This document shows, in pieces, positions 1-49,406 of a DNA stretch of 49,406 nt (position 1 is the first letter of the stretch; each line of letters opens with the position of its first letter). A model generated the notes under the pieces. That model ran no database searches. It saw only the letters and a list, made by a program, of their open reading frames with translations, and was not told where the DNA came from. Position numbers and translations under genes: made by a program. The stretch is from Bacilli bacterium (GTDB lineage Bacteria > Bacillota_I > Bacilli_A > RFN20 > CAG-826), in the NCBI GenBank assembly GCA_017450325.1, contig JAFSVB010000080.1, positions 1 through 49,406 on the forward strand, read 5' to 3'.

Positions 1-426
1 GCCGGCATAAGGGTCGATGACCGCAATGCTTGTTTTTGCCTTGGAAAACAGTTCTTTTATAAATGCTCTAGCGTCTAAATATTCGTCGTCGAAGAAAACC
101 TTTTCTAAGTCCGGGATATGTTCTTCCTCGATTTTGACCAGCCTCGAGTCGATGCTTTCAACCTTATTTAGAAGATTAATGTAATTCTCGTTGGTCACAA
201 GAACGCGGCTATTATCAACTACATAGCCACGTAATAAATACTCTTTTAGGACGGAGTTTGCCCATTTTCGAAAAGCCACACCGTTTTTAGATTTCACGCG
301 GTACCCAACCGAAATGATTACATCTAGGTTATAAAACTCAATGGTTCTTCTAACCGTTTTATTTCCTTCCTTTTGAACCGCTGCATTTTTTGCAACAGTT
401 TGATCTTGTTCTAACTCCCCTTTTGC
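1..426 (-). pseudogene. RhuM-family (virulence RhuM/ORF6N-like DNA-binding) gene, 5'-disrupted and running off the window edge
   Basis: Manual minus-strand translation gives GELEQDQTVAKNAAVQKEGNKTVRRTIEFYNLDVIISVGYRVKSKNGVAFRKWANSVLKEYLLRGY...IAVIDPYAG, the RhuM signature. An in-frame TAG at 427-429 lies just upstream with no suitable start; an LADVYKTTK remnant sits upstream in another frame. Confidence 0.75.
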
Positions 427-483
427 CTAAATCTCCCTATTCACCATTTTGTCGTTTTATAGACATCCGCGAGCCCATAAAAC

Positions 484-1581
484 TCATTTGCCTTGGATGA
501 TCCTACGGAGTGCCAAATATTCCCTTAAATAGATCCCGCGCTTTATCTCGTCTTCTTTCGCATATTGCTGATGCTTACTAAAGATATCGATCGCGTCTTT
601 GATGGGTATCCATTTTGGTTCTAGTCCGGCTTTTGCTTCTTGTTCGGTTAACTGGGCTTTGCTTTGCCCAACGACATTGCAAAGAAAATACTTACTGATG
701 TATTTTTCGTTTTCGTAATATTCGTCTATTTCCAACGCGCATTTGGTTGGGCCCACGATATATCCGGTTTCCTCGGATATTTCTCTTTTGACGCAGGACG
801 TCTCCTCTTCATCGTTCTCCGCTCCGCCGCCTGGAATCATCCATACATCGTTGTTCTTGGCATATACCAAAAGGATACTGCCACCATTAATGACGATCCC
901 TCGACAAGCGACTCTGGTGTTTGAAAAATAATCCATGTAGTTGTCGCCATATATTTCGATAAAACCTTTATCGAGCTTCCTTTGGCTTATCCTTTGGACA
1001 AACAAACTGATCGGACAATCGAAAAACTCCGCAATTCTGAAGGCATTTTGGAAAGACGCTTTATATAAGGCCCCGTCATCCGCGTTGTATTTCGCAAGCG
1101 TGGCTAGCCCGATTCCCGTTTCATAACTTGCTTTTGTCAACGAGGTTCTCCTTTGCTCGCAAAGAAGCCTCAATATCGTTTTTTCTTTGCAAATTCGGAC
1201 AAAATATTCCAATAGCGAAGAGAAATCCATTTCGTGGTAGATGGTATAAATGTCCACCATTTTGGTTAACGGAAGCTTTAAGAAGATGTAGGCAAAGGGC
1301 TTTTGGGTTCTAAGCTGCAATTCGAAATACGAATAGCCGCACCAATAGGCATCGTTATAGACTCCATAGCTGTTATCTTCGTTGATCCTGTTGCCCGTGA
1401 TATCGAAAAAGATGTCGGTTAATTCTTTATTGAAATAATCGTCGTACTCCTTGAGTTCAAGCTTTTTTATCAGTTCGCTCTTAGAAAGCGCCGTCGTAAA
1501 GGAAAGCAGGTTCATCTTGTTCCAAAAGGCGAGCACGAATAAACGCGCGAAAAGCTCTTTCGTGCTTCTTAAATCATTCAT
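484..1581 (-). CDS. Fusion: DUF3990-partner-like N-terminal domain + XRE-like HTH + C-terminal Nudix hydrolase
   Basis: HTH-like segment SLTKASYETGIGLATLAKY...IAEFFDCPISLF; complete Nudix box GGAENDEEETSCVKREISEETGY (Gx5Ex7REUxEExGU); overlaps the upstream DUF3990 gene by 8 nt. Confidence 0.8.
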   Translation of the reverse strand: MNDLRSTKELFARLFVLAFWNKMNLLSFTTALSKSELIKKLELKEYDDYFNKELTDIFFDITGNRINEDNSYGVYNDAYWCGYSYFELQLRTQKPFAYIFLKLPLTKMVDIYTIYHEMDFSSLLEYFVRICKEKTILRLLCEQRRTSLTKASYETGIGLATLAKYNADDGALYKASFQNAFRIAEFFDCPISLFVQRISQRKLDKGFIEIYGDNYMDYFSNTRVACRGIVINGGSILLVYAKNNDVWMIPGGGAENDEEETSCVKREISEETGYIVGPTKCALEIDEYYENEKYISKYFLCNVVGQSKAQLTEQEAKAGLEPKWIPIKDAIDIFSKHQQYAKEDEIKRGIYLREYLALRRIIQGK

Positions 1582-2230
1582 GGTCCATCACCAAATCCCT
1601 TAATCTCGTGCCTTTTGCGTATCGATCGGCATTCAACAAATCGGTGAATACTTTGTCCGCACCGCTTTTCCGTAAGTAATAATCTTGGCGGCTTATTGTA
1701 AGCGCTTCTTCGGAATCTAAATAATGAATTAATCGAAAGGCCCGTTCAGAAATCAAAACATATTGTTTCCCCAATTCTCCAGCTTGGAATATCTTGTCCA
1801 AAGATTCCAAAGTGATCTCGCTTCGAACAAATGCCTCTGGGAAACGGAAGTAACTGTCGTCTGCCCGATAGCCAATCACAATGTCGTATTTTGAAGCATC
1901 GATAAGAAACTTTTTTTCTAGATAAGCGAGCTCCCTAGGAAAATTGCTCCTGAGGTCGGCGGATAATTCACGATTATGCATCAAAAGGGCTACCCAATAT
2001 AAAACGTCTCTAAACGGTGGTTTCGTTAAATCCAAGATTTTTAATCTGTCATCCCTAATCTGATACTTATTTATATATCCGTGGCCCGTTCTTTTTGCGG
2101 CCCATTCCTTTGCGAGGCCTTTGTTTGAGCAACAGTAAAAGCCCAATCCATAGTCATTATGGATATTGCCCTTTAAATATTCGGGTTTCTCAATGATAAA
2201 TTCGCTTCCATGGTAAATGATTCGTTCCAT
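1574..2230 (-). CDS. DUF3990 domain protein (predicted ADP-ribosyltransferase-like fold)
   Basis: Motifs IIYHGS...IEKP...NDYGLGFYC...AKEWA and YDIVIGYRADD...LGKQY match DUF3990. Confidence 0.8.
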   Translation of the reverse strand: MERIIYHGSEFIIEKPEYLKGNIHNDYGLGFYCCSNKGLAKEWAAKRTGHGYINKYQIRDDRLKILDLTKPPFRDVLYWVALLMHNRELSADLRSNFPRELAYLEKKFLIDASKYDIVIGYRADDSYFRFPEAFVRSEITLESLDKIFQAGELGKQYVLISERAFRLIHYLDSEEALTISRQDYYLRKSGADKVFTDLLNADRYAKGTRLRDLVMDHE

Positions 2231-2236
2231 ATAAAA

Positions 2237-2265
2237 ACCATATTTTGTGAATGTTTATATGTCAA
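2237..2265 (-). promoter_or_regulatory. Sigma-A-type promoter, leaderless arrangement for the DUF3990 gene
   Basis: TTGACA-17 bp-TATGGT, then 6 nt, then ATG (2230); no Shine-Dalgarno. Confidence 0.6.
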
Positions 2266-2347
2266 GACTATATACTGTGGTATATTTTTTATTCGTTTTT
2301 AGGTGCACATTCAATTCGTATTTAAGTTTTGATGACCTCAAGACACG

Positions 2348-2369
2348 AAAAAGACCCCAAAAGGGACCT
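2348..2369 (-). terminator. Possible intrinsic terminator
   Basis: Minus strand AGGTCCC-TTTT-GGGGTCT followed by TTTT; imperfect stem. Confidence 0.4.
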
Positions 2370-2546
2370 ATCTATCTGAATATCGGTTTTTGTCCAACTT
2401 TGGATAAGTGACTTTGGACTACGACAGGCTGTGGCCGGCTGAATCGATTTATCCAGTTTTGCACACGGTCGCCCATTGGAATTATGCCGCGCCGAGTCTG
2501 GTACGCGAATTCTAATTCACCCATAAAGCAGATAAAATACCAGTCG

Positions 2547-3089
2547 ATGGAAGTTCTATTAGAAATACTGTTCGAAATAGTCGGCCAAATAGTGGGCGCG
2601 ATAATCGAGGGACTTTTTTGTGTTCTTTCTGATCGATACATGTCCAATACGCAAGCCAAGAAGAGAGCAAAATACATTATTGGTGCGCTGATTCTGACAG
2701 GAGTAATAGCGCTGACCGTTTACGGACTGATAACCAAAAGAGGCCCAATTGTCATCGCTTCTTTGTCATACATTCTTTCATTGTCTATCATTCGTGGGGC
2801 TCTGTTCTTTAATGGGCAAGACGGCAAGAAATGGATAAAACAACTATTTGGATGGCTTGCTCGCATCCTTCATTATGGGTTTGCAATAACCCTTATTGTT
2901 TTGACCGCAATCTACGTCGATGGCCCAGTTGCAAAGCCACTTCTCATCTCCTTGTCGGCACTTTCAATTGTTATTTTTTTCTTTATTGATATGCACAAGC
3001 TTCGCACGTGGGACAAAGAAAGGTGGAAGAAGCGTGAGTTCTCTTTTACAGACCAAACTAATGATGTAAAAGACAGGCTAGATGATTGA
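2547..3089 (+). CDS. Hypothetical integral membrane protein
   Basis: Several hydrophobic helices; likely start MEVLLEILFEIVGQ at ATG 2547. Confidence 0.7.
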   Translation: MEVLLEILFEIVGQIVGAIIEGLFCVLSDRYMSNTQAKKRAKYIIGALILTGVIALTVYGLITKRGPIVIASLSYILSLSIIRGALFFNGQDGKKWIKQLFGWLARILHYGFAITLIVLTAIYVDGPVAKPLLISLSALSIVIFFFIDMHKLRTWDKERWKKREFSFTDQTNDVKDRLDD

Positions 3090-3218
3090 ACGGGCCGCGG
3101 CTCTTTTCGTTTGGGGCGAAAGAAAAGGACCTGGTCGATAGCCAAGTCGATTTCTATATGGGTGTTGCTGCGTCGCCCGGATAAACGAGTTTGTGCAGCG
3201 ACAACAGGCAATAAAAAA

Positions 3219-3294
3219 TGGTGGATCCGACCGGGATCGAACCGGCTACCTCCTCGTTGCGAACGAGGCGCTCTCCCAGATGAGCTACGGACCC
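3219..3294 (-). tRNA. tRNA-Ala (anticodon CGC)
   Basis: GGGTCCGTAGCTCATCTGGGAGAGCGCCTCGTTCGCAACGAGGAGGTAGCCGGTTCGATCCCGGTCGGATCCACCA: 76 nt cloverleaf, G3:U70 alanine identity pair, encoded CCA. Confidence 0.97.
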
Positions 3295-3687
3295 ACAGGC
3301 TCGATTATTATACTCAACGTGAGTTGTGAATCAACCGCAAGAATTAAGGATTGCGGGCGTGCGCGCCACGTTCGCTCGCGCGAAGAACATAGGTAAGCCA
3401 AGCGCGTTGTTACGCCGCAAAGAAGAAAAACCTATAACGATAAATCCGCTATTGAAAATCCAAAAACCTTGCAATTCCGTCATATCATTCTGAAATTGCA
3501 AAGTTTTTATCCTAATGTTGCAACTCATTTTTCACCCGAAATTCAAGATGGGTTTTTTAGATAACGTATAGGTAAACGCCCGAACATAAGACCGTCTCAA
3601 GCAAATCAAAAGTTACGCACATACCCCTGCATGAAACATGGATTTCGCAAGGCTTTTCTAACACTTTATTTGCCTTACGATGAAGCT

Positions 3688-4944
3688 ATGGAAAGCGAAG
3701 TCTACGCGGTGATTGACATTAAGAGCTTCTATGCCTCCTGCGAGTGCGCCGCACGGGGGCTTGACCCTTTTTCAACGCCTTTGGTCGTAGCGGACAAATC
3801 GCGCAGCGTCAACAGCATCGTCATGTCCGCGACGCCCTATCTGAAGGCGCGTTACCGCATCCCAAATGTCTGTCGCATCCAAGACCTCCCCGATATCGAG
3901 GAGATGATCTACGCTACCCCGCGCATGTCCTATTACGTGGAGATGTCCGCCAACATCGTCTCCCTCTTCCTCGACTTTGTCGCCGAAGAGGACCTCCACG
4001 TTTACTCCATCGACGAGTCCTTCCTGCGCCTGACACCCTATTTAAAGATGAACGAATGCGACGCCTTTGGCTTCGTCAAGAAGATCCAAGAGGCAATTAA
4101 GGCGCGCTTTGGATTAATCGCGACGGCAGGGCTTGGCCCGAATATGTTCCTCGCAAAGGCATGCTTGGATAACGAAGGCAAAAAGAAACCGCCCTACCGC
4201 GCTTACTGGGGCTATGAAGACGTGCAAACAAAGTTATGGAAAGTCGCGCCGATTACCAAGATATGGGGCATTGCCCATGGAATCGGGTCTCACCTGCACC
4301 GTATCGGCATCCGCAGCATGGAGGCCCTTGCAAAAGCCTCTCCGGCGCTTATCGAGAAAGAATTTGGCGTCGTCGGGCTTGATTTGCAATTGCTCGCAAA
4401 CGGCATCGACCATACCGATATCACCCATAAGTATGTTCCAAAGGAGACGAGTTTTAGCCAAGGGCAAGTCCTGATGCGCGACTATATGCCCGCGGAGGCT
4501 GCCCTCGTGCTCAAAGAGATCGTCGACGAACTTTGTATCCGTCTACGCGCGGCAAACGCCCAAACGAAGGTCGTCTCGCTCTTCGTCGGATATTCCTCGA
4601 CGGGAGGCGGAGGTGGGTTGCACCATCAATGCGCCCTCAATGTCGCCGCCGATGATAACGACATCCTCAATGACCTCGTGCAGCAGCTTTACGCCCGCTA
4701 CATCGAGCCCCGTCCCATCCGTAACCTCGTCGTGAGTTTTGGGAAGCTGTCCTGTTATGACGCCCCACGCCAGCAATCCATTTTTGAGCGTGAGGAGGAA
4801 CTGCAAGAGCGCCGCTGCCTGCGCCTCGCCATGGATAAAATCAGCGAGCGTTTTGGCCGAAACGCCATCCTAAGAGCTTCCGCCCTCCTGAAACATTCCA
4901 CCATCATCGACCGTCATGGCCTCATTGGAGGGCACCGCGCATGA
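3688..4944 (+). CDS. Y-family DNA polymerase (ImpB/MucB/SamB, UvrX/PolY2-like)
   Basis: IDIKSFYASCE, YSIDESF, GLGPNMFLAK and a C-terminal IIDRHGLIGGHRA typical of Firmicutes UvrX; start probably ATG 3688. Confidence 0.93.
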   Translation: MESEVYAVIDIKSFYASCECAARGLDPFSTPLVVADKSRSVNSIVMSATPYLKARYRIPNVCRIQDLPDIEEMIYATPRMSYYVEMSANIVSLFLDFVAEEDLHVYSIDESFLRLTPYLKMNECDAFGFVKKIQEAIKARFGLIATAGLGPNMFLAKACLDNEGKKKPPYRAYWGYEDVQTKLWKVAPITKIWGIAHGIGSHLHRIGIRSMEALAKASPALIEKEFGVVGLDLQLLANGIDHTDITHKYVPKETSFSQGQVLMRDYMPAEAALVLKEIVDELCIRLRAANAQTKVVSLFVGYSSTGGGGGLHHQCALNVAADDNDILNDLVQQLYARYIEPRPIRNLVVSFGKLSCYDAPRQQSIFEREEELQERRCLRLAMDKISERFGRNAILRASALLKHSTIIDRHGLIGGHRA

Positions 4945-5300
4945 AAAACGCAAATCGGGGCATGGTGAAATACGCCCCATACCAATCCTTGGTCGAACAG
5001 GCAAAAAGCCTCGCGGCGATGCGAGAGCGCAAGTCGCATGTGGAGAAACGCGTCTTGCTCGAAGACGAAGCGTACGCGATTGACGAAATACTTCGTAACT
5101 ACGACGGGGAGCTCGTGGAAGTCGTCTATTCTAAGCACGGAAGAAACCAAATACTGGAAGGGGTCATTGACCGTATCGACGCCTTTGAACGCGTTTTGTG
5201 GATCGGCGGCGAAAAGATTCCACTGAAGGATCTACAGTCCTTGAACAGAAAAACGGCGCCCGCAGAGGGGACGCCGTCATCTTATATGTGGGGCGATTAG
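4941..5300 (+). CDS. YolD-like protein
   Basis: NRGMVKYAPYQSL motif, ATGA overlap with the Y-family polymerase; established UvrX-YolD pairing. Confidence 0.85.
   Translation: MKNANRGMVKYAPYQSLVEQAKSLAAMRERKSHVEKRVLLEDEAYAIDEILRNYDGELVEVVYSKHGRNQILEGVIDRIDAFERVLWIGGEKIPLKDLQSLNRKTAPAEGTPSSYMWGD
5249..5278 (-). terminator. Intrinsic terminator of the small minus-strand gene
   Basis: Minus strand GACGGCGTCCC-CTCTGC-GGGCGCCGT followed by TTTT. Confidence 0.6.
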
Positions 5301-5458
5301 AAGCAATACGCTAGAACGGGAGCGGCATAGCCTTCGCAGATGTGGTTATTCTGAGAAAGCTGCGCATAGACACAAGCGGTATAGGTATTTTCTTCCGTGT
5401 GATCGTAATCATTCTCACGTTCGTTGAGGGCTTCTTCGTAGCCTTTGGACTGGATCAT
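5297..5458 (-). CDS. Small acidic protein, 53 aa, unknown function
   Basis: Strong RBS AAGGAGG about 8 nt before ATG 5458, upstream promoter and downstream terminator; MIQSKGYEEALNERENDYDHTEENTYTACVYAQLSQNNHICEGYAAPVLAYCF. Confidence 0.65.
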   Translation of the reverse strand: MIQSKGYEEALNERENDYDHTEENTYTACVYAQLSQNNHICEGYAAPVLAYCF

Positions 5459-5505
5459 GATGTCAGCCTCCTTTCCTTCTTGCCCTCGTTTTTGAGGACA
5501 CAATC

Positions 5506-5626
5506 ACTATAGGAGCGTTACAAAAAATGGCAAATTTGTAACCCCTTTCCGAAATCGCTTACAAATTTTCGAAACGAAAAAGCGCCTATTCATCGATATA
5601 ATCTCGACAAAATGTAAGCGCTTAAT
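5506..5626 (-). promoter_or_regulatory. Promoter with clustered cre/LacI-family-like operators
   Basis: TTGCCA(5533-5528)-16-TATAGT(5511-5506); cre-like sites TGTAAGCGCTTAAT (5613-5626), TGTAAGCGATTTCG (rc 5550-5563), TGTAACCCCTTTCC (5537-5550), TGTAACGCTCCTAT (rc 5509-5522). Confidence 0.5.
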
Positions 5627-5651
5627 CGATTTTTGAAACAATTTTCAGGTC

Positions 5652-6878
5652 TTAGAAAGCCCAGTTTCCGTCCTTGAAGATCTGGATTTTCCTTCCATCT
5701 TCCGTCGTGCCGACGATGTTCAAATCGGCCGAACCGATCATAAAATCGACATGGCTCATGGACTTATTGATGCCGAAGGAATGGATTTCTTCCTCGGTGT
5801 ATTTCTCATAGTTGGGATAAAGGTTGGTAAACCCGCGGCCTAACGCTAAATGGCAGGCGGCGTTTTCATCATAGAGGGTGCTAAAGAAGAGCAGGCCCGT
5901 GTTGTTAATCGGTGAGTCAAAGGGGACCAAGGCGCATTCGCCTAGATACGCGGAGCCTTCGTCGACCTTGAGAATGGACTCGAGGGCTTCTTGGCCTTTC
6001 TCCGCATGGACTTCCACCGCTTTTCCTTCATGGAAGCGAACATAGAAGTTTTCGATGAGGACGCCCGAATAGGAAAGCGGTTTGGCCGAATAGACAATGC
6101 CTTCCGCTTCGCCACGCATCGGGGAAGTAAAGCACTCCTCGCTTGGAATGTTGGGCTGATAGTAGGCGCCACAGAGGTTCTTTTCGCCACCGCCAAGGAA
6201 TTCGACGCCAGGGATGAGCCCGACGGTGAGGTCGGTCCCATTGTTGCTGGTGTAATGAAGTTTCTTTAGTCTCAAGGAGTTGAGGTAATCGCAACGGGCT
6301 TTTAGGTCCTCATCGTGTTTGATCCAGTTCTCGATGCCATTGCCGTCGTCGGCGCGTGAGGTCTTTAGAATGGCTTCCCAAAGCTTCTCAATGGCCTTTC
6401 CTTTCGGAAGACCTGGGAATACCTTTTTCGCCCACGCGGCGGAAGGGACGCCAGCGATGCACCACTGGTAACGGTTCTCGCGTTCCTCGCGGAATGGGAA
6501 GAGCACCTTCATCTTCTCGCGGCGGACATAAGCCATCTTCTGCGGATCGATGCCCTTCATGGCATCCGGGTCATCAGATTCAAGATAAAGGAAGCACGGG
6601 AGCACCGCGTTTTTCCATTTCTCCTTCTCGATTTCATAAGCAAAGACTTCAGCAAGGGCTTCTTTCTTCGCCTTTTTGTAGGTGATGCGAGAGCATGCTT
6701 CGCTCGTCCAGTCGATCAAGACGCGTTTCGCGCCAGCGCGGTAGCATTCTTCTACCACCAAGGCGGTGAAGGGCTCAATCTCGACGTTAGCGGTAATGCA
6801 AACGGTCTGCCCCTTTTTCACGGCAAGACCAGAGCGGACGATGAGTTCCGCGTATTTTTTCAACAAACTTTTCTTCAT
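5652..6878 (-). CDS. pepS: Aminopeptidase, M29 family (PepS/AmpS)
   Basis: NIPSEECFTSP, LGECALV, LYDENAACHLALG, HVDFMIG; start at MKKSLLKKYA (6878). Confidence 0.93.
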   Translation of the reverse strand: MKKSLLKKYAELIVRSGLAVKKGQTVCITANVEIEPFTALVVEECYRAGAKRVLIDWTSEACSRITYKKAKKEALAEVFAYEIEKEKWKNAVLPCFLYLESDDPDAMKGIDPQKMAYVRREKMKVLFPFREERENRYQWCIAGVPSAAWAKKVFPGLPKGKAIEKLWEAILKTSRADDGNGIENWIKHDEDLKARCDYLNSLRLKKLHYTSNNGTDLTVGLIPGVEFLGGGEKNLCGAYYQPNIPSEECFTSPMRGEAEGIVYSAKPLSYSGVLIENFYVRFHEGKAVEVHAEKGQEALESILKVDEGSAYLGECALVPFDSPINNTGLLFFSTLYDENAACHLALGRGFTNLYPNYEKYTEEEIHSFGINKSMSHVDFMIGSADLNIVGTTEDGRKIQIFKDGNWAF

Positions 6879-6941
6879 AAGAACCTTTCTGGAATAAAAA
6901 GCCTTTATACTATAATCCACAGCGAACAGGAGGGAACTAAA

Positions 6942-7739
6942 ATGTCCGAAGCAATTCAAAAACAAAAGCAGGTAAACCAATTCTGGTTCATTTGGAACCT
7001 CGTCGAATCCATCGTCTTGTTCGCAGGAGGCGTCTTAGCCATCGTCGCAGGCATTATGACAGGCACGGAAGGGAGTAACGCCCCTACCGGCGTCGAAAAT
7101 GCCGTCGCCTATCTTGTCGCGAGCTTTGTCATCCTCGATGGCTTGCTGCGCATCGTCCTCTTTCTCGCTCGCGCGCAAAAAAACGACGAGCAGTCCCCAC
7201 TTGTAATCGCGGGCTTCGAAATCTCTCTAGGTATTCTGTTGATTCTTCTGCAAACCCATTATAGCGGGGCGGGCATCTTCGCCTATATGGTCGTCAATCT
7301 CATCGCCATCATCATGATGGTCATGGGTGCGTTACTCTTGCTCTATGCCATCTATGTTATCGCGAAGAAGATGGCGAAACTCTTCATGCCCGTCATGGAA
7401 ATCCTCTTCGCCGCGATTCTCGTGGGCGTCGGAGTCGTCATCGAGGTCCTCTATAACACCGCCTCCAGCCGCGACCAGCTCGTCCTCATCCTCATCGGCA
7501 CGGTCCTTGCTCTCGCCGCGATCGGCATGTTCGTCATCACGATCATCACGCGCGTGAAAACCAATAAGGAAGTCCGCAAGGCCGAAGACGAAGAGCGCGG
7601 CAATTATGAAGTCGTCGCTAAGCAAGGCAGCCATAGGAAACAATCCGAGCCTCAAGACGTCGTGGATGTTGAGGAGGCAAAGGACGAAGAGCCCGAAGCC
7701 CTCGATGGACCTAGGGCCATCGAACATAAGAAAAAATAG
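6942..7739 (+). CDS. Integral membrane protein (~6 TM, acidic tail), paralog of 8690-9475
   Basis: RBS AGGAGG; hydrophobic helices; acidic C-terminus. Confidence 0.8.
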   Translation: MSEAIQKQKQVNQFWFIWNLVESIVLFAGGVLAIVAGIMTGTEGSNAPTGVENAVAYLVASFVILDGLLRIVLFLARAQKNDEQSPLVIAGFEISLGILLILLQTHYSGAGIFAYMVVNLIAIIMMVMGALLLLYAIYVIAKKMAKLFMPVMEILFAAILVGVGVVIEVLYNTASSRDQLVLILIGTVLALAAIGMFVITIITRVKTNKEVRKAEDEERGNYEVVAKQGSHRKQSEPQDVVDVEEAKDEEPEALDGPRAIEHKKK

Positions 7740-7768
7740 AAAACGGGCGCAAAACCCGTTTCTTTTTA
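7738..7768. terminator. Bidirectional intrinsic terminator
   Basis: AGAAAACGGG-CGCAAAA-CCCGTTTCT with A/T tracts between convergent genes. Confidence 0.7.
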
Positions 7769-8560
7769 TTGTTTTTTCGTCTGATGCTTCAGTTTGTATT
7801 CCAAGAAGCGCAGGTCGAAGTCGACGACGAAGGAGGTCCTCATCGGCCGGGTGAGTTCCACATACCCGACGAGCCCGGTCGGCTTTAGGATCTCATAGGA
7901 GATCTCAAAGGCGTTTTGCTCGGGCGTCTGTCCAGGGACGTCGATTTGGTTCGGCGAGCCGATGATGACCATCTTGCAGTTCGCGCCGATGCGTGTGACC
8001 ATGGTCTGAAGTTCATCGAGGTCCATGTTCTGCGCCTCGTCGAGCATGATGAGGCAATCATTGAAGGAACGGCCGCGCATGAATTCCGGCGCGAGCGGGA
8101 TGATGTCGCTAGGAAGTTTTTCATAGTAGGCGGATTCGTAGATCTCATCGTCTACATCCTGCGCGCCTTTGATTTTCTTGCGCAGCATCTTATGGGAGAA
8201 GTTCTGCTCCTCCTGCGGCGCATTGGCCATCAAGTGGTCGTAGTTATCCATCAATGGACCGATATAAGGGCCATATTTCTCAGCCGCGGTGCCTTTTAGA
8301 TAGCCGAGGCGATGTCCGATCTCCACCGGTTCGCGAACATAGAAGATGTTCTTGTACCGCTTCTTCGCGCCTTTGCCACGGACGAGATTCAAGCAGCCTG
8401 CAAGCGCCGCGAAAGTCTTGCCGGTTCCGGCAGAGCCTTTGCAAAAGACGACCGGCGTTCGTTCCGGGTCGTCATTGATGAGGCGTATCAGCTCGCGCTG
8501 TTCAGGGTTTTGGGTAAAGTCGATTCCGAAGAGTTTGTAGTTGGATGCGTTCGATGCCAT
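7766..8560 (-). CDS. PhoH-family ATPase
   Basis: GSAGTGKT Walker A, LGYLKG, FMRGRSF, LDEAQN, GSPNQID. Confidence 0.9.
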   Translation of the reverse strand: MASNASNYKLFGIDFTQNPEQRELIRLINDDPERTPVVFCKGSAGTGKTFAALAGCLNLVRGKGAKKRYKNIFYVREPVEIGHRLGYLKGTAAEKYGPYIGPLMDNYDHLMANAPQEEQNFSHKMLRKKIKGAQDVDDEIYESAYYEKLPSDIIPLAPEFMRGRSFNDCLIMLDEAQNMDLDELQTMVTRIGANCKMVIIGSPNQIDVPGQTPEQNAFEISYEILKPTGLVGYVELTRPMRTSFVVDFDLRFLEYKLKHQTKKQ

Positions 8561-8689
8561 ATGTTGCTAATAATCTTACATCCTTCCAAAGTATATGTCG
8601 AATTATAGAAAACCTTTCAAATTGTCTCTATCTACATTGAATTTGCAGGAAAATGCTCCATAATTTTTACGTTTTTAAGGAGGTATTCT

Positions 8690-9475
8690 ATGTTTAAAAA
8701 AGGTGGAATCGCCTGGATTGTCTGGAACATCCTATTTGCCGCGTTATTCATGACGCTTGGCATCGTGACGTGCGTCAATTCGGGCAATTCAGATTTCCAG
8801 AATGTCGTGATTCTCATCGCGGGCATCATCGTCATCGTCGACGCATCTCTTCGTTTGCTGACGCTCGCGCTCACCATCATCGCCAGCAAGGCTGAAAAGG
8901 AAATAAGCACTCAGGTCGCTCGTGCAGCCGCTTCTTCAAGCGAGCTTGCCATCGGCATTCTGCTCATCCTCGTCTCGCAAGGACAAAGCGCGGATTTGGT
9001 TGTCTTGTTCCAATACCTGGCCTACTTCATCGGCATCCTGCTCATCACCCTCGGCGCGGTCGCAGTGCTCTTTAGCGTCGTCTTCTTAATCCGCAAGGTC
9101 TCCACGATGGGCGCGAAGATCGGCGGAATCATCATCGGCGCGTTGCTCGTTACCGGCGGCATCCTCGTCTTGGTATATGCAAACCAAGAAGCCATGCTTC
9201 AAATCTTCTTCGTCTTGTTCGGCATCCTGTTGATCCTCATTGCCGTCGCGATGATCTTTGGCACGATTGGCGTCGCGATTGCGGTGCGCCATGGCGCGAA
9301 GCTCGCGGAAGAGGCTAATAACGCCTCCGCCGACGAACCAAACGCCGCCGACCCCAAAGCCATCGACGCAGTCGTCGAAGAGGAAAAGGCGGAACCTTCC
9401 GAAGAGAAGATTGAACCTGCTGAAGATAAAGCAGAGCCCACGGAAGAGCCTGAAGAAAAGAAAGACGCTGAATAA
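8690..9475 (+). CDS. Integral membrane protein (~6 TM, acidic tail), paralog of 6942-7739
   Basis: RBS AAGGAGG; hydrophobic helices; E/K/P-rich tail. Confidence 0.8.
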   Translation: MFKKGGIAWIVWNILFAALFMTLGIVTCVNSGNSDFQNVVILIAGIIVIVDASLRLLTLALTIIASKAEKEISTQVARAAASSSELAIGILLILVSQGQSADLVVLFQYLAYFIGILLITLGAVAVLFSVVFLIRKVSTMGAKIGGIIIGALLVTGGILVLVYANQEAMLQIFFVLFGILLILIAVAMIFGTIGVAIAVRHGAKLAEEANNASADEPNAADPKAIDAVVEEEKAEPSEEKIEPAEDKAEPTEEPEEKKDAE

Positions 9476-9478
9476 AAC

Positions 9479-9524
9479 AAAACCGTCGCTTCTCAAGAAT
9501 ATCCTTGATTTGCGGCGGTTTTTT
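9479..9524. terminator. Bidirectional terminator-like hairpin
   Basis: AAAACCGTCGC...TCAAG-loop-CTTGA...GCGGCGGTTTT between convergent genes. Confidence 0.6.
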
Positions 9525-9529
9525 CTTTT

Positions 9530-10333
9530 TTAACGGCTTTTTGCAGCGATAATGAGATTCTTCACAAGGGCAAGTCGAGTCAATAGACCAACCCCACCCG
9601 GTACAGGAGTCTGTAAAGCGACCGGCAGTCCAGCCACGGCATCGCCACGAAGCTTTCCTTCTTCGTTGCGATTGATGCCTACGTCCACGATCACGGCGCT
9701 AGGCTTATATTTGAAGCGCGCATCGAGGAAACCCAAGCGTCCAATCGCCACGACGATGAGGTCCGCATGAGCGATATAGAATGCCTTATCTTCTTCCGTG
9801 GTCCTAGAATGAAGCACGGTGACGTTGCAATGCTTGGAGAGCAAGAGTTTCGCCATGGGCTTGCCAACGATTTCACTGCGGCCAAGCACCACCGCATTCT
9901 TGCCAACGAAGGGGAACCCCTCCTCGGTCAAGTAATCGACGATGCCTTTCGGCGTGCAGGGCACGAAGGACGTTAACGGATGAAAGCCATCGACGTCCTT
10001 TTTCGGATCGACGGCTAGTTTTACCTTGGCTTCCGAGATATGGCTTGGAAGAGGAAGCTGGACGATGATGCCATCGACGTCCTCATCTTCGTTATATTCC
10101 GCGATTTTGCCTAGAAGATAGTCTTCTTCCGTCGTGGGCGGCAGGAGGCAAAGCGTGGCGCGCGCCCCTACTTCGTCACAGTCCTTGATCTTCCCACGGA
10201 CATAAGCGTCCGAGGCCGGAGAATCATTGGCCTGAATGATCACAAGATGCGGGATGTGCGGAAGAGCGGCAACTTCCGCGGAGAGTTGTTCTTTTTCTTT
10301 TGCTACAAATTCTTTAATGGTCATGCTGGGCAT
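9530..10333 (-). CDS. folD: Methylenetetrahydrofolate dehydrogenase/cyclohydrolase
   Basis: YVRGK, GIIVQLPLP, KDVDGFH, PCTPKG, GRSEIVGKP, DVGINR, TPVPGGVG. Confidence 0.96.
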   Translation of the reverse strand: MPSMTIKEFVAKEKEQLSAEVAALPHIPHLVIIQANDSPASDAYVRGKIKDCDEVGARATLCLLPPTTEEDYLLGKIAEYNEDEDVDGIIVQLPLPSHISEAKVKLAVDPKKDVDGFHPLTSFVPCTPKGIVDYLTEEGFPFVGKNAVVLGRSEIVGKPMAKLLLSKHCNVTVLHSRTTEEDKAFYIAHADLIVVAIGRLGFLDARFKYKPSAVIVDVGINRNEEGKLRGDAVAGLPVALQTPVPGGVGLLTRLALVKNLIIAAKSR

Positions 10334-10384
10334 GGTAGCACTTCGGAAGAAAAAGTGTAGAGGAGAATCATTATTTCGCGCTGA

Positions 10385-10409
10385 AAAAAGAAAAAACGGC
10401 TCGCGCCGT
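10385..10409 (-). terminator. Terminator downstream of secG
   Basis: Minus strand ACGGC-GCGA-GCCGT followed by a long T tract. Confidence 0.55.
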
Positions 10410-10430
10410 CGTTTCCGTTCTCGATGATTC

Positions 10431-10721
10431 TTACCGGAAGAGCGAGACGATTGCCGCCGTCGTTTCCGTGGTATCCGAGGAGGAGCTCCCGTTCCCAGCC
10501 AAGACCGAGATCATAAGGGCTAGGAAGAAGAACAGAATAGCAAACCCGAAGGTTAACCAAGTGACGACCTTTTCGGAACCGCGCTCCTTGGTTTTGGCGA
10601 AGACATTGAGTCCGCCGCCGGTAATCGCGCCCGAAGCGCCGCCGGTTTTACCACCCTGAAGGAGCGAAAGGACGATAATGATCAACGAGACGATAATGAA
10701 GATGATGTCATACCATTTCAT
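10431..10721 (-). CDS. secG: Preprotein translocase subunit SecG
   Basis: LLQGGKTGGASGAITGGG...KTKERGSEK between two TM helices; RBS GGAGG before MKWYD. Confidence 0.92.
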   Translation of the reverse strand: MKWYDIIFIIVSLIIIVLSLLQGGKTGGASGAITGGGLNVFAKTKERGSEKVVTWLTFGFAILFFFLALMISVLAGNGSSSSDTTETTAAIVSLFR

Positions 10722-10898
10722 GAACGTTACCTCCTTCATGCGCAAATGCGCCTAATAAAGATACTCCACCCGCTTGTCTTTGACAATATTTGTTGCACTT
10801 TTCGCTTTAGTGAGCGTCTATGAATCGGAACGGTTCCTCTCAACGATGCATTTACAAAGCGTCATTTGCGGCTATCATTCCTAAGCGAGGTAGCTCCC

Positions 10899-11249
10899 AT
10901 GCAAGATAAAGAACTCTATGAATCGACGATAGCACGATATACGCATCTTGGAAAAATATTCCTGATTTGCGGGATTATTGCCGTTGCAGCTTCGAATATT
11001 GCGTCGATTATCCTCGCTGTTTTCGCGGCGATAAACTCCGGCATCGCCGCGTCACCAAACGGGATTACGATCCCCGTTTTGTTCCAGAAGCCTTCTTTTT
11101 GGCTCTTCGTCGTGGCCGCGACGATTTTGTCCGATGGCGGAGCGGCCTTGATCGTCCTGCGTTTCACGCTTTGCAATATCAAAGTCCGCCACGCTCGGGC
11201 AAGGCTTGCGGAACTAGAAAAGAAAGACGAATCAGAGAAGGCCGCCTAA
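10899..11249 (+). CDS. Hypothetical 2-TM membrane protein
   Basis: GAGG RBS before ATG 10899; two hydrophobic segments. Confidence 0.65.
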   Translation: MQDKELYESTIARYTHLGKIFLICGIIAVAASNIASIILAVFAAINSGIAASPNGITIPVLFQKPSFWLFVVAATILSDGGAALIVLRFTLCNIKVRHARARLAELEKKDESEKAA

Positions 11250-11849
11250 GTCAAAGACGCGAATACCTTGATAGTCCGGATGGACATTTTCGCGGTCCAC
11301 GAGAACGCCAGAGATGCCCGCGTTTTCACCACACTCGGGGTCTTGTAGGGAATCGCCGACATAGCAAACGGAGCTATCCGCTTCGATCCCAAGGATGCTT
11401 AAAGCCGTGAGAATCGGCTCAGGGTGGGGCTTTCCGTTTGAAAACATATCCGAGCCGACGATGCAATCAAATGGCAAGTCAATACCCAGGGACTTTAAGA
11501 CAAGGCGGATATGGGTGGAGGTATTGTTTGAGACGATGCCGATTCGCTTACCCGCCTGGACGAGTTGCCTTAAGACGCCCTCCGTCTCCTGGAAGGCTTT
11601 GATCAACGCGATGGACTCTGGCATGTCCAAGGCATCGATGATGCCATCGACAACCGTTTGGTAATCTTCTTCCGCGATGCCCGAATCAACCAGCGACTGC
11701 AGCAGATTCAGGTGCATCCACCGCTCGCATTGCTCCGGCGTGGCATGGTAGCCGATCTTATCAAACCCTGCGCGGAAAACAGGCACTAAGGATTCCCTGG
11801 TATCGCAGAGCGTTCCATCAAAATCGAATAAATAAACCGAGAACTGCAT
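11232..11849 (-). CDS. HAD-IA hydrolase (Gph/PpaX-like)
   Basis: FDFDGTL, VSNN, KPHPEP, YVGDS. Confidence 0.9.
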   Translation of the reverse strand: MQFSVYLFDFDGTLCDTRESLVPVFRAGFDKIGYHATPEQCERWMHLNLLQSLVDSGIAEEDYQTVVDGIIDALDMPESIALIKAFQETEGVLRQLVQAGKRIGIVSNNTSTHIRLVLKSLGIDLPFDCIVGSDMFSNGKPHPEPILTALSILGIEADSSVCYVGDSLQDPECGENAGISGVLVDRENVHPDYQGIRVFDLGGLL

Positions 11850-11851
11850 AG

Positions 11852-13828
11852 TTATCCGTCCAAATCCGCCTTTAATTCAAACATGATGTCGCGTAGTTTC
11901 GCGGCGCGCTCGAAGTCGTATTCCTTCGCGGCGGCCTTCATTTGCTTCTCGATATCGGCAATCATGCGCTGGAGCTCGCTGCGGCTCTTCTTTTCTTTGC
12001 CGCGCAACGCTTCAACGCCCTCGTCCTCGACGTTATGTAACGGCGGTCGAATTTCTTTTTTGATGGTTGTAGGAACGATGCCGTATTCTTCGTTATAGGC
12101 CATTTGCTTCGCCCTGCGGCGCTTCGTCTCGTTGATGGCTTCCATCATCGAGTCCGAATACGTATCCGCGTACATAATAACGCGGCCGTTCGCGTTTCTA
12201 GCCGCACGGCCGATGACTTGAATCAAAGAACGCGTGGAGCGGAGGAATCCCTCCTTATCCGCGTCGAAGATCGCGATGAGCGACACTTCCGGTATGTCTA
12301 GGCCTTCGCGCAGCAAGTTAATGCCGACGAGCACGTCGTATTTGCCTTTTCGGAGTTGGTAGATGATCTCGGTGCGTTCCAAGGTCTTGGTCTCGTTATG
12401 AAGGTAGGTCACTTTGAGCCCTTCGTCCTTAAGGTAGGCGGTTAAATCCTCCGCCATCTTGATGGTCGAGGTTACGACCATGGTGCGTTCGCCTTTTTCA
12501 ATGCGCTTCTTGATTTCGGAGATGAGATCGAAAACCTGTCCCATCGTCGGGCGGACCTCGATGATGGGGTCTAATAGTCCCGTGGGACGGATGATTTGCT
12601 CGACGACCTCGCCACAGCGTTCCAGTTCATAATCACCCGGCGTGGCGGAGGTACAGATGACGGTATCGGGCATCAGTTCCTCGAATTCCTGGAAGTTGAG
12701 CGGACGGTTATCGAGGGCGCTAGGCAAACGGAAACCATATTCCACCAACGTTTCCTTACGAGAGCGGTCACCGTTGTACATACCGCGGATCTGAGGAATA
12801 GAGGCATGGGACTCGTCGATTAAAAGCAGGAAGTCCTTGGGCATGTAGTCCATCAAGGAATACGGGCGCTGACCAGGCTTACGACCATCGATGTGGCGCG
12901 AGTAGTTCTCGATGCCCGGGCAACGGCCGAATTCGCGCATTGATTCCATGTCTTGGCGCGTCCTCATTTCTAAGCGCTCCGCCTCGAGGAGTTTCCCCTC
13001 GGAACGGAAATAGGCGAGACGTTCCTCAAGTTCCTCGGCAATGGTCTCACAAGCTGCCTCGATGCGCGCCCTTGTGGAAGCGTGATCATAGGCGGGGAAG
13101 ATGGGATAGGTCGCGAAGGTCTTTTCGACGGTTCCCGTGATGGAATTAACCTGTGAAATAGATTCCACCTCGTCTCCGAAAAGGTCTAGACGGATATAGA
13201 AATCATGCGTCGCGGGCGCAATGTCGATGATGTCGCCATGGACGCGGAAGGTGCCTGGCTTCAGGTCGATGTTATTTCGGGTATACTGCGCATCCAAAAG
13301 ATGTCGGTAAAGCTCCTTGCGGTCGAGTTCCTCCCCCACGCGGATTTCAAAGATGAGGCCTTTGTATTCATTCGGGTCCGATAAGCCGTAGATCGCCGCG
13401 ACCGAAGCCACGACGATCGTATCGCGCCGCGAAAGAACCGAGTTCATCGCAGAAGTGCGCATCATGTCGATTTCTTCATTCATGACCGCATTCTTATCGA
13501 TGTAGGTATCCGACTTTGGCAAATAGGCTTCTGGCTGGTAGAAATCGAAGTTGGAGATGAAGTATTCGACGCGGTTCTCGGGAAAGAGTTCCTTAAACTC
13601 GCCATAAAGCTGCGCCGCGAGGGTTTTGTTGTGAACCAAAACAAGGGTCGGACGGTTTAAGGCGGCGACGATATTCGCGTCTGTAAACGTCTTGCCCGTG
13701 CCGGTCGCGCCCTTAATCACCTGAATCTTCTTGCCATCCTTTACGCCTTGCAAAATCGAGGCGATAGCCGCGGGCTGATCGCCGGTCGGCACGAAGGGTG
13801 AAACGAGTTTAAAAGCGCGATTATCCAT
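11852..13828 (-). CDS. uvrB: Excinuclease ABC subunit B
   Basis: GATGTGKT, FYQPEAY, DESH, GFRLPSALDNRP, C-terminal FERAAKLRD; start MDNRAF (13828). Confidence 0.97.
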   Translation of the reverse strand: MDNRAFKLVSPFVPTGDQPAAIASILQGVKDGKKIQVIKGATGTGKTFTDANIVAALNRPTLVLVHNKTLAAQLYGEFKELFPENRVEYFISNFDFYQPEAYLPKSDTYIDKNAVMNEEIDMMRTSAMNSVLSRRDTIVVASVAAIYGLSDPNEYKGLIFEIRVGEELDRKELYRHLLDAQYTRNNIDLKPGTFRVHGDIIDIAPATHDFYIRLDLFGDEVESISQVNSITGTVEKTFATYPIFPAYDHASTRARIEAACETIAEELEERLAYFRSEGKLLEAERLEMRTRQDMESMREFGRCPGIENYSRHIDGRKPGQRPYSLMDYMPKDFLLLIDESHASIPQIRGMYNGDRSRKETLVEYGFRLPSALDNRPLNFQEFEELMPDTVICTSATPGDYELERCGEVVEQIIRPTGLLDPIIEVRPTMGQVFDLISEIKKRIEKGERTMVVTSTIKMAEDLTAYLKDEGLKVTYLHNETKTLERTEIIYQLRKGKYDVLVGINLLREGLDIPEVSLIAIFDADKEGFLRSTRSLIQVIGRAARNANGRVIMYADTYSDSMMEAINETKRRRAKQMAYNEEYGIVPTTIKKEIRPPLHNVEDEGVEALRGKEKKSRSELQRMIADIEKQMKAAAKEYDFERAAKLRDIMFELKADLDG

Positions 13829-14789
13829 GCAAATCCTTGTCTTTTTGATTGTTTTTTTGACGGACGAGCGGGTCAAAACCCTCACCGTTAATCATGGATG
13901 CCTTGGTGAAGGTGACAAAGGCTCTCGGGTCCACGTTACCAATATAATCGCGGAACGCAAACAGCTCGCGCGAGGAGAACGCAACGCGAATTAGTTTCTT
14001 TCCTTCACCGGAATAGCCGCCCGTCACATCGATGACGGTAGTCGCATGGTCCATGTTTTTATGGACATATTCCTGAATCTTCTCATATTCGACGGAAATG
14101 ATGTCCGCGATAATAAAGGATTCGGCATTCACGTATACGTATTGAATCGCAAGCGCGCACGTGAAGGCGCCGATGACGCCGACGAGGGCGATGCGCACGT
14201 CCCTGGTCGCGATAACGCCGACGAGTACAAGCGTCGCGTCTAACGCGAACGAGGCGACGGCTTCCTTGACAGGGGTGTTGCGCGCGATAATCGTGCAGAT
14301 CACGTCAAGGCCGCCCGTAGAGCCGCCCGCATGGTAGCATGTAGCCACACCTACGCCGACCAAAACGCCGCCAGCGAGTGCCGCAAGTATGAGCTGGCCG
14401 AAATCCGCAGGGTCAAAAAGACGGCAGATATAATTGCCGAGGCTAAGCCCCCCAAACACTTGAACGCGCGTGAATAGCGAAAAGAGCAAAGGATAAAGCA
14501 GACTCGTGTAAATCGTGCGAATCGTGTATTTCTTGCCGAGCACCAAAAAACTGATAAGAAGCAAGACCACCTGGGCAGCGCCCGTGATGATGTCGACCGC
14601 ATAGAAGTCTGATCCCGAGAGGGAAATGAAGTGCTGGATGATGACGCCGATGGACAAGACGCCACCCGTAACAAGTCCTAAGGGGGAGATGAAAGCGGCT
14701 GAGCCAAAAGCCAAAACAAGGCACCCAAGTGTCAAAATTAAGTATTTTTTGGCAATGGCAAAGCCTTTTGACTTCGTAAACCTAGCCAT
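13821..14789 (-). CDS. YitT family membrane protein (with DUF2179-like C-terminus)
   Basis: [19 protein letters not shown]...VDPRAFV. Confidence 0.88.
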
Positions 14790-15889
14790 GACGTGCCTCA
14801 GATTCTAAATAAGCGTAGATAAAGGGCAGGATATCGCCATCCATCACGCCATTGACATCACCCGTTTGATAATCGGTGCGATGGTCTTTCACCATCGTAT
14901 AGGGCTGGAAGACATAGCTGCGAATCTGGGAACCCCACTCGATGTTCTTCTGCTCGCCTTGGATGGACTTTAGCTCACGGTTGCGTTCTTCGAGCTTACG
15001 CTGCATCAAAAGGTCGGTCAGCATCGACATGCAGTTTTCTTTATTCATCAGCTGGGAGCGCTCGACCTGGCACTGAACGACAATGCCCGTCGGAAGGTGG
15101 GTGATGCGAACGGCGGAAGAGACCTTGTTCACGTTTTGGCCGCCGGCGCCGCCAGAACGGTATGTATCGACGCGGAGGTCCTTAGGATCGATGACGATAT
15201 CGCTGATCGCGCCAAATTCTGGAATGACGTTGACGGAAGCAAAGCTCGTATGGCGACGCGCCGCAGCGTCGAATGGCGAGATGCGAACCAGGCGATGGAC
15301 GCCTTTTTCGCCTTTGAGATGGCCATAGGCATCGGGACCGGAAATCTTCAAAGCGATGGACTTAATACCCGCTTCGTCGCCTTCTTCCATGTCCATGACT
15401 TGCAGTTTGAAGCCGTTGCGCTCGCAAAAGCGGCCATACATGCGCGAAAGCATCTGAGCCCAGTCTTGGGCTTCGGTGCCGCCAGCGCCCGCATGGACTT
15501 CCAGCGTGCAGTTCAATGCGTCATATTCGCCCGAGAACAAGAGCTTATGGCGGAGGTCTTCGCATTCCGTCCCGAGCTCTTCTTCCATGGAGTCGATTAG
15601 CTCGATCATCTCCCCATCGCCTTCCGAGGTCTCGGAAAGGAGGGCGTTGATATCGTCCATGGCCGAGACGGATTTTTCGTAGACGCCAAGCTTTCCCGTC
15701 AAAGCGGAGTAGCGCGCCATGACGACTTTGGCGGAATTGGGATCATCCCAAAAACCGTCCTTGTTTTGTTTTTCTTCCAGCGAGGCGATCTCCGACTTTA
15801 TCTTAGGCAGGTCAAAGAGAGTCACCGAGCTGCGAGACAAGACGGCCGAGTTCCACGGCCCTCTGTTTTAATTCGACGAGCTCTTTCAT
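14782..15889 (-). CDS. prfB: Peptide chain release factor 2 with programmed +1 frameshift
   Basis: First frame ATG 15889 [25 protein letters not shown] then CTT-TGA-C; the +1 frame continues DLPKIK...; SPF and GGQ motifs. Confidence 0.96.
15811..15826 (-). promoter_or_regulatory. prfB +1 frameshift site
   Basis: GGTGAC-TCT-CTTTGAC, CTT is codon 25; upstream GGTGA can pair with the anti-SD. Confidence 0.92.
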
Positions 15890-15933
15890 TATTCCTTTTC
15901 TCTCAAATTATCGGTGTTTTGCAGGGTTTTAGT

Positions 15934-18900
15934 TTATTCTGCAGGGTTTTCTGCAGGACGGATCTCGAGTTGAACGCGAAGCAGGTTCAAGGCGGTATCC
16001 ACGGCGACGGCATCCATTAGGAGGCTGACAAGGGGGGCGCCTTCGGCTGCGTAATCCTCGAGGGTGTTCTTCTCGGCGCGGGCAAGGATGCCTTGCTTGA
16101 AGGTCAGAAGGTTCTTGTGGTGAGCCTCCCAATCGCGGTCGATAACCTGGGCGCAGACATTGCGTTCCACGTAGTCGGCCTGTTCAGGGGTCCACTGTTT
16201 ACGGCGCTGGAGATATTTCTGATAGAGGGCATCGGAAAGTTTCTTGGTCGCCTCTTCGGTCGTGAGGTCATATTCCTCGGCGTTGAATTCGCCCTCGTCG
16301 AAGAAATTCGGAACGACCATGGCCTTCATCGGCTCAACATCGATCTTGCCTTCCTTGCTATAACGACGGCAGATGGCGCTGGCAGCGGTGTCGAAGAGGG
16401 CGCGAATCGTCTTCACGACGCTTGGAATGTGGGCGATTGTGTCGCGGAGTTCAATCGCGGCGCGATGGTGCGCCGCAACGACCTCGTCTTCATCGGGTTC
16501 GGTCGCTGGTGCGGGCGGAACGCTGGCATGGGAGGCGCTGCCGACGCGCGGGGCGGCACCGCCTTGTGCGGCGGCCTTTGCCGCTTCGGCCTGCTGCTGA
16601 GCGGCCTGCTGACGGCGCATTTGCTCCTCGCGTTCTTCGGGGGTCGTGAGACGGACGCGCATGAAGCTACGGACGCAGTCGACAGCCACCTGCTCGTTCA
16701 TTTCGCGGAAGAGGGCATAGCCTTCGTTGACGTAATCCTGAAGCGGATTGGTATGCGCGTAGGAGCGTAGACCGATGCCATCACGGAGATGGGACATCGT
16801 ATCGATATGCTTGGTCCAGTTGCGGTCGATGACGGAGAGGGAGACGTTGCGTTCGATGTAATCGGCCTGTTCCTCGGTCCACTCTTTGCGGCGCTGCAGA
16901 TACCTCTGGTAGAGGAATTCGCCTAAGTCCTCGCCGCCTTCTTCAACGGTCGCTTCCTCATAAGCCTTATACGGGAAGGCACCTTCATCCACGAAGGCAG
17001 GTTCGACTTGGCGACGGAGTTCCTCTGCGTTGATGAGGCCTTCGTCGCGGCCCGCGAGGACGGATTTCTTCGCGAGGTATTTGCCCGTGTCGACGAAGAA
17101 GGTATGCACCATCTCGCTGATGTCGCCCGCGAGCATGATATTGTCGCGGCGGGTATAGATGATCTGACGCTGCTTAGCGAGAACGTCATCGTAATCAAGG
17201 AGGTTCTTACGGGTATCGAAGTTGCGGCCCTCGATCTGCTTTTGGGCATTGGTGACGACGTTTTGAATCATGCGGTTCTCAAGGTGGTCGTCGCCGAGTT
17301 GTTTCTTAAAGGTATCGCGGATATTGTCCGGAACGAAGCGGCGCATAAGCTCGTCGTCGAAGGAAACATAGAAGCGGGAGAAACCAGGGTCACCCTGACG
17401 TCCGGAACGGCCGCGGAGCTGATTGTCGATACGGCGGGATTCATGGCGTTCGGTGCCTAAGACGCAGAGGCCGCCGAGTTCTTTGACTCCTTCGCCGAGC
17501 TTGATGTCGGTACCACGACCAGCCATGTTGGTGGCCAAGGTAACGGCGCCCTTTTCGCCTGCGTGGGAGATAATTTCCGCTTCGCGGGCGGCGTTTTTCG
17601 CATTGAGGACCTCGTGGGGGATGCCCGCGGCGGTGAGCAAGGCGGAAATTTCTTCGTTGGATTCAACGGAGGAAGTACCGATCAAAACGGGCTGCCCTTT
17701 CTCGTGGCGCTCCTTCACCTCTTGGACGAGGCCGGCGAGTTTCGCGTTGTGATTACCATAGATATGATCATCGTCGTCGATACGCTGAATCGGGCGGTTG
17801 GTCGGGATGACGATAACCTTCATGTTGTAGATCTTCTCGAATTCCTCTTCCTCGGTCTTCGCGGTACCGGTCATGCCGGAGAGTTTCTTATAGAGACGGA
17901 AGAAGTTCTGATAGGTAATCGTCGCCATGACGACGGTTTCCTGCTTGATTTCGACGCCTTCCTTGGCTTGAATCGCTTGCTGGAGACCGTCGTTATATTC
18001 GCGGCCCTTCATGATACGGCCAGTGAACTGATCGATGAGCTGGATCTGACGCTCGGAGTCAACCATGTATTCGACGTCACGCGCCATGATGTAGTTGGCT
18101 TTGAGGGCTTGGTGGATACGGTGGACGAGGTCCTGGTTTTCAGGGTCATAGAGGTTGCGGATGCCGAACATCTTCTCGGCTTTGTCGTTGCCAGAGTCGG
18201 TCAAAGAAGCGGTCTTCGTCTTGATATCGACGGTGAAGTCCTTCTCCTTCTTGAGCATTTTGACGAAGCGGTCCGCGACCTGGTATTGGCTCGCGGCGGC
18301 TTGCTTGCCACCGGAAATGATAAGCGGGGTCCTCGATTCATCGACGAGGACGGAGTCGGCTTCGTCGACGATGCAGAACTTAAGGCCGCGGAGGACGCGC
18401 CCTTGCATCGTGGTGGCCATGTTGTCGCGGAGGTAGTCGAAACCAAGCTCCGAGTTGGTCGTATAGGTGATGTCACAAAGATACGCCTCGCGCTTCTCGG
18501 CGGTGGTTTTGGAGGCGAGGTTGACGCCGACGGTCAAACCGAGGAAGCGGTAGACCTGGCCCATCCATTCCGCGTCACGGGAGGCGAGGTATTCGTTGAC
18601 GGTGATGACGTGGACGCCTTCGCCACGGAGGGCGTTGAGATAGACGGCCATGGTCGCGGTCAGGGTCTTACCTTCGCCCGTGCGCATCTCGGCGACGTTG
18701 CCGCCATCGAGGACGAGCGAGCCGACGATCTGAACCTTGAAGGGTTTCTGCTGTAAAGTGCGCCACGCCGCTTCGCGAGCGACGGCAAAGGCCTCAATCT
18801 TGATTTCTTCTTGCTTGCGGTCTTTCTCTTCCGGCGTCGTCGCGGCGGCGAGGATCGCCTTGAATTCATCGGTCTTCGCACGAAGTTCGTCATCGGTCAG

Positions 18901-19005
18901 AGCCGCCATTTTGCTATCCAGCGCCATGACGGATTCGGCTACGCGTTCGAGCCGCTTCAGTTCTCTTTTTTCGAGGTGGAATATTGCTTCAATAAAGTTA
19001 GCCAC
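15934..19005 (-). CDS. secA: Preprotein translocase ATPase SecA with duplicated C-terminal wing/scaffold module
   Basis: MRTGEGKT, VDEADS, NMAGRGTDI, RGRSGRQGDPG; likely GTG start at 19005 after AAGGAG; about 170 extra C-terminal residues repeat the SecA_SW region. Confidence 0.96.
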   Translation of the reverse strand: MANFIEAIFHLEKRELKRLERVAESVMALDSKMAALTDDELRAKTDEFKAILAAATTPEEKDRKQEEIKIEAFAVAREAAWRTLQQKPFKVQIVGSLVLDGGNVAEMRTGEGKTLTATMAVYLNALRGEGVHVITVNEYLASRDAEWMGQVYRFLGLTVGVNLASKTTAEKREAYLCDITYTTNSELGFDYLRDNMATTMQGRVLRGLKFCIVDEADSVLVDESRTPLIISGGKQAAASQYQVADRFVKMLKKEKDFTVDIKTKTASLTDSGNDKAEKMFGIRNLYDPENQDLVHRIHQALKANYIMARDVEYMVDSERQIQLIDQFTGRIMKGREYNDGLQQAIQAKEGVEIKQETVVMATITYQNFFRLYKKLSGMTGTAKTEEEEFEKIYNMKVIVIPTNRPIQRIDDDDHIYGNHNAKLAGLVQEVKERHEKGQPVLIGTSSVESNEEISALLTAAGIPHEVLNAKNAAREAEIISHAGEKGAVTLATNMAGRGTDIKLGEGVKELGGLCVLGTERHESRRIDNQLRGRSGRQGDPGFSRFYVSFDDELMRRFVPDNIRDTFKKQLGDDHLENRMIQNVVTNAQKQIEGRNFDTRKNLLDYDDVLAKQRQIIYTRRDNIMLAGDISEMVHTFFVDTGKYLAKKSVLAGRDEGLINAEELRRQVEPAFVDEGAFPYKAYEEATVEEGGEDLGEFLYQRYLQRRKEWTEEQADYIERNVSLSVIDRNWTKHIDTMSHLRDGIGLRSYAHTNPLQDYVNEGYALFREMNEQVAVDCVRSFMRVRLTTPEEREEQMRRQQAAQQQAEAAKAAAQGGAAPRVGSASHASVPPAPATEPDEDEVVAAHHRAAIELRDTIAHIPSVVKTIRALFDTAASAICRRYSKEGKIDVEPMKAMVVPNFFDEGEFNAEEYDLTTEEATKKLSDALYQKYLQRRKQWTPEQADYVERNVCAQVIDRDWEAHHKNLLTFKQGILARAEKNTLEDYAAEGAPLVSLLMDAVAVDTALNLLRVQLEIRPAENPAE

Positions 19006-19100
19006 GTTAATCTCCTTGCTCAAAAGTGCCCGTAAATCATACCATTTGGTCAAATGGTAGGCAACAATGCGTGCGTGTAATGCGCGGAACAGGCGACGCG

Positions 19101-19766
19101 CTATAGAAATGATGGTCTGCGTCGACGTTTCCTATCCTTGGCGACGCGCGCCAAAACCAGGACCTCAATCTTGGCTGGATGCAGCCTTTGAAGGAGTTTC
19201 AGGCAAGCTCGAACCGTCGCCCCGGTGGTGAAGACGTCATCGACAAGAAGCACCTTCTCTCCGCGGATTTTCGCCCCTGGAAGCAGGGATATATAATTGC
19301 CGACCTTTTTTCGGCCGAACTTGTTCTGGTCGCTCTGCTTGAAATCAGATGTCTTTTGCAAGAGGCAACGGACTTCCTTTCCTAGCCCTTCGAACATCGC
19401 CGGAAGATGGTCGAAACCACGCGCATCGATTTTCGAGGAGGAGGAAGGCGCGGGGACTACTACATAATGTCTATATCGGATTTTAAGAAACGGGAATAGA
19501 CGCTCCAAAAAGGCCTGCCTTAGCTCGTAGTCGCCACACCCCTTATACAAGTAAATCAATGATTGATAGGCCTCCTCATATCGATATACAGAAGTAAAAT
19601 GAATGCCGTTTTCTTTCCAATGTACATAAGTGGGTTTTAACGCTAAAAAACATCGCAAACAAATTGATTTCGCTGCAAAAACGGCATTAAAAATCGAATT
19701 TTTCTCAATGGGCCTATGGCACACTTTGCAGAAAAGTGTTGCAGTAGCTGATTTCTTTGATGGCAT
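19101..19766 (-). CDS. comFC: ComF family protein (ComFC-like, PRTase fold)
   Basis: N-terminal CxxC...CxxC, RGFDH, LLVDDVFTTGAT; follows comFA. Confidence 0.88.
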   Translation of the reverse strand: MPSKKSATATLFCKVCHRPIEKNSIFNAVFAAKSICLRCFLALKPTYVHWKENGIHFTSVYRYEEAYQSLIYLYKGCGDYELRQAFLERLFPFLKIRYRHYVVVPAPSSSSKIDARGFDHLPAMFEGLGKEVRCLLQKTSDFKQSDQNKFGRKKVGNYISLLPGAKIRGEKVLLVDDVFTTGATVRACLKLLQRLHPAKIEVLVLARVAKDRKRRRRPSFL

Positions 19767-20877
19767 CTTTCATCCCCTCACTTTCTTTCTCGGCGACGAA
19801 GAAAACGTCGCCCTCGGGCGCGTCCGCCTTCCGCCCTGCCCTACCTGCGATCTGAATGAGAGCGGCGGCGTCATAAATCTCATCGTTGGCCTTAAAGACG
19901 ATGACCTGCAGGTCGCGGATGGTGACGCCGCGCTCCAAGACCGCCGTCGTCACCAGATAGCGGAACTTGCCCTTCTTAAACGTCTCGATGACCTCTTTTC
20001 GGTAAACGTGTTTGCTCGAGACATAATGGCCCTGCGGAACGAACATCCTCAATACGCCATAGAGGCTTTCCGCCTCATTAACCGTCGGGACGAAAACGAG
20101 ACATTGTTTGCCGCTTCTACGATAATCAAGCAGCCTGCGGATGACGAATATCTGCATCAAAGGACCGAGTCGAAGGACCGTTTTAGGCACAGGAATGGGT
20201 TTCTTGTGGTAACGGGTCCGTAAGCAGAGCATGTCCCTGCCAGGCTTTTGGAATTCTTGAATGACCTCCTTCGATGGCGTCGCGCTCATCATGACGTAAT
20301 GCCCGCGCATCGCCGCATGGAAAAAGGCGATTAACGTCGGGTCTCCCTTAAACGGAAACGCGTCGATCTCGTCCATCACCAACAAGTCAAAGTAATGGTC
20401 GTAACGATAAAGCTGATGGGTGGTCAAAATAATACAGTCGCCCTCTAGTTTTGAGTTATGTTGCCCGTAAACGGCAATGACGCTGTTGCCGGGAAACGCA
20501 TCGCGAAGGCGAAGATATAGCTCGATGACGACGTCGCGGCGCGGCAAGGCAAAGCCAACGTTCATGCCCATCGACATCGCATAGGCGATCACGCCATAGG
20601 ATATCTCGGTCTTTCCCGAACCGCAGACCGCATAGACAAGCGTGTCGATGCCAGCCTTAAAATTCGCGATGATCTTGTTGGATAGCTCCTGTTGTTCCTT
20701 CGAAAGGGAATAGGAAAGATCGAGTTTGATGGTCTTATGGCTCTTCGGCAAGTCCTTGGCCATATCGCCATGAAAGCCGATGCAGCGCCGACAATACGTC
20801 TTGCCGTTTTTCACGCCGAGGTAAATCGGATCAAAGTTCCCGCAACGGGGACAAACAAAAGAAGTTCCCACATTCAC
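19714..20877 (-). CDS. comFA: ComFA-like DEAD/DEAH helicase
   Basis: CPRC...YCRRC zinc finger, AVCGSGKTE, DEIDAFP, SAT, LERGVT, QIAGRAGR. Confidence 0.9.
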   Translation of the reverse strand: MNVGTSFVCPRCGNFDPIYLGVKNGKTYCRRCIGFHGDMAKDLPKSHKTIKLDLSYSLSKEQQELSNKIIANFKAGIDTLVYAVCGSGKTEISYGVIAYAMSMGMNVGFALPRRDVVIELYLRLRDAFPGNSVIAVYGQHNSKLEGDCIILTTHQLYRYDHYFDLLVMDEIDAFPFKGDPTLIAFFHAAMRGHYVMMSATPSKEVIQEFQKPGRDMLCLRTRYHKKPIPVPKTVLRLGPLMQIFVIRRLLDYRRSGKQCLVFVPTVNEAESLYGVLRMFVPQGHYVSSKHVYRKEVIETFKKGKFRYLVTTAVLERGVTIRDLQVIVFKANDEIYDAAALIQIAGRAGRKADAPEGDVFFVAEKESEGMKDAIKEISYCNTFLQSVP

Positions 20878-20920
20878 TTATAGGGGCGAATACGGGAACT
20901 TGAGAATACTTTTTGCTAAA

Positions 20921-21964
20921 TCAGAGCATGTCGACGCGATGATGATGCTTCTGGTTGGTCGAAAAGGGGACGCTTAAGAAGATGTCGACGCGGCGAAGAA
21001 CGTCTTCGAGCTTCATGTATTTCTGTCCGAAGGAGATGACGTTGGCGTTGTTGTGATCGCGACACTTGGCGACGACAACATCGTCATAGCCGATGCCGCA
21101 CCGCACGCCACTCACCTTATTCGCGGCCATGGAGATCCCTTCGCCCGAAGTGCAGATGACGACACCGAGATCCGCTTCTTTCGCGACGACTTTCTCCCCG
21201 ACCGCTTTGCCATAAATGGGGTAATCGACCGAGGCCTTGGAATAGCACCCAAGATCGAGAACGCCGAACCCCATATCGAGGAGATGGAGTCGGATTGCTT
21301 CCTTGTAATCATAGCCGCCATGGTCGCATCCGATGGCGATCGTTTTCTTCGAATTTCGATACACGCCCTCCACTTTTTCAAAAGGAAGGGAGCCCTGGCG
21401 GATTAATTTCGGCGCGCCTTTTCCCGTGAGGTCGACGATGGTCGAAGGAACGTTGGAGGACGTCTCTCCGCGCACGATGACCGAAGCGCGGGAGGAGAAG
21501 ATTTCGCAGGCTTGCTCAAAATCTTTTGCGGGAGCTTGCCCAGACATGTTCGCTGAAGAGACGAGCAGCGGCTCACCGACCTTCTCGATGAGAGTGAGGG
21601 CTTCTGGGCTATTAGGAACGCGCACGCCGATGACGCCCGTACCAAGGTCAATCGTATGAGGAACGCCTTTTCTAGCGCGAAGTAACAACGTGAGTTCGCC
21701 AGGCATCAGTTCATTTAAAACGGCGGCTATGCCGACGTCGATCTCGCAGTATTGCGCAACCGTTCCCATATCCGCGCACATTAGGGTAAACGGCTTTTCC
21801 GCAGGTCTGCCTTTTGCTTCGCGAAGCGCATTGTATGCCTCCTCGCTTGAAGCGATGCAGGCGATTCCGTAAACCGTTTCCGTAGGAAAGAGAACGACTT
21901 CACCGCGTTTTAATGCGTCGATGGCGGTCTGCGTATCTGACCAGTCTATTATCTTTGCTTCCAT
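20921..21964 (-). CDS. Fusion of threonylcarbamoyl-AMP synthase (TsaC/YrdC domain) and ribose-5-phosphate isomerase B
   Basis: N-terminal FPTETVYGI, KGRP, SSANMSG, PSTIVD; C-terminal IGCDHGG, DYP, CTSGEG, ANKVSGVR, HNNAN; RBS GGAGG before MEAKII. Confidence 0.9.
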   Translation of the reverse strand: MEAKIIDWSDTQTAIDALKRGEVVLFPTETVYGIACIASSEEAYNALREAKGRPAEKPFTLMCADMGTVAQYCEIDVGIAAVLNELMPGELTLLLRARKGVPHTIDLGTGVIGVRVPNSPEALTLIEKVGEPLLVSSANMSGQAPAKDFEQACEIFSSRASVIVRGETSSNVPSTIVDLTGKGAPKLIRQGSLPFEKVEGVYRNSKKTIAIGCDHGGYDYKEAIRLHLLDMGFGVLDLGCYSKASVDYPIYGKAVGEKVVAKEADLGVVICTSGEGISMAANKVSGVRCGIGYDDVVVAKCRDHNNANVISFGQKYMKLEDVLRRVDIFLSVPFSTNQKHHHRVDML

Positions 21965-21978
21965 GGAGATCCTCCCCC

Positions 21979-22824
21979 TCATTTGCAGAATACGAACAAG
22001 AATCTGGTAAGGCCATTCAGGTCTTTCATGAATTCGTATTCGTAGTCCTCGAGGTATTTATTCATCAAGTCCGTTAGATAACCCTCGAGGTCATACCCGA
22101 TCTCAAAGGCCATGAATAACGTGCCTTTCTTAACTTTCTTATAATCGCGGAAAATATCCTCATAGACGGAATTCTCTATCGTGAGGTAAAGCGCTTCTTC
22201 GGGCTCATAACGTTTCACTGAATCCTGAACTTCGTCCTTGTTGAGGATATAAGGCGGGTTCGAGATGATGATATCGAGGTTCATCTTCGCCTCGATGTAC
22301 GGGGTGAGGCTCTTGCCCTGAAGGAGGTTTGCGCGGACGTTATGCTCCTGCACGTTTTTCTTCGCGACTTCTAAGGCTGCGGAAGACATATCCGACCCTA
22401 CAAGAAGCCAATTGGGGAACATGGACCGCAATGCGCATAAGATCGCGCCGGACCCCGTGCCGATATCCGCGCAGACGAGGTAATTGCGCGGGTCATAGTA
22501 ATCCAAGATCTTTTCCGAGAGGTTCGCGACGAGTTCCTCCGTCTCCATCCGCGGGATCAAAACGCGGGGATCTACATAGATTTTCGTGTGCAAAAACGTG
22601 GCTTCGTTAATCACGTATTCTACGGGCATTCCTTGCAATAACTTTGCAAAATCCGCCTCAAATTGTTCGATTTTCGTAAATTCGTCGTCTTTATGATAAA
22701 GGGTATCGATGGGCTCTAAGTACCCCATTTCATGAGCGATCAGGACACGGATATCCTGCGAGGTGACGCCAGACTCCTTGCCCGAGTTCATCGCGTTTAG
22801 ATAGACGTCGTAGATCTTAGGCAT
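21979..22824 (-). CDS. prmC: Release factor glutamine methyltransferase
   Basis: VLIPRMETEELV, DIGTGSG, SNPPY; downstream of prfA. Confidence 0.95.
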   Translation of the reverse strand: MPKIYDVYLNAMNSGKESGVTSQDIRVLIAHEMGYLEPIDTLYHKDDEFTKIEQFEADFAKLLQGMPVEYVINEATFLHTKIYVDPRVLIPRMETEELVANLSEKILDYYDPRNYLVCADIGTGSGAILCALRSMFPNWLLVGSDMSSAALEVAKKNVQEHNVRANLLQGKSLTPYIEAKMNLDIIISNPPYILNKDEVQDSVKRYEPEEALYLTIENSVYEDIFRDYKKVKKGTLFMAFEIGYDLEGYLTDLMNKYLEDYEYEFMKDLNGLTRFLFVFCK

Positions 22825-23908
22825 TGGCGCCGCCTTCTTCCTCGAGTAGCTTTTGTTCTTGGTCGAAGTGGATGAGCGCTTCGATCACACCGTCGAGCTC
22901 GCCTTCCATGATGCGGTCGAGCTGGTTGACGGAATAGCCGACGCGGTGATCGGTCACGCGGTTCTGAGGATAGTTATACGTGCGGATTTTCTCCGAGCGT
23001 TCGCCCGTGCCAACTTTTAGTTTCCGCTCCGTCGCGCGCTTCGCATCTTCTTGTTCTTGGAAGAAGGCGAAGACCTTCGCGCGGATCATCTGCATGGCGA
23101 TTTCCTTGTTTTGAAGTTGTGCCTTCTCGGTTTGGCAAGCCGCGACGATGCCCGTGGGCAAGTGGGTGATGCGGACGGCCGATTCGGTCTTGTTGACGTT
23201 TTGTCCGCCTGCGCCTTGGGAATGATACGTATCGATTTTTAAGTCCGAAGGATTGATTTGGACGTCGACTTCCTTCGCTTCAGGCATCACAAGAACCGTC
23301 GCGGTCGAGGTGTGGATGCGCCCGCTGGCCTCGGTCTTTGGGACGCGCTGCACGCGGTGGGCGCCGGATTCGAACTTCAGCTTCGAATAAACGGAATCGC
23401 CCTTGATAAGGAACGAAACGCTCGCGTAGCCGCCAGAAGCGCCTAAGGAAGCGTCGAGGAATTGGATTTTCCAGCCTTGCTTTTCCGCGTATTTGGAATA
23501 CATGCGAACAAGGTCGCCAGCGAAGATATTGGCTTCATCGCCGCCGACTGCGCCGCGGATTTCGACGATGATGTTCTTGTCATCGTTGGGATCCTTTGGA
23601 AGCAGGATGATCTTGAACTGCTCTTCGAGACTTTCAATCTTCTCTTGGGCCTCGCGCCTGGTTTCCTTCGCGAATTCCGCGAGCTCGGGATCACCAGAGT
23701 TTTCCATCTCAAAAGAATCGGCGATGTCCTGTTCGGCCTTTAAATATATAAGATAGGCTTCATAAGCCTCACGAAGGTTCGACTGTTCCTTCGTCATTTT
23801 CGTGAATGTCGCAAGGTCGTTCGTCGCGTCTTCTTTGCTTAGCTCCGCCTCCAATTGCAGATAACGTGTTTTCGTGGCTTCGAGCCGTTTTCTCATTGAA
23901 TCTTCCAT
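22817..23908 (-). CDS. prfA: Peptide chain release factor 1
   Basis: HRVQRVPKTE (PxT), [22 protein letters not shown]; start MEDSMRK (23908). Confidence 0.96.
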   Translation of the reverse strand: MEDSMRKRLEATKTRYLQLEAELSKEDATNDLATFTKMTKEQSNLREAYEAYLIYLKAEQDIADSFEMENSGDPELAEFAKETRREAQEKIESLEEQFKIILLPKDPNDDKNIIVEIRGAVGGDEANIFAGDLVRMYSKYAEKQGWKIQFLDASLGASGGYASVSFLIKGDSVYSKLKFESGAHRVQRVPKTEASGRIHTSTATVLVMPEAKEVDVQINPSDLKIDTYHSQGAGGQNVNKTESAVRITHLPTGIVAACQTEKAQLQNKEIAMQMIRAKVFAFFQEQEDAKRATERKLKVGTGERSEKIRTYNYPQNRVTDHRVGYSVNQLDRIMEGELDGVIEALIHFDQEQKLLEEEGGANA

Positions 23909-24018
23909 ATTCAGACCTACCGGAGCGATTATAACATTGTGCGCACGAGTAGAAAACGGCAACTAATCTATGATTAGACCCTAGGAAGAAGGGCGCGGGA
24001 CGGCTATAATTCAAGTTA

Positions 24019-25950
24019 ATGGCATACAAAGCGCTCTATAACAAATACCGCCCTACCACTTTCGAAGAAGTGGCGGGCCAGCGTTCCATCGTCCGCACGA
24101 TGCGGAACGCGATCGAAAACAACAAGATTGCTCACGCATATCTTTTCTGCGGGCCCCGCGGAACGGGCAAAACCTCCATGGCGAGGCTCTTTGCCAAGGC
24201 GTTGAACTGCGAGGAAGGCGTCGGGCATCAGTGCAACCGCTGCTCCAACTGTCTGGCGATGAACGCGGGTTCCCACCCAGACGTCATCGAAATCGACGCC
24301 GCGAGCAACAATGGCGTTGAGCAGGTTCGCGACCTCATCGACAAGGTCCGTTACGCCCCCATCAAAGGAAAGTACAAGATCTACATCATCGACGAAGTCC
24401 ATATGATGTCCGCCGGCGCTTTCAACGCGTTGCTAAAGACGCTTGAAGAACCGCCCGAACACGTGATTTTCATCCTCGCGACCACCGAACCGTTCAAAGT
24501 CCTTCCGACCATCGTTTCCCGTTGCCAGCGTTATGACTTCGGCAAAATTGAGCCTAAGGACATCAAGGATAAGCTCACGTGGATCCTTAGCCGCGAAGGC
24601 GTTCCCTATGAGGACGCCGCCCTCGACGCCGTCGTCGATTTGGCGGATGGGGGTATGCGCGACGCGCTTTCCATCCTCGACCAAGCCCTCGCATATGGCG
24701 GCAACCAGCTTCGTGAAAAAGACGTCCTCGACGTATTCGGCCTTACCTCCAGCGCGCAGAAATGCCGCTTGCTGAACCTGATCGCTGAAGGCTCTGTCAG
24801 CCCCGTTCTCTCCCTCGCGGAAGAATTCCTGACCTCGGGAATCGATATCAAGCGCCTCATCCAGTCCCTTCTCGATATCCTCAAAGACTGCCTGGTCTAC
24901 CTAAAGACCGGGAAAGCCGAGTTGCTCCAAGCCGCTTCGGCCAAGGAGATCGAAAGCCTCATCGGCGGCATCGATGACGTACGAGCAAACGAGATGATCG
25001 ATATCCTCATCAAATGCCAAGCCGATTCCAAAACCGTGGGGAATTTGCGCTCCTTATTCGAATTGACATTGCTGCGCATGACTTCCTTATTTGGTGGAGA
25101 TTCCCCTGCAAAACCCACGCCAATTCAGCGCGTCGCCCCTGCGCCAGCACCTGCTCCAACCGTAAGGCCAGCGCCCGTGCCCGTGCCAAGGTCTGAGCCA
25201 AAGCCCGAGCCCAAACCCGAGCCGAAGCCCGAGCCTGTCGCACCTGCGCCTGTGGAATTCGCACCCGCGAACAATCAAAAGCCTGTCGATGAACCCTTGT
25301 TCGAGCCTAAAGAAGAGGCGCCCCAAGGAATCTATACCGGAACGACACCGCCCGACTGGCTGCTTGACGAGGAGGCACCTAAGCCTGCGCCGAAGCCGAT
25401 TATGCCAGAGCCAAAGCCCGAGCCCAAACCCGAGCCCAAGAAGCCCGCCGCTCCGATATTCGCCCCCGAAGAGCCGAAAGAGAAGAAACAAGAAGCCCCT
25501 GCTTCCCCCTCTCTCGGCGTCATGGTGACCGAAGGGACTCCGCTCGTGCTCGATGACCAAACCATTCTCGACATCATGGTCCTCGGCCCGAAGTACAAGC
25601 CGCAACGCCAAGCCCTCTTTGAGAGGTGGAGCGAGATCGGCGAACTGCGCTACGACCCAAAAGTCGGCGCCCTTGCCGCGCTGCTTGAGAAGGGGAGGCC
25701 GTTCTGCCTCTGCTCAGAAGCGTTGTTGATTAACTTCAACTTCCCGCGCCAGCGCGAATACGCGAACCTCGCGGAGAACCAGAAAGCCATCTCCGACCTC
25801 GTCGCGACGATCCTTGGCCGCAACGTCTTCGTCTATGGCCTCGACCGCAACGACTCCAACCGTTGCCAAAAGAATTACTACGCCCTCAAGCAAATCGATA
25901 AGTTGCCAAAGCCCGAGGACGTCGTCCTGAACTTACCAAAGAGGAGGTAA
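24019..25950 (+). CDS. dnaX: DNA polymerase III subunit gamma/tau with Pro-rich linker
   Basis: KYRP, GPRGTGKT, DEVHM, SRCQ, GGMRDA. Confidence 0.96.
   Translation: MAYKALYNKYRPTTFEEVAGQRSIVRTMRNAIENNKIAHAYLFCGPRGTGKTSMARLFAKALNCEEGVGHQCNRCSNCLAMNAGSHPDVIEIDAASNNGVEQVRDLIDKVRYAPIKGKYKIYIIDEVHMMSAGAFNALLKTLEEPPEHVIFILATTEPFKVLPTIVSRCQRYDFGKIEPKDIKDKLTWILSREGVPYEDAALDAVVDLADGGMRDALSILDQALAYGGNQLREKDVLDVFGLTSSAQKCRLLNLIAEGSVSPVLSLAEEFLTSGIDIKRLIQSLLDILKDCLVYLKTGKAELLQAASAKEIESLIGGIDDVRANEMIDILIKCQADSKTVGNLRSLFELTLLRMTSLFGGDSPAKPTPIQRVAPAPAPAPTVRPAPVPVPRSEPKPEPKPEPKPEPVAPAPVEFAPANNQKPVDEPLFEPKEEAPQGIYTGTTPPDWLLDEEAPKPAPKPIMPEPKPEPKPEPKKPAAPIFAPEEPKEKKQEAPASPSLGVMVTEGTPLVLDDQTILDIMVLGPKYKPQRQALFERWSEIGELRYDPKVGALAALLEKGRPFCLCSEALLINFNFPRQREYANLAENQKAISDLVATILGRNVFVYGLDRNDSNRCQKNYYALKQIDKLPKPEDVVLNLPKRR
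25195..25440 (+). repeat. 12-nt (EPKP)n coding repeats in the dnaX linker, two blocks
   Basis: GAGCCAAAGCCCGAGCCCAAACCCGAGCC occurs at ~25195 and again at ~25408. Confidence 0.8.
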
Positions 25951-25956
25951 TAACCC

Positions 25957-26256
25957 ATGAACCAAATGCAACAAATGCTCGCCAACGCCCAAAGGATGCA
26001 GCGCGAGCTCGCCAAGGCCCACGCCGCCTTAGCCGAGAAGGAATTCAAAGTCTCCAAAAACGGCATGGTGGAGCTCACCATGCTCGGCAACCGCACCGTG
26101 AAGGAACTTGTCATCGACAAAGATGCCTTGGATCCTGAAAACGGCGAAATGCTTTCCGAGACCATCGCCCTCGCCTTGAACGAAGCTTTGGAAGCCATTC
26201 AGAAAGAAAGCGACGCGGTTGAGGAGAAGATCACCGGTAGGACCGGGCTGTTCTAA
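25957..26256 (+). CDS. YbaB/EbfC nucleoid-associated protein
   Basis: MQQMLANAQRMQ...; conserved dnaX-ybaB-recR order. Confidence 0.92.
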   Translation: MNQMQQMLANAQRMQRELAKAHAALAEKEFKVSKNGMVELTMLGNRTVKELVIDKDALDPENGEMLSETIALALNEALEAIQKESDAVEEKITGRTGLF

Positions 26257-26852
26257 TGAAGGAACTTCCAACCTACACGGCGCTCGTTGATTCTTTTCGC
26301 AAGCTCCCCGGCATCGGCACCCGTTCCGCAGAACGCATGGCCAACGCCGTGCTCGAGCTACGGAAAGAAGATGCTTTGGAATTCGCTCACGCCATCGAAA
26401 GCGCGAAGACGAAGGTCCATAAATGCCCGCGCTGCGGACTCTACACGGAAGAAGAAATATGCGAGGTTTGCGAGGATAATTCCAGAAACCATGACATTTG
26501 CCTCGTCGTCGTAAGCCCTAAAGACGCCGTCGCATTTGAAGCCGTCAGCAATTTCCGCGGCATATACCATGTGCTTGGCGGTTTGCTCTCGCCCGCAAAA
26601 GGCATCGGTCCCGAATCGTTGAATATCGAGACCCTGAAATCGAGAATCAAAGAAGAATCCATCAAAGAAGTCATCGTCGCGACCTCCCCGACGCTTGAGG
26701 GGGAGACGACCGCGCTGTTCCTCGCGAAAATCCTCGAACCCCTGCAAGTGTCGGTCTCGAGGCTAGGATATGGCCTGCCGGCGGGCTCGTCTTTGGAATA
26801 CGCCGACCCATTAACGCTCTCGCGAGCGCTGGAAGGGAGAAAGAAACTATGA
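26256..26852 (+). CDS. recR: Recombination mediator RecR
   Basis: LPGIGTRSAER, C4 zinc finger, YHVLGG, EGETTA. Confidence 0.96.
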   Translation: MKELPTYTALVDSFRKLPGIGTRSAERMANAVLELRKEDALEFAHAIESAKTKVHKCPRCGLYTEEEICEVCEDNSRNHDICLVVVSPKDAVAFEAVSNFRGIYHVLGGLLSPAKGIGPESLNIETLKSRIKEESIKEVIVATSPTLEGETTALFLAKILEPLQVSVSRLGYGLPAGSSLEYADPLTLSRALEGRKKL

Positions 26853-27472
26853 GTTTGTTCGTTACCTTTGAAGGTGGCGAGGGTTCTGGCAAGTCCTCGG
26901 CACTAAAGCTTTTGGATGAGCGCCTGCGCACCGAGGGCTTTCAAACCGTCCTGACCCGCGAGCCGGGCGGCACCCCCATCGCCGAGCAGATCCGCAACGT
27001 CATCCTCGACAAGGGCAATACCAAGATGGATGCCCGCACGGAGGCGCTTCTTTACGCCGCCTCGCGCCGTCAGCACCTTGTGGAGAAAGTCTGGCCCGCC
27101 ATTAAGGAAGGGAAAATCGTCCTCTGCGACCGTTATTTGGACTCCTCTCTTGCCTACCAGGGCGGCGCGCGTGGCCTTGGGATCGATAACGTCCTTAACG
27201 TGAATCTTTTCGCGACCGAAGGCACGTTCCCCGACATTACGTTGCTTTTCGACATCGAACCGGAACTTGGCCTGGAACGCATCGCAAAGAATGCGTCGCG
27301 CGAAGTCAACCGCCTCGACCTTGAGAAAATCGACTTTCACCGCGGCGTCCGCAAGACGTTCTTGGAACTCGCGAAGCGTTACCCCGACCGCTACGTCATC
27401 ATCGACGCGTCGCAAACCCTCGATAAAGTCGTCGAGGACGCCTATCGTGCCATCAAAGCGAGGATGAAATAA
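26849..27472 (+). CDS. tmk: Thymidylate kinase
   Basis: FEGGEGSGKS, REPGG, DRYLDSSLAYQG. Confidence 0.96.
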   Translation: MSLFVTFEGGEGSGKSSALKLLDERLRTEGFQTVLTREPGGTPIAEQIRNVILDKGNTKMDARTEALLYAASRRQHLVEKVWPAIKEGKIVLCDRYLDSSLAYQGGARGLGIDNVLNVNLFATEGTFPDITLLFDIEPELGLERIAKNASREVNRLDLEKIDFHRGVRKTFLELAKRYPDRYVIIDASQTLDKVVEDAYRAIKARMK

Positions 27473-27476
27473 CCCC

Positions 27477-28454
27477 ATGGGTCTGGCCAATTACTTAAAA
27501 GAAAGACAACCGCTCGTCACGAAGTCTTTTTGCTATGGCCTGACCCACGATCAGCTCGCCCACGCCTATCTCCTCACGGGCGAAAGCGGAACCCCTTTAA
27601 AGGAAACCGCCCTGCTCCTTGCCAAATCCATCCTCTGCGACCATCCAAACCCCCTCGCAGACGAGGAATGCGTCACCTGTCAACGCATCGATCGCGACGA
27701 ATACCCGGACTTCATCTTTCTTAACGGCGAAGAAGATTCCATTAAGAAGGAGGAGATTAAGGACACCCTAACCCTCTTCCAAAAGACGCCACTCGAACGA
27801 AAAGGAATCATGATTTACGTCATTCACCTCGTCGAGAATATGACGCCCGAAGCCGTGAACTCTTTGCTGAAGTTCCTTGAGGAGCCTAGCCCCTCCACCT
27901 ACGCCATTCTCACGACACAAAACGAAGACAAGGTATTGCCCACGATTATCTCCCGCTGCGAAAAGCTCCGCCTCATTTTGACGCCGCGAAAGGAAGTCTA
28001 TAACGAGGCCCTTTCCCTTGGCGTATCCCAAGAAGACGCGGAAATCCTTTCCTTCTTCTATAACGACGGCTCTTTGCTACAAGCCGCAAGCCAAGGGGAA
28101 GATTATCAGAAGATTAAAATCGCGGCCGTCGATGCGGTCGACGCCCTTGCAAGAAGCCAGCATTTCGCGCGCTTCATTTTTGAAAAAGACGTCACTCCGT
28201 TGCTAAATTCTAAGCAAAACGCACGTTTTTTCTTCGATTTATTAACTTTATTCTTTCAGGACATCGTCGCCTACAAGGGCGGAAACCCCATTTCGTTGAC
28301 GAGCTATGATAAGATAATACAGGAGGCATCCAAGAAACTGCCTCATGTTGAAAACTCCCTTCTCTCCATCATGACGCTCCGAGGGGAGATCGAACTGAAT
28401 ATTCGAATCGGGCTTATTTTGGCCCATCTAGTGAACGTCCTTACCAAGGAGTAG
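27477..28454 (+). CDS. holB: DNA polymerase III subunit delta'
   Basis: HAYL, NSLLKFLEEP, PTIISRC; follows tmk. Confidence 0.92.
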   Translation: MGLANYLKERQPLVTKSFCYGLTHDQLAHAYLLTGESGTPLKETALLLAKSILCDHPNPLADEECVTCQRIDRDEYPDFIFLNGEEDSIKKEEIKDTLTLFQKTPLERKGIMIYVIHLVENMTPEAVNSLLKFLEEPSPSTYAILTTQNEDKVLPTIISRCEKLRLILTPRKEVYNEALSLGVSQEDAEILSFFYNDGSLLQAASQGEDYQKIKIAAVDAVDALARSQHFARFIFEKDVTPLLNSKQNARFFFDLLTLFFQDIVAYKGGNPISLTSYDKIIQEASKKLPHVENSLLSIMTLRGEIELNIRIGLILAHLVNVLTKE

Positions 28455-28460
28455 CCCCAT

Positions 28461-29789
28461 ATGGAACCTGAAACCAGTGGATATTATTTAGGAATTAAAT
28501 TCCAGGGCTCGGAGAAGAGCTATTACTTTTCCTGCCCGAGCAACGATTTCGCCTTAGGCGACCTCGTCATCGTCATGACGGCGGCGGGCATCGAAGCGGG
28601 CATCGTTTCAGCTTTGCCCGTCTCCTTAGCCAAATACACCTCGACTCTTGAGCTTAAGCCGATTCTTCGCAAGGCGGATGAACGCGATATCCGCGATTAT
28701 AAGCGGAACCTCGAAGACGCCAAGCGCGCCATGGCCATCACGCGCAAGGAAGTGGCTGCCCTCAGCCTTTCCATGGACCTCATCGATGCCTATTACACGA
28801 TCGATGGATCCAAAATCACGATTACCTATACCTCCAGCGAAAAGCGCGTCGATTTCCGCGAATTGCTTAAGGTGCTCGCCCCACAGCTTGGCTGCCGCAT
28901 CGAGCTAAGGCAAATCGCGTCGCGCGATAAGGCCAAGATGATCGGCGGCCTTGGAATCTGTGGGCTACCTCTATGCTGCTCGACTTTCCTGACCCAGTTT
29001 GAAGGCATTTCCATCCAGCGCGCCAAGAACCAGATGCTCACGTTGAACATCCCCAAGCTCTCGGGCCCTTGCGGCAAGCTCATCTGCTGCTTAACCTACG
29101 AAGACGAAGCCTATACGGCCGCGAAGAAAGAGTTCCCGCGCATCGGCGAGACCATTAAGCTCGAAGAAGGCGTCTATGCCGTCGATTCATACAACATCCT
29201 CTCGAAGACGATTCGCGTCGCCAACTCCACGCGCAGCGATTACAAAACCTATAGTCTCGAAGACTACCGCGCCATTCAAAACGGCACCTATGTCCGCCGC
29301 GTCGAAATCGTTAAAGCCGAGGAAGCGGAGCTCCCCTCCTTCAATATCAAACCGGCGCGCGAACATAACGAAAATCCCCGCAAACCAGAGCAAAAGAACC
29401 AAAAACAGCAAAGAAATGACGGCAAAAACCGCCCGAACGCTCAAAATAACCCGCAAAACGGCCAGCAAAATAAAAAACCGCAGCAAAAACCCAATAATCG
29501 CAACGGAAATCAGCAGCAGAAAGGGAATAACGAGCAGCGTGGCAACAACCAACCTCGCCCGCAGCATGGTAACCCGAATCGCCGCGACCAGAACGGCCAG
29601 AGGCAAAACAACAACCAGAATCAGCGGCCGAACCCGCAGAAGCCTCCTCGTCAAGCCGACCAGCGCCCCGCAAACGCTGAAGGCCAGCAGAATCAAGAGC
29701 AGCGTCGCAACAACCATAACCATCGCAATCACCACCATCGCCGCGGCAACGGCGGAGGCAACCGCGGAGGAGAGGGCGGCGCCCAATGA
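28461..29789 (+). CDS. ricT: RicT/YaaT (PSP1-domain) protein with long Q/N-rich tail
   Basis: RVDFRELLK, GICGLPLCC, AKNQML, KLSGPCGKLICCL; tmk-holB-yaaT-rsmI synteny. Confidence 0.9.
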   Translation: MEPETSGYYLGIKFQGSEKSYYFSCPSNDFALGDLVIVMTAAGIEAGIVSALPVSLAKYTSTLELKPILRKADERDIRDYKRNLEDAKRAMAITRKEVAALSLSMDLIDAYYTIDGSKITITYTSSEKRVDFRELLKVLAPQLGCRIELRQIASRDKAKMIGGLGICGLPLCCSTFLTQFEGISIQRAKNQMLTLNIPKLSGPCGKLICCLTYEDEAYTAAKKEFPRIGETIKLEEGVYAVDSYNILSKTIRVANSTRSDYKTYSLEDYRAIQNGTYVRRVEIVKAEEAELPSFNIKPAREHNENPRKPEQKNQKQQRNDGKNRPNAQNNPQNGQQNKKPQQKPNNRNGNQQQKGNNEQRGNNQPRPQHGNPNRRDQNGQRQNNNQNQRPNPQKPPRQADQRPANAEGQQNQEQRRNNHNHRNHHHRRGNGGGNRGGEGGAQ

Positions 29790-30649
29790 CTTCGCGCGAG
29801 CTTAACTTCGAGGGCCCTTCCCCCATTCTCTACCTGATCGCCACACCGATCGGCAACCGCTCCGAGATGACCCCGCGCGCCTTGGAAATCCTCAAAGATA
29901 CGGACTACATCGCCGCGGAAGATACGCGCAATTCCGGCCAATTGATGGCCTATTTCGGCATTGATAAGCCTTTTATTTCCTGCCATGAGCATAACGAAGA
30001 AGAAGCGGGCACGCGCATTGTGACGCTCTTGCAGCAAGGCAAGAAGGTCTGCTATATGTCCGACGCGGGCTATCCCTGCTTGTCCGATCCAGGGCAACGC
30101 CTCGTAGCGCGTTGTTTAGACCAAGGGATAAAAGTATCGGTAACTTCCGGCCCTAGCGCCGCCATAAACGCCTTAACATGCTCTGGCCTTAGCTCAACCC
30201 ACTTCCATTTTGAAGGCTTCCTGCCTGCAAAAGAATCCGAGCGCATCGCGCGCCTTAATGCCCTTGCATCCAACGAAGACACTCTCATCTTCTATGAATC
30301 GCCCCACCGCATCTTTAAGACGCTGCTATCCATGGCGGCGACTCTTGGGGATCGCAAGGCCGTCATCGCGCGGGAGCTCACGAAATCCCACGAGGAATTC
30401 ATCCGTGGCACGCTGGCGGAACTATGCCTCCTCCCCGAGGAATCCCTTCGCGGCGAGATGGTGATTGTCATCGAGGGCGCCTCCAAAAAGAAAGCCGTCC
30501 TCTCCGATACGGAAATCGCCCTAGCGCTTCGCGAGGAATTCGATTGGGGACGGACGCCAAAAGAAGCCATTAAAAACGTCTCCGCGAATAACGGGTTGCC
30601 TAAGAATAAGGTATACGAAGTCTATTTAGAGAACTTCAAGCGCGACTAG
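29786..30649 (+). CDS. rsmI: 16S rRNA C1402 2'-O-methyltransferase
   Basis: LYLIATPIGN, AAEDTR, SDAGYP, FYESPHR, RELTKSHEE. Confidence 0.96.
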   Translation: MTSRELNFEGPSPILYLIATPIGNRSEMTPRALEILKDTDYIAAEDTRNSGQLMAYFGIDKPFISCHEHNEEEAGTRIVTLLQQGKKVCYMSDAGYPCLSDPGQRLVARCLDQGIKVSVTSGPSAAINALTCSGLSSTHFHFEGFLPAKESERIARLNALASNEDTLIFYESPHRIFKTLLSMAATLGDRKAVIARELTKSHEEFIRGTLAELCLLPEESLRGEMVIVIEGASKKKAVLSDTEIALALREEFDWGRTPKEAIKNVSANNGLPKNKVYEVYLENFKRD

Positions 30650-33600
30650 GATCGATCTCGGTCGCGTTTTTCTTTTTGCGGATGGCCAAAGCAAATCCTA
30701 GGGACGCATAACCGACATAGAGGACGACGCCTAATGTCCATAAGCCAACGCCTGCAAGGCCAAAGGGCGTCACGTAACGAAGCTCATAGGAAATCGTCTG
30801 CGCCTTCCCGTTTTCGTCGAGCGAGGCGGGCGCGATAAATCCGACAAGACCGCCGCTAAGCTTGAGCATCGTGCAGTCTTTCTTCTTGCCGTCTGGCATC
30901 TTCGCGGTCGCTTTCCAGCCCTTATCGAAGCCAAGCTGCGTCAATACGATGCGTTCTTGGTCATAGGCCGTCTGGAAGCGGAAAAGATTGACGCCCGTCT
31001 CGACGTTTTGCAGCGAGTCCGACTTCCTTTGCCGTTCTTCCTGCTCGATTTTTGAGCGTTCCGTGACCGTCAGGTACATGTTGCGCGTATTGACGGATGC
31101 CGCCTCCGCTTGCGAGGAGCCGTAGCAAAGAACGACGTATTTGACCAAGCCGTCCGCGTAAAGGCCATAGGTGCAGGACCCCCAGTTGTATTTATCCGCC
31201 CTCGCGGCGTTTTGGAGCAAATGGTGGTCGAAAGACAAGGCGACATTCTCTTCGACGATATGGCCTTCGTCATCTACGCGGTCGCCGATGACGTAAACCC
31301 TCGGCGCACCGACGTTGCGATTGTTATAGGACGTCGGGGCATAGAAGCGCATTTCGAGATAGCATCCGCGAGGGTCTTCGTTGAGATAAGTGCCTGTGCT
31401 GCTTCTAAAGCAGAGTTTTCCATAATCGAGCTTCATCAAGAAGTTGCCCGTCTTCTCCACCGGTCCAAGGACGTGGTGATTGAGGAAATAGCCGAGGCCT
31501 TCCGAATAATAATCCGCCCGCGTATCGCCGAAGATCTGGTCATACCATGGCTTTTCCGTCGTCGATCCTTCGGGAATATAGGAACTCCTAGTCTCATAGT
31601 ATTCGGCTTTTAGGCCGTTCCCGTCGTATAGGCGTTTAATGCCCGTGTTCGCATAAAGAAGGCTGTCGCCCGTGACATATGGGGTTTGGGCTTGGATCTG
31701 AATCGATTCGGGCAAGGTTGCGTCATCCTCCACAATTGCGCCGTGGAGCTCGGTATATTGGGCGAATTGTAGCTGGTCAAAAGAGGCGGTATCGCCATGG
31801 TTGCCGAAGAAGGAGGTCGCATAATTGCTGCCTTCTTTATGGCCGATGCGGTAGATGCGCTCTGAATCGGAAGGGATGGCAAAGCCGAGCTGTGGCAAGG
31901 AGTCCTCGCTGCGGCGATAGACGCGGTAATAATCGCGATTGGTCGTGGCTTCCGTTAACTCCTCGCAACCAAACGGAACGTTCGCGGGGAGGAAGACGGA
32001 CGAACCGTCGGGATTTTTCCAGTTGAAGTAATTATTCTCGACGACGTAATAGCGCATCCCAAGAACCGTGTCCGTCGCATAGCGCTTATGTTTGTATAAG
32101 CCTGACCAACTAGGGTTATAGAATTGTTCCTCGTCATAGGTCGTACCCGTATCACCGACGTGCTTAATGTGGTGCATCAAGGCGAAATCCTCGACGTCGA
32201 AGTTCATCAGCGAGTGGAACTGCGCCGCCCCGTTTAATCCAAGGACGTTATGGCCATAGTTATCTCCGCGGGTCGAATCCATGTGGACGCGATAAAACGA
32301 GTGGTCTCCGGACTTGATGTTGTCCGCGATTCTTTGCGACGTCTGGAGGGTTCCTTGGCCGCCCATAAAGCTATATTGATACGACCAGACGCCGTTGAAG
32401 ACATAGGAGAGGTTGCCCATGACGACCGATTCCACGGCGACGAGGCCAAACAAAGCGAATTTCGTCCACTTCTTGCGGTGCCCGATGCAAAGCAATAGGC
32501 CTTCCATGACGACGAATACCAGCTGGTAATAGAAATACCAGGCGGTCGTGACATGGTTATAGACTTCGCTCGCGGTATGGTAGGTGGTCTGCCAGTAGGT
32601 CGTCCCGTTGACGTTGTAGGTGGCGCGCGTGAATTCTTTCCCCGCGAGGGTCGCTTCGATAAAGTAGAAGGTGAAGATGGTCATCCCCAAGGCGATCACC
32701 GTCGAGGCAAAGGGAATGAACTTAGGCTCTTCCTTCCGCTGGTCGAAGGCCCAGCAGCAGTAATAGACGATCAGGGGCACCAAGACGATGAACCAGCGGC
32801 CATACCCGTTGCCCGTGAATGCGTAAAAGAAGAAATAACAGAAGTTCGTGAAGACGGCGAAGACGCCAAGAAGGACAGCGGCAAGATGGTTCCATTTCTG
32901 CAAACGGATGGAGTTCATCAAGGCCGCGAAAAACAAAATGACGCAGGGCGTGTAGCAAAATAACGAAGAAGTCCAAGCGTCGTAGCCGTTGCTTCGGGCG
33001 AGTGGGAGCTGCGTCCATCCGCCCGTTGGGAAGAAGAAGGAAATGAGGCCCATGAGCTCGCGGCCAGGGTTATCGCCGACCTCCTCGAAGACGAGGGTGA
33101 AGAGCCTACGGGCGTCGATAGCCTTGATGGCTTCGCGAATGGATTTGAAATAGGCGGCGCCGATGGAAGCGGAACGGCCGGACAGCAGCGATTCGCGAAC
33201 GGATGGAATCAGCGAGAAAGCCGAGAACATCAGCCCCATCGCAAAACCCGCGACGCCAAGGATCATGACCTTGACGTTGGTCTTGCCATCGCGCGTTTTA
33301 ATCGTCAAGAAAAAACGCCAAACCGCATAAATGACGCCGAAAATGCATAAAACGGGCACGAAGAAGAAGCAGGAAACGCCGATGCCAGCGACCCCGAGAA
33401 TCAAGAAGGTCGGCTTTTGCTCGCGGATGGTCTTTTCAATGCCCCATAAGATAAGCGGGAGCATGCCGATCGGGGTCAAATATGTCGGGAAGCCTTCAAA
33501 GAAAGTCGTAAAGCCCGAAAATGCGTAGATAAGGCCGCCGAGCCTCGCCGTCCACTCACGGATGCCCATGTATTTCAAATAGCCACGCATCATGAGCCCC

Positions 33601-34040
33601 GCAAACGTGAGCTTTGCAAAGGTCATCAAGGCGTACATCTGGGGAATCCAAGCTCTTGGGGCGAGGTAACAGATGAACATAAACGGATCCATGAGGCCGT
33701 AGTAGGACCCAGAACCGACCATGTCCGTCCCAAGGAACGTCGACGCGTCATAAAGCGGGAAATGCCCCGTTACGAAGAACGTATGCCAAGCATCCCAATA
33801 CGTGTATGCAAAGGGGATATACTGCCAAGTGTAATCCCAGTTTAGAAGCTGAGTGCCGTCGTTGGTGAAAAACGGGAAACCTGCCCAAAGCATACCGAGG
33901 AAGAAAAGGAAAATCCCATAGTAAAGCAGGCTGTCCCAGCGTAGGAGAAAGGGCAGGTGCCGACCGAGCCAATCACGGACGGGAGTCGGTTTCTTCCGTT
34001 CAGAAATCTTTGTATTTTCAACCGTTTTCTCTGCAAACAT
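30636..34040 (-). CDS. YfhO-family (GT-C-like) membrane glycosyltransferase
   Basis: DYTWQYIPF early loop, ~12 TM, large extracytoplasmic domain, FDKGWKA near the C-terminus, terminal TM. Confidence 0.8.
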   Translation of the reverse strand: MFAEKTVENTKISERKKPTPVRDWLGRHLPFLLRWDSLLYYGIFLFFLGMLWAGFPFFTNDGTQLLNWDYTWQYIPFAYTYWDAWHTFFVTGHFPLYDASTFLGTDMVGSGSYYGLMDPFMFICYLAPRAWIPQMYALMTFAKLTFAGLMMRGYLKYMGIREWTARLGGLIYAFSGFTTFFEGFPTYLTPIGMLPLILWGIEKTIREQKPTFLILGVAGIGVSCFFFVPVLCIFGVIYAVWRFFLTIKTRDGKTNVKVMILGVAGFAMGLMFSAFSLIPSVRESLLSGRSASIGAAYFKSIREAIKAIDARRLFTLVFEEVGDNPGRELMGLISFFFPTGGWTQLPLARSNGYDAWTSSLFCYTPCVILFFAALMNSIRLQKWNHLAAVLLGVFAVFTNFCYFFFYAFTGNGYGRWFIVLVPLIVYYCCWAFDQRKEEPKFIPFASTVIALGMTIFTFYFIEATLAGKEFTRATYNVNGTTYWQTTYHTASEVYNHVTTAWYFYYQLVFVVMEGLLLCIGHRKKWTKFALFGLVAVESVVMGNLSYVFNGVWSYQYSFMGGQGTLQTSQRIADNIKSGDHSFYRVHMDSTRGDNYGHNVLGLNGAAQFHSLMNFDVEDFALMHHIKHVGDTGTTYDEEQFYNPSWSGLYKHKRYATDTVLGMRYYVVENNYFNWKNPDGSSVFLPANVPFGCEELTEATTNRDYYRVYRRSEDSLPQLGFAIPSDSERIYRIGHKEGSNYATSFFGNHGDTASFDQLQFAQYTELHGAIVEDDATLPESIQIQAQTPYVTGDSLLYANTGIKRLYDGNGLKAEYYETRSSYIPEGSTTEKPWYDQIFGDTRADYYSEGLGYFLNHHVLGPVEKTGNFLMKLDYGKLCFRSSTGTYLNEDPRGCYLEMRFYAPTSYNNRNVGAPRVYVIGDRVDDEGHIVEENVALSFDHHLLQNAARADKYNWGSCTYGLYADGLVKYVVLCYGSSQAEAASVNTRNMYLTVTERSKIEQEERQRKSDSLQNVETGVNLFRFQTAYDQERIVLTQLGFDKGWKATAKMPDGKKKDCTMLKLSGGLVGFIAPASLDENGKAQTISYELRYVTPFGLAGVGLWTLGVVLYVGYASLGFALAIRKKKNATEIDPSRA

Positions 34041-34043
34041 CCA

Positions 34044-34382
34044 TTATTTTCCTTGTTTTCCGTCCCCTGATGGAGCGGCGAGACCGACGACGTCACTGAC
34101 AGGAAGCGAGAAGGCGATGCCCATGCCTGCCGTGGACATACCCGCGCCTTCGTTGATGGATTCCATGACTTTATCGCGAATCGCCCGCGGAACCAAAATA
34201 AGAGCGACGTCCTTCTCGGGCGTCACGACGACGCCGAAGAATTCTTCGATTTCCTTGTTGCCCGTACCGCGCGCGGAGAAGATCGTGCCACCTGTAGCGC
34301 CTGCTCGTTTCGCGGATTCCACGACGAGGTCCGTATAGCCATGGTTCACGATACAGATAATGCATTCGTAGTTGTTATTCAT
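34044..34382 (-). CDS. PII-like (GlnB superfamily) protein
   Basis: AGATGGTIFSARGTG, PEKD, GMGIAFSLPV. Confidence 0.88.
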   Translation of the reverse strand: MNNNYECIICIVNHGYTDLVVESAKRAGATGGTIFSARGTGNKEIEEFFGVVVTPEKDVALILVPRAIRDKVMESINEGAGMSTAGMGIAFSLPVSDVVGLAAPSGDGKQGK

Positions 34383-34797
34383 GTTTCTTCCCCTTTTTCT
34401 TTGTGACGGACGTCGGCTTCTCGAACACTCTCGTATTGCTCAGCATTTTGTAAATGGAAACGCCAGCGACAGAATCCAGCGGTATCGCGTAGGCGATTCC
34501 CTTGGCCATCTTCGAAATCGCAAAGCGCTCGGCGAGCTTTTCGCGGTAGGAAGGCCAGCGGTCGGCGCGCAGGATCGAGAAGACGATTTCCTTCTTCGTC
34601 GGAGCGCGGAGATTTAGAAGCGCTTCTTTCGGAGCGGTTCCTTTGCCGTGGCAAACGAAGCAGATCGCGCACTCTTCCTCGCGGTTTAGGTTGATGATGG
34701 CCTCCGACTGATTTTCGTTCACGACCGTCGTCACGAAGAGCAACGGCCTCAAACGGTGCGTCGATTCGTAGGGCACGTAATTTTTGCTGTCACTCAT
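34375..34797 (-). CDS. Divergent PII-like protein
   Basis: HGKGTA...KKEIVFSIL...KGIAYAIPL correspond to PII-like motifs. Confidence 0.7.
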   Translation of the reverse strand: MSDSKNYVPYESTHRLRPLLFVTTVVNENQSEAIINLNREEECAICFVCHGKGTAPKEALLNLRAPTKKEIVFSILRADRWPSYREKLAERFAISKMAKGIAYAIPLDSVAGVSIYKMLSNTRVFEKPTSVTKKKGKKHE

Positions 34798-36392
34798 AGC
34801 TCACCCTCCGAAAGCTTCGCGATGTCGAAATGGATAATCTGGTCATCGTTATCCTCAATGATACGCTTGCGGGCTCTAGCCAAGGCAATGCGAGATTGCA
34901 CCTTGGATTGAAGACCGAGGGCCTGGATAACGATAATCGGCATCATCGCGACGACCGCGACGAGGCCAAAGCCGTAGGAATAAACGTCCGCTCCGCAAGA
35001 AAGCGCGAAGCCGATGCAGAAAGGCAATACGAACGTCGAGGTCATTGGACCGGAAGCGACGCCGCCGGAATCAAACGCCATGGCCGTATAGATTTTCGGC
35101 ACGAGGAACGAGAGGACGAAGGCGATGATATAGCCGGGGATGATGTAATACTCTAACCCGAAGCGGAAATGGCAGCGCAGGACAGAAAGGGCGACGGCGA
35201 CGCCATTAGCAAGCGCGAGCATCGCCAAAACGTTCACTTTGCGGATGCGGCCATCGGAGACCTGCTCCATCTGTGATACCAAGACGTGGACGGCGGGCTC
35301 GGCTAAGACGCCAAAGACGCCAAATAACGCACCGATACCGACGGCAACATAATGCATGACATCGGAAGTCCCAAGCATCAATCCGACCGTTTGAGCGATG
35401 GGCAGGAAGCCCCACTCGACGGCCGCTAAGAAGAGCACAAGGCCTGCATAGGTGATGATCATGCCGATGATGATGCGAATCAAATCCTTGACGGCGATGC
35501 GGATGAAGATCAGCTCGTAAACAATGAAGAAAACCAAGATGGGCACAACCGAAAGGGCGACGGAGCCCATCGTTCCAATGCTGTCGCGCAGCAGCCCTTC
35601 CCAAATGGACGAAAGGCTGGTTGCTTCGTTTGGATAGACGGAGGGAAGCCCTTTGCCTGAGGCTTTTAGAACCAGCGAAATGATGACCACGGCGAGAATG
35701 GGTCCAATGGAGCATAACGCCGTCAAACCGAAGGAATCTTCGGAGTTCTTACCGCCGCGGTTCGCGGCCATGCCAAGGCCAAAGCCGAGCAAGAACGGCA
35801 CCGTCACTGGCCCCGTCGTCACGCCGCCGGAATCAAAGCAGATCGGCAGGAAGCGCGGGTCGATAAAATATAGAAGGGCAAAGCAGAGCCCGTAGAAAGC
35901 CAAGAACATGACGTTGAGGCTTTGATGGAGCGTCGTGCGGATGACGCCGACGACCAAAAATAAGCCAACGCCAATACCGATGGTCCAGATAATAATCTGC
36001 GGATTGATGCCGATTTGGCCGGAAAGGACGCTTAGATCCGGTTCGGCAATCGTCACGAGAACGCCGATGATGAACGTCATTACGATGACGAAAAAGAACT
36101 TGTTCTTCTTAACCAACGAGCCGCCGATGATGCGACCGATTTCGGTCATGGACTGCTCTGTTCCAAGATTGAATAGCGCCATCCCGACCACGATCATCCC
36201 CACGGCGACCGCGAAGGAGATCATTTGATCGTTGCTTAGCGCATAGATATCGCCGGCGGCATTCTGGAATTGGTCGGCAGGCAAGGCAAAGCGGGTGACA
36301 AGAAAGAAGACGACGATCACGAATGCGATCGGCGCCGCGGAGAAGAGGGATTCCCTGAGTTTATCGAGCCATTCTCTTCCGTCTGGGATCAT
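34794..36392 (-). CDS. DUF1538 tandem-domain membrane protein (putative transporter)
   Basis: Two repeats: AEPDL...DSGGVTTGPVTVPF and AEPAV...DSGGVASGPMTSTF. Confidence 0.87.
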   Translation of the reverse strand: MIPDGREWLDKLRESLFSAAPIAFVIVVFFLVTRFALPADQFQNAAGDIYALSNDQMISFAVAVGMIVVGMALFNLGTEQSMTEIGRIIGGSLVKKNKFFFVIVMTFIIGVLVTIAEPDLSVLSGQIGINPQIIIWTIGIGVGLFLVVGVIRTTLHQSLNVMFLAFYGLCFALLYFIDPRFLPICFDSGGVTTGPVTVPFLLGFGLGMAANRGGKNSEDSFGLTALCSIGPILAVVIISLVLKASGKGLPSVYPNEATSLSSIWEGLLRDSIGTMGSVALSVVPILVFFIVYELIFIRIAVKDLIRIIIGMIITYAGLVLFLAAVEWGFLPIAQTVGLMLGTSDVMHYVAVGIGALFGVFGVLAEPAVHVLVSQMEQVSDGRIRKVNVLAMLALANGVAVALSVLRCHFRFGLEYYIIPGYIIAFVLSFLVPKIYTAMAFDSGGVASGPMTSTFVLPFCIGFALSCGADVYSYGFGLVAVVAMMPIIVIQALGLQSKVQSRIALARARKRIIEDNDDQIIHFDIAKLSEGEL

Positions 36393-37453
36393 CGATGCCC
36401 TCCTTTCCTGGGTTTGCTGCCGGTTCTAACGTTCCGCTTTTTGGCTATTCTAGACCCTTCTTCCTCTTTGAGGAATGGCTTGCGGGATTTCGAAGCGCTT
36501 TCTTTTGCTTCTTCTCTTTTTTGGGCATGGGTCTTGAAGAAAAGCGATTTGAAAGAATCGGGCATCGGGGTGATGAAATCGTACCGCTTGCCGCTAAGAG
36601 GGTTCGTAAAGGTCAGCTGATAGGCATGGAGCCCAAGGCGCTTCAGGGGGTCGGCGGGTTCACCGTATTTATCGTCGCCGATAACATGATGGCCGCGCGA
36701 ACCGAGTTGGACGCGAATCTGGTTCTTTCGCCCTGAGGAGATATGGACATCTAGCAGCGAATAGGGCTCCTTGTAGGAGATGACTTTATAGGCCGTCGTG
36801 GAGAGCTTTCCCTCTTTTTTGTTTTTCGTTACGAAAACCAAATGAAGCTCGTTTTGCATCAAATAATCCTGCAAAACCGCCTCATCTTGTTCCATTTTCC
36901 CTTCGACAATCGCGTAATAGGCACGGGTTTCCACCGCTTCTTGCCAATGGTTTTGAAGAGCTTCGCGCACCTCGTATTTCTTCGCGAATACCAAGACGCC
37001 AGAAGTGTCTTCGTCTAAACGATGGACGACGTAGATGCGCGCTTTGGGGTTGAAGGAAGCGACATAATCGGAAATCAGTCGATAAGCCGTCTTTCCCTTT
37101 TCACGCTCGGTGGCGACGGAAAGCAGACCAGAAGGCTTGTTGATCGCGATGATGTCCTCGTCCTCATAGAGAATGGGCAAATCTTTCCGCTCGTGCTTGG
37201 CGATGCGGTTTTTAGAAACGGTGACGACGTCTTCGGGCACGAGGGGATAGTTGTATTGGGAAACGGGCACGCCGCCGACGGCGACTTGATGATGGGTGAG
37301 CAAAGACTTGATGGTCTTGCGGGGAGTGTCCGGCATCTTGAACATCAAAAACTCCATCAAGGTCGTCTCGCGGTATACCTCGAATTCCTTGATGCTGCGC
37401 GGATCGACGAGCCCCTTGTTCGGCGATGTTTTCTTTTTGTCGTTCTTATTCAT
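36389..37453 (-). CDS. RluA-family pseudouridine synthase
   Basis: NKPSGL, VHRLDEDTSG, GRKNQIRV, GDDKYG, LHA. Confidence 0.93.
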   Translation of the reverse strand: MNKNDKKKTSPNKGLVDPRSIKEFEVYRETTLMEFLMFKMPDTPRKTIKSLLTHHQVAVGGVPVSQYNYPLVPEDVVTVSKNRIAKHERKDLPILYEDEDIIAINKPSGLLSVATEREKGKTAYRLISDYVASFNPKARIYVVHRLDEDTSGVLVFAKKYEVREALQNHWQEAVETRAYYAIVEGKMEQDEAVLQDYLMQNELHLVFVTKNKKEGKLSTTAYKVISYKEPYSLLDVHISSGRKNQIRVQLGSRGHHVIGDDKYGEPADPLKRLGLHAYQLTFTNPLSGKRYDFITPMPDSFKSLFFKTHAQKREEAKESASKSRKPFLKEEEGSRIAKKRNVRTGSKPRKGGHR

Positions 37454-38327
37454 AAGTCGCTCCTAAAAAGGAAAGCATCGCGGATAGCTCTCTTTCCATG
37501 ATTTCGCGCCCCTTATCGTAAAGGGCGAGCAAGCGGTCCTTGTCCTTTTCGATAATGCCGACCGCAGGCGGCTCATCCGGGCGAATAATAAAGGCCGTCC
37601 CTTCTTCGAAAAGCTTTTCCATCTCGTCCATGTCTTTGTTGTAGGTCTCCGCGGAGACGCGGTAGGCGGCGTGGAACTTCGGGCAACGATGGTAGAGCAT
37701 CCGAGCGAGGATTCTCTTACCTTTCCCGACGGTCTTCTTTCGATAACCTTTGGGTCTAGTTTGGACGATGACGATTTTGGAGATGCCGTCTTCGAGCGGT
37801 TTCCGAAAAGGCGTGGCGTCCACGACGCCGCCATCGAGGTATTTTCTTCCCTCGACATCAACGGGACGAGAGATCAGAGGGAGAGAAGAGGAGGCGGCAA
37901 GCGCTTTGTAGAACTCCTTGCACTGCCCTTTCTTGAAATAGGTGGCCGTCCCTTCTTTGATATCGGTCGTCGCGCAGAGAAACTCGATGGATGAAGAGTT
38001 ATAACGGCCGGTATTAAAGGGGTATTTTGCCTTGGGGACAGTATGGAAAAGATAAGTGAAATTAAACGCGGTCCCGCGGAAGATCACATTGCCAAAGGAA
38101 ACGAATTTCGGGTCGTGCATGAGCTCCGTGGTAACGTATTTGCTTCGCCCCACGTCTCCCGAGACATAATTCACGGCGTTTAATGCGCCGGCGGAAGTGC
38201 CGATGACATAAGGGAAAAAGACACCGTGCTCCATCAGCACGTCAAGCACGCCGGCGGTAAAAGCGCCGCGGCTTCCCCCGCCTTGCAGGACCAGAGCAGA
38301 ATCTAAAGGTAAACGCGTCTTTCTCAT
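37446..38327 (-). CDS. Patatin-like phospholipase
   Basis: QGGGSRG, GTSAG, DGG. Confidence 0.92.
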   Translation of the reverse strand: MRKTRLPLDSALVLQGGGSRGAFTAGVLDVLMEHGVFFPYVIGTSAGALNAVNYVSGDVGRSKYVTTELMHDPKFVSFGNVIFRGTAFNFTYLFHTVPKAKYPFNTGRYNSSSIEFLCATTDIKEGTATYFKKGQCKEFYKALAASSSLPLISRPVDVEGRKYLDGGVVDATPFRKPLEDGISKIVIVQTRPKGYRKKTVGKGKRILARMLYHRCPKFHAAYRVSAETYNKDMDEMEKLFEEGTAFIIRPDEPPAVGIIEKDKDRLLALYDKGREIMERELSAMLSFLGATYE

Positions 38328-38407
38328 TACTATGTAATGGTATCTTCCTTGATAGAAAACCTCAAAACAATTCCGCTAAAAGCGGACATTTGCAATTCGA
38401 TAGACGT

Positions 38408-39313
38408 TTATTTCCCATCAGCTTTGCGAAAGAAAGCATCGATAGCGTCATTCACGCGGATGGACTCTGGATGGCGGAACTCCGTGATGTTATGGACATG
38501 GTCGACAAGTTTGTCGTCGTCCTCGATGAACAAGAATGTGCAGGTTTTCTCGTTTCTCTTCGACTCGCTTGCAAGATCAAAGCTTTCTTGTTTGAGGAAG
38601 TCACGGACGCACGAGGAGACAAAGACGGGAATATCCAATTCCGCATAATGCGCTCGGACGTCCAGTAACTTCAAATAATCCTCGTCTTGATAACGGGGAC
38701 CGAACATCAGTCGTTTTGCCCCAGCCGTCATCGAGGAGCCACCAACGGCGCGTCTAAAATCGAAAACAGGGCAGCATACCGCGATGGCTTTGAAGGAAAT
38801 TCCATTTAAATAAAGGCCGTTTTGCGCGGATAAATCTTTATTTGCAGCGATTTCTGCAATAAATAACGCAAAGTGGCCTCCCGCGGAATCGCCGGTAATA
38901 AATGCATGCTCGAGATTTAGATTAAGCTCTTTTTCGTGGTCTTTAATGTACTGGATTTGGCGGACGAGCGTGCGCACTTGGCCAAGGCAGTCCCGTTTCC
39001 CGTCGTTCTTTTCATAGTCGAGCAAAACGACGTCATAGCCTTTCTCAAGAAGAACGCTGGCGAATCCAAAGTTGTTCTTACGGTCACCATAGATATAAGC
39101 GCCGCCATGAATGTCAAAGACCGTTTTGCCAAGGCGTTTATCTTTTGGGGCATAGAATACGTCAAAGCAATGATAGAAATTGCCCTCGCCGATGGCATCG
39201 ACGTCCAAAACATGTTCGTACTGATCGATCGAAGGCCAGCTGCGCATCCGCTTGCGGTCCATCTTGGCCACAAAGTAAAAAGCGATCTTTAGTGCTGTCT
39301 TTCCGATTTTCAT
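38408..39313 (-). CDS. Alpha/beta hydrolase (HSL-type esterase)
   Basis: HGGA oxyanion loop, GDSAGG nucleophile, late His. Confidence 0.9.
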   Translation of the reverse strand: MKIGKTALKIAFYFVAKMDRKRMRSWPSIDQYEHVLDVDAIGEGNFYHCFDVFYAPKDKRLGKTVFDIHGGAYIYGDRKNNFGFASVLLEKGYDVVLLDYEKNDGKRDCLGQVRTLVRQIQYIKDHEKELNLNLEHAFITGDSAGGHFALFIAEIAANKDLSAQNGLYLNGISFKAIAVCCPVFDFRRAVGGSSMTAGAKRLMFGPRYQDEDYLKLLDVRAHYAELDIPVFVSSCVRDFLKQESFDLASESKRNEKTCTFLFIEDDDKLVDHVHNITEFRHPESIRVNDAIDAFFRKADGK

Positions 39314-40086
39314 ACGTTTAGCCCAAAGTGGCGAAGGCCCTCAACGAGACCGTCTTCCGCAATCGGCGGGCATACGTAGTCCGCTGCCGCCTTAACTTCA
39401 TCGCGCCCATTGCCAACGCAGACCAACACCGCGCTTTCGCCCATGGAGATGTCCTGAAAATCATCGCCAAAGCCAAGGGCCTCTTCTCTTTGAAGTCCGA
39501 GTTCACGCATGATCGCGGCGATGCCATCCCCCTTCTTATGTTCTTCACCCGCGATATCGACGCCGCATGGATGGAAACGGTAATAAACGAGACTAGGCAA
39601 GGCCGCGTGGAACTGTTCGTCGTATTCCTCGGGGCAGAACAAAAGCGTTCCCGTGACTTTTTGCCCCGAATAAGGGTGAACGGGCGGAGTGATGTCGGTA
39701 TAGGTGCCGTGATAGTGATCGAGGAACGTATTGCCCGGGGCGATAAGAAAGCGGCTTCTCGCGGTCACGAGCTCCATCGTGAGACTATTTTTCTTTGCGA
39801 TATGAACAAGTGTGCGTATAGCCTTTTGGTCCATGGCCAGGAGACGAAGCGTGCGGTTTCCTAGCGTCGCATAGGCGCCCGCATTGGCGATGACGCCGTT
39901 CCAGCGTATCCCTAAGTCGAAGACGCCAAAATCCTTCATGCTCGCATATGGGCGTGCCGAGCAAAGGAAGACCTTAACTCCTTGCGACTGAATCTTTTTG
40001 ATCGCCTCGATGCCTGAGGGAATGTAGCGCCGCTGCTGCCAGTCATAGAGTGTGTTATCGACGTCAAAGAAAGCCGCCTTAATCAT
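39310..40086 (-). CDS. Cof-type HAD-IIB hydrolase
   Basis: FFDVDNTL, CSAR, KGDG, FGDDFQDISM; start MIKAAFFD. Confidence 0.9.
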   Translation of the reverse strand: MIKAAFFDVDNTLYDWQQRRYIPSGIEAIKKIQSQGVKVFLCSARPYASMKDFGVFDLGIRWNGVIANAGAYATLGNRTLRLLAMDQKAIRTLVHIAKKNSLTMELVTARSRFLIAPGNTFLDHYHGTYTDITPPVHPYSGQKVTGTLLFCPEEYDEQFHAALPSLVYYRFHPCGVDIAGEEHKKGDGIAAIMRELGLQREEALGFGDDFQDISMGESAVLVCVGNGRDEVKAAADYVCPPIAEDGLVEGLRHFGLNV

Positions 40087-41821
40087 GCTCGCCCCCTTCA
40101 AACTTCAGTAGTGCGTTCACTTCCCGCATCTTTGCCTTATCGACTTTGACGACCTTGCGGTCATAGGTGATGAGGCCATTCGTCTCTTCTTCGACGTCGC
40201 TTAGCTGCGTCAAAACAATCGCAGAAAGCCCTTCTTTTATTTTCGGCAAAATTTCCGTTTTGTAACATTTTATGAGGGCTTTGCAGAGTTTATCGGTAGA
40301 ACTGAAGTATTTATACACGGTTTTCTTTGTATGGTCGCAATGCCCTTCGACGATGCAGGAATACGCCCCGAATTCAGATAGGAGCATGATGCGCTTATGG
40401 TCGTTTTTCATCCGCACCTTGCGGAAATAGATGTGGCGGGAATAGAAGTCGCCGTTGCCTTGATCGAACCAGCCGGAGTTCGCGTCCAGAAGGCGCGTCG
40501 GGTCAAGCCGCTGCAATTCGCCTGCAAGACGCACGGAGTCAAACTGGCCCCAGCCCTCGTTGAAAAGCGTCCACGCGGCGATGGAGGGAACGTTGTATAG
40601 CCGGTCGACGACCAGAGGGAGTTCTTTCTCAAAGAAGTCGCGGCTTTCCTTGCTCGCCCTGCCAAACAGGGGGAAGCGAACCGTATCGTCAAAATGGAAC
40701 GTAAAGAATGGGGCAGCCCAAAGCAGAATCTTCTTAGGATGCCGCCCTCCGTTGATGAAGTCCTGCATGACGATAAGCCCGAGGCGATCGCAATGATAAT
40801 ACCAGCGCATGCACTCGATCTTGATGTGCTTGCGCGCCATGTTGAAGCCCATTTCCTTCAATAGCTTAACGTCTCCGCTTAACGCAGCATCGGACGCAGC
40901 CGTCAGGCCGCCATCGGAGAAATAGCCTTGGTCGAGGACGCCGCTAAGGAAATAAGGCTTATTGTTCAGTCCAAATACCTTGTGGCCTTCGTGCTCGACG
41001 ACCGAGAACTTGCGCATGGCAAAATAACTGCTGACTTCGTCCTCGTTGACGCGAACCTTTAAATCGTAAAGGTTGGGGTGCTCGGGCGACCATTCGCGGA
41101 AATGAGACGATAAATCGAGGACGAGCCTGCCATCCTTATCGAAGCTCCCCTCCGCTACTTTTTTACTGCCAAAGAAGACTTCGACGCATGAAGTTTCGCG
41201 TTTTCCCTCGAAGGTCAGGTCAATCTGCACCTTCTTCTCGTCGAAAAGAGGCGTGATGCGGAACGATTGGATGACTTGTTTCGGGACGGATTCTAGCCAA
41301 ACGGTCCCCCAAATGCCACTGGTAGCGGTGTACCAGATGCCTCCGGGTTTTGCCGATTGCTTGCCACGGGGATATACGACGGACATCGTATCGTCGCGCA
41401 CATCGACGAGGAGTTCGTTTTGGCCAGGCCTCAGTTCCATGCAATCGAAGGTAAAGGGCAAAAAGCCGCCTTCGTGATGGCCGATCTTCACGCCGTTAAG
41501 ATAGACGTCAGCAACTTGGTCGACGGCTTCGAAATGCAGAAGCACGCGGCCTTTGTTGAAATCCGCCGGCAATTCGAAGTAGCGGCGGTAATGCATGACT
41601 TGATTCGGCGAAACGTGCTTGTGCACGCCCGAAAGCTCCGTCTCCACGGCAAACGGGACGACAATGTCCTCCGGATAAACGGAGTGGTTCTGCGGGTCCT
41701 CGTCCAGTGCAAAGTCCCATACCCCATTCAAGCATAGATAAGACTCCCGCTGGAACTGCGGGGTTGGGTATTCGCTGCGGGGGCAAGAAACGTCCAGTTT
41801 TTTTCCTTCGCTCGTCAACAT
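40079..41821 (-). CDS. Glycoside hydrolase family 2
   Basis: LHFEAVD, SGIWGTVW, LDQGY, RKHIK, LFNEGWG (acid/base), SEFG (nucleophile); probable start MLTSEG at 41821. Confidence 0.9.
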   Translation of the reverse strand: MLTSEGKKLDVSCPRSEYPTPQFQRESYLCLNGVWDFALDEDPQNHSVYPEDIVVPFAVETELSGVHKHVSPNQVMHYRRYFELPADFNKGRVLLHFEAVDQVADVYLNGVKIGHHEGGFLPFTFDCMELRPGQNELLVDVRDDTMSVVYPRGKQSAKPGGIWYTATSGIWGTVWLESVPKQVIQSFRITPLFDEKKVQIDLTFEGKRETSCVEVFFGSKKVAEGSFDKDGRLVLDLSSHFREWSPEHPNLYDLKVRVNEDEVSSYFAMRKFSVVEHEGHKVFGLNNKPYFLSGVLDQGYFSDGGLTAASDAALSGDVKLLKEMGFNMARKHIKIECMRWYYHCDRLGLIVMQDFINGGRHPKKILLWAAPFFTFHFDDTVRFPLFGRASKESRDFFEKELPLVVDRLYNVPSIAAWTLFNEGWGQFDSVRLAGELQRLDPTRLLDANSGWFDQGNGDFYSRHIYFRKVRMKNDHKRIMLLSEFGAYSCIVEGHCDHTKKTVYKYFSSTDKLCKALIKCYKTEILPKIKEGLSAIVLTQLSDVEEETNGLITYDRKVVKVDKAKMREVNALLKFEGGEHD

Positions 41822-41920
41822 GTTCATATTGTACCAGCCAAAGCGAAAAATGAGGATTTTCTTGTAAGAAAATATGGTCACTGTCTAGGGAACAAACTAA
41901 GATAGACCCGAGGCAAGAAC

Positions 41921-42628
41921 ATGGCTTCCCTTATCACGGCAATCGGCATAACCAAGCGATATGGACGCGGAAGCGCCGCGGTCACCGCCCTCGATGACGT
42001 CTCTTTCTCCGTGGAAAAAGGGACGGTCACCATCATCCTCGGCCCCTCGGGCGCGGGAAAGACAACCTTGCTCAATATCCTCGGCGCCATGGACGTCGCG
42101 ACCTCCGGCATCCTTGCGGTCGACGGAGATAACGTTCTCGCCTATAGCGCGAAGCAGCGGTCCGCTTACCGGAGGAACAAGGTTTCCTTTGTGTTCCAAA
42201 CATATAACCTACTCGCAAACTTGTCCGCTCGCGAAAATGTCGTTTTGGCTACGGAAATGAGGCGAGGGGAATGCCGCGACATTGATAAAACCATCGAGGA
42301 CGTGGGTTTAAAACATCGTTTTTCCAACTATCCTTCCCAGCTATCAGGCGGCGAGCAGCAGCGCGTCTCCATCGCGCGGGCCTTGGCTAAGAACGCAGAC
42401 ATCCTCTTGTGTGATGAGCCTACCGGCGCCCTAGACAGCGAGACGGGCAAAATGGTACTCGCCTTGCTTTGTCGTGCCGCTAGAGACGAGGACAAGGCCG
42501 TCATCATCGTCACCCACAATTCCGCCCTTGAGCAAGTTGGCGACCACCTGATCAGGCTTAAAAACGGCAAGATCGTATCCGACCAGAAGGTCGATTGCCC
42601 GAAATCCATCGAGGAGATTGACTGGTGA
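41921..42628 (+). CDS. ABC transporter ATP-binding protein (LolD/MacB type)
   Basis: GPSGAGKT, LSGGEQQR, DEPTGALD, VTHN. Confidence 0.94.
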   Translation: MASLITAIGITKRYGRGSAAVTALDDVSFSVEKGTVTIILGPSGAGKTTLLNILGAMDVATSGILAVDGDNVLAYSAKQRSAYRRNKVSFVFQTYNLLANLSARENVVLATEMRRGECRDIDKTIEDVGLKHRFSNYPSQLSGGEQQRVSIARALAKNADILLCDEPTGALDSETGKMVLALLCRAARDEDKAVIIVTHNSALEQVGDHLIRLKNGKIVSDQKVDCPKSIEEIDW

Positions 42629-44463
42629 AGACATCGTTTGGCAAATCCATCGTCCGAACCTACCTCGTCAACAAGGGGCGCTTTTTGGCGAACTTCCTCA
42701 CGGTCTTGCTCTCGGTAGCCATCACCGCTGGATTAAGCGCCCTCCCAGAAGGGTTTTCCGCTTCGTTTTTAAAGAACTACGAAAACGCCATAACGCCAGA
42801 CATCATCCTGAAGTCCAAGATGAAGACCGGCTTTGGCAACGAAGATATCGAAATCATAAAAAGCCATGAAAAAATTGAGCTTTTGCAGGAATTTTTCGTT
42901 GTTGACGCAAAAGAAGAAGACGGAACCTATAATCGTTTCTACGTCTATGACTTCGCCAGCGCCTCCATCGCTAAGCCCGTCATCACCATAGGAGAGTATC
43001 CTGCCAACCGTGGCGAGGCCATCTTCTTAACCCCTAGCCGCAAGATGGCTAAGCACCAACTCGGGGAACAATTAACGTTCACCCACGGCAACCCGTTCCT
43101 CCCTTCTTCGTTAACGCTACTAGGAGAGGCCCAATCTCCGTTATACAACTCTCAATCGAGGGAGCGCGCCGAACTAGAGGACCAAGACAACGTTCAGTAT
43201 GTGGACTCCATTTTCTTCCTCGACCGCTCCACCATGCCTCGATTCTCCCAGTCCATGTTCACGGACATCTACGTCCGCCTGAATATCCCGCACGATTATT
43301 ACACCAAGGGTTATCAGCAACGCGTAAACGCCATCAAAGAGGAGCTTATCGCCACATTAGGGAGCTCCCGCGTCGCAGCATTGACGCTTGAGGAAAACAC
43401 CAGTTACGCCCTATTCAAGAACTATAACGATAAAATCACGCTCATTGGGTACATCTTCCCGTTCTTCTTCCTCGTCCTATGCGCACTGATCAACCACCTC
43501 GGCATAACGCGTCTTATCAAAGACGAACGCGCCGCGATTGCCGTATATGCCTCCTCGGGCGTGCCAAAGCATAAGGTCGTCTTCAAATACAGCTTTTTCA
43601 TTACCCTCGCGGTGCTTGCGGGTGGGATTATCGGCTATCTTTTAGGGGCTCCATTGTTACCGTTCGCGGTCTACCCTGCTTATACGTCCGTTTTCCGAAT
43701 GAACGGCTGTCCCGTCACGTTTGCCGCCCCGATCGGCTTGGTAACCATCTTCGTTTTAACGGCGATCGCCCTTGGGCTAGCCGTCTTCTCGTCCTTATCC
43801 TATTTAAAAGAGGAGCCGAGCGATCTGCTCCATGACAAGGCGCCCGTCGTTGGCAAAAGAATATGGATGGAGCGCATTCCTTTCTTGTGGAGACCGATTC
43901 CGTTCTCCTTCAAATCCACGTTCCGAAACATCTTCCGCCAGAAGAAGAACTTCGTCCTTACGACATTCGCCGTCATCGGCTCAACGCTCATCTTACTCGC
44001 GGGCTTCGCCCTCTTAAACGTCTCCAACGCGCTTACCGACCACGAGCTCTATGCCGATGTCGCTTCCTCCATGGGCCTCATATCGACGGTCTTGGTGCTT
44101 TTCGCCCTAGGGATGGCTTTCCCCACGATTTATTCCCTCGCCAGCATGAACATTGCGGACCGCAAGAGGGAGCTAGCGACTTTGAAGGTGCTTGGATATA
44201 CGGATTGGCAATGCATGGGATATACCTTCCGCGAAATCATCGTCATCACGATCTTTGCCACCCTCATCGGCGTCCCCATTTCCGCATTCATTGTCGACTT
44301 CGTCTTGCGCTACCTTGAGTTTGGTTCATTGCAGGACGTGCAATGGTGGTCCTACGTCGTTACGGCAGCCTTAGAAATCGGCCTTTCCGTCGGCATTAAC
44401 TTCCTTCTCTACCCGCGTATCATTGCGATCGACATCAACGATTCGCTTAAATCCATCGAATAA
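42625..44463 (+). CDS. FtsX/MacB-like ABC permease
   Basis: Two FtsX-like TM blocks, RKRELATLKVLGY; GTGA overlap with the ATPase gene. Confidence 0.88.
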   Translation: MKTSFGKSIVRTYLVNKGRFLANFLTVLLSVAITAGLSALPEGFSASFLKNYENAITPDIILKSKMKTGFGNEDIEIIKSHEKIELLQEFFVVDAKEEDGTYNRFYVYDFASASIAKPVITIGEYPANRGEAIFLTPSRKMAKHQLGEQLTFTHGNPFLPSSLTLLGEAQSPLYNSQSRERAELEDQDNVQYVDSIFFLDRSTMPRFSQSMFTDIYVRLNIPHDYYTKGYQQRVNAIKEELIATLGSSRVAALTLEENTSYALFKNYNDKITLIGYIFPFFFLVLCALINHLGITRLIKDERAAIAVYASSGVPKHKVVFKYSFFITLAVLAGGIIGYLLGAPLLPFAVYPAYTSVFRMNGCPVTFAAPIGLVTIFVLTAIALGLAVFSSLSYLKEEPSDLLHDKAPVVGKRIWMERIPFLWRPIPFSFKSTFRNIFRQKKNFVLTTFAVIGSTLILLAGFALLNVSNALTDHELYADVASSMGLISTVLVLFALGMAFPTIYSLASMNIADRKRELATLKVLGYTDWQCMGYTFREIIVITIFATLIGVPISAFIVDFVLRYLEFGSLQDVQWWSYVVTAALEIGLSVGINFLLYPRIIAIDINDSLKSIE

Positions 44464-44472
44464 GGAGTCCCT

Positions 44473-45660
44473 ATGGAAATCAAAGACATTCAAAAAGAGG
44501 TCGCCCGTCTTGGCGGCGACGCATGGATCATCGTCGACTATGAGAACAAGAACCCCGCTTTGGTGAAGATGCTCGGGGAGCGCATGCTCACGCGCAAGAT
44601 CTTCCTCGTCCTCCCATCAGAAGGGAAGCCCTATCTCATCACCCACAGCATCGACACGGTCTACCTAAGCGACCCTTCCGTTATCGAGCGCTTTGACCTT
44701 CGCGTTTATAAGACCTGGGAAGAAATGCTCGCGCTTGAGCGAGAGAGCTTTTCCTCTTACAAAAAAGTCTTCATGGACGTGTCCGAAAACGGTCTTTTGC
44801 CCCGCGTTAGCCTCGCGGATTATGGTTCTGTTTCGTTTATTGAATCTCTTGGCATCGAAATTCTTTCCAGCGCGGACTTGCTCCAATTCCAAACGGCAGT
44901 CATGAACGAAAAATCCCTGCAATCTCAAATAAAAGCCTGCAAAACCGCCCTAAAAATCAAAGATGAGGCCTTTAAGGAGATCGCTCGGCGCATCCGCGAA
45001 TCCGGCGTAACATCGGAACTAGAAATCCAGCAATTCATCGCCAGGCGCTTTGATGAAGAGGGAATGGTTTATGACGAGGCGCCCCTTGTGGCGATTGGCA
45101 AGAACGCGTCAAACCCGCACTACACCCCAACGGAAGAGTCTTACTCCCCGATTAAGGAAGGCGACTTGGTTTTGATTGATATGTGGGCCAAATACAAGGA
45201 GCCCGGATCCGTCTACGCAGACATCACTTGGATGGGCTACGTCGGCACCAAAGTCCCCGAAGAATACCAAAAGCGCTTCGCCATCATTCGTAACGCCCGC
45301 GACGCAGCCATCGAACTCCTTAAGCGCGAGCTCCCTCTACGTAACGTGCATGCCTACGAAGCGGATGATGCCGCGCGAAAAGTCATCGAAGAGGCGGGCT
45401 TTGGGGAATGGTTCCTCCACCGTTTGGGGCATAGCATCTATGATGACGATTCTCCGCATGGCCCTGGCGCGAACCTCGATAACTACGAATCACACGATAC
45501 CCGCTTGCTCTTAGACGGGACGTCCTTTTCGGACGAACCTGGCATTTATACACCAGAATATGGCATGCGCACCGAAACAGACCTCCATATCCAAGGCAAG
45601 GAGTTGCTTGTCGTCGGCGGATTGCAAACGGAAGTTTTGCCTATCCTCGCGCTCTATTAG
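44473..45660 (+). CDS. Xaa-Pro peptidase, M24 family
   Basis: NPHY, LIDMW, YADIT, HRLGH, EPGIY, RTE. Confidence 0.9.
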   Translation: MEIKDIQKEVARLGGDAWIIVDYENKNPALVKMLGERMLTRKIFLVLPSEGKPYLITHSIDTVYLSDPSVIERFDLRVYKTWEEMLALERESFSSYKKVFMDVSENGLLPRVSLADYGSVSFIESLGIEILSSADLLQFQTAVMNEKSLQSQIKACKTALKIKDEAFKEIARRIRESGVTSELEIQQFIARRFDEEGMVYDEAPLVAIGKNASNPHYTPTEESYSPIKEGDLVLIDMWAKYKEPGSVYADITWMGYVGTKVPEEYQKRFAIIRNARDAAIELLKRELPLRNVHAYEADDAARKVIEEAGFGEWFLHRLGHSIYDDDSPHGPGANLDNYESHDTRLLLDGTSFSDEPGIYTPEYGMRTETDLHIQGKELLVVGGLQTEVLPILALY

Positions 45661-45920
45661 TCCATCAAGCGCAGCAATAACGCCTGTATTTCCGCGATTT
45701 TCTCGTTGGCATCAGCCTCGGTTTTCGCGTTCTTCACGCAATGCTCAAGGTGCGCAGATAAAACGATCGCGTTGATGCGTTTTAGGAGGGCCGTCGTCGC
45801 AAGGAGCTGGTTGGAGACATCGATGCAATAGGCGTCTTCCTCCACCATCTTGAGCAAGCCATCGATTTGTCCGCGCGCGATCTTCAGTTGGCGGGATACT
45901 TTATCGTGATCGGCTTTCAT
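45657..45920 (-). CDS. csoR: Copper-sensing repressor CsoR family
   Basis: ARGQIDG, YCIDV, HLEHCV. Confidence 0.9.
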   Translation of the reverse strand: MKADHDKVSRQLKIARGQIDGLLKMVEEDAYCIDVSNQLLATTALLKRINAIVLSAHLEHCVKNAKTEADANEKIAEIQALLLRLMD

Positions 45921-46138
45921 TAAGCGACCTCGATTAGCTTATAGCCGGCATCCGCGATGGCCTTTTCGTAGGCTTCGCGGGCGATTAAGTCGTCGACTTT
46001 CACGGTCGCCGTCTTCTTAGCAAGGTCGACCTTGGCGCTTTTCACGCCCGGCAATTTGCTAAGGGCCTCCTCAACATGGGCGGCGCAATGCGCACACATC
46101 ATGCCTTCGACCGTTAGGGTTTGTTTCTTTCCGAACAT
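45920..46138 (-). CDS. copZ: Copper chaperone (HMA domain)
   Basis: GMMCAHC. Confidence 0.9.
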   Translation of the reverse strand: MFGKKQTLTVEGMMCAHCAAHVEEALSKLPGVKSAKVDLAKKTATVKVDDLIAREAYEKAIADAGYKLIEVA

Positions 46139-46140
46139 AG

Positions 46141-48471
46141 TTATTCTCCTTCTTCTGTCCTTATTTTTAATAAACGGAGGCGGAGGGCGTTGAGCACGAC
46201 CGTCACCGAAGAAAACGACATGGCGAGCGACCCGATCATCGGCGTCAAGACAAGGTGGGCTTGCGAGCCCGTAAACCAGTTGGGGGCGACCGAGACGCCA
46301 TAGAACGCGCCGGCGGCAAGCGGAATCAGCAGAATATTATAGAAGAACGCCCACGCGAGGTTCTGCCGTACGTTGTCGACGACTTTAGTGCTGAGCTCGA
46401 ATGCCCCAACGGTATCCAAAGGGTTGCTGCGCGCCAAGATGATATCGCTCGAGTCCAAAGCGATTTCCGTGCCTGCCCCGATCGCAATGCCGACATCCGC
46501 GCGTGAGAGGGCTGGGGCATCGTTGATGCCATCGCCTACGAAGGCAACTTTGTGCCCTTGCTTTTGATAACGCTCCACCACCGCGTCTTTTTCGTTGGGC
46601 AAGACCTCTGCCACGACGTCATCGATGCCGAGCTCTTTGGCAATCGCACGGGCGGTTCTTTGGTTATCGCCGGTTAAAATTGCGACTTTTTTACCGCGCT
46701 TTTGCAGCATTTTTACAGTTTTTGCAGCGGTTTTTTTGATTTCGTCGCCGATTGCAAAGACGCCGACGAGCTTCTTGTCTTTGGCCACGAATAAGACCGT
46801 ATTCCCGTTTTCGCTGAGGCGGAGGAAATCCTCTTCAGCGGCAGCGATGTCGATGTGGAAGTCATTCATGAGGGCGTTGTTGCCGATGATGAGGTTCGCA
46901 TTGAATACGCCCTTGCCCGGAACATTTTGAAAGCCCTCGGCGCGCTCGCTCGTAATCCCTTTGCCCGATGCGAAGCGGACGACCGCCTTCGAAAGCGGGT
47001 GTTCTGAACAAGCCTCAAGCGCAGCGCATTCCTTAAGAAGCGCATCTTCATCGCCGACATAGGCCTTCCATTCCTTGACCGTCATCTCGCCTTTGGTGAG
47101 CGTGCCCGTCTTATCAAAGAGGACAACATCGACCTCGCGGCAGCGCTCAAACGCCTCCGCCGACTTAATGAGGATACCGTTTTCCGCGCCTTTGCCCGTC
47201 CCGACCATAATGGCCACAGGCGTGGCAAGCCCTAAGGCGCAGGGGCAGGAAATCACCATCACAGAGACGGCGAGTTGCAGGCTTAGACTAACGTCTGGAC
47301 GCGATGTCCCAGCAACCCCAACACCCGAGAGAATCATCCAGATAACGAAGGTTAAGAGGCTAATGCCGAGGACGACAGGCACGAATATCGAGGAGATTTT
47401 ATCCGCTAAGCGCGCGATAGGAGCCTTGGATTCGCTCGCTTCCTGAACGAGCTCCACGATTTTGGAGATGGTCGTGTCTTTGCCTACGCTTTCGACTACA
47501 AAAACAAACGATCCTTCTTTGTTGATCGTGCCCGCGATGACTTTGTCTCCTTCTTTTTTATATACAGGCAAGGACTCGCCGGAAATCGCCGATTGATCGA
47601 TGTTGCCATATCCGGAGATGACCGTGCCATCGACGGGAACGGACATGCCCGGCTTTACGAGGACTTTTTCTCCCTCTTGCACCTCCTCTGTCGGCACTTC
47701 AACTTCTGTTTCGTCACGAAGAACGATGGTCGTGTCTGGGGTAAGCGCCATCAAGGAGGCGATGGAAGCGGTCGTTTTGTTCGTGGCCTTGGCCTCAAAA
47801 TACTTACCCATGGAAATAAAGACGGGAATCATGGCGGCAGATTCGAAATAGATGTTCATCGAATGCATCATCACCGCTTCTTTATCGTTAGAAGCGAAAG
47901 CCAGGATGAGACGAATAAAGACGTAAATGCCATAAACAATCGAAATAGAGGAGCCTAAAGCGACAAGCGTATCCATGTTCGGATGGCCCTTTAAAAGAGA
48001 ACGGAAGCCCGAGGAATAGTGATGGAAATTGAGGACGACAATCGGAACGAGGAAAAGAATCTGCGCCGTTACGTTTAAAAGAGATATCAGCATCATGTAT
48101 TCGCTGTTGTCGATCGCATCCATGATCGGCGGGATCATCGGGCCCATGGAAAAGACCATCAAGCCGAGCAATAAACCTAGGGAAATGAGGAGCTTGTTCC
48201 TTGTTTTCTTAAGGGCCTCTTGCCGTCTTTGCTGAATCTTCCGGATGGACTCGTTCACGTAAACGGAGCAACCATAGCCCGCGCTGGAAACGGCGTGGAT
48301 AATCTCCTCGTCGCCCGTTTTTTCGTCATCGAATTCGACGACCATGTTCTTCCCAAGCAAAGATACGTTCACTTCTTCAACGCCGTCGATGTTCTTGACC
48401 GCGCGTTGGACGTTGGCTTGGCATGCGGCGCACATCATGCCGCTCACTTCGTATTTCTTTTTCATCTGCAT
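46141..48471 (-). CDS. copA: Cu(I)-exporting P1B-type ATPase
   Basis: N-terminal GMMCAAC, CPC, DKTGT, SEHP, GDGINDAP, YN, MSFSS; start may be 48471 or 48465. Confidence 0.95.
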   Translation of the reverse strand: MQMKKKYEVSGMMCAACQANVQRAVKNIDGVEEVNVSLLGKNMVVEFDDEKTGDEEIIHAVSSAGYGCSVYVNESIRKIQQRRQEALKKTRNKLLISLGLLLGLMVFSMGPMIPPIMDAIDNSEYMMLISLLNVTAQILFLVPIVVLNFHHYSSGFRSLLKGHPNMDTLVALGSSISIVYGIYVFIRLILAFASNDKEAVMMHSMNIYFESAAMIPVFISMGKYFEAKATNKTTASIASLMALTPDTTIVLRDETEVEVPTEEVQEGEKVLVKPGMSVPVDGTVISGYGNIDQSAISGESLPVYKKEGDKVIAGTINKEGSFVFVVESVGKDTTISKIVELVQEASESKAPIARLADKISSIFVPVVLGISLLTFVIWMILSGVGVAGTSRPDVSLSLQLAVSVMVISCPCALGLATPVAIMVGTGKGAENGILIKSAEAFERCREVDVVLFDKTGTLTKGEMTVKEWKAYVGDEDALLKECAALEACSEHPLSKAVVRFASGKGITSERAEGFQNVPGKGVFNANLIIGNNALMNDFHIDIAAAEEDFLRLSENGNTVLFVAKDKKLVGVFAIGDEIKKTAAKTVKMLQKRGKKVAILTGDNQRTARAIAKELGIDDVVAEVLPNEKDAVVERYQKQGHKVAFVGDGINDAPALSRADVGIAIGAGTEIALDSSDIILARSNPLDTVGAFELSTKVVDNVRQNLAWAFFYNILLIPLAAGAFYGVSVAPNWFTGSQAHLVLTPMIGSLAMSFSSVTVVLNALRLRLLKIRTEEGE

Positions 48472-48486
48472 ACCCCCGGGGGGTAT
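48470..48486. promoter_or_regulatory. CsoR operator
   Basis: Palindrome ATACCCCC-G-GGGGGTAT of the ATACCC...GGGTAT CsoR type, at the copA start. Confidence 0.85.
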
Positions 48487-48537
48487 CTATATCTTAACGG
48501 TTGCGCGCTTCAGTTCAAACATTTTGCTCCCAAGAGG

Positions 48538-48579
48538 AAAAGGGCCACGACGGCCTTTGAGGCTGCCATGACCCTTTTC
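48538..48579 (-). terminator. Terminator-like hairpin after hsp20
   Basis: AAAAGGG...GGCC-TTTGA-GGCT...CCCTTTT imperfect inverted repeat. Confidence 0.5.
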
Positions 48580-48597
48580 GGGGAGGAAAGAAACTGC

Positions 48598-49005
48598 TTA
48601 TTGGATCGCGATGCGCGTAGGCTTCGCTTCTTCGGGCTGGACTTTGGGGGCGACGACGCTCAGGATGCCATCTTTGTAAGAGGCGGTGATGGCCTTCTCG
48701 TCGACTTCGCCAAGGTAGTACTGGCGGGATACCTCGCCATAGAACCTCTCGCGGCGGAGGAGCTTGAATTCGTCTTCCTCCTTCTCCTCGGACTTAACGC
48801 CGACGGTCAGATAACCATCTTTGAAGTCGAGGGAGATGTTTTCCTTCGTAAACCCAGGCATCTCGATGTCGAGACGGTAGGCTTTTTCGGATTCGTAGAC
48901 GTTCGTCTTCATGTTGAGGCGGCCATAGTTATTGCCTTCTTTGCCAAAGAAAGCATCGAAGAACGGGTCGAGATAAGAGTTGGTATTGCAATTGGTGTAG
49001 ATCAT
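48598..49005 (-). CDS. Hsp20/alpha-crystallin small heat shock protein
   Basis: EMPGF, RRERFYG, ASYKDGILSVVAPK; RBS AAAGGAG. Confidence 0.94.
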   Translation of the reverse strand: MIYTNCNTNSYLDPFFDAFFGKEGNNYGRLNMKTNVYESEKAYRLDIEMPGFTKENISLDFKDGYLTVGVKSEEKEEDEFKLLRRERFYGEVSRQYYLGEVDEKAITASYKDGILSVVAPKVQPEEAKPTRIAIQ

Positions 49006-49032
49006 AGTAAGTCTCCTTTTCGCTTTCGCGTT

Positions 49033-49059
49033 TTAGCACTCTCGTTTCCTAAGTGCTAA
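49033..49059. promoter_or_regulatory. CIRCE element (HrcA operator) 1
   Basis: TTAGCACTC-N9-AAGTGCTAA, one mismatch to consensus. Confidence 0.9.
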
Positions 49060-49078
49060 CCATACTATAAACCCATTT

Positions 49079-49105
49079 TTAGCAGTGTCAATAGCCGAGT
49101 GCTAA
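49079..49105. promoter_or_regulatory. CIRCE element 2, overlapping the -35 box
   Basis: TTAGCAGTG-N9-GAGTGCTAA; minus-strand TTGACA at 49091-49086 lies inside it. Confidence 0.8.
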
Positions 49106-49406
49106 AAATCTTTCATTTATTTTTCCGGCGCCTTTTTGCGCGCGTACATATACAAATATCTTTTCTTTTACGCGGGTTTTGCCACGAAATTCTTTAAAAT
49201 CCTGATATGAGACGACCTGTGTCAAGAGGGAATTTTGCGTCTTCCATTGTTTAAGGTTCTTTCTTGTGGAATCGGCTCTTCGATGGCGGCTGGTTCGGAT
49301 TGGGGTGACCGGCATTTGACCACTCTGATATTCGGGAGTTCGGCTTTCGCCTTATCCATAGGTCAATGGTCCGCCTTGGCCCCCATCCTCTAGTATCTGG
49401 GATCGC

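Follow-up and report, generated by a model that had tools for sequence, protein, structure and literature searches.

SecA ranks with the best-studied machines of bacteria, yet the role of its C-domain (IRA1, the two-helix finger and the wing), the choice between monomeric and dimeric SecA, and the purpose of the variable C-terminal tails are still debated. In translocating SecA, the two-helix finger (IRA1) carries a conserved tip loop with an aromatic residue. In accessory SecA2 proteins, the C-domain is shortened and is not known to be duplicated. According to the accessible text of PMC6620043, 143 of 156 surveyed SecAs possess a C-terminal tail, 26 of these 143 do so without the metal-binding domain, "alternative" C-terminal tails are common among SecAs, and in E. 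coli the conformation and activity of SecA are modulated by its tail. As for the C-domain itself, the accessible text of PMC5456053 reports that the N68 ATPase is regulated by the C34 fragment, that a part in dimerisation has been suggested for C34, that N-terminal fragments can be complemented in trans by shorter C-terminal ones starting from residue 640 or 654/662, and that the C30 and C28 fragments are soluble and complement N-terminal fragments.

The window analysed here, a whole stretch of 49,406 nt from a Bacilli bacterium (contig JAFSVB010000080.1, assembly GCA_017450325.1), holds a secA gene on the reverse strand whose product carries two SecA_SW (PF07516; hereafter SW) regions in tandem. 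Its features are collected in Table 1. The open frame is unbroken from 19053 to 15934; the ORF finder lists a TTG at 19053, which precedes the GTG at 19005 by 16 codons, and the start was placed at this GTG, from which the protein reads MANFIEAIF as in the relatives and in the ESM Atlas record, whose annotation is just "SecA_SW". The full SecA domain set (PF07517, PF21090, PF01043, and PF07516) was recovered by Pfam with each family above its own cut-off, and, in the numbering of P0001, SecA_DEAD covers residues 26–406, SecA_PP_bind 255–362, and P-loop_SecA begins at 421.

Table 1. Features of the secA gene in the window (positions of the window; residues of the 1023-aa protein)
Feature	Positions	Strand	Residues	Basis	Remarks
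secA coding sequence	15934..19005	-			1023 aa plus stop; GTG start at 19005
DEAD motor (NBD1, NBD2) with inserted preprotein cross-linking domain	17284..18978	-		Pfam	
SW1, canonical SecA_SW	16654..17283	-		Pfam	full scaffold helix, helical wing domain, two-helix finger
Copied part of SW1	16651..17196	-	604-785		mid scaffold helix (DYDDV...) to finger end
SW1 finger-tip loop GIGLRSYAHTNPLQ	16738..16779	-	743-756		conserved throughout the genus
Linker	16495..16650	-	786-837		about 52 aa, Q/A/P/E-rich, low-complexity
SW2	15970..16494	-	838-1012	Pfam, BLASTP, AF2, Foldseek	about 175 aa
SW2 hairpin loop GILARAEKNTLE	16057..16092	-	972-983		2 residues shorter than the SW1 loop, no Tyr
Best-conserved SW2 core LYQKYLQRRKQWTPEQADYVERNVCAQVIDRDWEAH	16120..16227	-			12 of the 20 positions invariant across nine SW2 lineages
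Short terminal tail LEIRPAENPAE	15937..15969	-			

The whole protein scored above the cut-offs of both NCBIfam SecA equivalogs, with 1050.6 bits for NF009538 (cut-off 814) and 1001.4 bits for TIGR00963 (cut-off 800). Accessory SecA2 proteins are likewise SecA variants with altered C-terminal parts; however, the window protein remained under the cut-off of every SecA2 model, namely TIGR03714 (790; cut-off 930), TIGR04397 (871; 1085), NF012136 (724; 1100), and TIGR04221 (617.5; 725). In addition, prfB follows secA in the window, in L034–L039, and in the relatives with a single SW, and the same query found no SW-bearing gene besides the double-SW secA in the five other double-SW genomes, which are incomplete MAGs. 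The motor part is strongly constrained among the six double-SW species, with a dN/dS of 0.04–0.10. Because the equivalog cut-offs were passed, the SecA2 models failed, the gene lies in the secA-prfB locus, and no further SW gene was found with this query in the five genomes, these data indicate that the window protein is the housekeeping SecA of the organism.

The first region, SW1, matched PF07516 with 177 bits over profile positions 2–199 of 200. When the last 238 aa were searched alone, the second region, SW2, scored 46.4 bits (cut-off 26.7; E 6.4e-12) over profile positions 36–200 of 200. SW2 comprises the second half of the scaffold helix, the wing domain, and a two-helix hairpin; profile positions 1–35, which correspond to the initial half of the scaffold helix, are missing, and the opening helix of SW2 is 19 residues long, whereas that of SW1 has 48. 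A BLASTP comparison of SW1 with the C-terminal part gave 67 identities in 181 positions (37%; E 1e-36), and at the DNA level a stretch of 100 nt (16129–16228 against 16816–16915, 687 nt apart) is 78% identical. The sequence counterpart of SW2 in B. subtilis SecA is residues 600–771. An earlier note, made from the letters of the DNA, had described a second wing/scaffold region in tandem with the first, in frame but diverged and complete with the two-helix hairpin, and this description was borne out: Pfam found the two SW matches that it had called for, both pairs of peptides that it had aligned are present (residues 698–733 and 927–962), and its coordinates (about 15960–16475 and 16650–17180) agree with those of SW2 and of the copied segment of SW1. 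The change that it had noticed at the finger tip, a shorter loop that has lost its Tyr, was also recovered. Within the genus this loop reads LRSYAxTNPLQ; in SW2 the signature is lost, the sequence differs in each of the nine lineages described below, and three residues are deleted in G050. As compared with the canonical C-domain (C34, PF07516), SW2 is a true homologue that passes the Pfam cut-off, while differing from it as a second copy in the chain that has no positions 1–35, has lost LRSYAxTNPLQ, and evolves 4–6 times faster.

The layout of the E. coli-type tail (SEC-C, PF02810), in which a catalytic core is followed by a low-complexity linker and a small folded end domain, is shared by the window protein; here, however, the end domain is an acidic copy of its own wing/scaffold of about 175 aa with no Cys cluster. 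No SEC-C match was found at E <= 1 in the whole protein, and the only Cys after residue 780 are Cys879 and Cys951, as expected from the earlier note. Its further proposal that SW2 replaces a SEC-C tail was not quite accurate, since the zinc-binding Cys/His motif is absent from all 22 SecAs aligned from the genus (that of the window and 21 others), indicating that SW2 was added to a lineage already without the zinc domain. The other tails in the genus are acidic or Pro-rich strings, except that three species end in another small, helical domain, for which no matching family was found. The genome of the window (95.8% complete) yielded no SecB (PF02556). In the double-SW SecAs of G006 and P0004, the terminal tail is a long, acidic, Pro-rich string.

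Structure prediction of SW2 alone by AF2 gave a pLDDT of 93.8 and a pTM of 0.87, a confidence for which the network had an input of six sequences and prior knowledge of the fold from SecA structures. In SW1, helices were predicted at H578-625, H630-647, H660-667, H679-682, H687-706, H711-746, and H754-783, and those of SW2 match these seven one-to-one in the same order, with hairpin helices of 35 and 29 residues. The best Foldseek match of the SW2 model was 3jv2_B (TMq 0.81); the values against the SecA chains 3jv2, 3iqy, 2fsh, 6itc, and 1tf5 were 0.76–0.81, a range that covers the SecAs of B. subtilis, E. coli, and T. maritima, and all 29 of the best matches listed were SecA or SecA2. The models thus demonstrate a predicted autonomous fold of SW2 and, with a pLDDT of 33–56 for the linker, a predicted disordered leash of about 50 aa. 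The full-length model (pTM 0.34) resolved the core poorly, with residues 308–406 below a pLDDT of 50, and is therefore uninformative on the docking of SW2. The ipSAE of a predicted complex of the core (1–786) with SW2 (838–1023), obtained without controls, was 0.01 and 0.00 against a mark of 0.32, which speaks neither for nor against binding.

The double-SW SecA was found in 6 of the 58 species genomes of the genus and in three further metagenomic lineages, giving nine lineages, all of them uncultured gut bacteria known from metagenome bins alone. When 301 genomes of the order were surveyed by Pfam with PF07516, no second SW in the same frame was detected outside the genus (282 other genomes), although diverged second copies could escape such a survey, as the known SW2 of G007 was missed at E <= 1e-5; membership in the Pfam family is accordingly weaker in the more diverged lineages. 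In a tree of SW modules, the six SW2 sequences formed one group (SH-aLRT 100), which joined the SW1 sequences of these six species and of G045 (SH-aLRT 100). In a tree of the motor, the six species formed one clade (90), sister to G045 (98), so that one change is needed. As the carriers form one clade in both trees, these phylogenies demonstrate a single duplication, which took place in the common ancestor of a subclade of the genus.

A profile of the six SW2 sequences was also searched against 1.84 billion representatives, yielding 448 matches at E <= 1e-3. No two-stretch SecA was among them, but the search is unusable as a survey of architecture because full-length double-SW SecAs are hidden in ordinary SecA clusters at 50% identity. 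Fourteen of the best 150 of the 448 matches were inspected: one was a full-length SecA with a single SW and the others were C-terminal SecA fragments, most of them beginning at an internal Met. A candidate family of standalone SW-like proteins (matches of 240–330 aa with recurring offsets of 52, 55, and 43) was rejected, the inspected members being C-terminal pieces of SecA with a conserved internal Met as the start, and a match with 10 stretches (P0099) was a TPR protein. The impression of the earlier note that no such SecA had been described agrees with full-text literature searches, in which no paper on an intragenic SW duplication in SecA was found, although the source alignment of 156 SecAs behind the accessible text of PMC6620043 could in principle hold one.

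The reading frame of SW2 is intact in all nine lineages. In 15 of 15 pairs, pN (0.22–0.44) was lower than pS (0.52–0.77), and dN/dS was 0.13–0.61 in the 13 computable pairs, values that are rough owing to saturation of dS at about 1–2. Across the six species, dN was 0.26–0.66 for SW2 versus 0.066–0.143 for SW1, corresponding to amino-acid change about 4–6 times faster in SW2. As judged from these codon comparisons, SW2 is fast-evolving yet under purifying selection, and is maintained. Twenty positions are invariant across the nine SW2 lineages. Of the 99 columns of SW1 conserved in at least 90% of the genus, 15 are unchanged in SW2, 37 are variable, and 15 have switched to another residue. For the most part, what is conserved in SW2 is also conserved in the SW domains of all SecAs (W, ER, W..H), so that selection may keep the fold only and no specific surface. 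The linker differs in length and sequence among the six species, with an amino-acid identity of 19–55% and a dN of 0.36–1.45.

Taken as a whole, the findings are best explained by a single duplication and by maintenance of SW2 as a tethered, non-translocating pseudo-C-domain that would serve as the regulatory C-terminal tail of this clade, a reading to which we give a probability of roughly 0.45. One tandem intragenic event copied a segment that starts midway along the scaffold helix, takes in the wing domain and the two-helix finger, and reaches into part of the tail; SW1 retained the canonical sequence, and SW2 became a fast-evolving, selectively kept helical domain on a leash. SW2 would occupy the place that the flexible linker and metal-binding domain have in other SecAs, in SecAs free of both SecB and the zinc domain, and would most likely act by protein-protein contact. 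The likeliest partner would be SecA itself, through the cross-linking domain or the motor, either within one protomer or in another. The described laboratory fragments offer a parallel, as SW2 starts about where C30 and C28 of PMC5456053, in its accessible text, start in the scaffold helix; those fragments, like C34, represent the sole C-domain, whereas in the double-SW SecA the resident C-domain is also present. A natural construct of this kind, in which a housekeeping SecA bears an additional C-domain that is tethered, finger-dead, and selectively retained in at least nine lineages, would be, if SW2 acts on SecA, a ready-made probe of how the C-domain communicates with the motor and the cross-linking domain.

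By analogy, one may guess that SW2 competes with or mimics the resident C-domain and tunes the basal ATPase, the clamp state, or oligomerisation. In its specific form, as a built-in mimic or competitor of the C-domain (a "pseudo-dimer" or spare IRA1-wing module gating the ATPase and clamp opening), this proposal is doubtful. On the motor or the cross-linking domain, SW2 would exchange places with the resident C-domain or bind next to it. As compared with the dimers seen in SecA crystals (for example 1m6n, 2fsf, 2ipc, and 2ibm), a functional unit with two C-domains could imitate what a dimer offers, although here both C-domains lie in one chain and the second is without the motor-binding parts. 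If true, such mimicry would be a new, self-derived autoregulation of SecA in a lineage without SecB or the zinc tail.

SW2 may instead dock onto something other than SecA, for instance the ribosome, a chaperone, substrate proteins, or SecYEG, as a recruitment handle in place of the missing metal-binding domain, which we consider possible but on balance unlikely. The tethered, selectively kept position is that of the metal-binding domain in other SecAs, and the variety of tails within the genus, with another small helical end domain in three species, suggests that the tail end is a swappable adaptor. Also in favour, SecB and ribosomes are both bound by the tail of E. coli SecA, according to the accessible text of PMC6620043. 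If SW2 does bind another partner, the adaptor problem would have been solved with recycled parts of SecA itself, without SecB or the zinc domain. Against a ribosomal partner, SW2 begins downstream of the scaffold-helix part that holds the ribosome-binding lysines. SW2 is also acidic (pI 5.1–6.1), in contrast to the basic ribosome-binding tails described in the accessible text of PMC6620043.

The notion that SW2 is evolutionary baggage, a functionless duplicate that is tolerated at the protein end and stays in frame only because misfolded or truncated tails are harmful, strikes us as improbable. The 4–6-fold faster change, the 37 of 99 SW1-conserved positions that have become variable, the loss of the functional finger-tip motif, and the mostly fold-determining character of what is conserved are all consistent with it, and a functionless SW2 would be a clean case of a long-lived neutral domain duplicate. 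However, SW2 has stayed intact in nine lineages despite saturated dS (about 1 or more), pN was below pS in every pair, and the adjoining linker drifted almost freely over the same span (dN up to 1.45). Furthermore, the quite different tails of related species show that deletions are clearly possible there, and the 15 switched positions carry a new residue that is conserved in SW2.

It is very improbable that SW2 works as another two-helix finger or as a SecY decoy, inserting into the channel entrance or occupying it, even though a full-length hairpin has been kept. The loop is 2 residues shorter, lacks the aromatic tip, and varies in all nine lineages, and SW2 has no counterpart of the scaffold half by which the finger is anchored on the motor. 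In solved SecA structures, this half lies across both nucleotide-binding domains. As it is missing and the finger-tip motif is gone and free to vary, we infer that SW2 is not a second working finger. Of the three roles that the earlier note had proposed (a tethered decoy, an intramolecular dimer mimic, and a chaperone or docking module), the first, in the form of a SecY-inserting finger, is thus made unlikely by the variable loop.

The genome of the window (G000), like all the genomes an incomplete MAG, holds an additional secA-prfB fragment on a 3.5-kb contig (C135), which most likely comes from a co-binned relative. The idea that assembly or binning produced the duplication artificially, by collapsing two secA alleles or joining them into a chimera, could appeal to this fragment and to a contamination of 3.6%, but it has a negligible chance of being correct, because Logan contigs from two independent runs cross SW2, the linker, and SW1 without indels or joints (X2, 539 nt, 16358–16896; X4, 854 nt, 15870–16723), the copies share just 37% identity, five other species and three metagenome lineages have the same architecture, each with its own diverged SW2, and in the tree the SW domain of C135 clusters with single-SW species, outside SW2. 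The view of the earlier note that this is not a simple assembly repeat is thereby confirmed.

Two minor observations may be added. In a 36-codon core, pS between SW1 and SW2 was 0.44 in G000 versus 0.58–0.73 in four other species, a sample too small to claim gene conversion between the copies, and the row for G046 is void. Although carry-over of DNA is possible, so that it is not proof of transcription, a 257-nt contig from the metatranscriptome run X15 matched positions 16570–16826 with no mismatch.

The window protein is a housekeeping SecA, not a SecA2, scoring above the NCBI SecA equivalog cut-offs and below the cut-off of all four SecA2 models. A Pfam search of the whole protein returned the full SecA domain set (SecA_DEAD, SecA_PP_bind, P-loop_SecA and SecA_SW), with two stretches reported for SecA_SW (PF07516). 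A GTG codon was taken as the gene start, in line with where the protein starts in close relatives and in the ESM Atlas record, and residues are numbered from it. As collected in the table, the canonical wing/scaffold region (SW1) is followed by a linker and a second, diverged copy (SW2). When the last 238 residues were searched alone, SecA_SW scored 46.4 bits against a cut-off of 26.7 (E 6.4e-12, profile positions 36–200 of 200); the region before them scored 177 bits (positions 2–199). The two matches that the earlier note had proposed to look for were thus recovered, and SW2 belongs to PF07516 by score and by fold. BLASTP aligned the SW1 and SW2 parts with 67 of 181 identities (37%, E 1e-36), and the copies share 78% nucleotide identity over a 100-nt stretch at a spacing of 687 nt. 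The peptide pairs cited in the earlier note were all found, as was its finger-tip change from GIGLRSYAHTNPLQ in SW1 to GILARAEKNTLE in SW2, in which the Tyr is lost and the loop is two residues shorter. Its report of a missing Cys-rich motif also held: SEC-C gave no match at E ≤ 1 in the whole protein, and the zinc motif is absent, since just two cysteines lie past residue 780.

Features of the secA locus, with the sequencing contigs that bridge the two copies
Feature	Residues	Position (nt)	Strand	Remarks
Longest open frame		15934-19053	minus	
secA as taken	1-1023	15934-19005	minus	GTG start at 19005, read MANFIEAIF; 1023 aa
Copied SW1 segment	604-785	16651-17196	minus	
Linker	786-837	16495-16650	minus	Q/A/P/E-rich
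SW2	838-1012	15970-16494	minus	
Tail after SW2	1013-1023	15937-15969	minus	11 residues
SW1 helices	578-625, 630-647, 660-667, 679-682, 687-706, 711-746, 754-783			
SW2 helices	841-859, 864-881, 890-901, 909-912, 916-935, 940-975, 982-1010			
prfB start and frameshift site		15807-15889	minus	ATG at 15889; CTT TGA C at about 15807-15813
Bridging contig, run X2		16358-16896		539 nt
Bridging contig, run X4		15870-16723		854 nt; study different from that of X2

The duplication is real. Logan contigs of sequencing runs X2 and X4 span SW2, the linker and SW1 with point differences alone, zero indels and zero joints. Sampled words of the stretch (38–63%) were present in 14 DNA runs from ten studies, all of animal gut according to their records. 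Weightier than the bridging contigs is that other assemblies carry this architecture too, each with a diverged sequence of its own; an assembly artefact is therefore extremely improbable. An SW match was obtained in 55 of the 58 species genomes of the genus, and in six of the 58 (G000, which holds the window, G046, G006, G055, G007 and G050) the SW region occurs twice within a single frame. When 185,579 species genomes were scanned by pattern, SW2 turned up, besides G000, in the same five species alone, and three further distinct lineages (P0004, P0006/L041 and L042) came from a protein database and a metagenome scan. The records of the relatives label them as metagenome-assembled genomes of "Bacilli bacterium", "Candidatus Enteromonas sp." or "Erysipelotrichaceae bacterium", and several come from compartments of the ruminant gut. 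In 282 genomes of the order's other genera, the Pfam model at E ≤ 1e-5 detected no second same-frame SW; this survey under-detects diverged copies, since the model with that threshold overlooked the SW2 already known in G007.

In a tree of SW modules (22 SW1 and six SW2), the six SW2 formed one group (SH-aLRT 100), joined, also with SH-aLRT 100, to the SW1 from these six species and from the single-SW species G045. A tree of the motor part, built from residues 1–570 only and so independent of the SW2 trait, placed the six species in one clade (90) with G045 as sister (98), so that a single change suffices. These trees point to one duplication within the genus as the probable origin of SW2. The copied unit runs from the mid scaffold helix to inside the old tail, the 687-nt spacing corresponding to the SW segment plus about 46 tail residues. 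In G006 and P0004, SW2 is followed by an acidic, Pro-rich tail resembling the SecA ends of single-SW relatives. A 36-codon core (16120-16227 in SW2, 16807-16914 in SW1) is the best-conserved part of both copies; pS between the copies there is 0.44 in G000 versus 0.58–0.73 in four other species, a difference that hints weakly at gene conversion over a short tract but may be noise.

SW2 alone was modelled by AF2 from a six-row alignment as seven helices (pLDDT 93.8, pTM 0.87), a high confidence that leans on a shallow alignment and a fold already seen by the network. The best 29 listed Foldseek matches in PDB were all SecA or SecA2 chains, headed by B. subtilis SecA 3jv2_B (TMq 0.81, rmsd 3.0 Å, 176 columns). 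By sequence profile, SW2 corresponds to residues 600–771 of B. subtilis SecA and 645–809 of T. maritima SecA; the alignment has a gap of two residues at the tip of the finger. In the full-length AF2 model the seven helices match those of SW1 one for one, except that the first has 19 residues versus 48 in SW1. The linker had a pLDDT of 33–56; the model as a whole (pTM 0.34, core poorly resolved) is uninformative on docking.

Nei-Gojobori rates were compared over the 15 pairs of the six double-SW species. The dN/dS was 0.04–0.10 for the motor, 0.05–0.19 for SW1 (dN 0.066–0.143) and 0.13–0.61 for SW2 (dN 0.26–0.66; 13 pairs with computable dS), all ratios being rough because synonymous sites are saturated (dS about 1–2). 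The linker had a dN of 0.36–1.45, with pN exceeding pS in the pair G000–G055. Mean pairwise identity was 87% for SW1 and 45% for SW2. Among 99 SW1 columns with at least 90% conservation in 22 genus SecAs, 15 are unchanged in SW2, 37 are variable and 15 have changed to a new conserved residue. Across the nine double-SW lineages, 20 SW2 positions are invariant, 12 of them within the stretch Y..RR..W..EQA...ER.....V....W..H. Model and rates together show SW2 as a predicted folded, autonomous and selectively retained copy of the self-contained helical unit of the C-domain, carried on a predicted disordered leash at the C-terminal end of the putative sole SecA. The zinc domain is absent from SecA in the lineage (Pfam on the window SecA; genus SecA alignment), and a search of this genome for SecB gave no match.

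Compared with a functional SecA C-domain, SW2 has neither a complete scaffold helix nor the conserved tip of the finger. In solved SecA structures, the half of this helix that SW2 lacks, the first, runs along both nucleotide-binding domains, so that SW2 would be unable to clamp the motor as SW1 does. Nor would SW2 be a SecY-inserting or polypeptide-contacting finger, since its tip motif has gone and the site varies freely. With neither motor clamping nor a working finger, SW2 looks like a binding appendage standing where the C-terminal tail would. PMC6620043 reports a tail in 143 of 156 SecAs and a metal-binding domain in 117, many tails being "alternative", and describes modulation of the conformation and activity of E. 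coli SecA by its tail. In PMC5456053, C34 is described as a regulator of the N68 ATPase with a proposed role in dimerisation, and N-terminal fragments are complemented in trans by C-terminal ones that start at 640 or 654/662; SW2 begins at about the same point of the helix as these C-terminal fragments. Our tentative reading, with a probability of about 0.45, is a tail-like binding appendage acting on SecA itself as the likeliest partner. It might bind SecA's cross-linking domain or its motor, within one chain or across to a second, and could adjust ATPase, clamp state or oligomerisation by competing with the resident C-domain or mimicking it.

A role for SW2 as adaptor to an external partner is possible, if rather unlikely. 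A duplicate without function, kept merely as a harmless fold, is more doubtful still: pN (0.22–0.44) was below pS (0.52–0.77) for SW2 in all 15 pairs, and SW2-bearing frames are intact in nine of nine lineages. That SW2 is a working finger or SecY decoy is very improbable; its hairpin loop is distinct in each of the nine lineages, with a three-residue deletion in G050.

A full-text literature search, with the source alignments of PMC6620043 outside its scope, found no paper describing an intragenic wing/scaffold duplication, in agreement with the earlier note. We class the protein as a known machine with a clade-restricted C-terminal architecture undescribed in the literature searched. For a protein studied so intensively, this is a true oddity, and it offers a natural probe of what the C-domain does; it is limited to uncultured gut bacteria, and its role is so far a proposal.

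Directly after secA lies prfB with a canonical +1 frameshift site, CTT TGA C, indicating that the organism reads TGA as a stop; just the post-shift frame, 14782-15840, is shown by the ORF finder. The other five double-SW species share the secA-prfB order, as does G045, and no further SW-bearing gene was found in the genomes of those five with this SW query. The G000 bin (contamination 3.6%) also contains contig C135 (3.5 kb; L013:1-3511), with a secA fragment cut at the contig start, bearing a single SW domain and followed by its own prfB. As this SW domain clusters with single-SW species of the genus in the SW-module tree, C135 is most likely a co-binned relative rather than a paralogue. Directly upstream of secA are frames for a ComFC-like phosphoribosyltransferase and a ComFA-like DEAD/ResIII helicase (19101-20877, minus strand) that overlap by about 50 nt, giving the comF-secA-prfB order of Bacillus.

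Within the genus, the SecA tail is a hot spot of innovation. In G009 (L026:380-769), G022 (L030:3257-3646) and G014 (L032), SecA ends in a different small helical domain (...KPMNLDEAK...LLCKDAK...) preceded by a Pro/Lys/Glu-rich linker, and this domain matched no Pfam family at E ≤ 0.1. About 20 residues past the SW1 end, where the window has its linker, many double-SW and single-SW members share GETAxAExSGNV (L015-L019, L022, L029, L011, P0004 and P0006), which the ancestral tail may have had as a short linear motif; G000 and G046 have a Q/A-rich string in its place. Elsewhere in the window, a 353-aa frame (20921-21982, minus strand) fuses a Sua5/YciO/YrdC domain (23–197) to a LacAB/RpiB isomerase domain (215–353). 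Positions 1-4000, with a G+C of 0.42–0.45 versus about 0.52 elsewhere, may be acquired DNA; their genes include a NUDIX protein, a DUF3990 protein, a 201-aa frame without a family and a Y-family polymerase (IMS) from 3631.
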